DNA of 64,000 nt from Eledone cirrhosa (taxonomy: Eukaryota): NCBI GenBank assembly GCA_964016885.1, contig OZ024741.1, positions 81,468,001-81,532,000 of the forward strand, read 5' to 3'. Of the stretch, positions 1-64,000 are shown one piece after another (positions within the stretch are counted from its first letter, which is position 1; each line of letters opens with the position of its first letter). The notes under the pieces were generated by a model. It had not been told where the DNA came from. It did no database searches and was given only the letters and a program-made list of their open reading frames with translations. Position numbers and translations under genes: made by a program.

Positions 1-37
1 AAAAAGTCGTTGGGACACGTAAATAAAGAGAACGTTC

Positions 38-240
38 GGAGTATCGTTAATAGCTTTCTCCGTTTATGTATATATATATATATATATATACATAAACGGA
101 GAAAGCTATTAACGATACTCTGACCAATGTCCAACTCACTCAACAAGCATTAAGAAAATCCGGAGTATATTCCCAATTAAACGTTTGGGGTGCTAACTAT
201 ATAGTGTTGTGTGGATAATCGGCTGTATTATTTTATGTGA
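38..240. mobile_element. TA-associated non-coding repeat family C fragment with a palindrome centred on (TA)n
   Basis: gagtatcgttaatagctttctccgtttatg-(TA)n-cataaacggagaaagctattaacgatactc is an inverted repeat. 90-240 is the reverse complement of about 1410-1570 and matches 48055-48210. Confidence 0.75.
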
Positions 241-327
241 GATATATTAAAATCTCATTCCATATATTATATATATTATATTATATTATATCATCTTATA
301 TTATATTATATTATATCATATAATATA

Positions 328-476
328 AGTGGATTAGCAGTATCGGTAGAGGGTCGGACGCTATGCTTTCCAGCATAGTTACGTCCCTTTACGATCTGAG
401 TTCAAATCCCGCCGAGGTTGACTTTGCCTTTCATCCTTACGGGGTCGATAAAATAAAGTAGCAGTAATGCACTGGG
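328..476 (+). mobile_element. tRNA-headed SINE, main family (3' truncated copy)
   Basis: A-box-like tagcagtatcgg, B-box gttcaaatcc and central gcctttcatccttacggggtcgataaaataaagta motif. More than 20 related copies occur in the window. Confidence 0.85.
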
Positions 477-494
477 TAATATATATATATATAT

Positions 495-1012
495 ATAAAT
501 GGAAAAAATGAAACGAAATTTCATTTTCCACTCTTAGTACGGCTGTTACTTAAATATAAGTATGTATACGTACATACATATATGTATACAGACGTACAGT
601 AGTATGTATACATACATGCACACATACATATATGTACGTATGGATTTACCGAACATTTATTATAATGCTCGGTTTGTTTGAAAACAAACATTCCGGATTA
701 AGCCGTACAGTGTTTAACAACCATCGTTGCCTTTTTGTTCAACACTGACAAAGGAACGATGTACTAGTTTCAAGCTAATTTGTTATCGTCAGCACCGTAT
801 ACCTTCCGGCCTGTTGATTGAACGTCTGAAAGTATATACTTTCCTTAAGCATATTAACGGCTGATCAGCCTAATTTGCATATCGAGTGAGTTAATCGGCC
901 GGGCGCACCGAAAACGATAAATGAAAAAAATGAAACGAAATTTCATTTCTCACTCTTAGTACGGCTGTTACTTAAATATAAGTATGTATACGTACATACA
1001 TATATGTATACA
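495..1012 (-). mobile_element. Family A non-autonomous hammerhead-bearing element, 422-bp unit plus ~95-bp terminal repeat
   Basis: 495-590 repeats at 917-1012. Left flank is (TA)n. Homologous to 60735-61270. Confidence 0.75.
757..797 (-). ncRNA. Minimal type I hammerhead ribozyme, family A (stem II decayed)
   Basis: Reverse complement reads CGGUG-CUGACGA-uaacaaauuagcuu-GAAA-CUAG-UA-CAUCG. Stem I is CGGUG/CAUCG, stem III is the palindrome ACUAGU, cleavage triplet GUA. Confidence 0.7.
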
Positions 1013-1026
1013 TATATGCAAATTAG

Positions 1027-1083
<57 letters not shown>

Positions 1084-1174
1084 TTCTAAAATGACAGATA
1101 GATGGCTAGATAGATAATTGAATGCATTTCTTATTAGCTGCGGGAACTAAATAATGTGAATATATATATATTTT

Positions 1175-1572
1175 TCGAGACAGTGTGAGATTTTCTTTAG
1201 AACTGCTGGACTAACAACCTAGCAGCTCCTTCAAGCACTGATGGTGATTTGGTTATCAATATTATTATTGGGCACCCACTGAAGAATTATAAGAGCTCAC
1301 TTGTATAATTATCTGTTAATCTTATACAAGCTTCTACATAATTTGGTATAATTTCACCCAACTTGTAGAAATCTTATAATGAAACGAGTCGTCTGGGAAG
1401 TGATATATTTGATATATCTCATATGAAATGATACAGCCAATTCTCCGCACAGTACAACTAGTTAGCACCCCGAACGTTTAATTAGGAATATACTCAGATA
1501 TTTCCTAATGTTTGTTGAGTGAGTTGAAATTTGGCCGGAGTAACGCTATTAGCTTTCTCCAATTATGTATTT
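1175..1572 (+). mobile_element. TA-flanked non-coding repeat family C
   Basis: Bounded by (TA)n on both sides. Homologous to the reverse complement of 48055-48470 and of 90-240. Confidence 0.7.
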
Positions 1573-2527
1573 ATATATATATATATATGAGTGTGTGTAT
1601 GTGTGTATGTATGAGGATTGAATCAGTATTAAAGTAGTTAGCCCATTATACAACAGAGTACACGATACTTGCTGTAGTAGAGTATGGCTATATTAGAAAG
1701 AGTCGTGGCCCGGGCGGCTACACTCTTGCCATTTCAACAGCTAGTTCTTGATTCTCTTTCTCTCTCTCTTCCACCTTCTCCCCCCCCGCTCTCCCTCCCT
1801 CCCCTCCCCCTCTCTCTGTATGATTTAGCTTTGGTGATAAGAAATGCATTCGATTTAATGTTATCAATATAAAGATTTTACAAAACAATTCTAGCCATAA
1901 GCGCAGCCAGCCTGAGGCTTTAGTAGCAGACCTCTGTCTAAGGTTCATACAAATGGGTTCAGCCTGAAGCCGCACGGTTTTCAAAGAGAATTCCTTAACC
2001 ACAAAACAGCGCCTGTACCTTTCTTCTTGTGCCTATCTTTCTTAAGTAATTTTCTCGCATACGAAAACAATCCACGAAAATTCGCAATCAAAATCAGTTT
2101 GCGATAAGTACTTGCATAATTTATAAAACTAATCTATTCTGAGAACATTGTATGTGTACTTTTACTGCCTATTCCACAATATGACATGTTTCACACAAGC
2201 CCGAGGTTTTTTGTCTCTCTGTCTCCATCTCTTTCGCCGTTTTCACTTCCTCTCTCTGACTCCCCCGTCTTCTCCCTCTCTCTCTTTCTCTCCTGCCCCC
2301 CCCCTCTCTCTCTCTCTCTCATTCTGTTCTTATTTACACCATCCTTTCCTCTCACCTGCGTGCTTTATTTTACACATCAGTTTCTATTGTTCATTGTATA
2401 GTTCAGGTTACGCACACGCACACACGCACACACGCACACATCCACACAAACACACACATAGATTGACGTAAACACAGATTTAACAGAGAACGCACGCACC
2501 CATAAAGACACTAGTATATACATACAT

Positions 2528-2975
2528 GATGGCTGCACCCTCGTTATCGAGTATTCTATAATTAATTCTATTGTGCAATGCCTGTGCGTGAAAATATTTT
2601 TTAAAGTGAGGAAAGACTGTGCACTGAGCCAATCCCATTCTGAGCGACAATAGCTGTAACCCGAAAAGAAGAAAAGATCGACATCATCGGTAACTACTGA
2701 GCCGCAGGTTTTATATCGGAGTTATCCCAATTTCTTAAGTTGCCTTCTCCTAGAAGAATACCTTGACAAAGGCTAGGGGTCCTTCACTCACAGTGGTTTA
2801 ACCGCGCGGTACATATGTATATACATATTTACACACTTTTGGATGGCCGTTGACTCTTATGAGTTCTTGCGCCCTTTGTCAGGTTTTGTTTTTTGTCTTG
2901 CAGGGTGTCCAAAATCACCCTCCTCACCAAGTAAACTTGGTGGAGTTGCCGGTTTAGTCGCCGATGACCCGACCA
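2528..2975 (-). mobile_element. Bipartite RTE-derived short element, (ATGT)n-associated
   Basis: Reverse complement matches 57083-57551 and 56416-57021. Flanked by cata repeats. Confidence 0.75.
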
Positions 2976-3039
2976 TACATACATGCATACATAAGGACAG
3001 CGAAAATATATGCACATCCACGTACAAGAATTGACGATA

Positions 3040-3500
3040 ATAATAATTGTTTCTACTTTAGGCACAAGGCCAGCAGTTTGAAGGGGTGGGGGAAAGTTGA
3101 TTAAATCGACCTCAGTGCGTTACTGGTACTTTATTTTATCGACCCCGTAAGGATAAAAGACAAAGAAAACTCAGCGGGATTTGAATTCAGAAGATAAAGG
3201 GCCATAACTCTATGTCACTAAACATGTTGTCCAACGCTCTACCGATTCTTCCAATAAACCGCAATCAATAACAATAATAATAATTGTTTCTACTTTAGGC
3301 GCAAGGCCAGCAATTTGAAGGGGAAGGGAAAGTCAATTAAATCGATCCAGTGCATTACTGGTACTTTATTTTATCGACCCCGTAAGGATGAAAGGCAAAG
3401 TTAACCTCGGCGGGATTTGAACTCAGAATGACAAGGGCCGTAACTCTATGCGTCAAAGCATGGCGTCCGACCCTCTACCGATACTGCCAATCCACCGCCT
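3040..3500 (-). mobile_element. Two tandem main-family SINEs
   Basis: Two consecutive copies of aattgtttctactttaggcacaaggcc...gggatttgaactcag, each preceded by (AAT)n. Confidence 0.85.
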
Positions 3501-3900
3501 TTATATAATAATTATAACCGTGGTGTATTCTCTGTCGGTTTCGATGATGAACAGTCAATTTTTCAATCAACTGAACATTCACCCTCTAAATGGTCATGGC
3601 TGAGTATTCAACAAATCTGCATATCCCCTAACACAACTCTCAAACCGTACCATTGAACTAGTCCATCTGATGAACTTACACGCAATTTCGCAGTCTGGCT
3701 ATGGTAAAAGTACTGGCCCAGGATGTTATGCATTGGGATCGAGACCGGGACCTTATGATTACGAGACAAACTTCTTAACCACCCAGCCATACATGCCTCA
3801 CTACATCAATGTAGACAGACACATACATTATTATGTAACCAAAGATGTCTACACAAAGAAACATAGAAACTGAAAAAATCGCCACACGCGTACAAACACA

Positions 3901-4024
<124 letters not shown>

Positions 4025-4072
4025 CTGTGATTGTTTCATATCTTTATTTATATGTTAATCAATTTCTAGTTG

Positions 4073-4122
<50 letters not shown>

Positions 4123-4614
4123 GAGAGGTATAGAGATTGTTTTAGCAAGAAGCTAACGGCATTCTATAACATATATGCGACTATAACGTCAAGATGGGAA
4201 AAGTAGTTAACGAAAGATTTAGGAAAAATAACTCAAACTCATCTCAAAAGAGAATCAGGATATAAATTCATCCATAGAATTTAGTAAAATCCAGGGAAAA
4301 ATCTATAGACCTTTAACTCATGATAAAATAAAGTTTGAAACACTTATCCTTCAATTTGGAATAACATCAAATGCTCTGTATAGTCTTAGAAGACTATTTC
4401 ATGAAAACTTTCAGTGGAGATGGTCACGGTTGGAATTTCATTCGATTGTTTCATATCTTTATTTATATGTTAATCAATTTCTAGTTGTTATAAAATGCTC
4501 GGACCTATTCATTAGAATCTTGGAGCTTATTTTACGAGTGATATGGCGCATGCCTTGTGGCATGACACCCATAATTTTTATTTAGATTAAATTCATCTTG
4601 ATTTATCTTAATTT

Positions 4615-4674
<60 letters not shown>

Positions 4675-4813
4675 ATTAGAAAGTGAGGTGTTTTTTACAA
4701 AATGAAAAGTAACCGAGGTGTCCTACACGAGTGAAAGTATAAAGAAAAAAAGATGAAATCGAAAATGCAACTGGAGTCTTATTTTTAAAAATATATATAT
4801 ATTTATTTGGTTC

Positions 4814-4849
4814 CTTTACCAGTTTCGCAGTTCTTCTGATTTTCAAAAG
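4814..4849 (-). ncRNA. Minimal hammerhead, family B (U3-A8 core variant)
   Basis: Reverse complement reads CUU-UUGAAAA-ucag-aagaa-cugc-GAAA-CUGG-UA-AAG. Confidence 0.55.
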
Positions 4850-4930
4850 TAGAGTTGAGATGGAGAGTCTGTGGTTTTGCTCACAGATGTGAGATGTGAG
4901 AAAAACCACAGACTCTCCACCTCAACTCTA

Positions 4931-4966
4931 CTTTTGAAAAGCAGAAGAACTGCGAAACCGGCAAAG
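4931..4966 (+). ncRNA. Minimal hammerhead, family B (U3-A8 core variant, U16.1 mutated in this arm)
   Basis: CUU-UUGAAAA-gcag-aagaa-cugc-GAAA-CCGG-CA-AAG. Stem II gcag/cugc is perfect. The two-arm consensus gives palindromic ACCGGU and a GUA site. Confidence 0.55.
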
Positions 4967-5034
4967 GAACCAAATAAATATATATATATTTTTAAAAATA
5001 AGACTCCAGTTGCATTTTCGATTTCATCTTTTTT

Positions 5035-5100
<66 letters not shown>

Positions 5101-5104
<4 letters not shown>

Positions 5105-5755
5105 CGTGAACTCGTGCGCCGATTTTTCGATACTCGATTATTCTACTATATTTAGCTCTAGACTTAGCTATTGACCAGTTAATTTTATTGTTCATTTTTT
5201 GTTGATTCTATTAAATGATGAATAGCTCCTGTTTATTTTAACATGTCTATTGAGCACTCTTATTCGATATGCGATTTTCCACATTCCCGAATATTTTTCG
5301 CGGATATAGAGGTTATCTCCCTTGCTGGATTCCATGTGCGTTTTCAGCTAGGGTTGGCTTTTTTATTCGTCTGGACAAAGCTCGTTGATAAAGTATTTCC
5401 TGTCCGCCGCTCTCTAGAAGTCTTATATATTTTTATGTGGGCTGATAGTGGGCGGTTTAAGGATTTACAGAAACCCAAGAAGCTAGATTTACCATCTTTC
5501 TAGTGGGTCCGGGTAAGCTTTTTACATTCACATGATTTATTGATTTATTGATATTTTATCTGAGTGACCCGAATCTTCCTGATCGTAATTTTTCGGTCGT
5601 ATGGTTGATTTTAGACATAATCTATGTGTGTTGGTATTTTAACGATAGTTATAGCTCTGATTTCTCTGAATTATTGAGCCCTCTGCCACTCATGTCGAAT
5701 TTTGTTTATCGTGAACTCGTGCGCCGATTTTTCGATACTCGATTATTCTACTATA
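5101..5755 (+). mobile_element. Family D non-coding element, 605-bp unit plus 50-bp terminal repeat
   Basis: 5101-5150 repeats at 5706-5755. (TA)n on both sides. Homologous to the reverse complement of 61848-62696. Confidence 0.8.
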
Positions 5756-6939
5756 CATATATATATATATATATATATATTAAGATAAGCAGAACAAGCA
5801 AAATTCAACCAATTTTTTTAAATAAATTAAAAAATATAATATAAATATTTACCTCTTCTAATTGCCCTTACTGATCAGTTTCGCTTTGTAAAACCCCAGA
5901 AATCCGATATATATATATATACTCATGTGATGGCGTGTATGTCTGTAAGTCTATGTACGTACATATTTATGCAGGTACAGAGACGATGTCCTACAAATGG
6001 CCCACCTCTATCACACACACACTCGCGCGCGCGCACACACACACTGTCTCTCTCTCTCTCCTTCTCATCTTCTCGTTATTGAAGTGTGAGAAAATGCAAT
6101 GGGGATCCAGATTCACCTCTCACCATGACATCTACATCCTGACAGCACTCTTATCTCTCTACGTCGTCAAATATCCAGTGACAACCGCCATTTCTCTGTC
6201 TCTCTCTTTTTTTTTTCTTTTTTCTTTTAAATCCTTAATAAGGATGTCTGCACTTTCTTAAAAGTTTTAGCCAACCGTAAATATTCCAGATGAAAGGCAA
6301 AATTAAATGACTTTGGCAGGACTTGATTATCAAGACATAAAGAGCTGGAATAAAACAGAGCAAAATATTTTGATCAATGCAAAGTTGACCCCAGCAGGAT
6401 TTGAACACTAGAGTGTAATGTGCCGGATAAAATGCCGCAAAGCATTTTACCCAAGTACAATGCCATACGTTTTGTGGGAGGGTTGAGGCAATGAAATCAT
6501 CCCGAATGAGTACCAGCAATAAGTGGTGGTTTAATCCTGCGATAGACTGGCGTTCTGTCTAAGGGGGTATTGTACTCTCAGTCGCTTCTCGTCATGAAAC
6601 CAGGATAAGCACTGGCCAAATGAGCCTTCTGGCTTAAGACAGACTTTAGACTTAGTACTTGACTAGTGTTCGGCTCACGATTGTAAGGTTGGGTATTCGA
6701 TTTCCAGCGACGTGTTGTGTCCTAAAGCAAGATACTTTATGTTACGTTGCTTTAGTTCATTCACTTAACAAAATTGAGTTGTAGCTGAAATTCAAAGGGC
6801 CAGTCTTGTCACATACTGAATCTCCCTGAGAACTACGCTAAGGGTACACGTGTCAGCGGAATTCATAGCCACTTCTACATTAATTACACGATCATATCAA
6901 TTGGAACACTCGTGGTCGGAACCGACGGATGACCAACAT

Positions 6940-8042
6940 ACACCTGACTGGTACTTAATCTAATCAATCTTGGAACAATGAAAAACGAAGTTAAATAAGT
7001 TTGGATAGGATTTGAATAAGAAAACATAAAGAGCTGGAGTTAAATACCGCTAACCATTTTGTTCTAGCGTTCTACCGATTCTGCCGAAATAATAGTTTGC
7101 ACCTTCGGCAAAAGGACAACAGTTTGAAGAGATTTAACAATCAATTAAATTGATTACAGGATTTGAATAGTACTTTATTTTATCCACTCCGGAAGGATAA
7201 CAAGATATATTGACCTCAACGGGATTTGTACTCAGAAGGTAATGGGTCGTAACTAAATGCAACGATTCTCAGCAATTTAGGGAAGGAGAAGGTCGATTAT
7301 ATATACTCCAGTACTTAACTGGTACTTTATTTTATTGACCTCAGAAGCACGAAAGGTAAAGTTACTTCAGTAGGATTTGAACTCAGGTTGGCACTTGTCA
7401 TCTAACGTTTCATTTACGATGACCACAACGATAACAATTGCAACAACAGTGGCAACAATGGTTTCTAACTTAGGCACAAAGTCAAGAGTTTGAAGAGAGG
7501 AATAAGTCGATTATATCGGCCCTAGTACTTCACTGCTGCTTTATTTTATCGGCCCCGGAAGGAGTAAATGCAAAGTTGACATCGCTGGAATTTTATACTC
7601 TAGACGAAAAGGACCGTAACTAAATGCTGGCGCTCTAACGATTCTGTCAAAATAATTGTTTCTACTTTTGGCACAAGGCCAGCAATTATCACAGTGTATT
7701 ACTGGTAGTTTATTTTACGACCTCGTAAGGATGAAAGGCAAAGTTAACCTCGGCGGGATTTGAACTCAGACCATAAAGGGCCGTAACTCTTTGCTGCAAA
7801 GCATGGCGTCTGACTCTCTACCGATACTGCCAATAATGGTTTCTTATATAGGCACAAGGCCAACAATTTTGGGGGAGAGGAAAGTCGATTAAATCAACCA
7901 CAGTGGGTGACTGGTACTTTATTTTATCGACCCCGTAAGGATGAAAGGCAAAGTTAACCTCGGCGGGATTTGAACTCAGATCACGAAGGGCCGTAACTCT
8001 ATGCTGCTAAGCATGGCGTCCGACACTACCGATACTGCCAAT
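6940..8042 (-). mobile_element. Head-to-tail array of about 6 main-family SINEs
   Basis: Repeated ctggtactttattttatcgacc...gatttgaactcag units in the same orientation with differing decay. Confidence 0.8.
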
Positions 8043-8283
8043 AATGAAACAAAATTTCTTCTGCCTATCTAGAATCAATTGACTTATTCTTCGATTAGAT
8101 TCTATGTCCCCACCCCGCTCGCTCTCTCTTTCCCTCTCTCCCTCTCTGCCTCTATCTATCTGTCTTTTTCACTATTTCCCCCTTCTCATCCGTCTTTCTC
8201 AGTTCCTGTCTATCTGCTCACCTCTCTATCATTGTCTGTCTCTCGCTGTCACGCATGCTTTCTTACTTACTCTCTCTTTTACT

Positions 8284-8580
<297 letters not shown>

Positions 8581-8904
8581 TCCAATTATAAATTAGACGA
8601 GTCAGTTGACCCACCAGCTGTTTCCTTGTTCCTTCCGCTAAATCGATCACCTTCGAGAGTTTTCATTTTCTTTCCTTCTTTTAGATTTACATTTTTTCAT
8701 CAATTGTATTTTATTAATTTTCTACAATTTTTATGAAATTCTTTTCGGTCTTTTAATGTTTTTTTTGTTTGTAATTTTACGTTTTCGTTCTTTTTTTCTT
8801 TTTATTATGCTGGTATTTTTATTTGATTTGCTTCTGTTTTCGACTTTTTCAAGAACATTTAGACCATGTCACTAATTCTGATTGTTTTCACTCGTCTTCA
8901 TGGA

Positions 8905-9560
8905 GGAGTGTGGCCTGGTGGTTAGCAAATTAGATTCATAATCATATAGACATGAGTTCGATTTTTAGACCGAGCAGTGCACTGTATTCTTGAGCAAGAT
9001 GGCTACTCCACATTGCTTCTCATGAGAGGACTGAGACCCCTGTCATTAAAACATCCGAGAAACCTTCTACGAGGTACAGCCCTATGGAAGTTCAGCCCTG
9101 TTCATGTAGACTTCTGATCAAAGGTCAGCTATTAATGATCAAATATCAGTCTTGCCGAAGCAGACACGATGAAAGGTCGGCCATACTCAAGTAAGCATCT
9201 GATTTATATTCAGCTTTGCTCAAATAGAGTTATGATCAAGTAGACTTATGATCACTTAGACTTATGAACAAATAGATTTATGATTAAAGATTAAAGATAT
9301 TTATTAAAAAAATCAACCGCGCTCAAGTAGACTTAGGCAAAGTTCATCCTTTTTTAAGTAGGCTCATGATCAACGGTCAGCTGTTATGATCAAAGGTCAG
9401 TCTGCTCAAGTAAACTTATGATCAAGTCGATATATGATCAAGTAAGCTTACGATCAAATAGACATATGATCAAAGGCATTCAAGCTGTGGCCATTCCGAA
9501 TCGCTGTTTTCTTTCAGACATAATGTCTCTAGATCTATATTAACCAACATTTATTCATTT
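8905..9560 (+). mobile_element. Second tRNA-headed SINE-like element with internal degenerate ~16-bp tandem repeats
   Basis: tggcctggtgg and gagttcgatt boxes at the 5' end. Repeated gacttatgatcaa units at 9100-9480. Confidence 0.55.
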
Positions 9561-11176
9561 TCAAGGTCGTGTGCATTTATTAGCTTTAGTTTTACTTTTG
9601 ACCGATTTTTAAGCAATCCGTTTAATAAATGAAACAATTTTGTGTATGTTGCACAGACTACAAAAAGTCATTGAATAAGCTATATTCACAATACAAAACT
9701 ATTTGATGTAGTTACTTATTAGTTTGTTTGGTTTTATATTTTTGATATATGACAACAAAAACTAATGATTTTATTATTCACGTTAACCGAATAAATATTT
9801 TGACTTTTTTTTTTTTCAGAACCTGGATGATTGTATTATTGTAATGCGCTTCTATTCAGTTTTCAACTATTCGGTAATTCAAAATATTTTAACAATGAAA
9901 ATATTTCTTCAGTTAACGTCAAATAAAAATGCATTATTATTTTTTTTGTCGCCATTGTCCATATATCAAACAGACAAGCGAGCGACGGAGAGTTAAGTCT
10001 TATACAATTGCATTATAACTAACTACATCAAATAGTTTTTATTTTCATTTTTTTTTATATTGCTAACATGTTTATTCAATGCTGTATATAAACACACAAA
10101 ATTGTTTTATTTACTAAATTGAATGCTTGAAAATCAGTAAAACGTGAAACTAACAGTCGTACGAAATGTATATAATTTCAGCTTAAAATAAAATTTATGA
10201 TTCACAATCGTCTACATTTTTGTATTGTGTATTTCCCTCGTGTATTTCCTATGCAGGTTCACTTCGTAAGCATTAGGGTTTTGGTGCGACCTCACTGCGT
10301 GCCATCTTGTCATTTACAAGTGTCATTTACCATAGTCTTGGATCGAATCATATCTTCTGTGTGAAATTGAATAGATGGAAACTGTTTGGAAGCCCGTCGG
10401 ATGGACAGTGTCTGTAATTAAAAGGCACCCATCGTCACATACATTGTCACACACAGTGGCACGCTGAATCTCCTTGAGAATTACGTGTCTGTGGAATGCT
10501 CAGTCACTTACATGCTAATTTTATAGAACACTCATAGTCGAAACCGACGAATGTCCAGTGCTTTCCTTCGTGTATAGACGCAATTGATAATTGTGCATAG
10601 CCATGCATGTGTGGTTAAGAAGTTCGCGTTGCAACAACGGGATGTCGGGTTCAGTCCCTCTGCGAATGTATTCTACTATAGCCTCGGATTCAGTCAATCA
10701 CGTTGCCCCTCCCCCCGACCCCAGTATTTATTTTTAAAAATCTGGCACTTATATTATCAATCACCGTTTGTTGAATTGTTATACAAACATACACAAACAT
10801 CACATACAACACAAATACAGACACGAGGGGACACATACACAGAAACATGCTCACTCACTCAAGCACACACATATGTATACATGCATATGCACACTCTGGA
10901 CTGACAGGGTTGAATGTCATTAAATACCTCAGCGCCCACTTCTGCAATACAGACACGAAGAAAAACAAAATGGAATATCTACATGACTCAGGTGAGACAT
11001 ACCACTTTGACTGGGGTGTAGACTCAACTGCTCCCTTACCCCTGTATTTTCTTCTTCATTTCCTGCCACATCATGTCTGAATGTCGGTAAATATGTGATG
11101 AACAATTATGATATATATGTGTATATATATGCGCGTAGAATCTACGTAGATGAATGCATATGATTATCGTTCATCA

Positions 11177-11370
11177 AGGGCAGTGGATTGGCAGTATAGG
11201 TAAAGAGTCGGACGCTATACTTTGCAGCATAGGGTTACGGCCCTTTATGATCTGAGTTCAAATCCCGCCGAGGTTAACATTGCGTTTCATCCGTATGGGG
11301 TCGATAAAATAAAGCACCTGCAATACATTGGAATAATTGCTGGCCTTGTGCAAAAAGTAGAAACAATTAT
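11177..11370 (+). mobile_element. Main-family SINE
   Basis: A and B boxes, central motif, and 3' end ggccttgtgcaaaaagtagaaacaattatt. Confidence 0.85.
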
Positions 11371-11819
11371 TATCGTTCATCAACATATTTTTTCATACAC
11401 AGCTTCGTTAGCAAAGCATTATAAAAACTACTTCCCTGGGATTCTACCGGATGGAGGTGAAGTTGGCTCAGACCCTATCTTTCCTTTACTTTCCCTATTT
11501 ATTTTTCTCTTCCCTTTTTTTTCACCTAGTAAACGTTATATAACCCAACTGAAATTTGTTGAATAGAACAATAGTTTTCAATGTTTAAAGAAAAACAGTT
11601 TAAAGATGAAGAATAGTTGGAGCTGAAGGATCCTCAGACCATGGACCTGTTAGAGTTTGTTTGAGAATTACAGATTACGACAAAAGGCTGACCACTGGAG
11701 CTCTGGGGCAGATGCAGGCCAGAGTTTACAAAGAATCCTGAATGAGAATACGGATGAAAAAGGGGAGAGGGTAAATGTTTAAGGAAAAGCGATATGAAGC
11801 GGAATAATAAAGGAAAGAG

Positions 11820-11935
11820 ATGAAAAGAAAGTTAGACTGTGAAAATTAAGATAGTTATCGAACTTATTAAATCAATTGATTGACTACTAGAGACATTAAT
11901 GAAATAACGATCAGTGAAATTAACTTGGTAACACA
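11820..11935. repeat. Dispersed repeat adjacent to (CA)n, inverted partner at 15170-15290
   Basis: agactgtgaaaattaagat...cattaatgaaataacgatcagtgaaatta is the reverse complement of 15183-15272. Confidence 0.7.
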
Positions 11936-12156
11936 CGCACATACTCGCATACACATACGCACAGGCGCATAAACACACGCACACACGCATACACAATAAT
12001 ACGGAAACAACCACATAAAAGAGATAAGAATTGATAGATAAAGATACACTCACATGTATATAAGTGTGTATGTGTGCCACTGTCAATGTATCTAGCAATT
12101 AATCTACGCACACAAATATATATATATAAATATTATACACACAGATACACACACAC

Positions 12157-12248
<92 letters not shown>

Positions 12249-12454
12249 GTGTGTGTATGTATATATATATATATGCAAGCAAGAAGAGGGTGAAGGGGTA
12301 AGCGCGATAGTAAGAGAGAGAAGAGTAAGATTGATAGTAAAGAGGGTGAATGAAGTTGTCTAAACACAAAGTCTTCTTCTTACAATGTTTTCATTGATAA
12401 TCAATAATATTGAACAGACGATAATCGATACAAAGTAATATAATATTGCTGATA

Positions 12455-12573
<119 letters not shown>

Positions 12574-12969
12574 TTACATACATACAACCCATTTTCTCAG
12601 ATGTCTATGAAACAGTTATTTAAATATAAATATATAAAGAGAAGAAAGCAAAATAGGCTAAGGGTAAAATAACTGAAGACTTCTCATAAACAACACAGAA
12701 TACCATTGCTGGCGCTCTTCTAGCTTATCATGAATTAATAGAGAGCTTAACATAATTTCACTTCCATCAAAAGTGAAAAAAAAAAAATGTATTGTTGAAC
12801 AAAAATCTCTGATCATATCGATTCAGACAACAAATCAATTTGAAAAATAATCTAATTAAAGATAGAATTCCGTGCAGAATATGTGTGTATGCATGTGTGC
12901 CTCTATGTATGTGTGTGTACGTGTGTGTGTACACACATGCATATATAAATAAATAAATAAATAAATAAA

Positions 12970-12999
<30 letters not shown>

Positions 13000-13006
<7 letters not shown>

Positions 13007-13542
13007 TGCATCTTGATTGCGAGTAATGCCATCGCTTGATACTTAAAATAGCTTGAGAATCACGGACGTGGCTTTTTAGTCCTGCCATGCATCGTAAAAA
13101 AATGTCACATACCAAGCAATGCCTGTGCTTGAAGCAATTTTTAAGTAAGGAAAATCTTTGCACGGAGCCAATCCCACTCTCTGAACATCGACTGCAATTA
13201 CCCAAAAAGAAGAACTGGTCTACATCATTGGATGTAAACGAAGTCGCAGGTTATATATTAGGGTGACCTTCTCCCTGAGAGATGTCTTAATGAAGACTAG
13301 GAGTCTATCGCTCCACACACACACAAAAAAATAAAAATCTTTATTGGATGGCCATTGACTCTCCTGAGTTTCTCTGCCCGCTGACGGGTTTTGTTTTTCA
13401 CCCCCCCCCCCCGGGGTATCCAGAATCACCTTCCTCACCAAGCAAGCAAGCTTGGTGGTGTTGCCGGTTTAGTCACCGACGACTCAACTATGCACAAGTT
13501 GTACTGGGTTACATGTTACCAGTAGCGATGAAGATCGACCTG
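13000..13542 (-). mobile_element. Bipartite RTE-derived short element
   Basis: Reverse complement aligns along its length with 57969-58418 and 56020-56330. Confidence 0.8.
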
Positions 13543-13553
13543 TATACACACAT

Positions 13554-13587
<34 letters not shown>

Positions 13588-14133
13588 CGCTTTCTCTTTC
13601 CTCCATTCCCCATTTTCTTTTTTTTTTTATTTCCCCACTCCTCTTCTCCTATTCTATTCTCTCTGCCCTCTTCACTACCCCCTTTTCCTTCCCCCTCTAC
13701 TGCAGAAATCTCTCTCTATTTAAGGTCACTCCATTTTTCTAGCTCAGTATTGTCTGATGACCATGTGAATATACAGGCAAACCTCCTAACCCAGGACTCA
13801 GACTTCAGCTTAACAATATATATTTATATGAAAATGTAGAATGCACAATAGCAGAAAATAACTGCAATTACAGCCAGTTGCTATAAAATAGCTTATAAAA
13901 ATCGAGAAGGAAAAAAATGTTGTCAGCGGGCGTTACTAAGAATTGAACACCGTATCTCTCAGATACAGGCTAAGTGCTCTCATCAATGTGCTGAAACGAT
14001 CTCTGAATCCTTGTAAACAAAGATTGTCTGCAGCTCGAATTTTCAAAATTATGAAGCGCTGAGGAAATTCGATATATATATATATATATATATTTAAAAA
14101 ATAATAGATATATACATACACACAGGCATACAC

Positions 14134-14181
<48 letters not shown>

Positions 14182-14536
14182 GTGTATGTCAGCAGTTGGC
14201 GCCATTCATAGGCCTTAAAATCTAAGGTAGCGCAATACATGTTACGTGTATGAATCATAATAAAATTGTTCTCATGCACTAAATACACCACTTTTTCCTT
14301 TTTTCTTCCCACTGACCTTTTAGTTGCCCCCCCCCCCCCCCCCACCACACACACTCATACTTATTTTCTGATTGAGTGATCGTAGTAAGATAAGAAAAAG
14401 GACTCGCTGAGTGTGGAATGTTAATTTTACGAGCAAACTGTTCGGTTGATGGAACAACTGAAACAATCCTCGACGAAACCGATGGAGCTCCATTCCACAC
14501 TCACATACACACACACGCACACACACATATATATAG

Positions 14537-14567
<31 letters not shown>

Positions 14568-14581
14568 TGTATGTATGTATG

Positions 14582-15050
14582 TCAGGTCGCTCTCGAGTGC
14601 TACTGGTAACATGTAACCCAATACATCCTGTCTCGACTAAACCGGCAACCCCACCGGGATGAAATACAAGACCCGACAAAGGGTGAAGGAACTCAGCAGA
14701 GTCAACGGCCATCCAAATAGCACCTTTTTTTTCACCTGGGAGTGAAAGGTCCCCAGTTGTTGTCACAACACCTTTCTAAGAGAGGGAAACTCTGAAAAAA
14801 AAAAAAAACCTGTGGCTTCGGAAACATCTAATGATGTTGACCAATTCTCCCTTTCGGATAGTATTTTCGATGCTCAGAGAGTGGGATTGGTAGAGTACAA
14901 GGCCTTTCCCCACTTAAAACAACCTTCAAAGCACAGGCATTGCTTGTTCAGGATATGTTACAAGTTCGTGTAGCCGTAGCCTAAAAGTGCACCATTTTCT
15001 GTAATCTGACAAGCGATTGCAATACTCTTAACAGAGTTTGCAGCCATCAT
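14582..15050 (+). mobile_element. Bipartite RTE-derived short element
   Basis: Starts caggtcgctc directly after (ATGT)n and ends gcagccatcatgtatgt. Confidence 0.8.
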
Positions 15051-15724
15051 GTATGTATATCTGTCTGTCTGTCTGCCTGCATGTCTGTCTGTATGTATGT
15101 ACGAACGTAGGTATGTAAGTATATATGCGTTTGTATGCTTGCTTGCTTGCGCGCGCGTGTGTGTGAGTGTGTCTTATCAACCTAATTTCACTGATTGTTA
15201 TTTCATTAATGTTCTCTATCAGTCAATCAATACATTCGAATAGTTTGATAACCATCTTAATTTTCACAGTCTATCTTTTCTTTCATCTCCATCTATTATT
15301 CATCTTCAGATCGCTTTTTGTTAATCATCTATCTTTTCATTTTGTTTTAACTGTGTCTGTCTTTACGAAGGGGACTGGTTCTTAAAACCGAGAGACACTT
15401 ACTAACAGACTGTTGAGGGGCAGCGGTGTTTTCTCTTGTCAGCTAAAGCAACACCGACTAACTGCTGACTTCTAACGGTTAATATCCCTTGGTGTGTTTT
15501 AACATGGAGGGGCCGAACTCCCACTGTCATCGCCTCCATCTCTCTCGCTCTCCCCATCTCTCTGTATGGTGGGCAAATGGGGTCCCACGTGCTGGCATCC
15601 CCACAGCCCCGGCGGACAGAAGGCGGTTACCGGGGGGTGGTAAGGGAGATGCGCTGGAAAATCATTATGCTGCGATTATGATTTTATTCAGCTTTGTGTT
15701 TTTATTTATTTATTTATCTATCTC

Positions 15725-16020
15725 CGACAGGTTTACGGTCGAGCCCATGGCAGTGGAGACATCTGGTGTCCTTGGCTCTAGGGCCACCTCCCTGCTCACC
15801 ACCATCAGCACAGAGTTGGCTACCCGAAGGTGTGAGCCTCGCGGGCTGAAATGGCTCTTCCAACGCGTCTCCCTCAACATCCTCCAGGGAAACACATTCT
15901 CTACTCTGTCCTCCGGGGCCGCGGGACGGCCAGCGCGTGGGCTCCCAGTTGCTCACAATAGTGAGAGATGGGGAGAGCAGGAGAGAGAGGGGCAGTGACA
16001 GTGGGAGTTTGGTCCTTTTG
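15725..16020 (+). pseudogene. 3' fragment of a CRE-like non-LTR element (restriction-like endonuclease C-terminus)
   Basis: Translation FTVEPMAVETSGVLG...WLFQRVSLNILQGN fits the PxAVETxGxxG...FQRxSxxIxxGN motif recalled for CRE-clade RLE ends. A diverged inverted copy of the 3' part lies at 15505-15660. Confidence 0.65.
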
Positions 16021-16749
16021 TGTTCGGACCTGGTGTATATATATGTATATAAGAGAGAATTTATTTATTTATTCATTTATTCATTTATTCATTTATTTAT
16101 TTATTTATCTATCTATTTAGTACTTCTCTCAACAGTCCACCGGATAATTCTCATATTGCCAGTCCGCCTCTAATGTTTTCACATACTCGATTCTTCTTTG
16201 CGAGCTCTCACCGTTTCTGCCAATACCTCTTTGTAACGTCTCCTCATCCTCATCCTTGTGGCAAATAAAGAAACGGTGGACTGTTACTTTGTTTTCTCGA
16301 TTGCGGATGCATAAAAGGTAAAGTTGACCACTGCGAGATTTGAAACTACAACGTAAAAGCATTTTGTTCGAGGCTCTAACCATTCAGCCGATCGACTGCC
16401 CTTATGATAATAATTACAATAACAATAATATTAATCTTCACACAGAACACGCGTCTTATACAATATGCACCTAATAAATTAAAACAATATGCTTCACACA
16501 AAATATACTCTACGAAATCTATACCCAATTAAATAACACAACGCACATTACACACACAACAGAAAAACAATAAAGTAACACAAGAAACTACAAGCTTAAC
16601 CCCATAATAAAACAAGACTGATGCTGTAGGCTAAAATGAGGAGTCTATATTCCACCGACCCCAACAAAAATATGAACACATAATGCTGCACTCACTTTAG
16701 GAACATGGAGGTAAACCAGAAGATGCAGTAGACATTTCTATGAAAAATA

Positions 16750-17730
16750 ATAATTGTTTCTACTTTTTGCACAAGGCCAGCAATTACCCAGTGCATTACT
16801 GGTACTTTATTTTATCGACCCCGCAAGGTTGAAAGGCAAAGTTAACCTCGGCGGGATTTGAACTGAGAATGAAAGATAATAATGGTTTTTAATTTAGGCA
16901 CAAGGTGAGGGATAAATCGATTACAGGGACCGCAGTGCTTCACTGGTACTTTATTTTATCGATCTCGGAAAGATAAAAGGCACTGTTAACTAAGGAGGGA
17001 TATGAACTCAGATTTTAAACATCCAGAACAAACACTGCACAACATTTGTTAGTTGCTCCACCAATCCTCCATTTCGCCACTCTCAAGAAGAATAGACTCC
17101 AGCACTGGATTAGTACATTGTACATTATATATTGGTCACGAAAGGATGGTAAAGTTAACTCCAACAGGATTTGAAGTCGTATTGAATAAATAATGATAAT
17201 TATTATAATAATTGTTTCTACTTTTGACACAAGGCCAGCAATTATCCCAGTGTATTACTGATACTTTATTTTGTCAACCCCCTAAGGATGAAAGGCAAAG
17301 TTAACCTTGGCGGGATTTGAACTCAGACCATAAAGGGCCGTAACTCTTTGCTTGCAAAACATGGTGTCAGACACTCTACCGATACTAATAATTATTTCTA
17401 ACATCGGTAGAGTGTCGTACAACATGCTTTATGGCATAGAGTTACAGCCTTTTACGATCTGAGTTCAAATCCTGTCGAGGTTAACTTTGCCTTTCATCCT
17501 AACGGAGTCGATAGAATAAAGATAGAGGTCGATTTAATCGAGTTTCCTCTGCTCCCGAATTGTTGGCCTTGTGCCCAAATCAGAAACCAATATTAATTGT
17601 TTCAAATTTAGGCACAAGGTAGTAAATAGTTTAGGGTAGGGATGGGGTGAAAGTCGATTATATCGACCAAATCCTTAACTGGTAGAATGAAAGGAAAACT
17701 TGACCTTGGTGGGATTTGAACCCGTGTTGA
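16750..17730. mobile_element. Cluster of main-family SINEs (mostly minus, one plus at 17400-17590)
   Basis: Repeated SINE central and 3' motifs with AAT tails. Confidence 0.8.
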
Positions 17731-17823
17731 ATAAATTATAATACTAACAATAATCATAATTAACACCCTATTCCTTTGAAGACAAGGCAAAAGTAAGGTG
17801 ATACATTTTCGGCGTCATATCTT

Positions 17824-17874
<51 letters not shown>

Positions 17875-18430
17875 ACACCACCACCACCATTACTACTACT
17901 ACTAGTACTACTACTACTACTAGTTAAATACGTGATGGTAGTCGATGTATCGAAACGAATCATAAGCGAATCAATAAGGAAACGCCATTGATTTCAGTTG
18001 CTTTTGATAAGAAGATATTTACACCTATTCTGCTGTATTATCCGGTCTAGAGATTTCACAGAGAAGCAATAATTATTGAGCCGAACAATTGGCTTCTGTT
18101 GAAAACAAACAATACAAAAAAAAAAGAAAGAAATGAAAGAAATAGCATCAAAAGCAACAAAAAGAAGGAATGGGGGGTGGGGGGGGGGGGGGGGCAAGGA
18201 GGAGGAGGAAGAGAAGATGAAGAATAAGAAGTAAAAGAAGAAGCAGCAGCGGCATCAGTAGCAGCAGCAGCAGAAGAAGAAGAAGAAGAAGAAGAAGAAG
18301 AAGAAGAAGAAGAATGGAAGAAGAAGAAGAAAAAAAAAGAAAAGGAAGAAGAAGAAGAAGAAGAAGAAGAAGAAGAAGAAAAAAGAAAAGGAAGAAGAAG
18401 AAGAAGACGACGACGACGAAGAGAAGAATG
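17824..18430. repeat. (ACT)n, poly-G and (AAG)n simple repeats
   Basis: Directly visible. Confidence 0.9.
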
Positions 18431-18678
18431 AGAAAAGAATAAAAGGAAGGAATATACGAAGAAGCCATCCTCAGCATCTAAAAGAAGAAAACAAAAGAAG
18501 AAAGAAATGTAGACGATAATCTTTCAAATACGTCGGCAGTGAACTAAAACTGAAAGACAGACAGATAAATAGAAAAAGAGAGATATAGAGTGAGAGAGAG
18601 GAGACGTGAGGGAGGTAAATTGAGAGAAACTGACAGAGGCATACACATTCACACGTACATATATAAATAAATAACTAA

Positions 18679-18787
<109 letters not shown>

Positions 18788-20719
18788 ATGAGGAGGACAT
18801 AAAGAAAAAAGAGATGAATAAAAAAAGAAAGAAAGAAAGAAAGAAATGGAAGGAGCCGACATCAAAAGCAAGGTGTAAAAATTTACATATATTTTCTGAT
18901 ATGTAACCGTAAGGAAGCGTCACAAAGAATTGTCTTTTAATTTTTTTTATTTAAGATATGTTTTCTTTTATTTAATGCTGCCAAACACAGGCAGTGGAAG
19001 CATATGGAATGGAGTTGTCTTATCTTGTATAAAAAAAGGTAATACGTTTTTTTTTTATTTCTTATTTCTTTCTTCTCGGTCGAAAGTACTTTTGATATGA
19101 TCAGCTATTGAAAAAGAGTAAAAGAATTGAATATATATCGGCATGCGCATGCTGCACGAATCTGTGTTTTGGTCAAAGAAAATATATGACAACAACCACA
19201 TCAACAAGGACTAAGATAGCAACGACAATATGTGCCTTTTAAAAAGGCTTTTTAGAAGCATATATGTTTAAACAAAACAAAACCATGTATTTATTCGTAG
19301 TCATAATACGAAATAATTCAAGCCGGTAGGATAGATTGTAACAAAAACGAACAGACTTTCAATGAGTTATTTGAGACCATATGTTGAAATTAAAACAATT
19401 ACATCATAAAAGAGTTATTTTAGCCGTTCACTAGCAGAAAACGTTTAATTTACTTTACAACAATCATTTATTTCTTGGTGTCAAAATGTTGGTTGCAGTG
19501 CTTCCGATCTGGTCACCGACACAGCTTTTTAGGTTTTAATGGGTGCTCATTCTAACCTTTTAACGTTTACTTAACTTCACAACGTACAGGCTATGTATAG
19601 TAACAATTATTGGGCTAACTATCATAATGCTTTTACTGGCTATATATTGTAACATTTTAATGTACACACATCGTACCACTCTAATAGGCATCTCTTGTAA
19701 TGTTTTAATTGCAATCTATCCATCGGAACATTTTATAGGCCATCAAGTGTAACATTTTAATTGCCGTCTAACGGAAAGGATGAATGGCTATATAGAGCAA
19801 CATTTTAATTGCTATCCACGGTAACATTTAAATTATCTTCTTCGTCTGTCATCGTTGTTGACATGAAGATTAAGATCCATTACACCCCTGATTCTCTGCC
19901 ATAGTTATAGTGAATTATTTAATAGAAACAATTTGATATTAAGTTATAATTGCATCAAAGAAGAAATATATAAAACGAAAGGAACCGATCGTCTTGTCGG
20001 ATGAACAAAATTTTATTTCCATTGGCCTTACTATTGCTGATAATATCTGCTGGTCGCAATATCTGGCAGAAGCATGATAGCCTTTCCTATGATAGGCGGT
20101 GGAGTTTTAACAAAAACCACAAAGAGTCGGAGAAAATAACACAAAGCATCCTGTCCGACAATTTAAAAAATTCGCCCATCGAAATATCCTTTATTTAGCA
20201 ACCCCGAAAGGATGAAAAGCAAAATTCATATCGATAGGATTTGAACTCAGAGCGCAGAAAGCCTGGAAAATATACTGGATATGAAAAATATAATTACAAT
20301 AAATCCTGTAAAACCAGCAAGGATGAATTGTTCATGCAGAAATAAAAATTCATTTATGCTTTCTCAATCAGCTCTGCAGTACAAAGGAAATTATTTACAA
20401 TATCGAGGTTGTCTCCAAGAAAAAAAATCTGGACACCACAAGAAGAAAAAGAAAACAAAAAATACAAAAGATATTCTTGTATTCTTTTATTCTTTTATTA
20501 GTTTCAGTGATTAGAATGCAGCTATGCTGGCGCACCGCCTAAAGTCGGTCATATCGACTCAATAACTATTTGTTTCGAACCTGATACTTATTTACGATTT
20601 CCTTTTGTCGAGCCACTAATCTAAGCGAATTTTAAGCGAAATAGACACAAAGAGACAAACGGAAACAAAAACGAACATACACGCTTACCCGCAAAAACAC
20701 ACTCACACACACACATATC

Positions 20720-21510
20720 TACACGAAATGGTACAGACGACTGGGAAGACCACACAACAGGGTGGTACTTGATACATGTTTAGGTGCAATTTTGTGCTGC
20801 TCAAGAACAAACACTAAGAACTAACTACATCAAGCATAGAGAAGACCACACAACAGAAAGTGATAAGTGTAGAGTTTGTGGCATGAATGGAAAAACTGTA
20901 TGCATATTACCAATCAATGCACACCACTAGCTTAGAAAGAATATAAGAGACATCACGACAACAGCAAGGATAGTCCATTGGGCACTTTGTGGCCAATATG
21001 CCCGACAAAGCAGAAAAGTAGTACGAACATAACCCTGAGGGCGGTATCGAAAATGATGATCCAAAGATCCTGTGGGACTTATTGATACGGTGTGACCATG
21101 AGATTGAGCATAAGAGACCAGCTATTGTATTAACTGAGAAAAGCAAACAGTGTTGGATCATAGATATAGCCTGTCCAGCTGATAACAAGGTATGTGATAA
21201 AGAAGAAAAAACATTGATAGATATGACAGGTTAGCTTGGGAGGTTAAGCAATTGTGGTCACTGGAAAAGATGGGGGTAATACTTATAGATGTTGGAGTCT
21301 TGGGATAAATGAGTAAAAATCTTGATAAGTACATTAAACAAATAGAGAATGAAATACAAATGGAACACTTACAAAGGACAGCATTGCTTAAAACAGCTCG
21401 AATACCCTGGATGATACTCGAAAAATAATGTTCGCTGGTAATGAACAGGTAACACCGTAAAACATCTCCAGCGTTAGAAGCTGAGCGAAGGAACAATAAT
21501 AATAATACTA
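20720..21510 (+). pseudogene. 3' part of an R4/Dong-type LINE (zinc finger and RLE), decayed
   Basis: Plus-strand translation across frameshifts gives KCRVCG, ENDDPKILWD, HKRPAIV, CWIIDIACPAD, YDRLAWEVKQLW and LQRTALLKTARI. Ends in (AAT)n. Confidence 0.8.
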
Positions 21511-21511
21511 A

Positions 21512-21900
21512 TAATGGTTTCTGATTTAGGCACAGGGTCAACAATTTGGGGGAGGGGAAAAGTCGATTAAATCGACGCCATTAATGGTACTTTATTTTAT
21601 TGACCTCGAACGGATGAAAAGTAAAGCTGACCCCGGCGCGATTTGAGCTCGGAATGTAGAAAGTTTTAACTGAATACCGCAAAGCATTTTGTCAGGTGCG
21701 TTAACGATTCTGCCAATGCACCACCCCGCTAATAATGATGATGATGATGATGATGATGATAATAACAATTGTTTCTACATTTGGCAAAAGACCAGCAATT
21801 TGAAGGGGAAAGTAGATTAAATCGCTCCCCAATGCGTTACTGGTGCTTTATTTCATCGAGGCAAAACTAACCTTAGCGGGATTTGAACTCAGAAGGAAAA
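21512..21900 (-). mobile_element. Two main-family SINEs
   Basis: SINE 3' and central motifs, placed at the (AAT)n tail of the R4/Dong fragment. Confidence 0.75.
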
Positions 21901-22611
21901 GGGACATAATAACGATGATTATGATGATGATGATGGTAATAATGATAATATTATCAATATTAATAATACTAATAATAACAATTAAAACAACGACAACAAT
22001 GAAATAGAGATGACTGTTTTGTCTCTTCTTTGTGGCTTCGAATTCATATGAATCTTTACCAAAACCAGACAATTATTTTATTAATTTATTTATTTGCTGT
22101 AACTTTTGTTGTTCTTCATATTTTTGTTACAACTTTATAATAACACCAAATAAAAAATAATTAAAAAAATGAATGATTAAAAAACAATTAAAAGAGATTA
22201 AAGAATGGACAAAAACAGATTGAATGTTACAAAAATGAGATTAAGATGAATAATGAATAAGGAAGAATGAAAATTGAAAAACAATGAAGCCAAAAGTAAA
22301 GGAAAAAAAAAGAAAGAAATGTAAATTTTGATAAAAAGAGGGAATTAAAAAAAATTAATGAAAATATATTATTTAAAAAACCCCAAAATGTGAGGCGGGA
22401 TAAATAGAATAAAAAAAAAATAGATTTTCAAAATGTGGAAAACGTAAAAAGTAATAAAATAAATATGAATTAAAATCAAGAAAATAAAACATTGTATTAA
22501 CTGTGAAATTAAATGAAATCTTTCGTCCAAGTTTCTTTCTAATATAGTACATTTTTTACCCAGCTCTTGCACTAGGATCAAATCATTTGTTGGTTTTCTT
22601 TAAGTAACGAT

Positions 22612-22960
22612 AATATATTTTCTTTATTGGCCACAAGGGCTGAAACATGTAGGGCAATACAAAAGACAGGAACAGTGGGGGTTTTAATGAATTAGAAAAC
22701 GTATAAACAAATAAACACACAATACAATAAACAATACAATTAGGGGAAAGCACCACTCAGGGGTAGTTTAGGAACCCCACTGATCGGAGAGCATTACAGG
22801 CAGAAGCCACTCATCTCTCTAAACTCTCTGGCTTACAGGCGCTGCCGTCAACCTTTCATATTCTAATAATAAGTTGCCGATCACCTCCATTTCCGAGGTG
22901 TTCGACACCATCACGGTGATGACGTTCGCACATGCCGACGCAGCTCTTCCACGTCCTGGT
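22612..22960 (-). mobile_element. Probable 3' end of a Tx1-like LINE
   Basis: Reverse complement ends cccttgtggccaataaagaaaat, similar to the Tx1 3' end ccctcgtggcaaataaatagaaa at 32228-32250 and to 16253-16273. Confidence 0.5.
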
Positions 22961-23729
22961 TATTATTGGGACACAATAATAATCATAATATAATAAAGGG
23001 AGAAGGACGGGACTGTGTCCTGTTAGTAAAATAAGCTGGATTACTTTGAAGAAATAATGAATGAGTATTAAATAATTTATGTACTAAATTTCGTAGCTGT
23101 TGATTAAACATAAATATTCTTATATATAATTCTTTCTACTTTTGGCACAAGGCCAGCAATTACCTAGTACATTACTGGTACTTTATTTTATCGACCCTGT
23201 AAGGATCAAAGGCAAAGTTAACCTCGGCGGGATTTGAACTCAGACCATAAAGGACCGTAACTCTTTGGTCCTTATATTCTTATATATTCTTATATATAAT
23301 GATTGCTTATTTTAAGATTCACTTCTTTTAAAATTTTAAAATTTCAATATTTCCAGTTACGATAAAACGGACTCTATATCATATCGGTAATATAAACGTT
23401 CATATATTTGCATCGTTATATCATAACGTTTATATTTCCGTCGTTAATTTTCTTCTTTTTCGTTTTCATTACACTTCACCGTAATGCAGTTTATATACAA
23501 TATCATCTTTTTAAATGTATCATGGATTACTTTACTGATTACAGAAGACAGCGTAACACAGTCTTTCTTCAATTTCTGTGCATATTGTCAATTACGATTT
23601 TATTTGACGTATCATATCTACATGCATATATATTTACAGAGATATCCAAAATATTGGCATCGATACAGGCATATAAATAGTAATCGTACAGCTTTTTGGT
23701 GGTATCAGTTAATTATAAGAACATCTGGG

Positions 23730-23810
<81 letters not shown>

Positions 23811-23814
23811 CTCA

Positions 23815-23891
<77 letters not shown>

Positions 23892-24389
23892 CCCTCTCTC
23901 TCTCTCTCTGTATATATATATATATATATATATAAAACGAAAAATCAGTGATGCATCTGAACTCAATTTATTGTGTGTTACAATTGTTTCGCCGACAGAC
24001 AGCTCGAGACACGATCATTGTGTGGATCTGTCTGATTCTGGATCTGCAGGTTCGTCGGACACTTCTAATAATTTCTGATCAAATTTTCTCACTGGGGTGT
24101 TCGCGTCAAAAAACATCATCTTCGCTCGTCCTGCTATTGGCTGTTGTTTTTCTACGTCATCATGAATTTTGACCAATAAGTACTGTCACACTGACCATCA
24201 GCTGTCCTTCCTGCCACACTTCAATGAATCCCTGCTGGGTTTGGTCGTTCACACGTCCACGCACGCACTCACACACACACACACACATATATATACACAC
24301 ACTCACACACACACGCACACAATCATATAAATAACAACATCCGCACGCATATACTCCCGCTATACATACGCACCCAAGATATATATATA

Positions 24390-26300
<1,911 letters not shown>

Positions 26301-26593
26301 TCTGTATTGTTCTTTCTTTCCATATATTTGTAAATTAACCACATCTTTTGTACCTCCGCATATCTATGTTGGTAAAGTTGAATATATGCATATATATGTA
26401 TTGTATACGCGTAGTCATTAATACGTATATAAGTGTGTATATGTGTACATGTGTGTGCATATATGTATAGATTTAATTATGGGCATAGCATTATGCGTGT
26501 ATATTTGTATATATATTTAAGTTTTCCTGCACATGTGTGTATGTATATATATATGAATATATATATATGTATATATATGTATATATATATATT

Positions 26594-26625
<32 letters not shown>

Positions 26626-26694
26626 ACATATCTATCTATCAATCTCTCTCTCTCTATATATATATATACACATGCACATACACGCACACACACG

Positions 26695-26821
<127 letters not shown>

Positions 26822-27171
26822 TGTGAGATACTGTTAACTGCTGAAAAGCTTTAAGAGGAAATCTTTGCGATTTCACGCTATAAGCGAAAACATTGATTAA
26901 TGTAATCCAATGAAATCGTCATGACAGTATGTACGGAATCATCTTATCTGCTCATATCTATCTATCTATCTATCTATCTCGTATAGTATAGACGCGTATA
27001 ACATCGGCTCCTGCCTTTTTGAATTTTTACCCATTGACAGTAAGTGTTTGTCTCTTTATTATGTTGTCTTCGTGCCTTTTAACCACCCGACTAGGTCTGT
27101 AGACGGGTAGTCATCGTATTTTTACCCCTTTTGGGGGTAAAAACTACTCCAAAAAATTTTTGCTGACTCAC

Positions 27172-28983
27172 ATGGTAAAAATTGACGCCATGTCTGTAGC
27201 ACGTGTGGACGATAACGCCACGCTCACTAAGGAAGAAGAGAGAAAGAAGCAAGCGGTACAAAGCGTTTTGCTTTCTCACGTCAATGTTTTAAAAGACTTT
27301 GTAAAAGGCGATATGCCGGACAAACAATTAAATACGGGTGCAAACCCAATTAATTACAACAAAAACACTAACAATGACAAAACCAACACACCAAATGAGA
27401 AAGACAACAACAACAAAAATGAAAATAACACAAACTACGAGAAACAGAACAACTCAAACACCAACAACGAAAACAAAATATCTTTTGCACAGACTGCTAA
27501 AATATCAGTCACCTATGTGCTTGAAGATATAACAAATGCAAAAGAAATGCTTGAAAAAGCAAAAAAATATGTATCGTTTGGCGAAAATGGATCTTTTTCC
27601 ATCAATTCGCCCCTAGAACTAAAAAAACAGACGGAATTACGAACTGTTGTATTCCGTACAATTGCAAACAAAACAAAAAAACCAGCACAACCATCTCAAG
27701 TTGAAATTCAGTTGGTCCTGAAAGAGGCTATGAAAGACATAATTTTCATACAAAAGGATAAACTCTATGGGAGTTTATCCATATTGATGAAAGACGAATT
27801 GGCGGCGAAAAAATACTCTGTGTCGCCAATTCGTTCCACACATTACACCTTTTCCCCCACCTACATGGGTAAAAAAACCCAAAGAATTTGGATAACCACC
27901 ATCACCCCAAACATAAACTACTGGTGGTTACTAACCGGTTTCCTCAACTTAGACGAGGACAACCTTATATCAATAGGGAAGGCATCCGGCGACGCGTTCA
28001 GTGGAACGAGCATTGAAGTTCTGACCCAAATAAGGCCAGAACGTATCGCCCAAATCCCTGAGCGCGTCATGCTGGATGACCGTACCCACCTCAACATTAT
28101 TGTGGAGGGTAGGCGCCCCTCCTGTTACCTCTGTGGCAATAGAAGTCACCTGACGGCTGCCTGTCCCCAGCTCACACCGAAAAAACCATTGCTACCAACA
28201 CCCCAACAACCAACACCACCACCACCCCAACAACAACAACAAAAACAACCACAACAACAACAACAACAAAAATCAACAACACCACCACCACAACAACAAC
28301 AACAAACACGTGAAAAAAACAACACAGAACACTGTCCCACCCAACCCCTCCCCACCCAAAACAAATACAAAAACACACACACCGCAAACACTACCAGAAA
28401 ATATACCCCTCCCACCCAACAAGGAAGACGAACCCCTTTCGTCGCAAGACGAAAAAGATCCCTTCCAAATAGTAAAAAGAAAGAAGAGGAGGCGCACTAC
28501 AGACACACTTATTAACATTAACCCTCCCCAAGAGAAAACAAACTATATACAAACCACCCCTCCCCGTCACACAACACTAACTGCTACGCAAAAAAGACTT
28601 TACAATATACATACATGAACACAGACAACAAAGAACTAATGAACACAATTTCGTCAAACCCTTCGGTCCAAACTGAAGGGCCTAACTTTCTAACTGCTGT
28701 GGGACTACCTCATTTACAAATGGTTAAAGTCCCAATGAACTTATACAAAACGTTGAAAATAAATTTCACGGAGGACGTGGGCCCCCCCTGCTTCAAGCCA
28801 ATCAACCGCGTCCTCCTAAAAAATTTCCCCACCCCCTACCCAGACACCCACTCAACCACAAACACCCCAACCCCACAACACACTGATGCCCCTACACTTC
28901 CACAAACCACCACCCCACCCCAAAACCCATCCCCAACCCTCATGGAAATTGAGCGGCCCGCTCCCCGAGACGCAGAGAGGTAA
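27172..28983 (+). pseudogene. Tx1-like ORF1 (nucleic-acid-binding protein), frameshifted or stop-interrupted in the C-terminal part
   Basis: ORF 27160-28515 contains VEGRRPSCYLCGNRSHLTAAC (CX2CX4HX4C knuckle) and a P/Q-rich tail. It continues in 28310-28618 and 28615-28983. Confidence 0.85.
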
Positions 28984-29007
28984 GTGCCCTTTCTCCTTAC
29001 CACCAAC

Positions 29008-32000
29008 ATGGCTGTGCTGAGAGTAGGGTGTCTAAATGCGCGTGGCCTGGGCTCATCTTGGAAGCAAGCAATGCTTCTAAATGACCTCAGGGCACGATAT
29101 ATAAATGTGATGGTTATTTGCGAACCCGGATCAGCAGCATGCGACAGCTAGCCCCCACCTTTGATGACTTTGAGATGCACGCATCTCTCTGTCAACCCGG
29201 AGGTGGGGGTGGGGTTGTCGTTCTGCTGCAAAAACAACTGGTTCTCGCCACACAGATAGTTCACTTGGACCCGGGGGGTCAACTGGTGGTGCTGGACCTT
29301 GACAGTGGTGAAGGTGGAGCCTTTAGGCTGGTAGCCGCATATGCCCCTTTTGGGACAGAGCGGCCCGACTTTTTCCAGCGTCTGGAGTCTTTTCTAGGGA
29401 CGTCCCGTTCCCTGCTTTTAGTGGGGGACTGGAATGGTATCCTGGATGCACGTTGGGACTATGCAGGGGCATGTCCTGATAGAGAGGGGTGCAACAGCCT
29501 CAAGGGGTTACTCGGCCGATTTGACCTGGCCGATAGATTTCGACTAGATTTTCCGACGGTGCCAACCTGGTCTTGGTCAAATCGTAGCGGTCAATCTAGA
29601 TCGTACCTAGATAGGTTCTTAGTTAGAAATAAGGACAGGGACTTTTTAAGTTGTCCAAAAATGCTCATGGTTGGCTATTCACACCACAAGTTAGTGACCT
29701 CCATGGTCAACCTTGATAGAACGCATAGACAGGGACCCGGTTACTGGAAGCTCAACTTGTCCTTACCGGCAAGTAAAGCTTACAGGAACCGGATTAGTAC
29801 ATTAGTTAAGGAGCGGTTGACGGGCGCCATCGTCAACAGCAGGTGGTGGCGCTCTCTCAAAAGAGAGATTAGAGTAGCTTCAATAGGAGTTAGTAAGGAG
29901 TTAGCCTCAGATAGAAATAGGAAGGAAAGGGAGTTGGTAGATAGTGTAGAAGAGGCAATTAGAAGCGGTGACGTAGCCAGTTCTTCGACGCGAAACACGA
30001 AGACTGCGTTGTCCGAAGCAAAATACCTGTTCTGTGAAACGAGGGGACCAAAGCTGTTAGCTGGGCCCGCGTTACAGAAGCCAAAAGTGACAAAAGTGAG
30101 ACTAGATCCACTATCCGGTCTTTGCGAGACCAGGATGGACGGGTGATCCTTGAACCTAAGCAGATGTGCGAGGCCTTTCAAAGGCACTTTGCCTGATTGT
30201 TCGGAAGGGACGATGGGCCGGATGGGGATGTGGACCTCGGTCCATACCTCGACGGCCTGCCGCGTCTTTCGGACGAGAAGGCGAAGTCCTGCGAGAGGCC
30301 GATCTCAGCGAGAGGCCCATCTCATGCGATACATCATAGAGAGGGTTTGGAACGAACCCGGCTTTGGTGGGGCCCTGATCAACTTGGATCAATCTAAGGC
30401 GTTCGATAGGGTCGACCATCGTTACCTGGATGCGGTGCTAGTGACGGCAGGTTTCGGACCCATTTTCAGGGGCTGGAAAACTGCCATGCACAGCAGCCGT
30501 ATCTGCTCTAGGGTCAAGGGGAACGGCTATCTCTCGGAGCCGTTCGAAATCACGCGGTCCATCCGACAAGGATGCCCCTCTCCTCCCTTCTGTATGTATT
30601 GGCCTTAGAGCCACTGCTGTGGAAGTTAGAGTTGTTACAGGGCATCCCTTTGGAACCGGGATTGCGGAAAGCGGTGTCGGCCTAGCCGATGACGTGACGG
30701 TAATGGTGTTAACCGCCTCGGAAATCGGAGTGATCGGCACCTTACTGGAGAAATACGAAACGTTTACAGGGGCTAAGCTGAACCGGGACAAGTCAGTCGG
30801 TTTGCAACTCGGCGAGTGGAGGCGCAAACCGATGGCCTCTAACGGCGTCGTCGGACGTCGGATGGAGGGCCCGGTGAAGTTGCTCGGGGTCTGGTTCGGG
30901 CCAGACCTCCAGGTGGAGAAGAACTGGGGTGAGGTATCGAACAGGGTGTTTGCGCTGACGCGGAAGTGGGCTGAGTGCAAACTATCCCTGAAAGGTCGGG
31001 CGGAGGTGGCGAACGCTTATATAGCGTCCGTCATCTATTACCGCCTGACCGTCGTGCCTTGCCCAAGGGAAACGCTCACCAAAATGGAGCGCGCACTCTT
31101 CCAATTCCTTTGCAAGAAGCGGGCTCCTTTGGTGAGGAGATCCATCTGCTGTCAACACCCTTCGAAAGGAGGGCTGGGGATGCCGTGGCTGCTGATGCGT
31201 AAACAGGCATTAAGGCTACGGCACCTCCAGGTATTCCTCACCGGTCAACCGGTGTGGGCCTCGTTTGTGAGGCGAGCCTTTCCGAGACTCGTCGCGCTCA
31301 CCGAGCTGCAGTCCTGAGTCAAGCAAAGACCGAGAAAACTGGGAGCCTGGCACACTGAGTGTGCCCAGGCGCTCACGGCTCTCTGGCAGGTGGACCCGGC
31401 TATCGGTGGAGACTCCACCTCTCATTCTATAGAGGGCTGGTGGTTAGTAGGTGCGACGACGCCCTCGGAAAGCCCTAGGCATGGAGGAAGACGAAATGGC
31501 CAGCCTATTCGGGAGGACATTTGGCCCGGGACCTATGAACAACTTCCAGAGGTCCCTGGCCTGGCAGTGCTACCGAGGGGCGCTGCCCGTTCGAGAAAAG
31601 CTCTACAGACATGGGCGCCCGGGTAGGGACCCCTCGAATAAATCTGTGCCAGATGCGTGTGCGACGAAGAAACCGTTGCGCACGCATTGGTACACTGCTC
31701 GGGTGTTGCCGATCTGTGGGGCTATGTCGAACGACTGCTGTCACGGGTGGGACCAATCCGGTTGACCACTGACTCCATTGTAACGATCAAACCGCCTCCC
31801 CCCTTCAAAAATGAAGGAGAGGCGGTCTTCCTTGGTGAAAGAGGTGGTATGGTGGACACGTTTGAAAGGGTCGGACACCTTTCTCTCTGGCCAACAACTG
31901 GTCCTTTCTTTAAATACCATTTTAAGAGAAGGATCAGAATGGAGAGAGAGGTGCTCTACGCCAGCAAGTTTTATGAAAGGTGGGTGAAAGTAGCGAGAAT

Positions 32001-32040
32001 GGCCCGTGTGAATGGGCCTTCTCTCCTTATCAGCCTGTAG
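29008..32040 (+). pseudogene. Tx1-like ORF2 (APE endonuclease, reverse transcriptase, C-terminal zinc finger), frameshifted with an internal deletion near 30315
   Basis: LNARGL, YAP, GDWN, SYLDRF, GYWKLN, LDQSKAFDRVDH, RQGCP, ADDVT, GGLG and CDEETVAHALVHC motifs. The N-terminal RT motifs are missing between ERPISA and HLMRYII. Confidence 0.9.
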
Positions 32041-32251
32041 GTGGAAAGGTGGAAGTGGAAAGGAGCACCCCCTCTCTGTGATCCTAAGGAAAAGGGTTGC
32101 ACACTTTTTCGGGGGTGTGTGTAACCCTCAAAACGCCTCCTCCCTATTGAGGACTGTATTGTTAATTTTATATTTGTTATTTGTTTTTTACTCGTTCCTT
32201 TATGTAAACTCCCCCTTGTATTTGTCCCCCTCGTGGCAAATAAATAGAAAC

Positions 32252-32289
<38 letters not shown>

Positions 32290-33293
32290 CTCTGCCTATC
32301 TATTTATCTATCTATTTGTCTGTCTTTCTGTTTATGTTTATCGATCTCTTTCTCTCCCTTTCTCTCCCTGTCTCTCTATCCCTATCTATCTATTTATCTA
32401 CATATGGGCATGCATATTGAACGAAGTTATTGAAATTTCGTTTAGGTCTCCAACTCTTTGTGCAAATTTGTGAAAATCTTTATATATGTCTGTTTGTGCA
32501 AAACTCTTCTGACTTATTCGTCTAGCTAATGATATCCAATAATGACCCTTGACCAATTTCCTTTCCAAATACAAAATCCCCATGACCTACAACCCTAGTA
32601 AATAGGCATGCGTCATTTCGAGGCTCACTTTCTGCTGACGCAAACAGCACTCAATATCTTGAAAATAAGAAAAGGAAGCATTTTGGACAAATTCCATCAT
32701 AGCGGGTAAAAAATTACACGCACGCTCGCACATACACACACGCATGCACGCACACGCAAACACACAGACACGCACACGCAGTTATACGTATGTATGTATG
32801 TATGTAAGTATGTATGCATGTATGTATGTATGTATGTATGTATGTATGTATGTATGTATAATATATATATAATATATATATGTATATATATATATATATA
32901 AGTATATATTTATATATATATATATATATATACAGATTTATAATACAGCTTGATAAATGTTCTATCAAAGAATTATATAGATATTCTTTCAAGACTTGGT
33001 TATACGTTTTAGTTATTAAGTAATAAATTATTTATCCAATGTTTTACTCAAGTCAGATGATGAGGGCTCTGTAGGACACGCACGTACTCTAAAGCGGGTC
33101 AGTGTAGCCATCACAAATCTCGCGCAGAGCCAAATTACTTTATTTCACATACGCTATTAATCATATTAATAAAAGGAAAACTGTTGCCAGAAGAAATGGT
33201 AGGCAGGCCTAATACTCTTTGAGGGCCCTCCATGATTTCTCGTATTAATCAGAGCCAAAATTAATTATTACACTTATTAATCATATATATATG

Positions 33294-33429
<136 letters not shown>

Positions 33430-34214
33430 TGTTTTCGTAAAAATCCGTAGATGAAAGATCAAGGAAAACAGTACTCAAGATGTTGCAAGAGATCTTATTT
33501 AGTATAAGGAAAGCGAGCATTTTTTGCTTCCGTCTTTATATGGCGCTGCTCTTTCCATGTGAGGTAATGCTATTCTCTTTTCTTTTAGCTGCCAGGCCCA
33601 TTTTGCCAGTGCTGTGGTTGTTTTTTTGTTGAGATGTCTAAATGAGGAAACAAAAAATGCTTGCTCTGCCTAAGCGGGAAATTCACGATCTCATAGGGTT
33701 TATACTCATTGGATATATACCTAAACTCAAAGACTGAAATCTACAGATCATGCTTGCATCAAAAGACCCAATTTTTATCCAACTGCAAGCCCACACCACA
33801 AGACACCATCTCGCCAGATCTCCTGAACCCTCCATGGAATTACCCACCTCTAGAACCCATCAATGAGCGCGTCACACGCATACGCAGATTAAGGGCTTGT
33901 TGACAGAGACATTAATATTACAACATCATACTGTAACCATCAATCACACATACATATACCTTTTACATCTCAAAACTTAAATCAGGTGAAATACCAATCA
34001 AGACACAATCTTTGAGTGATATACCTATTTACACATATATGTATTAATCTTTTGCTGTTCGTATCCCCCCTCCCTAATCTGTCTTCAGTCATTAGATTCA
34101 GGGCTGTTACTATCCCACTCGTGTTTTCTGTTCACACTAGGTTTATGTTCTATTTTGTGTGTGGCCTCCGTAATCTGTCTGAGTGTAGCGTCAGTTTCAT
34201 GTGTGGATAGGATC

Positions 34215-35635
34215 TATTTTAGTGATTAGTGTCATATAGAATATTTTACTTTAAGCATTGGACATCTTAGAATATTTATCATAATAGGAATCAACAGAAA
34301 ATAAGCTGAACAAATTTTTCCCTGGGTTTTGTTGAATTTAGGAATTGTATCTTTCTCCATCATTCACTTACACCATGTTAACGGTTGTATGGTGGTAGGG
34401 AAATAATTAATGGGATTTAAACTTTTATTTATATCTAGGATTAAATAGACTAAGTTAACAGACGACCAAGCCGTCTCTCTAAGAATTAATCAACTAACGG
34501 TGATACTATTAAGTATAAATATATATGTACCTAGTTATATTTAATAGATGATTCACTGTAAGATTTCCCTATCTACATATAACCAAGTATATATTCAGAC
34601 TAATTTACCTATGATAAGCGTACAAAAAACAATATATATATATATATAAGAGTGCTGAGATACTAAAGTAATAGTATTCATGAATATGCAAAAGGTAATT
34701 CATATATCTATATATTCCTAGATCCCAAATATCAATATTTTGTTAAATATTTATAAGGTCATATATGCAATTACAAATTTGATTAGGTTATCTCAACTTA
34801 ATCATGATCAGTTTATAATTGCCTACCATGTCTTAATTGATCTGCAGGAAATCTACTTAATCTAAATATAAATATACTTAGCTCTATCTCAATTAGTTAA
34901 TATTTGATAGTCATAATTTCATATTATGTGAAAGAGACTTAATAATGTGCTGAGATGCAGGTATCATCCTGTATATAGAGCTACTAACTAAATATATTTA
35001 TCTTACAAGAAATACCTATGCTATTGATCCTGAATCTATAACTCACAACATACTCTTTTATATATACGCTGGGTTATAAGAAAAAAATATATGCAAATAA
35101 CGCCCAATGTATATATATGCACTCATCAGAGTTTGCATTCATCTATATATTTACATAAACATAAGTACGTCGGTATACACCGACATGCCTACAACCGCAT
35201 GTGGACACAAACTGTCATACTCACAAAATCATACAAAAGTATATTCTTCACACACAGATGTACAGATGTACATGTGTACAATTACACAGTCGTACGCTCG
35301 TAGTAATCACTATACACATAAGTACATATACATTTATACTTAATAGTATCATCGTTAATTGATTAATTCTTAGAGAGACTGCTTGGTCGTCTGTTAACTT
35401 AGTCTATTTAATCCTGGATATAAATATCTGAGTTTAAATTCCTTTAATTATCTCCCTTTCACAATGGAACCGTTAACATGGTGTAAGTGAACGATGGAGA
35501 AAGACACAATTCGTGAATTCAACAAAACCCTGAAAAAAACATTTTCCACCTTATTTTCTATTGATAAATGTTTTGAGATGTTCAATGCTTAAGGTAAAAA
35601 GTGGTTTATGTGACTAATTACTGAAATAAATTTTT
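34215..35635. repeat. Diverged ~300-bp inverted repeats enclosing ~800 bp
   Basis: 34215-34522 is the reverse complement of 35330-35635 (for example caccatgttaacgg and gactaagttaacagacgaccaagc). Confidence 0.8.
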
Positions 35636-35993
35636 TATCACTCTGAAGAGTTGTGATTTGAAACTCGCTTTAATTTTTTCAACAATAAAAGCAAGAAATT
35701 TTCAAACAGCATTTAAATGTCACAGTTTGCTCGAAACTTTGTAAGCGATTAAAACTTATTTTTTTATGAAAGAATGTTGATTTTTCCTTTAATAATTTTA
35801 AATGTGCATGCTCTGCTTATTTCCTAAATGCATCACCAAATTTTCTACGCGTTACCCAATATCTTCTCTTAACTTCTATTTGCATGAAATAAGCATTGAG
35901 TGACCGCTTCTCTCTGAAGCTGGCAAATACACTCTATAAGTCTGTCTCTCTTTTGAGAATTGATTTTATGGTTCTACATTATATATATATATA

Positions 35994-36026
35994 AACGTAT
36001 GGGACGTTAGTCCTTCCTCAAAAAAG
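35994..36026 (-). ncRNA. Degenerate family G hammerhead ending at (TA)n
   Basis: Reverse complement reads uu-UUGAGGA-a-ggac-uaac-gucc-CAUA-CGUU then (UA)n. The core is decayed relative to 59755-59788. Confidence 0.4.
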
Positions 36027-36179
36027 AAAGAAGTTAAAAGAAAGAGGATGCTGTAATGTTGATGAAACCAAAAGAAAAAAAAAACTTTATTAGGATGAGC
36101 AAGTTGGGAAAGCAATTAGTCCGGCATGCTGGGGTGGCTGGTTTTGGTCTATAATTGGTATTGTCAATCGTTTCTATGT

Positions 36180-36242
<63 letters not shown>

Positions 36243-36291
36243 AAGTAATTAAGTCAAATATTTAAGATTTGGCTTCGTTTATTAAAGATGT

Positions 36292-36346
36292 ACTGCTATA
36301 TATATTTCGGTGACAGCCATCATTGGCTGTGACCTATTCAGGCAGT
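36292..36346 (-). ncRNA. pLTR hammerhead-like fold (inverted copy)
   Basis: Exact reverse complement of 37102-37156. Confidence 0.6.
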
Positions 36347-37101
36347 TCGAATTGGTGTGGTAGAGACAGGTACACATGTTGTTAAAGTGTTTTACCCCGT
36401 CAATACTCCGATATGTCCAGCTCCTGGTTGGGTTGTTATTTCTCTGAGGAACTGGAATCATATGAATTCGAACAAACGAATTTCGGCATCATCGGACACT
36501 CTCTCCTCCCATTGGTCAGTTGTGAGAACATTCCTCAGTCAAAAGTCTATAGAAATGTTTTTTTGAGGCAAGACAATCTGTTGTGGTTGTTTTTGTTAAG
36601 TACAGCTGACCTCCTCCCTTGTGTTTATTGGTGTTAGGGAGTCAGCTGGCAGGTCAGCCTTAGTTCTACTGCTGCTGTCTTTAGAAGAATGGGTGTGTGT
36701 GGGTTGGCATCAATCCTACCACCCTTTCACGTGGTGGAGGGTGCAAAACAGATAATGCAATCAGATAAAGTAAAATGAAGAAATAAAATATAAAAAAATA
36801 AGATAAAATAAATGAATAAAATAGAATAAAATGCGTGTTTGTTATAGCCAATATCAAATATCAAAGAAGAATAAAGTGAGTGTGTGTTATAGCCAATATT
36901 AAAGTTTGAAAGATTTGGAAAATATTGACTGAAGTATAAAGGCTATGTGTCAGAATCGGGAAATGCAAAAGATTACTATCTTTACACTATCATGGGGTGG
37001 TGCGTTTTAAGAGCAAATGAGGCAAGAGTGGAGTGTAAAACACCATAACCTGAGTGTCAAAATCCGGAACATGTGTGTTTGTCTCTACCACACCAATTCG
37101 A

Positions 37102-37156
37102 ACTGCCTGAATAGGTCACAGCCAATGATGGCTGTCACCGAAATATATATAGCAGT
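37102..37156 (+). ncRNA. pLTR hammerhead-like fold, core CUGAAUA (G8 replaced by U)
   Basis: ACUGC-CUGAAUA-ggucacagcca-auga-uggcugucacc-GAAA-UAUAUA-UA-GCAGU. Stem I is 5 bp, stem II is long, stem III is the palindrome AUAUAUAU. Confidence 0.6.
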
Positions 37157-37363
37157 ACATCTTTAATAAACGAAGCCAAATCTTAAATATTTGACTTAAT
37201 TATTTTATTTTACATTACTCCAGAGTAACCAAACCAACCTGCGTACTTCGTCGAGTGCTCCAATCTGCATACTGAGGTGTCGGTAAACAACCAACATATA
37301 CTCAAAATTTATCTAGCCCCACCACGTGTTGAGCGCTTCAAACAGTAGCGGACTTAAGTCACT

Positions 37364-39992
37364 ATGGAAAAACTGGCAACCTTGGCGTCACTGAAGGATA
37401 TCTTCCTACCTGGCAAACGAGAATACACCAGTGAGCTCATCAGAAGTACGGACTCCCTTGTCCGTAGGATGACATGGAGGGCGTTCCACTTTGAAAGAGA
37501 AACGCATAAAATTACCAACACCCAAAACATGGAGTACCTTTTTAGATAAAGGAGGAACCCTCCCAACAACAGCCTAATGGAGGAGTTCGAAAACAAGATG
37601 ATCAACATTATCTCCAACCTCAAATTCTCCGGAAACCCACCCAGAAGTCAGGAGTACCTCAGACACCTGGGAAACGGGATTACAAAACTTAAAGAGACAA
37701 CTGGAATACTTGTCCATACCGATAAAACCAACAACCTCTACAACATGGACATTGAACTGTATGATAAGCTAATTCTCATGGAACTGAGGAAATGCTACAA
37801 AAAACACCCGGAGTTACCCTGGATGAGATCAACGTCACAGCTTACAGGATTATATCCGGACTCTGCATAGAGGATAGGACGGCCCCATACCAATCAAGGG
37901 AGCCGCGGATTACCCTTAAGGACTACAAGCCAAACTTTGAGTCTGACCTCCCGGTTAGATTAATAGTCCCCTCCAGATCAAACCTAGGGATCGTCAGTAA
38001 AAACATACTGGATAAGATTTTGCTCAAGCTTCGGAAAAAAACTAGATTACAATGGTCATGTAGGGGAGAGGTAATAGAATGGTTTAAGATACTACCTGAG
38101 AAAAGTAGGACCAGCTTTATCCAACTGGATATTGCAGGCTACTACTCCTCAATCTTGCCCATAGTACTCAATAAGGCCCTTATTTTAGCGATGTCCAATA
38201 CGGACCTAACACGCGAGGAGGTGAGCATCATCCACGCCGCCCGAAAGACCCTGATCAGTTTCGGTGGAGACCTTTGGACCAGAAGTGATTGGCCAAATAA
38301 CTTTGACATCACGATGGGCTCCAGCGACTCCGCACAGGTAACGGACCTGGTCGGGCTATTCCTGCTGAAGCAGATAAAAGATGAAATCCCCTGCCCGGGC
38401 TGCGGATTGTATCGTGACGATGCACTCTTCACAGTCTATGGTGGAGAGAATGAAGAGGCGTATTCGGCATTTCTTTAAGAACCATGGGCTCAATATCGAA
38501 CTAGACCCAAATAGAAAGGTAGTTAACTTCCTAGACACCACCCTAAACCTGAACACCCAGCAATACTACCTATATCACAAGCCCAACAAGAAACTGGTAT
38601 ATGTTAACGCCAAGTCAAACTACCCTAGATCCATAATTAAGGCCGTAGTGAAGAGTGTCTCGGACAGGTTCTCCAGCCTGTCCGCAAATAAGGAGATCTT
38701 CGATAGCAACGCAGAATATTACAACGCAGCTCTAAATAAGGCGGCGCATGGCCAAAATATATCATATAATCCGAGGCGCCATGACTGGGATAGCCCAACG
38801 GATACCCCGACCCACGGGATCTGGGAGGGGGGAACCCTAACAACACAAGCAGAGTAAAAACAACTAAACATCATGAACCCGACACTACCTCGCGAGGGGC
38901 ACGCGTACATGGGAGGAAACCCGGTACGAGTAGCAGTCTCAGGGGTGATATCAACCACCCCGTGCCCGACGCCCCCAACCGCAAGACACGAAGCGGGACC
39001 GATGGAAGACCATCCCACCGTAGAACTCCCAGCGTGGGTAACAACCATCCCAGAGATACGGGCCGGGAAGTTAGCAGAACACATAGCGACCAAAGGGGAA
39101 GCAGCAATGCGGGAACCACTAGCAACCCAACAACTCCCTAACAACCTACGACACGCTCAACCCACCCACATAGGAGTAGACACAGAAAAATCACGTGGTA
39201 CAACCCACCATTCTCAGCGGCCCTAAAGAACAGCATGGCCCGCTCATTCTTTAGAGCACTAGATAAATGCTTACCGAAGGACCATAGATACCGCAAGATC
39301 TTCAACAGACACACTGTAAAACTCTCATATTCTACCACGCGAAATGTGGCCCAGCACATAGCTAGCATTAATAGGGGTAGACTTAAAAACCACACACAAC
39401 CGGAAGCTGGCAATATAGGCACCCGGCAGAACCATGTGGAGGGAAAGAAGGGTGGACCCAGTAACCCAAACAGACCCAGGGACCCCCCACCGGGCCCGGG
39501 GGAGGACCACCATATAATACGCAACGGGAACCCCATATTAGGCACGCGGAGGTCGACCACCTCCTGCAACTGCAGAAACCCAGCATTATGCCCCCTTAGT
39601 AATGAATGCCTAAGGAAGAACTTAATATACGGATGTAGAGTAAAAACGCCCCAACTCTGTACACCTTTACATAGGAGCCACATCAACGAGCTTTAAGGAC
39701 TGATGGTATAACCATCACCATTCCTTTAACAGGGAGGACAAAAGAAAAAGTACGGCTCTTTCCGAACTGATCTGGAAGCTCAAGCTGGACAGGACCCCGT
39801 ACTCTCTGGCCTGGTCCAAAAATCAGGAAAGTACCACCTGATAAAGAGGGATCTGGCATCTGCAAACTATGTCTGAGCGAGACCCTCGAAATACTCAGCG
39901 GTGGAAGCAACCTGATAAACCTCAGGACTGACTTCTTCGGGACATGTAGACACCTCAGGGCCGGGACCTTCCTCAAGCTATATGGACAATAA
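37364..39992 (+). pseudogene. Penelope-like RT plus GIY-YIG endonuclease ORF, multiple frameshifts and stops
   Basis: TDKTNNLY, ITLKDYKPNF, QLDIAGYYSSI, MGSSDSAQVTDLVG, GLYRDD, NFLDTTL, WYNPPFS, KIFNRHTVKLSYS, CNCRNPALCPLSNEC, YIGAT, WYNHHHSF, CKLCLSE and CRH. Confidence 0.9.
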
Positions 39993-40129
39993 CAACACAT
40001 TGGGAGGGGAACTTCCCTCAAGCTATAGGAACTTCTCCGGGACATGTAGACACCCCAGGCCTGGACCTTCCTCAAGTTATATGAACAATAACAACACTTT
40101 GGGATGGGAACTTCCCTCAAGCTATAGGG
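39930..40129 (+). repeat. ~99-bp tandem duplication spanning the end of the Penelope-like ORF
   Basis: acttct.cgggacatgtagacacc...aacttccctcaagctatagg occurs twice. Confidence 0.85.
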
Positions 40130-40861
40130 ACAGTAGCCCCGCCACACCGAGCCCACGGTAAATCACCCCCTACACTTTCACCACCCCTACCCCTGCCTCG
40201 ATCGACTCCTATGGCAGCACAGGCTTATGCATATGTCCATACATAGACCCTGTTATTTAAGATTGTACAGGCACTGTTACTTACATATGTGTGTGTGTGT
40301 GTGCGTGTGTGTGCGAGTATATATATACATATATATATATGGGTGTGTGTGTGTTTGTATAATCTGTGTGTGTGTGGGTGTGTGTGAATATGGGATGCTC
40401 CTGGGCCCGTGTTGGTGCGTGTGGGCTTGCAACGATGTGGGTTGACATACACGCATATGTACTATATGCCGAATTAAAAACTGTAGTCCTCTGCATTTCC
40501 GGATTTTGACACTCAGGTTATGGTGTTTTACACTCCACTCTTGCCTCATTTGCTCATAAAACGTACCACTCCATGATAGTGTAAAGTTCGTAATCCTTTG
40601 CATTTCCCGATTCTGACACATAGCCTTTATACTTCAGTCAATATTTTCCAAATCTTTCAAACTTTAATATTGGCTATTAACACACACGCACTTTATTCTT
40701 CTTTGATATTTGATATTGGCTATAACAAACACGCATTTTATTCTATTTTATTCATTTATTTATTTATTTTTTTACTTCTTCATTTTATTGTATCGTATCT
40801 TATTATTTTATTATTTATTTTATCTTATTTTTTTATATTTTATTTCTTCATTATCTGATTC

Positions 40862-41045
40862 CTTGGCAGTATCGGTTGAGGGTCGGACGCTATGCTTTGA
40901 CGCATATAGTTACGGTCCTTGCCATTCTGAGTTCAAATCCCGCCGAGGTTTACTTTGCCTTTCATCCTTACCGGGTCGATAAAATAAAGTAGCAGTAATG
41001 CACTGTGTATTTGCTGGCCTTGTGCCAAAAGTAGAAACAATTATC
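40862..41045 (+). mobile_element. Main-family SINE inserted in the Penelope-like 3' region
   Basis: Present here but absent from the inverted copy at about 36750-36770. Confidence 0.85.
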
Positions 41046-41449
41046 TGTTTGGCATCCCCCACCACGTGAAAGGGTGGTAGGATTGATGCCAACCCACACA
41101 CACTCATTCTTCTAAAGACAGCAGCAGTAGAACTAAGGCTGACCTGCCAGCTGACCCCCTAACACCAATAAACACAAGGGAGGAGGTCAGCTGTACTTAA
41201 CAAAAACAACCACAACAGATTGTCTTGCCTCAGAAAAAAATGTCTATAGACTTTTGACTGAGGAATGTTCTCACAACTGACCAATGGGAGGAGAGAGTGT
41301 CCTATGATGCCGAAATTCGTTTGTTCGAATTCATATGATTCCAGTTCCTCAGAGAAATAACAACCCAACCAGGAGCTGGACATATCGGAGTATTGACGGA
41401 GTAAAATACTTTAACAACATGTGTACCTGTCTCTACCACACCAATTCGA

Positions 41450-41504
41450 ACTGCCTGAATAGGTCACAGCCAATGATGGCTGTCACCGAAATATATATAG
41501 CAGT
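41450..41504 (+). ncRNA. pLTR hammerhead-like fold (3' copy)
   Basis: Identical to 37102-37156. Confidence 0.6.
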
Positions 41505-41930
41505 ACTTCTATAATAAACGAAGCCAAATCTTAAATATTTGACTTAATTACTTTATTTTACATTACTCCGGAGTAACCAAACCAACCTGCGTACTTCGTC
41601 GAGTGCTCCAATCTGCATACTGAGGTGTCGGTAAACAACCAACATATACTCAATATATATATATATATAATATGCATTCTATGACTGAACTTTCACCACA
41701 ATACAAGATTTTTTATCAATAGGCTCGTCTTTTTCCCTCAATTTCCAAATGAATCTCGATAAGATGGTGGAAATGTTTTTCACAATTGCTCCGATGAAGT
41801 GAGCGCGGGAAATTCAAGATGTACTCATTCTGATTCAGATTGATATGATTACAATTAGGAGTGGTATTTTAATAGTTTCTACAAAGATGTTTTTGGGAAT
41901 ACTTGAAAAATCTCACACAAACACACACAC

Positions 41931-41978
<48 letters not shown>

Positions 41979-42251
41979 ATGTATGTATATATGTATATAT
42001 ATATATATACATACATCCATACATACACACACACATACATATATATATATGACACATAAGATTCTATAGTGGATATTTTCCTGTCGCAAACATAGATATA
42101 AGCCAAGCAAACCAATCTCCCTCCTCTCCTCTCACGCTTCCACTACAGCCATTGCAGCTGTTTATTCTCACCCGTATACAAATGTCTGAAAAGGTTAAGG
42201 ATACAGCATCCTTTCTCAACTACCTTATGAGAAATATTTAATATCAAATAT

Positions 42252-42257
<6 letters not shown>

Positions 42258-42282
<25 letters not shown>

Positions 42283-42339
42283 TTGTATGTATATATATAT
42301 ATATTTGTATGTATATATATATATATATATATATATTTG

Positions 42340-42378
<39 letters not shown>

Positions 42379-42617
42379 ATGTATATATATATATATATAT
42401 TTGTATGTATATATATATATATATATTTGTATGTATATATATATATATATATATATATTTGTATGTATATGTATATATATTTGTATGTATATGTATATAT
42501 ATATATATTTGTTTGTATATATATATATATATTTGTATGTATATGTATATATATATATATATGTATGTATATGTATATATATATATATGCATATATATGT
42601 ATATATGTCTATATATA

Positions 42618-42652
<35 letters not shown>

Positions 42653-42848
42653 GTTTGTGTATATATATATATGTGTGTGCGTGTATATATATATATATAT
42701 ATATGTTTATATGTATATATGTGTGTGTTTGTGTATATATATATATGTGTGTGCGTGTATATATATATATATATATATATGTTTATATGTATATGTGTGT
42801 GTGTGTGTGTGCGTGTGCATGTGTATGTGTGTGTGTGTCTGTATATAT
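42258..42848. repeat. Compound (TA)n / tttgtatg / (TG)n microsatellite
   Basis: Directly visible. Source of the YI-repeat ORFs. Confidence 0.95.
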
Positions 42849-43454
42849 AGAACAAGTGTAACCTGAACTGCCATCTCTAGATAGACAGATGAAAGATTAT
42901 TTTATTGTTACTCTCGGTTTCTATATCTGGTATATGTGTGACAGATAGATTTCAAAGCAGATTTTACAATTCCTATCTTTTACATCAATTCTTTACAGAA
43001 ATCTCTTTCATAACTAATTAGGAGTCACGCTATTATTAAAATCATCACCAGCTTGTTTTCTTTTTAATTTAGGCGTAACGTATTTATGGTTGCATATGTG
43101 ACACATAAAGAGTGTCGGATAAAATGTCATTGCAGTATTTGTTTTGGCTTTTTACAGAGTATAATCCCCGCCGAGGTCAACTTTCTTTCTAATCTTTCTG
43201 GGATGAAAATCATAAAGTACAATCAAGAACTGGGGTTGATATAATCAATTGTAACCTACCTTATGTCTAAATTAGAAATCAATATATATGATGCATATGA
43301 ATAATTTAGACATAGCCAGTTTTAGTGTATGTGATACACATGACATAACTTCCATAATTTTTTTTTAAAATCATGTTATCTCTGTCATCAATAGTTTACT
43401 TGTTCTTTCGTGAAGGAGCATGAATTTGTAGATAGGTCATTAATGATAGATTAA

Positions 43455-44000
43455 CGAATCTTGAAACAGCGCTGTCTGTCATTCAGGGCTTCTACAGACA
43501 TATCTGTTGCGTGTTCACTGAGCAAAAAAGAGAAAAACTATTTTGTTTGTAACGAAACACATTTTTCTTTGGTAGCGAATCCCCCATTTATTTATTGTAT
43601 ATAATCATATAGTATATGCTTTCATGTACACACCTGTTATGTTTAACGCTGTATTAGTGCAACTACCAATTAATTATAACCAATCAAATTCGCACTATAT
43701 GCAAATGAGCATTTCCAGCTGATGTTTTCTATTTGTTACAAATGAGCAACGCTAGCAAATGTTCACCGGTTGAATGAATGTCCCTGATGGGAGAGTAATG
43801 AATTTTGAAACAGCACTGTCTGACATTCTCGACTGCTATTGACATATCTGTGGCATGTTCACAGAGCAAAAAAGAAAAAGAGAAAAATATATTTTACTTT
43901 GATAGGAAAACTCCCATATGTTTATTGCCTATAAACATATGATATATGCCTTCATATACACCTCGATTATGCTTAACGCTATTTTCGTGGTACTGTCAAT
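43455..44000. repeat. Diverged direct duplication of ~200 bp, period ~345 bp
   Basis: ttgaaacagc.ctgtctg.cattc...gacatatctgt.gc.tgttcac.gagcaaaaaaga at 43461 and 43805. Confidence 0.75.
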
Positions 44001-44175
44001 CTATATATATATATATACATATATATATATACATATATATATACATATATATATATATATTAATAAGAGGAATTCCAACTTTGTCTGATTTACTCGTTTT
44101 ATTTACAATCCTTTAAAATATATAATGGTATTATAATGAAATAGTATGATAGAATATTAAATTCTAAGTGTTAAT

Positions 44176-44214
44176 TGAACAAGTACTTTCATGCTTTCGC
44201 AATCTTCAGGTTCA
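44176..44214 (-). ncRNA. Minimal type I hammerhead, family H
   Basis: Reverse complement of 44288-44326. Confidence 0.8.
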
Positions 44215-44287
44215 TAATATGTGGTGACAGTCGAGTTTGCAATTTTCAACAGTTGAAAATTGCAAACTCGACTGTCACCACATAATA

Positions 44288-44326
44288 TGAACCTGAAGAT
44301 TGCGAAAGCATGAAAGTACTTGTTCA
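44288..44326 (+). ncRNA. Minimal type I hammerhead, family H
   Basis: UGAAC-CUGAAGA-u-ugc-GAAA-gca-u-GAAA-GUAC-UU-GUUCA. Stem I is 5 bp, stem II is GNRA-capped, stem III is the palindrome AGUACU. Confidence 0.8.
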
Positions 44327-44502
44327 ATTAACACTTAGAATTTAATATTCTATCATACTATTTCATTATAATACCATTATATATTTTAAAGGATTGTAAA
44401 TAAAATGAGTAAATCAGACAAAGTTGGAATTCCTCTTATTAATATAATCTTCTATACACAATCATACACACCCGTGTATATTTACCTATCTATATCTCTC
44501 TC

Positions 44503-45689
<1,187 letters not shown>

Positions 45690-45732
45690 TTTTTTCATAT
45701 GTAACCCATTTGCAACTCCGCAGCGCCCTTAT

Positions 45733-45791
<59 letters not shown>

Positions 45792-45841
45792 TATATATAT
45801 ATATATACACATGTGTGTGTATGTATATATATATGTGTGTG

Positions 45842-45883
<42 letters not shown>

Positions 45884-45904
45884 CACACACATATATATAT
45901 ACAT

Positions 45905-45970
<66 letters not shown>

Positions 45971-45974
<4 letters not shown>

Positions 45975-46128
45975 TTCGGACGCTAGTCCTTCATCAGAAG
46001 AAAGAATGAGAAATAACATAGATTGAGGAGACGGGCGGGTTGGAATTGGAAAAAATGTCTTTAGATAAAAATAACAGATCCATTCATGTTGACATCTCTT
46101 GCATACACACACACACACACACACACAC

Positions 46129-46208
<80 letters not shown>

Positions 46209-46407
46209 GTATTATGGATCTGTTATTTTTATCTAAAGACATTTTTTGCAATTCCAACCCGCCCGTCTCCTCAATCTATTTTATTTCTCATTCTTTCTTC
46301 TGATGAAGGACTAGCGTCCGAAAGGTTAAGACCCTCTTCCTGCTATATCAAGCGTTAAATATATACCTTCCATATACCGTACCGATTGTGGTGTTATTTC
46401 TGTTTAC

Positions 46408-46410
<3 letters not shown>
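45971..46410. mobile_element. Family G inverted pair around a CA/TA microsatellite
   Basis: 45974-46083 is the reverse complement of 46215-46323. Homologue at 59672-59860. Confidence 0.85.
46296..46331 (+). ncRNA. Minimal type I hammerhead, family G
   Basis: UCUU-CUGAUGA-a-ggac-uagc-gucc-GAAA-GG-UU-AAGA. The inverted copy at 45971-46001 is truncated after GAAAUGU. Confidence 0.7.
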
Positions 46411-46497
<87 letters not shown>

Positions 46498-46501
<4 letters not shown>

Positions 46502-46630
46502 AATTGTTTCTACTTTTGGCACAAGGCCAGCAATTACCCAGTACATTACTGGTACTTTATTTTATCGACCCCATAAGGATGAAAGGCAAAGTTAACCTCG
46601 GGGGGATTTGAACTCAGACCGTAAAGAGAC
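46498..46630 (-). mobile_element. Main-family SINE, 5' truncated
   Basis: SINE 3' end and central motif. Confidence 0.85.
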
Positions 46631-46657
46631 GTACAATAATGAGAGGTACACAGATAT

Positions 46658-47201
46658 ATGTGTATACATATGGTGGCTTCCAACTCGTTTTCGAGTACGG
46701 CAACTACTTTATATCCATGTAGGAGAACCCCTACCGATACGCTGAACGAGTGTGACTTTTTAGTCCAGCCACCGACTTGAAAACTCTGGTACAAACACTA
46801 CACTTGTGACAATTATTGACACATAGTGCTGGGCCCATGGTACCATGTGACGACAAGTGCAGAGAGATCTCCAGATATAAAGCAATGCCTGTGCCGTGAA
46901 GCTTTTATAGTGAGCAAAGGCACTGCACAAAGCCAGTCCCACTCTCTTAACCAAGATGATATTTTTTACCAAAAAGAAGAACAAGTCAATGCACGATCAA
47001 TGCACACATAGAGATATTAAAATTTCTTGGTGAGGAGGGTGACTTTGGACATCCTGCAGGACTAAAAACAAAACCTGTGAATGGCCATCCAAAATTACCG
47101 GGAGAGATGACCCCTTAGCCTTTGTCAAGGTAGAATTCTAGGAGAAGGAAAACTCTGATATAACACCTGCAACTCTGATGGTATCCAATGTGTATACATA
47201 T
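46658..47201 (-). mobile_element. Bipartite RTE-derived element with 5' inversion, 14-bp TSD and 35-bp filler
   Basis: 46671-46989 is the reverse complement of 56708-57021. 47024-47190 is direct to 56511-56704. TSD atgtgtatacatat at 46658-46671 and 47188-47201. Confidence 0.85.
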
Positions 47202-47334
47202 ACATGCATATATACACATACATTTTTCACAAGTATGTGAGATTGTGTGTTGTCAACCTTAACCAGTGTTGCTCTATGACTATGAGAGACAAGATAACCG
47301 GAATAATTAAAATGACTCTATATCAGAGCTATGT

Positions 47335-47447
47335 AATACATTATAAAGAAAGAAGAAATATTAGACATAAATAAATACCTATTTTTTCTTCAAAAAGAAA
47401 AAAATAGGTATTTATTTATGTCTAATATTTCTTCTTTCTTTATAATG

Positions 47448-47452
<5 letters not shown>
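47335..47452. repeat. ~55-bp-arm fold-back palindrome abutting (TA)n
   Basis: taatacattataaagaaagaagaaatattagacataaataaatacctatttttt is followed by its reverse complement. Confidence 0.9.
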
Positions 47453-47484
<32 letters not shown>

Positions 47485-47517
47485 TAACAGATTAAAGTTT
47501 AAGCAAAGAATCGCTTT

Positions 47518-47978
47518 ATATTTTACGATGACCTCCCCTTTCCCTTTTGGGTACAGTGTGTTTTTTTATTTTTGGCGGGACTGCTGGCTTTTCGAATCTA
47601 GCAGTCTATTTAGCACTGACGGAGACTATCACTAATTTATTAATGTCGATGTAAGTTTTTATATCGATATTAAATGGGCATCCACTGCTCTACGGTTCTT
47701 ATATATTTGATATATATTTATCCTTATCGAGCCATCTTTGGATTTTAGTCTTCAAATTTATTATTATTACTATATATATATATATATATAACGAAGGAAA
47801 TGTGGTAAGGAACCAGGTGGACCATAACGCACCAAAGTAATCAATACTTAGGGTAGTAGAGTGGGTAATAGGAACCAGTAGGACCCCGACGGCTGAGCTC
47901 AAGCCGTTTCGACGGCTAATTCTGGACTGAATTAGCCGTCGAAACGGCTTGAGCTCAGCCGTCGGGGTCCTACTCGTT

Positions 47979-48054
<76 letters not shown>

Positions 48055-48510
48055 ATACATTAACAGAGAAAGCCTTAAGCGATACTCTGACCAACTCCAT
48101 CTCATTCAACAAACATTAGGATATACCTAAGTATTCTCCCAATTTAGAGTTTAGGGTGCTAACTAATCAGTATTCTGTGGATAGCTGGTCGTATTATTTT
48201 ATATGAGACATAATTAAATAAATAAATATCCCTTTCCTATCAGATAATCGTTTCGTTATAAGATTTCTACAATTTGGGATAAATAATGTCCAGGTTATGT
48301 AGAAACTTGTATATAATCCATAGATTTATATACAAGCGGGCTCTCATAAACGCATCAGTGGATGCCCATTTAATATCGATATAAAAACTTACATCGACAT
48401 TAATAAATTAGTGATGGTCTCCGTCAGTGCTATAAAGCCAGCAGTCCCTCTAAAAATAAAAAAAACACACTGTACCCAAAAGGGAAAGGGGAGGTCATCG
48501 TGAAATATAA
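47518..48510. mobile_element. Family C inverted pair enclosing a family I element
   Basis: 47518-47688 is the reverse complement of 48357-48508. Confidence 0.8.
47788..47982. mobile_element. Family I TA-flanked element with terminal GC-rich palindrome
   Basis: taggaaccagtaggaccccgacggctgagctcaagccgtttcgacggctaattc is followed by its reverse complement. Homologue at 62720-62878. Confidence 0.85.
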
Positions 48511-48907
48511 AATAATATACGCGCTGGTTATTTAACCCTATTAGGTATTCTAACCACGTGTTTAAGAACTCAATTGGATATTAAAAGAACAAATATATGT
48601 ATGCACGATCAATGCACACATAGAGATATTAAAATATAATAAATATATGTAGGCACCATCTATATACACACATATTTATTCTCTCAGGCTAAAAAATCAG
48701 ACATGGGATATAAGGAAAATCAATCAGTATTTCATATAAAAAATAATAATAAAGAAAGTCATACCTTATTATCTGGAAATATATATATATATATTTCACA
48801 TTGTTCCTTCTACCTGGAGTTGCAACCGATAAAGAGTTTATCCTGGGTTCAATCGGGGGTAACAACACTAAGTAAGATACTCAATACATAGCAGAGCATA
48901 AGTATTT

Positions 48908-49025
48908 AATATAGAAATGGTTTCTACAGGAGTAGAAATGTTTCATTCGGGAGAAATCATCAGGGCTTCCTGATGATTTCTCCCGAATGAAACAGTTCTA
49001 GTCCTGTAGAAGCCATTTCTATATT
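48908..49025. mobile_element. Family F fold-back with hammerhead core at the inversion point
   Basis: Arms 48908-48964 and 48969-49025. The right arm begins c-CUGAUGA-u-uuc-uccc-gaa-u-GAAA-CAGUU-CUAG (48970-49001). The stem I 5' strand is lost at the junction. Confidence 0.7.
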
Positions 49026-49034
49026 ATATATATA

Positions 49035-49093
<59 letters not shown>

Positions 49094-50480
49094 GTACACG
49101 CATATGCATTTACACGCGTACTTACACATACATTACACAATGACACTTTTAAGATTGTATAGGTACGGCCTGAGGGAAAATTAGTTGCTATTTCTTTATT
49201 TCTTGTCGTGTAGTAGCAAAGAGTTTTGCTCTTGGCGTTGTTGTTTTTATTTAACCGCAGATCAATCTTGATCACGTACTCCTAATATTAAAGTCATTCA
49301 AACCACGACCAGCACGTCTTCTTTTGTGTATTTCCTTTTTTAAAAATAGTATGATGAGGTCAGTTTACTGATAGAGGGGAGAACAGAGTCCATGATATTT
49401 TGCAATGACTCTGAGGTTTTATTGTTGTTATTATTGTTGATGTTGCAGTTGTTGTTGTTGTAGATGTTGACGCTACTGTTGTTGCTGGTGCTGCTGCTGT
49501 TGTAATTGCCGCTGTTGCTGCTGTTGCTATTGTTACTGTAGCTGCTTTATATTACATTACTCCATATTTTATTTCATAAATAATACATTATCGAGAATAT
49601 TCTGAAAATTATCAAAAGCAATTTGGAAATATTTCGTAATACATACATACATGTATGTGTATATAAATATATATATATATATATATAATATATATATATA
49701 TAAATACATACATCAAAATCTGGTATTCACTTCACGTGCTATTCTGTAATGCCAATGAACTTTAGAAATTCACTGCATTTACTAATCACATTTTTTTCTT
49801 TCTTTTAAGTGACCTTCTAGATTCCATTGTGTATTGTTTTGAACATCTTCAAAATAACCTACGTTAGAAATGCTTATGGGATAAATATTACGTCAAATTC
49901 GTTTCTATGCAATTTCTAACTGTTCTCCTCACCGAAGGCACACTTTCACGTCATCATGTCCGTGGAAGGATGAACAGCAACTGAAATATCCTGCCTGCCT
50001 AGCTGGCTATTTTCCATGGCTGCGGTTTCGTGCCATCTTACCCGCATTAATGGAGATATAGTGCCTAGCCGACAGCACGTATCGCTAGTTGTTCTTTACT
50101 CCAAAGCAACATTTTCCCATCATCATGTGTGTAGAGGTGAGGAAAGTGAGGGGTGCAGCAGCAGAATATGGCTAGATTTTCGCACCATCTTGTCTATAAT
50201 TGGGTACGCAGCTGATGCGACATGCTGTCTAGCCAACAGCAGCATATATCGATGGCAGCTCTCCGCAGAAATGCTTTCACTATCTTTTCCGCAAGATTAA
50301 GTAGAAATTATTTTCGACTGTTCTCGAAAGACGATTAATCCATCGGATTATCTTTGATTGATAAAAAGAAGTAACGACATTCCCATCGATATTATATTTT
50401 TCAGATAACGTACAAACAAGTTAAGCCGCTGTGAAATTGGTTTCGATCTGACTACAGAGCAGACATACCACAACAACAAC

Positions 50481-50522
<42 letters not shown>

Positions 50523-50614
50523 TTCTACTATAGGCACAAGACCAGCAGTATTTTTGGAGGGGAAAGTCGATTAAATCAACCTCAGTGCATTACTAGTGCT
50601 TTATTTTATCAACT

Positions 50615-51735
50615 TCTGTCTTGATGTGTTGTATGACAGCATTTATCGTTTTTGTAATTTCAATTATCATCCTCCTATCTACTATTCTCATATTCATTGG
50701 GATTCTTTCTTCTAGGGCATTCACCAAATCCATAAGCCATCTACATAACTCAAGCAACACATCATCCAAGTGACTCCTTCCTCTTTCATCACCATTCGCA
50801 TCCTCAGCCAAACCAGGGTTCGATGGATAACAGTCCTCTCCAGCAGCCCTAGCATTTCCATCACAATCTCCCTCTCCTGCTGCCCATTTACCTCAGTTAA
50901 CCAGCCCTTCCTCCTAATCACCCTCACTTGATTCATTAGTTTACTTTTAGACATCTCAAACATGCTCTTTTCCATCCAAAAGTCCACAGTGCGTCGTCTC
51001 GCTCTACGACTTCCTTCCAGTGTTGCTCTTTCATGACATTCAATCAGGGTAGTGTACTCTTCCTTTGTCTATTTGTGTCTAGCTGCGAGCACATTCTGAT
51101 GTATGTGATCTGTTGCTTCGTAATTACTGACCAGAGTCAGATTACTTTCCCTGTTGCTGGGAGCTCCATACATATCAAACTAGGGACCTTCACCATAATT
51201 GGTTCTAGCCTCATTCACGCCGTTAAATATTTCATTATTGCTTTGCTTTACCCAAACATGGAATCTTACTCGAGCCGTTGCACTGCTTGTAGAGGAGAAA
51301 ATGTGACTAACTAACACAAAGCGGAGTAAGGCAAAAGAACCATGGTGGAAAGGACGCATTGAAAATGCCATAAAGCGGTTAAGGCTGGATCTAAGTAAAA
51401 TTGAGCAATGGTTTAGAGGAAAGTGGAAAAATGGGAGAAAAGGCTGATAAAAAAGCACTAGAAAATACATAAAATACGGAAGAGTGGATTCCATACAGTA
51501 ATAGAACAGCTACAACAGAGAATTATCTTGAAAAGCCAGAAGATAAGGAGATATTTAAATAGAAATAAACAATTCGAGGAGAATAGATTGTTCCAAAATA
51601 ATGCAAAAGAATTCTTCCACTCTTTGTAAGGAAACAATGGGGATTATGCTATCCCTAATGCTGATAAGGCTAAGAAGATCTGGAATGGGGTGTGGGAAAT
51701 ATGAGGAATAGAAAGGATGCCAAGCGGCGAGACAC
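50615..51735. pseudogene. Decayed N-terminal half of an R4/Dong-type LINE with an internal inversion near 51310
   Basis: Minus strand gives FWMEKSMFEMSKSKLMNQVRVIRRKGWLTEV...INAVIQHIKT. Plus strand from 51310 gives KEPWWKGRIE...KIRRYLNRNKQFEENRLFQNNAKEFF...KIWNGVW. Confidence 0.7.
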
Positions 51736-54700
51736 TATCAAGACAGAATTGCCTGCATCCCTATCTCTTTTGTGAATCAGGTATTTCGTGCTAATCTCCT
51801 GTTCTTGGATTGCAAAAGCGTATCCTTCAAAGTGGGAGCCAATATAGCGGTTGTTGGTCCAAGATAGACTACTTTCCTTATCTATATTATTCTCACTTTG
51901 GAGCTTCCTGGCAACATATCCATGCATGATTTTTTGCTGACAGGCATGCAGTTTTCATCCATGGATTCACTGTGATACTGCTGAGCGACATCCCTGGGTG
52001 TGAGTTTTTGATTATCAGACAGGGAATATCTCTCAAGGAGTTCCTTCCCAACTCTCATGATCTTATCTGTTTCATGCAGATAGACTTGCTCGAGAAGCGG
52101 GCTCCTACGCTTCGAGGTTCGTAGATGTTGTCGGAGAGATATGATGAGACATTCAAATGTTGTCTGGACTGATGTTAGGCCTCTACCTCCCTGCTTACGT
52201 TTCAAGTAAAGGCGGTCTATGTCACTGTTGATGTGGAAGTTTCCGGTGTTGTTCAGTATTTTTCGAGTTCCAACATGAACTGCTCGGATTTCATCTATCG
52301 TCCAATGGAGTATTCCAAACGTTGGTGTTAGGACAGGCACAGCAAACACATTGTGAGCCACTGTTTTGTTTTGCGCAGAGAGTTACGATGACCAGATCTT
52401 TCTTAATCGGGTGTAGTATTCCCTGGTTACGCGTTCTTTATTACAGATACCATTATAGGATATGTTCTCATCTATCCCCAGGTATCTGTAGCAGTCCTCA
52501 TCAGATATCGGTGAAACAGTTAGACCATTGATGCCAATGTTGCTAGATTGGGTTGTTGTTTTTCCCCGCTTTACAGTCATGTATCAGCATTTATCCTGGC
52601 CAAACTCCATTCCTATATCCTTTGAAAACGTTGTAACCAGGTCAAGATTTTTCTTCATCCCATCCATGTTCTTGGCATAGAGTTTCAGATCGTCCACAAA
52701 GAAGTTATGGGTTAGGTTCGTATTTCTGTCCTCCTGTGAGCCAATGATGTATCCCTCACATTTCTTGAGCAGAAAGGACAAGGGGTTTAATGACAAGATG
52801 TACAATATCACAGAGAGACTGTCCCCCTGAAATATACCCCTGCAATATTTTATTTTATCAGTGAAAATAGAGTCCTCCCTCTCTGTCTTTAACCTTAGGA
52901 TAGTAGCCCAAGAAGAAGACAGCCTCTCTATGGCTCTGACAATAATGTCTGGGACTTTAGCAAGTTGGAGGGCCTCTATCATCCAAGACTGGGGAACAGA
53001 ATCGAAAGCTTTCTTGTAGTCCAGCCAGACTGTAGTCATATTCCTCCTAAGTTGTCGCACCTCCGACATCGCTGTTTTGTTGATTAGGAGTTGTTCAGCA
53101 CATCCCCAAACCCTTTTCTTTCCAGCTGCTTTTTCATCTGTGATGATGTTATTATTTTCACAGTGATCTTGGAGGAATAGGTTCAGGCAGGCAGGCTGTA
53201 TACATCTTATACATCAGGTTCTGGCATGCAATGGGTCGGTAGTTTTTTGCCAAGTGGGTGTCTTTGTTCTTGGGGACCAGTAACGTTTGTGCTAATATCA
53301 ACCATTCTGGTATAAGTGTATCTCCCTTAAGAACTTGTTGGTAGAGGTCAGTAAGATACCTCCGATAGAATATCAGTTTTTTGTACCAGTAGCCGACAAT
53401 CATGTCTCTTCCTGGTGTTTTCTTATCTTGGAGTTTTCCTATCACAGTCTCAAGGGTACCCTCACTTATTTCATGTTTTTGTTGTAGTGTAGGAGCAATA
53501 GTTCTTTCGGATTTCTCTTAGCCACACTGCATCTTGGTTGAAATTCTTCTTTTCACCCCATATTTTTCTCCAAAAGGAATCTATGTCTTTCTGGGATGGG
53601 GCTTCAGTGACACTTATTATTTTGCCCTTCATATCTCTATAGATTGATGTTTGGTTTCGTCTGAATCTTTTATTAAGCATTTTTCTCTCATCTACCTTCT
53701 TCAGGTATCGGCGTTTTTCGCTAACAACTCTCAATTCTTGTTTGAGGGTGATCAGCTTATATCGGAGAGTTCTGGTTCTACTGTTACCAAACATCGTCTC
53801 TATTTTATTTTTCACTCTTTGTTGGTGAGGAGTGAGGTTTTTTTGTGTTTGTTTGCATATAAGGAGCATTATCACATGTCCTATGTTTTTTCGTAGGTCA
53901 GCACTCTCTTTTTCTATTTTAGTTATATATGATGGTATTTTTGGTGGTGTTTTGTTCTTGTTAATATCTCTGCTATCACCAAGATAATGCTTCACTGTCA
54001 TTGCTAAGGCATATAAACAGGCGTTGATTTGCCAAAATGTTGGGGTTTTTATCCGTTGTAAATATTCATCCGCTATTTCGTTAATAACACGTAGTATTTC
54101 ATTATTTGGCTTTTTATTCACCATTGTCATTTTAACACGTTCAGCCAGAGAGATATTTATACATGAGTTAATTTCTCTCTGGAAGATTTCGTTGAGGGAA
54201 ATTTTCAATTGTTTATACTTTTGATTATCATTATCGATAGTATTTTCCACAACAGTCGAGGTAGACTCGGATGGTATACGTGGTGTCACATTTATTCGAT
54301 TATTATTATTATTTCCTCAAGGGCGGTGGATTGGCAGTATTGGTAGAGGGTCGGACGCCATGCTTTCCAGCATAGTTACGTCCCTTTACGATCTGAGTTC
54401 AAATCCCGCCGAGGTTGACTTTGCCTTTCATCCTTACGGGGTCGATAAAATAAAGTACCAGTAATGCACTGGCCTTGTGCCTAAAGTAGAAACAATTATT
54501 ATTATTTCCTCGATTATTATTATTATCGATAGTGTTTTCCCCAGCATTCGAGGTAGACTTAGATGGTACACGTGGTGTCAAATTTCTTAGTTGTTTCAAG
54601 GCGCTGTTCGACCTGGCTGCTAGGAAGTCTAGTAGCATGGCGATCTGTAGCACGTGTTGTTGATTCCATGTTTGTTGTGGGGGACTTACAATTAATAATA

Positions 54701-55200
54701 TTTATCTTATTTTTACGTTCAACAAACGCCGCTTGTTGGCGTAATTGTTTCGCTGTGAAATAATTTAGCTCTGGGAGCATTTCGTCCCAGTGTAGCTTCA
54801 TTCTATTCATATAGCCAATGGAGGGATTGTTTTTTGCCATTTTATAACAATTAAATAAATCATTATTAAGTTCGCAACTCCAAGAGAAATGCGATTTATA
54901 ATTTCGGTTTCTTCTGTAGCTACAACTGAATAAAGTTTGATTACCTTCTTTGTTATTTGTCTTCGATACTTCCTTAATTTTCTTGTTGATGTTGTGTTCA
55001 GCCATGCTGTTTGTAGCAAATCCTTGTAAAATGAATTATGTATTTAGTCGGATATCTCTACAAATTCGAATAAAAGGTGTCTCCAGAAGGGATAGTTAGA
55101 AGAATAACCAGTTATTCAACCTGGCCGTAGATAGTATTCATCTTAAATTTAATAAATAGTCTCCCACGCCAAAATATGCGACTGATCGCGTTGACTGACT
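51735..55200 (-). pseudogene. R4/Dong-type LINE ORF (RT), frameshifted, truncated before the RLE domain
   Basis: GYMNRMKLHW, KTPGRD, NYRPIAC, WLDYKKAFDSVP, GIFQGDSLS, FFVDDLKLY, YRYLG, RLYLKRKQGGRGL and AIQEQEISTK. The 5' end abuts (TATG)n. Confidence 0.88.
54320..54510 (+). mobile_element. Main-family SINE inserted in the R4 ORF
   Basis: Full head and 3' end. attattattatttcctc is duplicated on both sides (TSD). Confidence 0.88.
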
Positions 55201-55294
55201 TATGTATGTATGTATGTATGTATGTATGTATGTATGTATGTATGTATGTATGTATGTATGTATGTATGTATGTATGTATGTATGTATGTATGTA

Positions 55295-55369
<75 letters not shown>

Positions 55370-55966
55370 ATATATCCAAACACACATATGTAGCTATCAT
55401 ATATACATATATAACCATAATCCCATCTAACAGATTAATTCTATTTAATCAAATACGGCGTAAGCACATATTACAACCTAATTTTCAAATTCGCTAGCCG
55501 TTTGTAAGCAACACCTGCTTTGTGTCTCCCTATTTATATACATACATATATAAAGCTGTTATGGTTATATAGCTTCTAATTGAATGAAAGGAGGCATGGG
55601 TGGCGTGTTTGTGTAATAGTAGTACATTGGTCCGGCAAACTAAAGATGTGGGTTCGTGTCCCATGTACGTCAATACTCATCGTTTTTTCCATTCAGAAGG
55701 TTTTTTAAAATCCCAACTAACAGAGTAATTCTATTTAGTCAAATACGGCGTAAGCACATATTCCTACCTTATTTTCAAATCATCTCGCCTGCTTTGTGTC
55801 TCAATATTCATATACTTATAAATATATGCATATGTTTGAGCGTGTGGGCAGTAGTAGTTCTCTAGATTTGAGTTTCAGTTTATAGGAGTATATTTATTGT
55901 TAAATATCAGTTTCGGAATGTTTGTGTGTATATGCGTATATATGCATGTATGTATGTAAGTATATC

Positions 55967-56019
<53 letters not shown>

Positions 56020-58561
56020 TGAGGTCACTCTTCAGCGCAACTGGTAACATGCAACCCAGTATAACCTGTGCATGGTCGGGTCGTCGGTGACTAAAGTGGC
56101 AACTCATCAAGCTTGCTTGGTGAGGAGGGTGATTTTGGACACCTTGCGGGATGAAAAACAAAACCCGTTAAAGGGTGGAGGAATTCAGGAGTGTCAACGG
56201 CCATCCAATAAAGATTTTTTTCTTTTTTATGGAGCGAAAGTCTCCTAGTTTTCATTAAGACATCTCTCTAGGTCACTCTGGTATAAAACCTGCGACTTCG
56301 TTAGCATCTAGTGATGTATACCAGTTCATCTTATGTATATGTGTATGTATGTTCTTCTGGTTTTATAATTTCACAAATGTATGTATGTATGTATGTATGT
56401 ATGTATGTATGTATGTCAGGTCACCACTTGGTGCTACTGGTAACATGTATCCCAGTACAACCTGTCCAATGGTCGGGTCGTTGGCGACTAAACTGGCAAC
56501 CCCACTAAGGTTTCTTGGTGAGGAGGGTGACTTTGGACATCCTGCAGGACTAAAAACAAAACCTGTCAAAGGGCAAAGGAGCTCTTAAGAGTCAATGGCC
56601 ATCCAAAATTACCGGGAGAGATGACCCCTTAGCCTTTGTCAAGGCAGAATTCTAGGAGAAGGAAAACTCTGATATAACACCTGCAACCCTGATGGTATCC
56701 AATGATGTTGACTTGTTCTTCTTTTTGGTAAATATCATCTTGGTTAAGAGAGTGGGACTGGCTTTGTGCAGTGCCTGTGCTCACTATAAAAGCTTCACGG
56801 CACAGGCATTGCTTTATATCTGGAGATCTCTCTGCACTTGTCGTCACATGGTACCATGGGCCTAGCACTATGTGTCAATAATTGTCACAAGTGTAGTGTT
56901 TGTACCAGAGTTTTCAAGTCGCTGGCTGGACTAAGGTCACATTCGTTCAGCGCATCGGTAGGAGTTCTCCTACATGGATATAAAGTAGTGGCCATACTCG
57001 AAAACGAGTTGGCAGCCACCATGTATGTATGTATGTATGTATGTATGTATGTATGTATGTATGTATGTATGTATGTATGTATGAGCGGAAGAACTCATAA
57101 GAGTCAACGGCCATCCAAAAGTGTATAAATATGTATATACAAATGTACATGTGTATGTATATGTGTATGTGTATATACATGGGTGCATGTGTGTATATGC
57201 GCGGGGACATAGAAATAGTCGAGCTGGACACCCGATCGCGTGGTTAAACCACTGGGAGTGAAGGATCCCTAGCCTTTGTCAGGGTATTCTTCTAGGAGAA
57301 GGCAACTCAGCAAACTGGGATAACTCGGATATAAAACATGCGGCTCAGTAGTAACCGATGATGTTGATCTTTTCTTCTTTTCGGGTTATAGCTATTGTCG
57401 CTCAGAGTGTGGGATTGGCTCAGTGCACAGTATTTCCTCACTTTAAAAAATATCTTCATGCACAGGCATTGTATGATAGAATTAATTAATAATTATTAAT
57501 AATGGTATATCGTGCAATGGCCATATTCGATAACGAGGGGGAAGCCATCATGTATGTATGTATTTATGGAAAAAGTTCCTAACTCCAAGAGAAATGCTAT
57601 TTATAATTTCGGTTTCTTCTGTAGCTATAACTAAATACATTTTGTTCACCTTTCTCATTGATTTTCTTCGGTAAATTGTTTTCGCTCCTTGTGTTCGGTA
57701 AATTGCTGTTGTTGATGTTGTGTCCAGTCATGCTGTTTGTTGCAAATCCTTGTAAAATGAATTATGTATTTAGTCGGATATCTCTACGAATGCGAATAAA
57801 AGGTGCCTTCAGTGGATATAGTTAGAAGAATATCCACTCATTGAACACGACTATTAGTTGTGGCATTACTGTCGGAGTATGTATGTATGTATGTATGTAT
57901 GTATGTATGTATGTATGTATGTATGTATGTATGTATGTATGTATGTATGTATGTATGTATATATGTATGTCAGATCGCTCTTCGGTGCTACTGGTAACAT
58001 GTAACCCAGTACAACCTATGCATAGTCGGATAGTCGGCAACTAAATCGGCAAGCCCACCAAGCCTGCTTGTTGAGGAGGGTGATTTTGGACACCCTGCGG
58101 GATGAAAAGCAAAACCCGTCAAAGGGCGGAGACATCTCTCTAGGAGAAGGTCACTCTGATATAAAACCTGCGACTTCGTTTGCATCAAATGATGTAGATC
58201 AGTTATTATTTTGGGGAAAATGCGTTCGATGTTCAGAGAGTGGGATTGGTCCCGTGCAAAGCTTTCCCTCACTTAAAAAAGTTTCAAGCACAGGTATCGC
58301 TTGATATGTTACACTTTTTGCGATGCAAGTCCCTAGAAAGACTAAAACGCTACGTCCGTGATACTTATGCTTAATTATCAAGCGATGGCATTACTCGAAA
58401 TCGAAATGCAGGCCACCATGTATGTAGGTATGTAGTGCACAATCTTTCCTCACTTTAAAAGAAATCCTCACGCACAGGCATTGCATGATAGAATTAATTG
58501 ATCATTTTTAATAATGGTATATCGTGCAATGGCCATACTCGATAACGAGGGGGCAGCCACT
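56020..58561 (+). mobile_element. Cluster of bipartite RTE-derived elements (56020-56330, 56416-57021, 57083-57551, 57969-58418, 58433-58561) separated by (ATGT)n
   Basis: Shared 5' caggtc...actggtaacatg, RTE-5'UTR-like taggagaaggaaaactctgat, zinc-finger remnant CSVCTRVFKSLAGLRSH, and 3' gcagccaccatgtatgt. Confidence 0.8.
57580..57877 (-). mobile_element. 5' fragment of the same R4/Dong family as 51735-55200
   Basis: Aligns with 54876-55120. The 5' end abuts (TATG)n. Confidence 0.8.
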
Positions 58562-58663
58562 ATGTATGTATGTATGTATGTATGTATGTATGTATGTATG
58601 TATGTATGTATGTATGTATGTATGCATGCATGTATACGCGCACACACACACACACACATACAT

Positions 58664-58759
<96 letters not shown>

Positions 58760-59250
58760 CTCACGTACACAAACATTTAGAAGCTGATATTTAACACTGA
58801 ATATACTCCTATAAACTTAAACTCTAATCTCGAGAACTACTTCAAGACTTTCCGCTAATTATCATCTGAACGATCCTACATGTCCCTCTAGAAATTCACG
58901 CATCACACCGAGTCTCTTTCTAAATACGTTCAATGATTTTATATTAGATAATTTGTTTGTTCTCACAGAGTTCTCCCTTCTCCCTCCGCCGATTCTTCTC
59001 TCATTCACTGACTTGTTCTTTGGTCTGTAAATTATTGGACATCTTTGAATCTTGTTTCACCAGGAATGCTATTTCACAGACTGATTAACTCGATAGAAGA
59101 ATCCCCAATCGCCAAACCTCACGCCCAAACCCAACCTAGTTCCTCTTCTCCTCAGCTCTTGCTCCTCAACCCATTATCATAATGTTAGCGTTACTGTAAA
59201 TTTATTTACTTCATATGTCTTTGAATGAACATTACTGAACTGTGACGTTA

Positions 59251-59404
<154 letters not shown>

Positions 59405-59630
59405 ACACACACATATATCTTAGAAAGAGTCGGGGTCCGACTGCTGCGCTCTTCCCGTTTCGACATCTTCGATAATTTCAGATTGTTAACAAACAGACTT
59501 GCAGTACACTGGCAATCTCATCAGGGCGTGGCTTAGGTGTTTGACGCGTCAGTAAAATAATAAGTTGTCCATATAAGGGTAAAGGTTCTTTGTAGGTTGT
59601 TAAAGAAAAGTTTCAGAATAAATTCACTAT

Positions 59631-59675
<45 letters not shown>

Positions 59676-59754
59676 ACCTGTTATTTTTCTCTGAAAACAT
59701 TTTTCCTGATTGCGCCCCGCCCGTCCCTTTAATCTTTCTAATTTCTCATCCTTA

Positions 59755-59788
59755 CTTCTGATGAAGGACTAGCGTCCGAAACGTTAAG
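59755..59788 (+). ncRNA. Minimal type I hammerhead, family G (in element 59672-59860)
   Basis: CUU-CUGAUGA-a-ggac-uagc-gucc-GAAA-CG-UU-AAG. Palindromic ACGU stem III can form only as a dimer. GUU site. Confidence 0.75.
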
Positions 59789-59870
59789 ACCCTTTTTCTT
59801 CTATTTCAAGCGTTAACCTCATATATTCCTTCCCTATACAGTAATGATTGTGTTTTTATTTCTGTTAACC

Positions 59871-60002
<132 letters not shown>

Positions 60003-60450
60003 TATTTTCCGGGAGTGGTTTTGTGTGTGTGAATGTCAGACTGTGTAAGTGTTCGTATGTGTCTTTCATTACTTATTTGTGGATAGGTAAGAAAAACTGA
60101 GGTTTTGTAATGTGCGGGGAAAATAGGTTCTTTGTTGACAGACATAAAACATGTACTGCCGTGAACGTACCTTTTAATTCTGTCTGGGAGTGATAGCGAA
60201 TTTTGGTGGTGTCAATGCTGGTTTTATGCCTCTAATTAAGCTGGCTAAATTTTCTGATCACTCCGATCACAGGGATCACGAATGCCAGGCATACACGCAC
60301 ACACATATACAGAAGCCCCAATAAATCAAAATGACGACTACATTCCATTTCTCATTGATATTCTTCAACTCAGCCTAATTCATCCCGCACCATTACAATT
60401 CCACAGTTTATCTTACCCATCCTCACATATGTAATGAAACACACACACAC

Positions 60451-60487
<37 letters not shown>

Positions 60488-60848
60488 ACTCACATCTAAA
60501 AATATATATATAATATATACATATATTATATATATAAATGAAGTATTTCCGTAGGAAAGGTAAAGGAAAAGAGAGTGTTCTATGTAGGTTACAGAGCTAT
60601 TTATATATATATATATAAAATATAATCAATTTTTTTAAAAACTTTTGTTTAACAACCTATTAACCTTATAGGGGCAGCTTATACCCTTATATGGACTACA
60701 TACATACATGCACACACATATATATATATGTACCTATGGGTTTACCGAACATTTATTATAATGTTCTGTTTGTTTGTAAACAGCCCGAGTTAAGCCGTAC
60801 AGTGTTCGGCAACCATCGTTGACTTTTTGTTCAACACTGACAAAGGAA

Positions 60849-60888
60849 CGATGAACTAGTTTCTAGCTCATTAGCTGTCATCAGCACC
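60849..60888 (-). ncRNA. Minimal type I hammerhead, family A
   Basis: Reverse complement reads GGUG-CUGAUGA-c-agcu-aaug-agcu-a-GAAA-CUAG-UU-CAUCG. Confidence 0.78.
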
Positions 60889-61026
60889 TGTCATTTTTTC
60901 CATTTATGGTTTTCAGTACGCCCGGCCGACTAACTCACTCGATATGCAAATTAGGCTGCTCAGCCGTTAATATGCATAAAGAAAGTATATACTTTCAAAC
61001 GTTCAATCGATTGACAGGAAAGTATA

Positions 61027-61067
61027 CGGTGCTGATGACAGCTAATAAACTAGAAACTAGTTCATCG
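61027..61067 (+). ncRNA. Minimal type I hammerhead, family A
   Basis: CGGUG-CUGAUGA-c-agcu-aaua-aacu-a-GAAA-CUAG-UU-CAUCG. Confidence 0.72.
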
Positions 61068-61302
61068 TTCCTTTGTCAGTGTTGAACAAAAACGCAACGA
61101 TGGTTGCCGAACACTGTATGGCTTAACTCGGGCTGTTTGTTTACAAACAAACCGAACATTATAATAAATGTTCGGTAAACCCATGCGTACTTATATATAT
61201 GTGTGCATGTATGTATGTATATACATACTACTGTACGTCTGTATACATATATGTATGTACGTATGCATACTTATATATATATATGTATATATATATATAT
61301 AC

Positions 61303-61379
<77 letters not shown>

Positions 61380-61506
61380 TATTTATTTATTATTTATTAT
61401 ATATAACTAATAAGCTCTGTAGCCTACATAGAGCACTCTTTTTTCCTGTACCGTTCCGATGGAATTACTTCATATATATATATATATATATATATTAATA
61501 TATATA

Positions 61507-61783
61507 TTAATAAAAGGAATTCAAACTTTGTCTGATTTACTCGTTTTATTTACTATCCTTTAAAATTATAATAATATTATTATGAAATAGTATGGTAGAA
61601 TATTAAATGTTAAGTGTTAATTGAACAAGTACTTCCATGCTTTCTCAATCTTCAGGTTCATATTCAGTGGTGACAGTCAAGTTTGCAATTTTCAAAAGTT
61701 GAAAATTAACATGAACGAGTAAATCAGACAAAGTTGGAATTCCTTTTATTAATATAATCTTCTATACACAATCATACACACCC

Positions 61784-61788
<5 letters not shown>
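61507..61788. mobile_element. Family H second copy with deleted right arm, degenerate hammerhead at 61622-61660 (minus)
   Basis: Aligns with 44061-44260, then jumps to the equivalent of 44404-44478. Confidence 0.85.
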
Positions 61789-61847
<59 letters not shown>

Positions 61848-61853
<6 letters not shown>

Positions 61854-62696
61854 GAATAATCGAGAATCGGAATATCAGCCCACGAAATCACGATAAACAA
61901 TATCCGATATATGTGGCAGAGGGCTCAATAATTTGGAAAAATCAAAGCTATAACTATCGTTAAAATACCAACACATAGAGGTCATGCCTAAAATCACCCA
62001 TGCAGCCGAAAAAGAACGACCAGGAAGATTCGGGTCACTCAAATAAAATATCAATAATTTAATAAAATAAATGAATGTAAAAAACTCACCCGGACCCGCT
62101 AGAACGATGTTAAATCTAGCTTCTTGGGTTTCTGCAATTCCTTAATCCAATCACTATCAGCCCACATAAAAGATATATAAGACTTCTAGAGAAGAGAGGA
62201 ACGAGGAAAGGCTTCTTCAACGAGTATTTCGTTCCATAATACAGAGGGGCCCCGAAGCCAAACAACGCACATGGTATTCAGCAAGGGAGGGAACCCTTAT
62301 ATTAGCGAAAGAATTCGGTGATGTGTAAATTATGTAAGAATACAAATTATTACATATCGAATCAGAGTGCTCAACAGACATATTAAAATAAACAAGAGCT
62401 ATTCATCAGTCAATAAGATCAACAAAAAAATCATCAATAAAATTAACTGGTCAATAGCTAGGGTCTAGAGCTAAATATAGTAGAATAATCGAGAATCGGA
62501 ATATCAGCCCACGAAATCACGATAAACAATATCCGATATATGTGGCAGAGGGCTCAATAATTTGGAAAAATCAAAGCTATAACTATCGTTAAAATACCAA
62601 CACATAGAGGTCATGCCTAAAATCACCCATGCAGCCGAAAAAGAACGACCAGGAAGATTCGGGTCACTCAAATAAAATATCAATAATTTAATAAAA
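61848..62696 (-). mobile_element. Family D element, 629-bp unit plus ~220-bp terminal repeat
   Basis: 61848-62067 repeats at 62477-62696. (TA)n flanks. Confidence 0.85.
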
Positions 62697-62719
62697 AAAA
62701 AAATATATATATATATATA

Positions 62720-62878
62720 TAACGAAGGAGGTGTGGTAAGGAACCAGATGGACCATAACGCACCAGAGTACTCAATGCTTAGGGTAGTAGAGTGGGTAAT
62801 AGGAAAATGTTCAACCCCATCCAGAAATAGCCGTCGAAACGGCTTGAGCTCTGCCGTCGGGGCTGAACATTTTCCTAT
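62720..62878. mobile_element. Family I second copy
   Basis: Aligns with 47788-47982 with the left palindrome arm partly deleted. Confidence 0.8.
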
Positions 62879-62976
62879 ATATGTATATATATACGCACAC
62901 ACATATATACATATACATACACACATATATATATATATACATATACATACACATATATATATATATACATATACAT

Positions 62977-63009
<33 letters not shown>

Positions 63010-63199
63010 GTTAAAAGAATAGAGGTGTAACACACAAGTTATTATATATTGGTAAACGGAATAGAAAATGCTGACAAATTGTTCACAGTTGAAAAATGGT
63101 TTAATTAGGAATAAAAGAGTATTAGTGATTGTATGGGTTAGTATTCAGTTGTGGTTTTAAGTTTTTATATATATATATTTAAGTTTTTATATATATATA

Positions 63200-63290
63200 T
63201 TTTTGGCAGCGATAATGAGGGACAGAGACCGCTGGAGAGAACTCGTTCATGGATCTCGGGAATTTTACCCGCCCTAGAAAAAAAAAACAA

Positions 63291-63343
<53 letters not shown>

Positions 63344-63429
63344 TATATTTTTTTCTAGGGCGGGTAAAATTCCCGAGATCCATGGACGAGTTCTCTCCAG
63401 CGGTCTCTGTCCCTCATTATCGCTGCCAA

Positions 63430-63517
<88 letters not shown>

Positions 63518-63597
63518 TTTCTAGGGCGGGTAAAATTCCCGAGATCCATGGACGAGTTCTCTCCAGCGGTCTCTGTCCCTCATTATCGCTGCCAAAA
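63200..63597. mobile_element. Three copies of an ~80-bp RTE 3' end with A-tail (plus 63200-63290, minus 63349-63431, minus 63509-63597)
   Basis: Encodes [14 protein letters not shown], which fits the DRxxWR C-terminal motif of RTE ORFs. Copies are separated by (TA)n. Confidence 0.75.
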
Positions 63598-64000
63598 AGA
63601 TATCGGATGTTGAATTTGCCGACGACATAGATTTGGTGACAAATACAGGGAAGGAGGCAGAGGATTTGATGCAGGAGGTTGAGACTGTGTCGATGAGTGT
63701 GGGGCTGAGAATGAATGAGACTAAAACAAAATATCTGGTAGAGAATGTTGAGAAGCCAGAGGGGATCACTAATGTAGGCGGGAAGCCGCTGGTATTGGTT
63801 GAGGACTTCCTGTATTTGGGAGCAAAGATTGGGAATACGGAAGATGATGTGGTTGAGAGGAAGAGCAAGGCCTGGGCGGTGTGCCACAGCTTGAGATCGG
63901 TGTGGAAGTCGGACCTTCGTAAAGACCTGAAAATCCGCCTCTTCATTGCTGTAGTGGAATCTGTGCTGCTGTACGGGTCTGAGACTTGGACACTGACCAA
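63598..64000 (+). pseudogene. RTE-clade reverse transcriptase fragment, open to the window edge
   Basis: ISDVEFADDIDL...GLRMNETKTK...FLYLG...VESVLLYGSETWTLT in one frame without stops. Confidence 0.88.

What the first reader, a model, noticed from the sequence alone, without database searches (positions are those of the whole stretch)
495..1012. Family A: one 422-bp unit plus terminal repeat containing one hammerhead (retrozyme-like)
Seen: 495-590 recurs at 917-1012 with no coding capacity between and a hammerhead on the minus strand. Inference: this monomer-plus-overhang form is what reverse transcription of a circular or concatemeric, ribozyme-processed RNA would leave.
Basis: partly seen in the sequence, partly recalled or inferred. 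Interest (0 to 1): 0.75.

Follow-up and report, generated by a model that had tools for sequence, protein, structure and literature searches.

The report
Decayed Penelope-inserted hammerhead retrozyme copy
This is one worn-down copy of a 428-base non-coding repeat, present thousands of times in this animal genome, that carries a predicted self-cutting RNA fold and was likely pasted in by the enzymes of Penelope-type jumping genes; it is a known kind of element, and its ends do not show whether the copied RNA was a circle.

Summary
In detail: 495-590 recurs at 917-1012 (93 of 96 identical) and a type I hammerhead lies on the minus strand (cut site 762/761). The locus is a 1.2-unit, 5'-truncated copy of a dispersed family (2,011 exact ribozyme-core matches; three subfamilies; a 466-bp sister family with compensatory helix changes). 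Ends are not circularly permuted: in 105 loci the RNA-3' end sits at unit position 1 or 57 (159 of 197 arms), mostly in (TA)n; 5' ends are scattered and do not pile up at the cut site; 39 of 41 head-to-head pairs have one end of each kind. That is the published Penelope 'tail' signature of internal reverse-transcription starts. The template ran through the cut site, so it was a circle or an uncleaved multimer; DNA cannot tell which. This copy's helix II is broken by private changes. A U6-like upstream 12-mer suggests an internal promoter (untested). No autonomous partner was found and no RNA could be tested. Verdict: new member of a known kind (metazoan non-LTR retrozyme). The scan reported the same pattern for other families of this genome.

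The parts
479..494 (.). (TA)n target into which the RNA-3' end is inserted
   Evidence: sequence; 127 of 159 fixed ends in the family have (TA)3 within 14 nt against 379 of 3495 background positions
495..916 (-). One full unit (422 nt; subfamily S, consensus 428 nt), RNA sense on the minus strand
   Evidence: 95% to the S consensus; 16 substitutions
495..550 (-). 56-nt 'tail' between the two fixed ends (unit positions 1 and 57); holds an 8-bp hairpin and a U6 run (508-503); inferred to lie between two reverse-transcription start sites
   Evidence: 77 arms end at position 1, 82 at position 57, of 197; tail defined as the stretch between two RT starts in PMC11167929
551..645 (-). AU-rich self-complementary segment predicted to form a long hairpin
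   Evidence: circular fold of the monomer
756..798 (-). Type I hammerhead: helix I 798-793 with 761-756, CUGACGA 792-786, helix II region 785-772 (broken in this copy), GAAA 771-768, two-pair helix III on a self-complementary ACUAGU, predicted cut after GUA between 762 and 761
   Evidence: 6 of 12 pairs change on both sides across 10 copies of family and sister family, 97.5% of cells paired
832..838 (-). TATA-like box, 42 nt after the U6-like element (46-48 nt in U6 genes)
   Evidence: function inferred
870..881 (-). 12-nt element TATGCAAATTAG, the same as or one letter from the element at -76 to -78 of three U6 loci of this genome; candidate internal promoter
   Evidence: absent upstream of 4 U2 loci examined; kept in the 466-bp sister family
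917..1012 (-). Second, 5'-truncated lap (unit positions 1-96): the 'terminal repeat' or pseudo-LTR
   Evidence: 99% to the S consensus; truncation points vary across the family
1014..1026 (+). 13-nt inverted piece of the element at the 5' junction, then TA and (TG)n; likely a template-switch scrap or remnant of a second arm
   Evidence: sequence; similar short inverted pieces at the 5' junction of L028, L079, L114
60697..61279 (.). Second locus of the family (subfamily T), two arms joined head to head: 60889-61279 (RNA on +, ends at position 57 in TA) and 60700-60888 (RNA on -); hammerhead cores at 61032 (+) and 60884 (-)

Best explanation
The locus is a decayed, 5'-truncated 1.2-unit copy of a dispersed ~428-bp non-coding repeat family with a predicted type I hammerhead, likely inserted into a (TA)n run by the reverse transcriptase and endonuclease of a Penelope-like element working in trans. 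Steps: (1) inferred: a unit or array is transcribed, perhaps from the U6-like element in each unit; (2) predicted: the hammerhead, with a two-pair palindromic helix III, cuts mainly as a dimer in tandem transcripts and may give monomers that a host ligase closes to circles; (3) inferred from the ends: the Penelope enzyme nicks (TA)n on both strands and starts copying inside the RNA at two sites 56 nt apart, one per strand, which yields two head-to-head arms, one with and one without the tail; (4) shown: copying runs through the cut site and the unit junction and stops at scattered points, so the template was a circle or an uncleaved multimer; (5) shown: this copy has one arm that starts at the outer site and ends 96 nt into its second lap, and has since gathered about 4-5% changes, which break helix II.
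For: Family size: 2,011 exact matches to the intact 35-nt core, 0 for the reversed control; 25 of 44 cores in similarity-picked loci match that pattern, which scales to roughly 3,500. Fold: 6 of 12 pairs with compensatory change, covariation score 0.47 against 0.16 in shuffles and at most 0.14 in slid controls (10 related sequences, so few independent events). Ends: 159 of 197 RNA-3' ends at position 1 or 57; in the position-ordered set alone 114 of 148; 127 of 159 in (TA)n against 11% background. Head-to-head pairs in 47 of 76 position-ordered loci; 39 of 41 pairs with both ends fixed have one of each, binomial p 8e-10. Either arm can be the longer (16 against 23), which a fold-back copy of one arm would not give. 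Both arms belong to one subfamily in 51 of 53 pairs. Template continuity: of 22 arms that reach the cut region in their second lap 4 stop there, a rate like that of neighbouring bins. One-monomer origin of some arrays: all four units of L069 share 4 private changes, and both arms of L114 share 1; rare variants are shared in 78 of 673 cases within tandem arms, 14 of 405 between opposite arms, 283 of 74,519 between loci (pairs not independent). Literature: one-sided tail and inverted 5' copy are Penelope marks (PMC8557442; PMC3846280); purified Poseidon protein cuts and extends both strands of AT-rich DNA and starts at two internal RNA sites that bound the tail (PMC11167929).
Against: No autonomous Penelope element with a homologous pseudo-LTR or tail was found: a profile of family and sister family hit only family copies in the window and in 7 loci chosen for Penelope ORFs, a very small sample of the genome. 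The 56-nt tail is longer than the 30-40 nt reported. 38 of 197 3' ends are at other positions. The base pair of helix II next to the core is U-U or C-A, not the usual G-C, so cleavage may be weak; Li et al. saw cleavage in 1 of 9 tested retrozyme dimers. No strand-biased A>G excess that would mark an edited RNA step: 66 of 9,898 A>G against 61 of 9,744 T>C. L092, L112 and L115 show period-2 or period-3 variant patterns, so arrays are also reshaped as DNA. A U6 run in the tail would stop polymerase III before the outer start site.
Confidence: 0.8

Rival explanations
1. Circle version: the ribozyme cuts multimers to ~428-nt monomers, these are ligated, and the reverse transcriptase runs round the circle.
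For: Arms of up to 6 laps; whole-array private variants in L069 and L092; the sister family has a 31-unit array whose 6 units examined differ by 0-4 of 466 nt and ends in an opposite-strand unit; predicted circles are highly paired, z -7.6 to -11.7, and keep helix I across the junction in S and L (much of the energy comes from an AU-rich hairpin); circles are shown for coral, mussel and axolotl retrozymes (PMC7229834).
Against: Ends are fixed, not permuted, and none marks the cut site; most loci hold under two units (8 of 76 have an arm of 850 nt or more); later DNA duplication also gives shared variants.
Confidence: 0.45
2. Linear version: the template is an uncleaved read-through transcript of a tandem copy; the ribozyme is not needed for insertion.
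For: For Anolis Poseidon, ribozyme mutants insert as well and unprocessed RNA is the main substrate in vitro; no reads end at the cut site (PMC11167929). No excess of ends at the cut site here. The weak helix II base and two-pair helix III fit slow cleavage.
Against: Thousands of cores are intact and helices covary between family and sister family, which points to selection on the fold at the source; arrays of near-identical laps are easier to get from a circle.
Confidence: 0.4
3. The copies are truncated 3' ends (pseudo-LTRs) of an autonomous Penelope element, not a separate non-autonomous family.
For: Same end anatomy as autonomous elements; Xenopus retrozymes match pLTRs (10.64898/2026.07.22.740005).
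Against: Arms longer than one unit continue into another unit, not into an ORF (70 of 159; hit maps); 5' flanks of 67 unpaired arms showed family pieces, microsatellites and other repeats in the part of the output seen.
Confidence: 0.1
4. A one-off local duplication or a satellite spread by DNA recombination alone.
For: Some arrays show later DNA-level reshuffling.
Against: Dispersed over many chromosomes, fixed 3' ends in (TA)n, scattered 5' ends and head-to-head arms.
Confidence: 0.02

Closest known systems
Metazoan non-LTR retrozymes (Cervera and de la Pena 2020, PMC7229834, parts 2-4 of 6 read; Li, Clavereau and Pollet 2026, 10.64898/2026.07.22.740005, parts 1-3 of 5 read)
   Same: Non-coding unit of 150-450 bp, GC under 50%, one type I hammerhead per unit, monomers to multimers, no PBS/PPT, Penelope elements in the same genome; U-U mismatch at the base of helix II as in axolotl HHR_Amex2.
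   Different: Expression and circles untested here. Mostly dispersed 1-2 unit copies. Shows fixed two-site 3' ends, head-to-head arms and (TA)n targets, which the parts of these papers that I read do not describe; they propose Penelope mobilisation from co-occurrence and pLTR similarity.
EN+ Penelope-like elements and their non-autonomous derivatives (Craig et al. 2021, PMC8557442, passages; Arkhipova et al. 2013, PMC3846280, passages; Frangieh et al. 2024, PMC11167929, parts 1-2 of 4; Cervera and de la Pena 2014, PMC4209133, parts 1-2 of 4)
   Same: 5' truncation, partial tandems forming pseudo-LTRs, inverted 5' copy, tail on one side only, (TA)n or AT-rich targets, hammerhead with a short palindromic helix III; non-autonomous head-to-tail forms are known (MRC1 of Chlamydomonas).
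   Different: No ORF; tail 56 nt against 30-40; hammerhead of canonical size (6-bp helix I, 14-nt helix II region) and not the minimal type; no autonomous partner identified.
Newt satellite 2 and schistosome hammerhead satellite (seen only as a passage in PMC2220036; the primary paper PMC308520 is not held)
   Same: Hammerhead repeat with an internal small-RNA-type promoter (snRNA type with polymerase II in newt; polymerase III in schistosome).
   Different: Here the candidate element matches this genome's U6 upstream element and not its U2 upstream region; spacing to the TATA box is 4-6 nt short; activity untested.
Plant LTR retrozymes (as described)
   Same: Non-autonomous, hammerhead-bearing, terminal direct repeat in appearance.
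   Different: Those have type III hammerheads inside two true LTRs, PBS/PPT and 4-bp target duplications; here one type I hammerhead lies outside the repeat and the repeat length varies from copy to copy.

Membership tests
Metazoan non-LTR retrozyme | Type I hammerhead in each unit | tested here: met
   Core, helices and covariation in the family; this copy's helix II is decayed
Metazoan non-LTR retrozyme | Short (150-450 bp) non-coding, low-GC unit without LTR, PBS or PPT | tested here: met
   Consensus 427-442 nt, GC 0.36-0.38; no ORF of 150 aa; repeat length variable; PBS/PPT judged by eye only
Metazoan non-LTR retrozyme | Tandem copies with at least two complete hammerheads | tested here: met
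   Family: arrays of 2-6 units (8 of 76 loci with an arm of 850 nt or more). This locus alone: not met, one hammerhead
Metazoan non-LTR retrozyme | Self-cleavage of the transcript | not testable with these tools
   Needs in vitro transcription
Metazoan non-LTR retrozyme | Accumulation as unit-length linear and circular RNA | not testable with these tools
   No RNA holder listed
Penelope-mobilised non-autonomous element | One-sided tail between two fixed 3' ends | tested here: met
   159 of 197 ends at two sites; 39 of 41 pairs mixed
Penelope-mobilised non-autonomous element | 5' truncation, partial tandems, inverted 5' copy | tested here: met
   47 of 76 loci with a head-to-head pair
Penelope-mobilised non-autonomous element | AT-rich or (TA)n target | tested here: met
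   127 of 159 against 379 of 3495
Penelope-mobilised non-autonomous element | Sequence shared with an autonomous partner's 3' end or pLTR | tested here: inconclusive
   No hit in the window's own Penelope element or in 7 Penelope loci; most Penelope families of the genome were not sampled
Autonomous Penelope-like element | ORF with RT and GIY-YIG between pLTRs | tested here: not met
   Units follow units; no ORF at this locus
Plant-type LTR retrozyme | Type III hammerhead within each of two fixed LTRs | tested here: not met
   One type I hammerhead outside the repeat; variable repeat length
U6-type (type 3 polymerase III) promoter | Upstream element and TATA box at the U6 spacing, start about 30 nt after TATA | tested here: inconclusive
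   12-mer matches, spacing 42 against 46-48; 5' ends at the predicted start 12 of 61 against 6.5 expected, scan p 0.6

The most novel reading that the evidence does not exclude
A cephalopod lineage of self-transcribing retrozymes: each unit carries a captured U6-type promoter that starts RNA at the 5' edge of its hammerhead, the RNA is cut and circularised, and a Penelope enzyme copies the circle from both sides of a (TA)n break at two internal start sites. The family's ends would then be genomic proof of the proposed Penelope-retrozyme partnership and would hand over a minimal cis signal (56-nt tail region) for Penelope-driven insertion.
Probability: 0.25. Interest if true: 0.72.

Novelty: new member of a known kind. 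Interest (0 to 1): 0.4.

Why it matters
Animal retrozymes are assumed to borrow Penelope enzymes, on grounds of co-occurrence and sequence likeness in the papers read here. The insertion ends of this family match the two-site internal start that was shown in vitro for a Penelope protein, which is more direct support, and they name the two RNA positions to test. A search for 'cephalopod' with 'hammerhead ribozyme' listed 2 papers, neither on cephalopod retrozymes by title and abstract, and five terms joining retrozyme, Penelope, tail, inverted and non-autonomous listed 3 reviews or guides (listing only); the supplements of PMC7229834 and of the 2026 preprint were not seen and may list such families. 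The locus itself is an old, probably inactive copy, and the scan has already noted the same pattern in younger families of this genome, so this finding adds one more family and little new principle.

Tried and rejected
Rfam: no hammerhead model matched; the miRNA hits at E<=10 are the TA-rich hairpin. RNA evidence: no RNA holder listed; the four runs laid on 645-970 are contigs of unrecorded kind: two runs of one sample hold thousands of contigs of the family, two other organisms hold 7 and 10 short pieces; nothing on expression, ends or circles follows. Pile-up of ends at the cut site: not found. The 23 ends at unit position 421-430 are an artefact of cutting the consensus there (positions 1-30 are empty). 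Pile-up of 5' ends at the predicted U6-type start: weak and not significant after allowing for the scan. RNA-editing scars: none in this family. Fold-back origin of the second arm: rejected, either arm can be longer. Autonomous partner: profile search in the window and 7 Penelope loci found none, nor did those elements carry the U6-like 12-mer. Low mutation rate of the core is not used as evidence, because 76 loci were picked by an intact core. One search counted helix I with a structure string shifted by one column; one search is the corrected count. Rows dropped before counts: 11 of 116 loci as overlaps or because they hold the window copy again; hits under 80% identity or confined to the simple-repeat part; arms under 60 nt (17 of 216); unit positions 57-170 and CpG sites in variant counts. 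Pfam did not recognise the window's Penelope-like frames (0 of 3); that label is by recalled motifs and tblastn to similar frames.

Full report
Observation. 495-590 recurs at 917-1012 with 3 differences in 96 nt. The minus strand holds CUGACGA (792-786), a 14-nt helix II region, GAAA (771-768), CUAGUA and a predicted cut between 762 and 761, closed by a 6-bp helix I. Rfam has no hammerhead match here. No ORF of 150 aa overlaps the locus. The hammerhead is in the middle of the unit, outside the 96-nt repeat.

Family. The window lies in a 3.0-Gb animal genome; a cephalopod is likely, by my recall of the flanking SINE and by earlier scan notes, not by a test. A DNA search gave 2,727 first-look candidates, 40 scored. 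A 35-nt pattern of the intact core matched 2,011 times, the reversed control 0 times; 25 of 44 cores in similarity-picked loci fit the pattern, which scales to about 3,500. 64 full units fall into three subfamilies of 428 (S), 427 (T) and 442 nt (L), with median divergence from consensus 2.7, 3.9 and 1.9%; the window copy, at 4.8%, ranks 90th of 107 S segments. A second locus (T) lies at 60697-61279. A 466-bp sister family, alignable over the whole unit, dominates the first 100 listed of 9,627 matches to a looser core pattern.

Ribozyme. Across 10 copies of family and sister family 97.5% of cells pair, and 6 of 12 pairs change on both sides; slid controls score at most 0.14 against 0.47. These are few independent events. 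Helix III is two pairs on a self-complementary ACUAGU, the form that works as a dimer in tandem transcripts (PMC4209133). The pair next to the core is U-U or C-A, like the weak axolotl HHR_Amex2 (PMC7229834). The window copy has lost 2 of the 4 helix II pairs and no longer folds as a hammerhead locally; its exact core variant occurs once in the genome, with 3 others at one mismatch. It is most likely inactive (inference). Six of its 16 substitutions lie within 38 nt around the ribozyme (uncorrected p 0.004), which I cannot explain.

Ends. I mapped 216 arms in 105 loci (29 picked by similarity, 76 taken in chromosome order from the core search; 11 overlapping loci dropped). Of 197 arms of 60 nt or more with a readable RNA-3' end, 77 end at unit position 1, 82 at position 57 and 38 elsewhere. 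127 of the 159 fixed ends run into (TA)n, against 11% of background positions. 5' ends are spread over the unit. 67 pairs of arms are joined head to head; of 41 with both outer ends fixed, 39 have one end of each kind (p 8e-10). Either arm may be longer (16 against 23), and both are of one subfamily in 51 of 53 pairs. This is the Penelope pattern: 5' truncation, partial tandem, inverted copy, tail on one side (PMC8557442; PMC3846280). Purified Anolis Poseidon protein cuts and extends both strands of AT-rich DNA and starts at two internal RNA sites; the tail is the stretch between them (PMC11167929). The window copy is the single-arm case: start at position 1, one lap, stop 96 nt into the next. 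The 'terminal repeat' is therefore a pseudo-LTR of chance length.

Template. A cut linear monomer, primed at position 1 or 57, would end at position 273. Only 4 5' ends and 1 3' end lie within 8 nt of that site. In the second lap, which the sampling does not bias, 22 arms reach the region and 4 stop there, a rate like that of neighbouring bins; 17 arms pass the site twice and 7 three times. The template was thus continuous across the cut site: a circle or an uncleaved multimer. Rare variants are shared more often within arrays (78 of 673) and between opposite arms (14 of 405) than between loci (283 of 74,519) (pairs not independent). L069 shares 4 private changes in all four units; L092, L112 and L115 also show period-2 or period-3 patterns that point to later DNA exchange. 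No A>G strand bias was found (66 of 9,898 against 61 of 9,744). For Poseidon, cleavage is not needed and uncut RNA is the main substrate in vitro. Circles are shown for other animal retrozymes. I put circle and linear multimer at about even odds.

Promoter lead. Family and sister family keep TATGCAAATTAG 119 and 131 nt before the cut. The same or a one-letter variant stands at -76 to -78 of three U6 loci of this genome and not upstream of 4 U2 loci. A TATA-like box follows at 42 nt (U6: 46-48). A U6-type start would fall at the 5' edge of the hammerhead. Against it: the short spacing; a U6 run in the tail of S and T that should stop polymerase III; whole units need read-through; and the excess of 5' ends at the predicted start is not significant (12 of 61 against 6.5; scan p 0.6). 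Internal small-RNA promoters are reported for newt and schistosome hammerhead satellites (passage in PMC2220036).

Partner and expression. The genome holds several kinds of Penelope-like ORFs (clade names by recalled motifs). A profile of family and sister family found no homologous pLTR in the window's Penelope element or in 7 such loci. No RNA holder was listed.

Comparison and verdict. It works like, and by all features testable here is, a metazoan non-LTR retrozyme (PMC7229834; 10.64898/2026.07.22.740005) with the insertion marks of a Penelope-mobilised non-autonomous element; cleavage and circles are untested. Earlier scan notes report the same two-armed pattern for 310-, 422-, 467- and 520-600-nt families of this genome; a sequence look-up found no note on this family. 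New member of a known kind; interest 0.4.

Noticed in passing
window 36237-41655: Near full-length Penelope-like element: broken RT and GIY-YIG-like frames at 37345-39990, direct pseudo-LTRs near 37070-37330 and 41410-41655, an inverted upstream copy, and a one-sided tail of about 94 nt; its hammerhead core is decayed (CTGAATA) and has a long helix II; intact relatives at L147 9167 and 9373.
   Followed up: partly
window 44209, 44293, 61655; L151 3507 and 7716: Hammerhead-bearing pseudo-LTR of another Penelope family, in inverted pairs; in L151 it flanks an RT and GIY-YIG frame.
   Followed up: partly
window 45997, 46300, 59758: A further small hammerhead family (core followed by a 4-bp helix II and palindromic helix III), three copies.
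   Followed up: no
window 48963 and 48970; L149 6493, 6964, 8549: Inverted pair of hammerhead-like motifs with a longer helix III; another dispersed family.
   Followed up: no
L126-L146 (G000:C1:5738326-5752444); L090 4731-5772; L013 2784-3345; L037 1870-2426: 466-bp sister family, homologous to this one over the whole unit, with a 31-unit array that ends in an opposite-strand unit; its tail is about 70 nt but its two ends fall at positions homologous to 1 and 57, so the starts seem set by sequence or fold, not by distance.
   Followed up: partly
window 335-478: SINE-like repeat (93% to 3347-3445) stops at the (TA)n next to the insertion; its usual last ~40 nt, seen at 41009-41045, are not found on the other side, so no target duplication is visible.
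   Followed up: no
window 37-120 and 1459-1588: Fold-back repeat with a (TA)n centre; 85% inverted match between the two places.
   Followed up: no
window 4738-5042: 148-nt arms, 95% complementary, 9 nt apart.
   Followed up: no
window 27103-31317 (+) and 51882-55035 (-): Two broken non-LTR retrotransposons: an endonuclease domain at 29085-30143 and an RT domain at 52587-53213.
   Followed up: no
L154-L161 and L162-L165: U6 genes of this genome have a TATGC(A/T)AAT(T/G)AG element at -76 to -78 and a TATA box; U2 genes have a different element near -60 and also a TATA-like box near -34.
   Followed up: partly
window 55602-55672 (+): tRNA-like match (38 bits), perhaps the head of a SINE.
   Followed up: no
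L111 2996-3270 (G000:C2:81464996-81465270): Another copy of the family (subfamily L) 3.2 kb upstream of the finding, outside the window.
   Followed up: no
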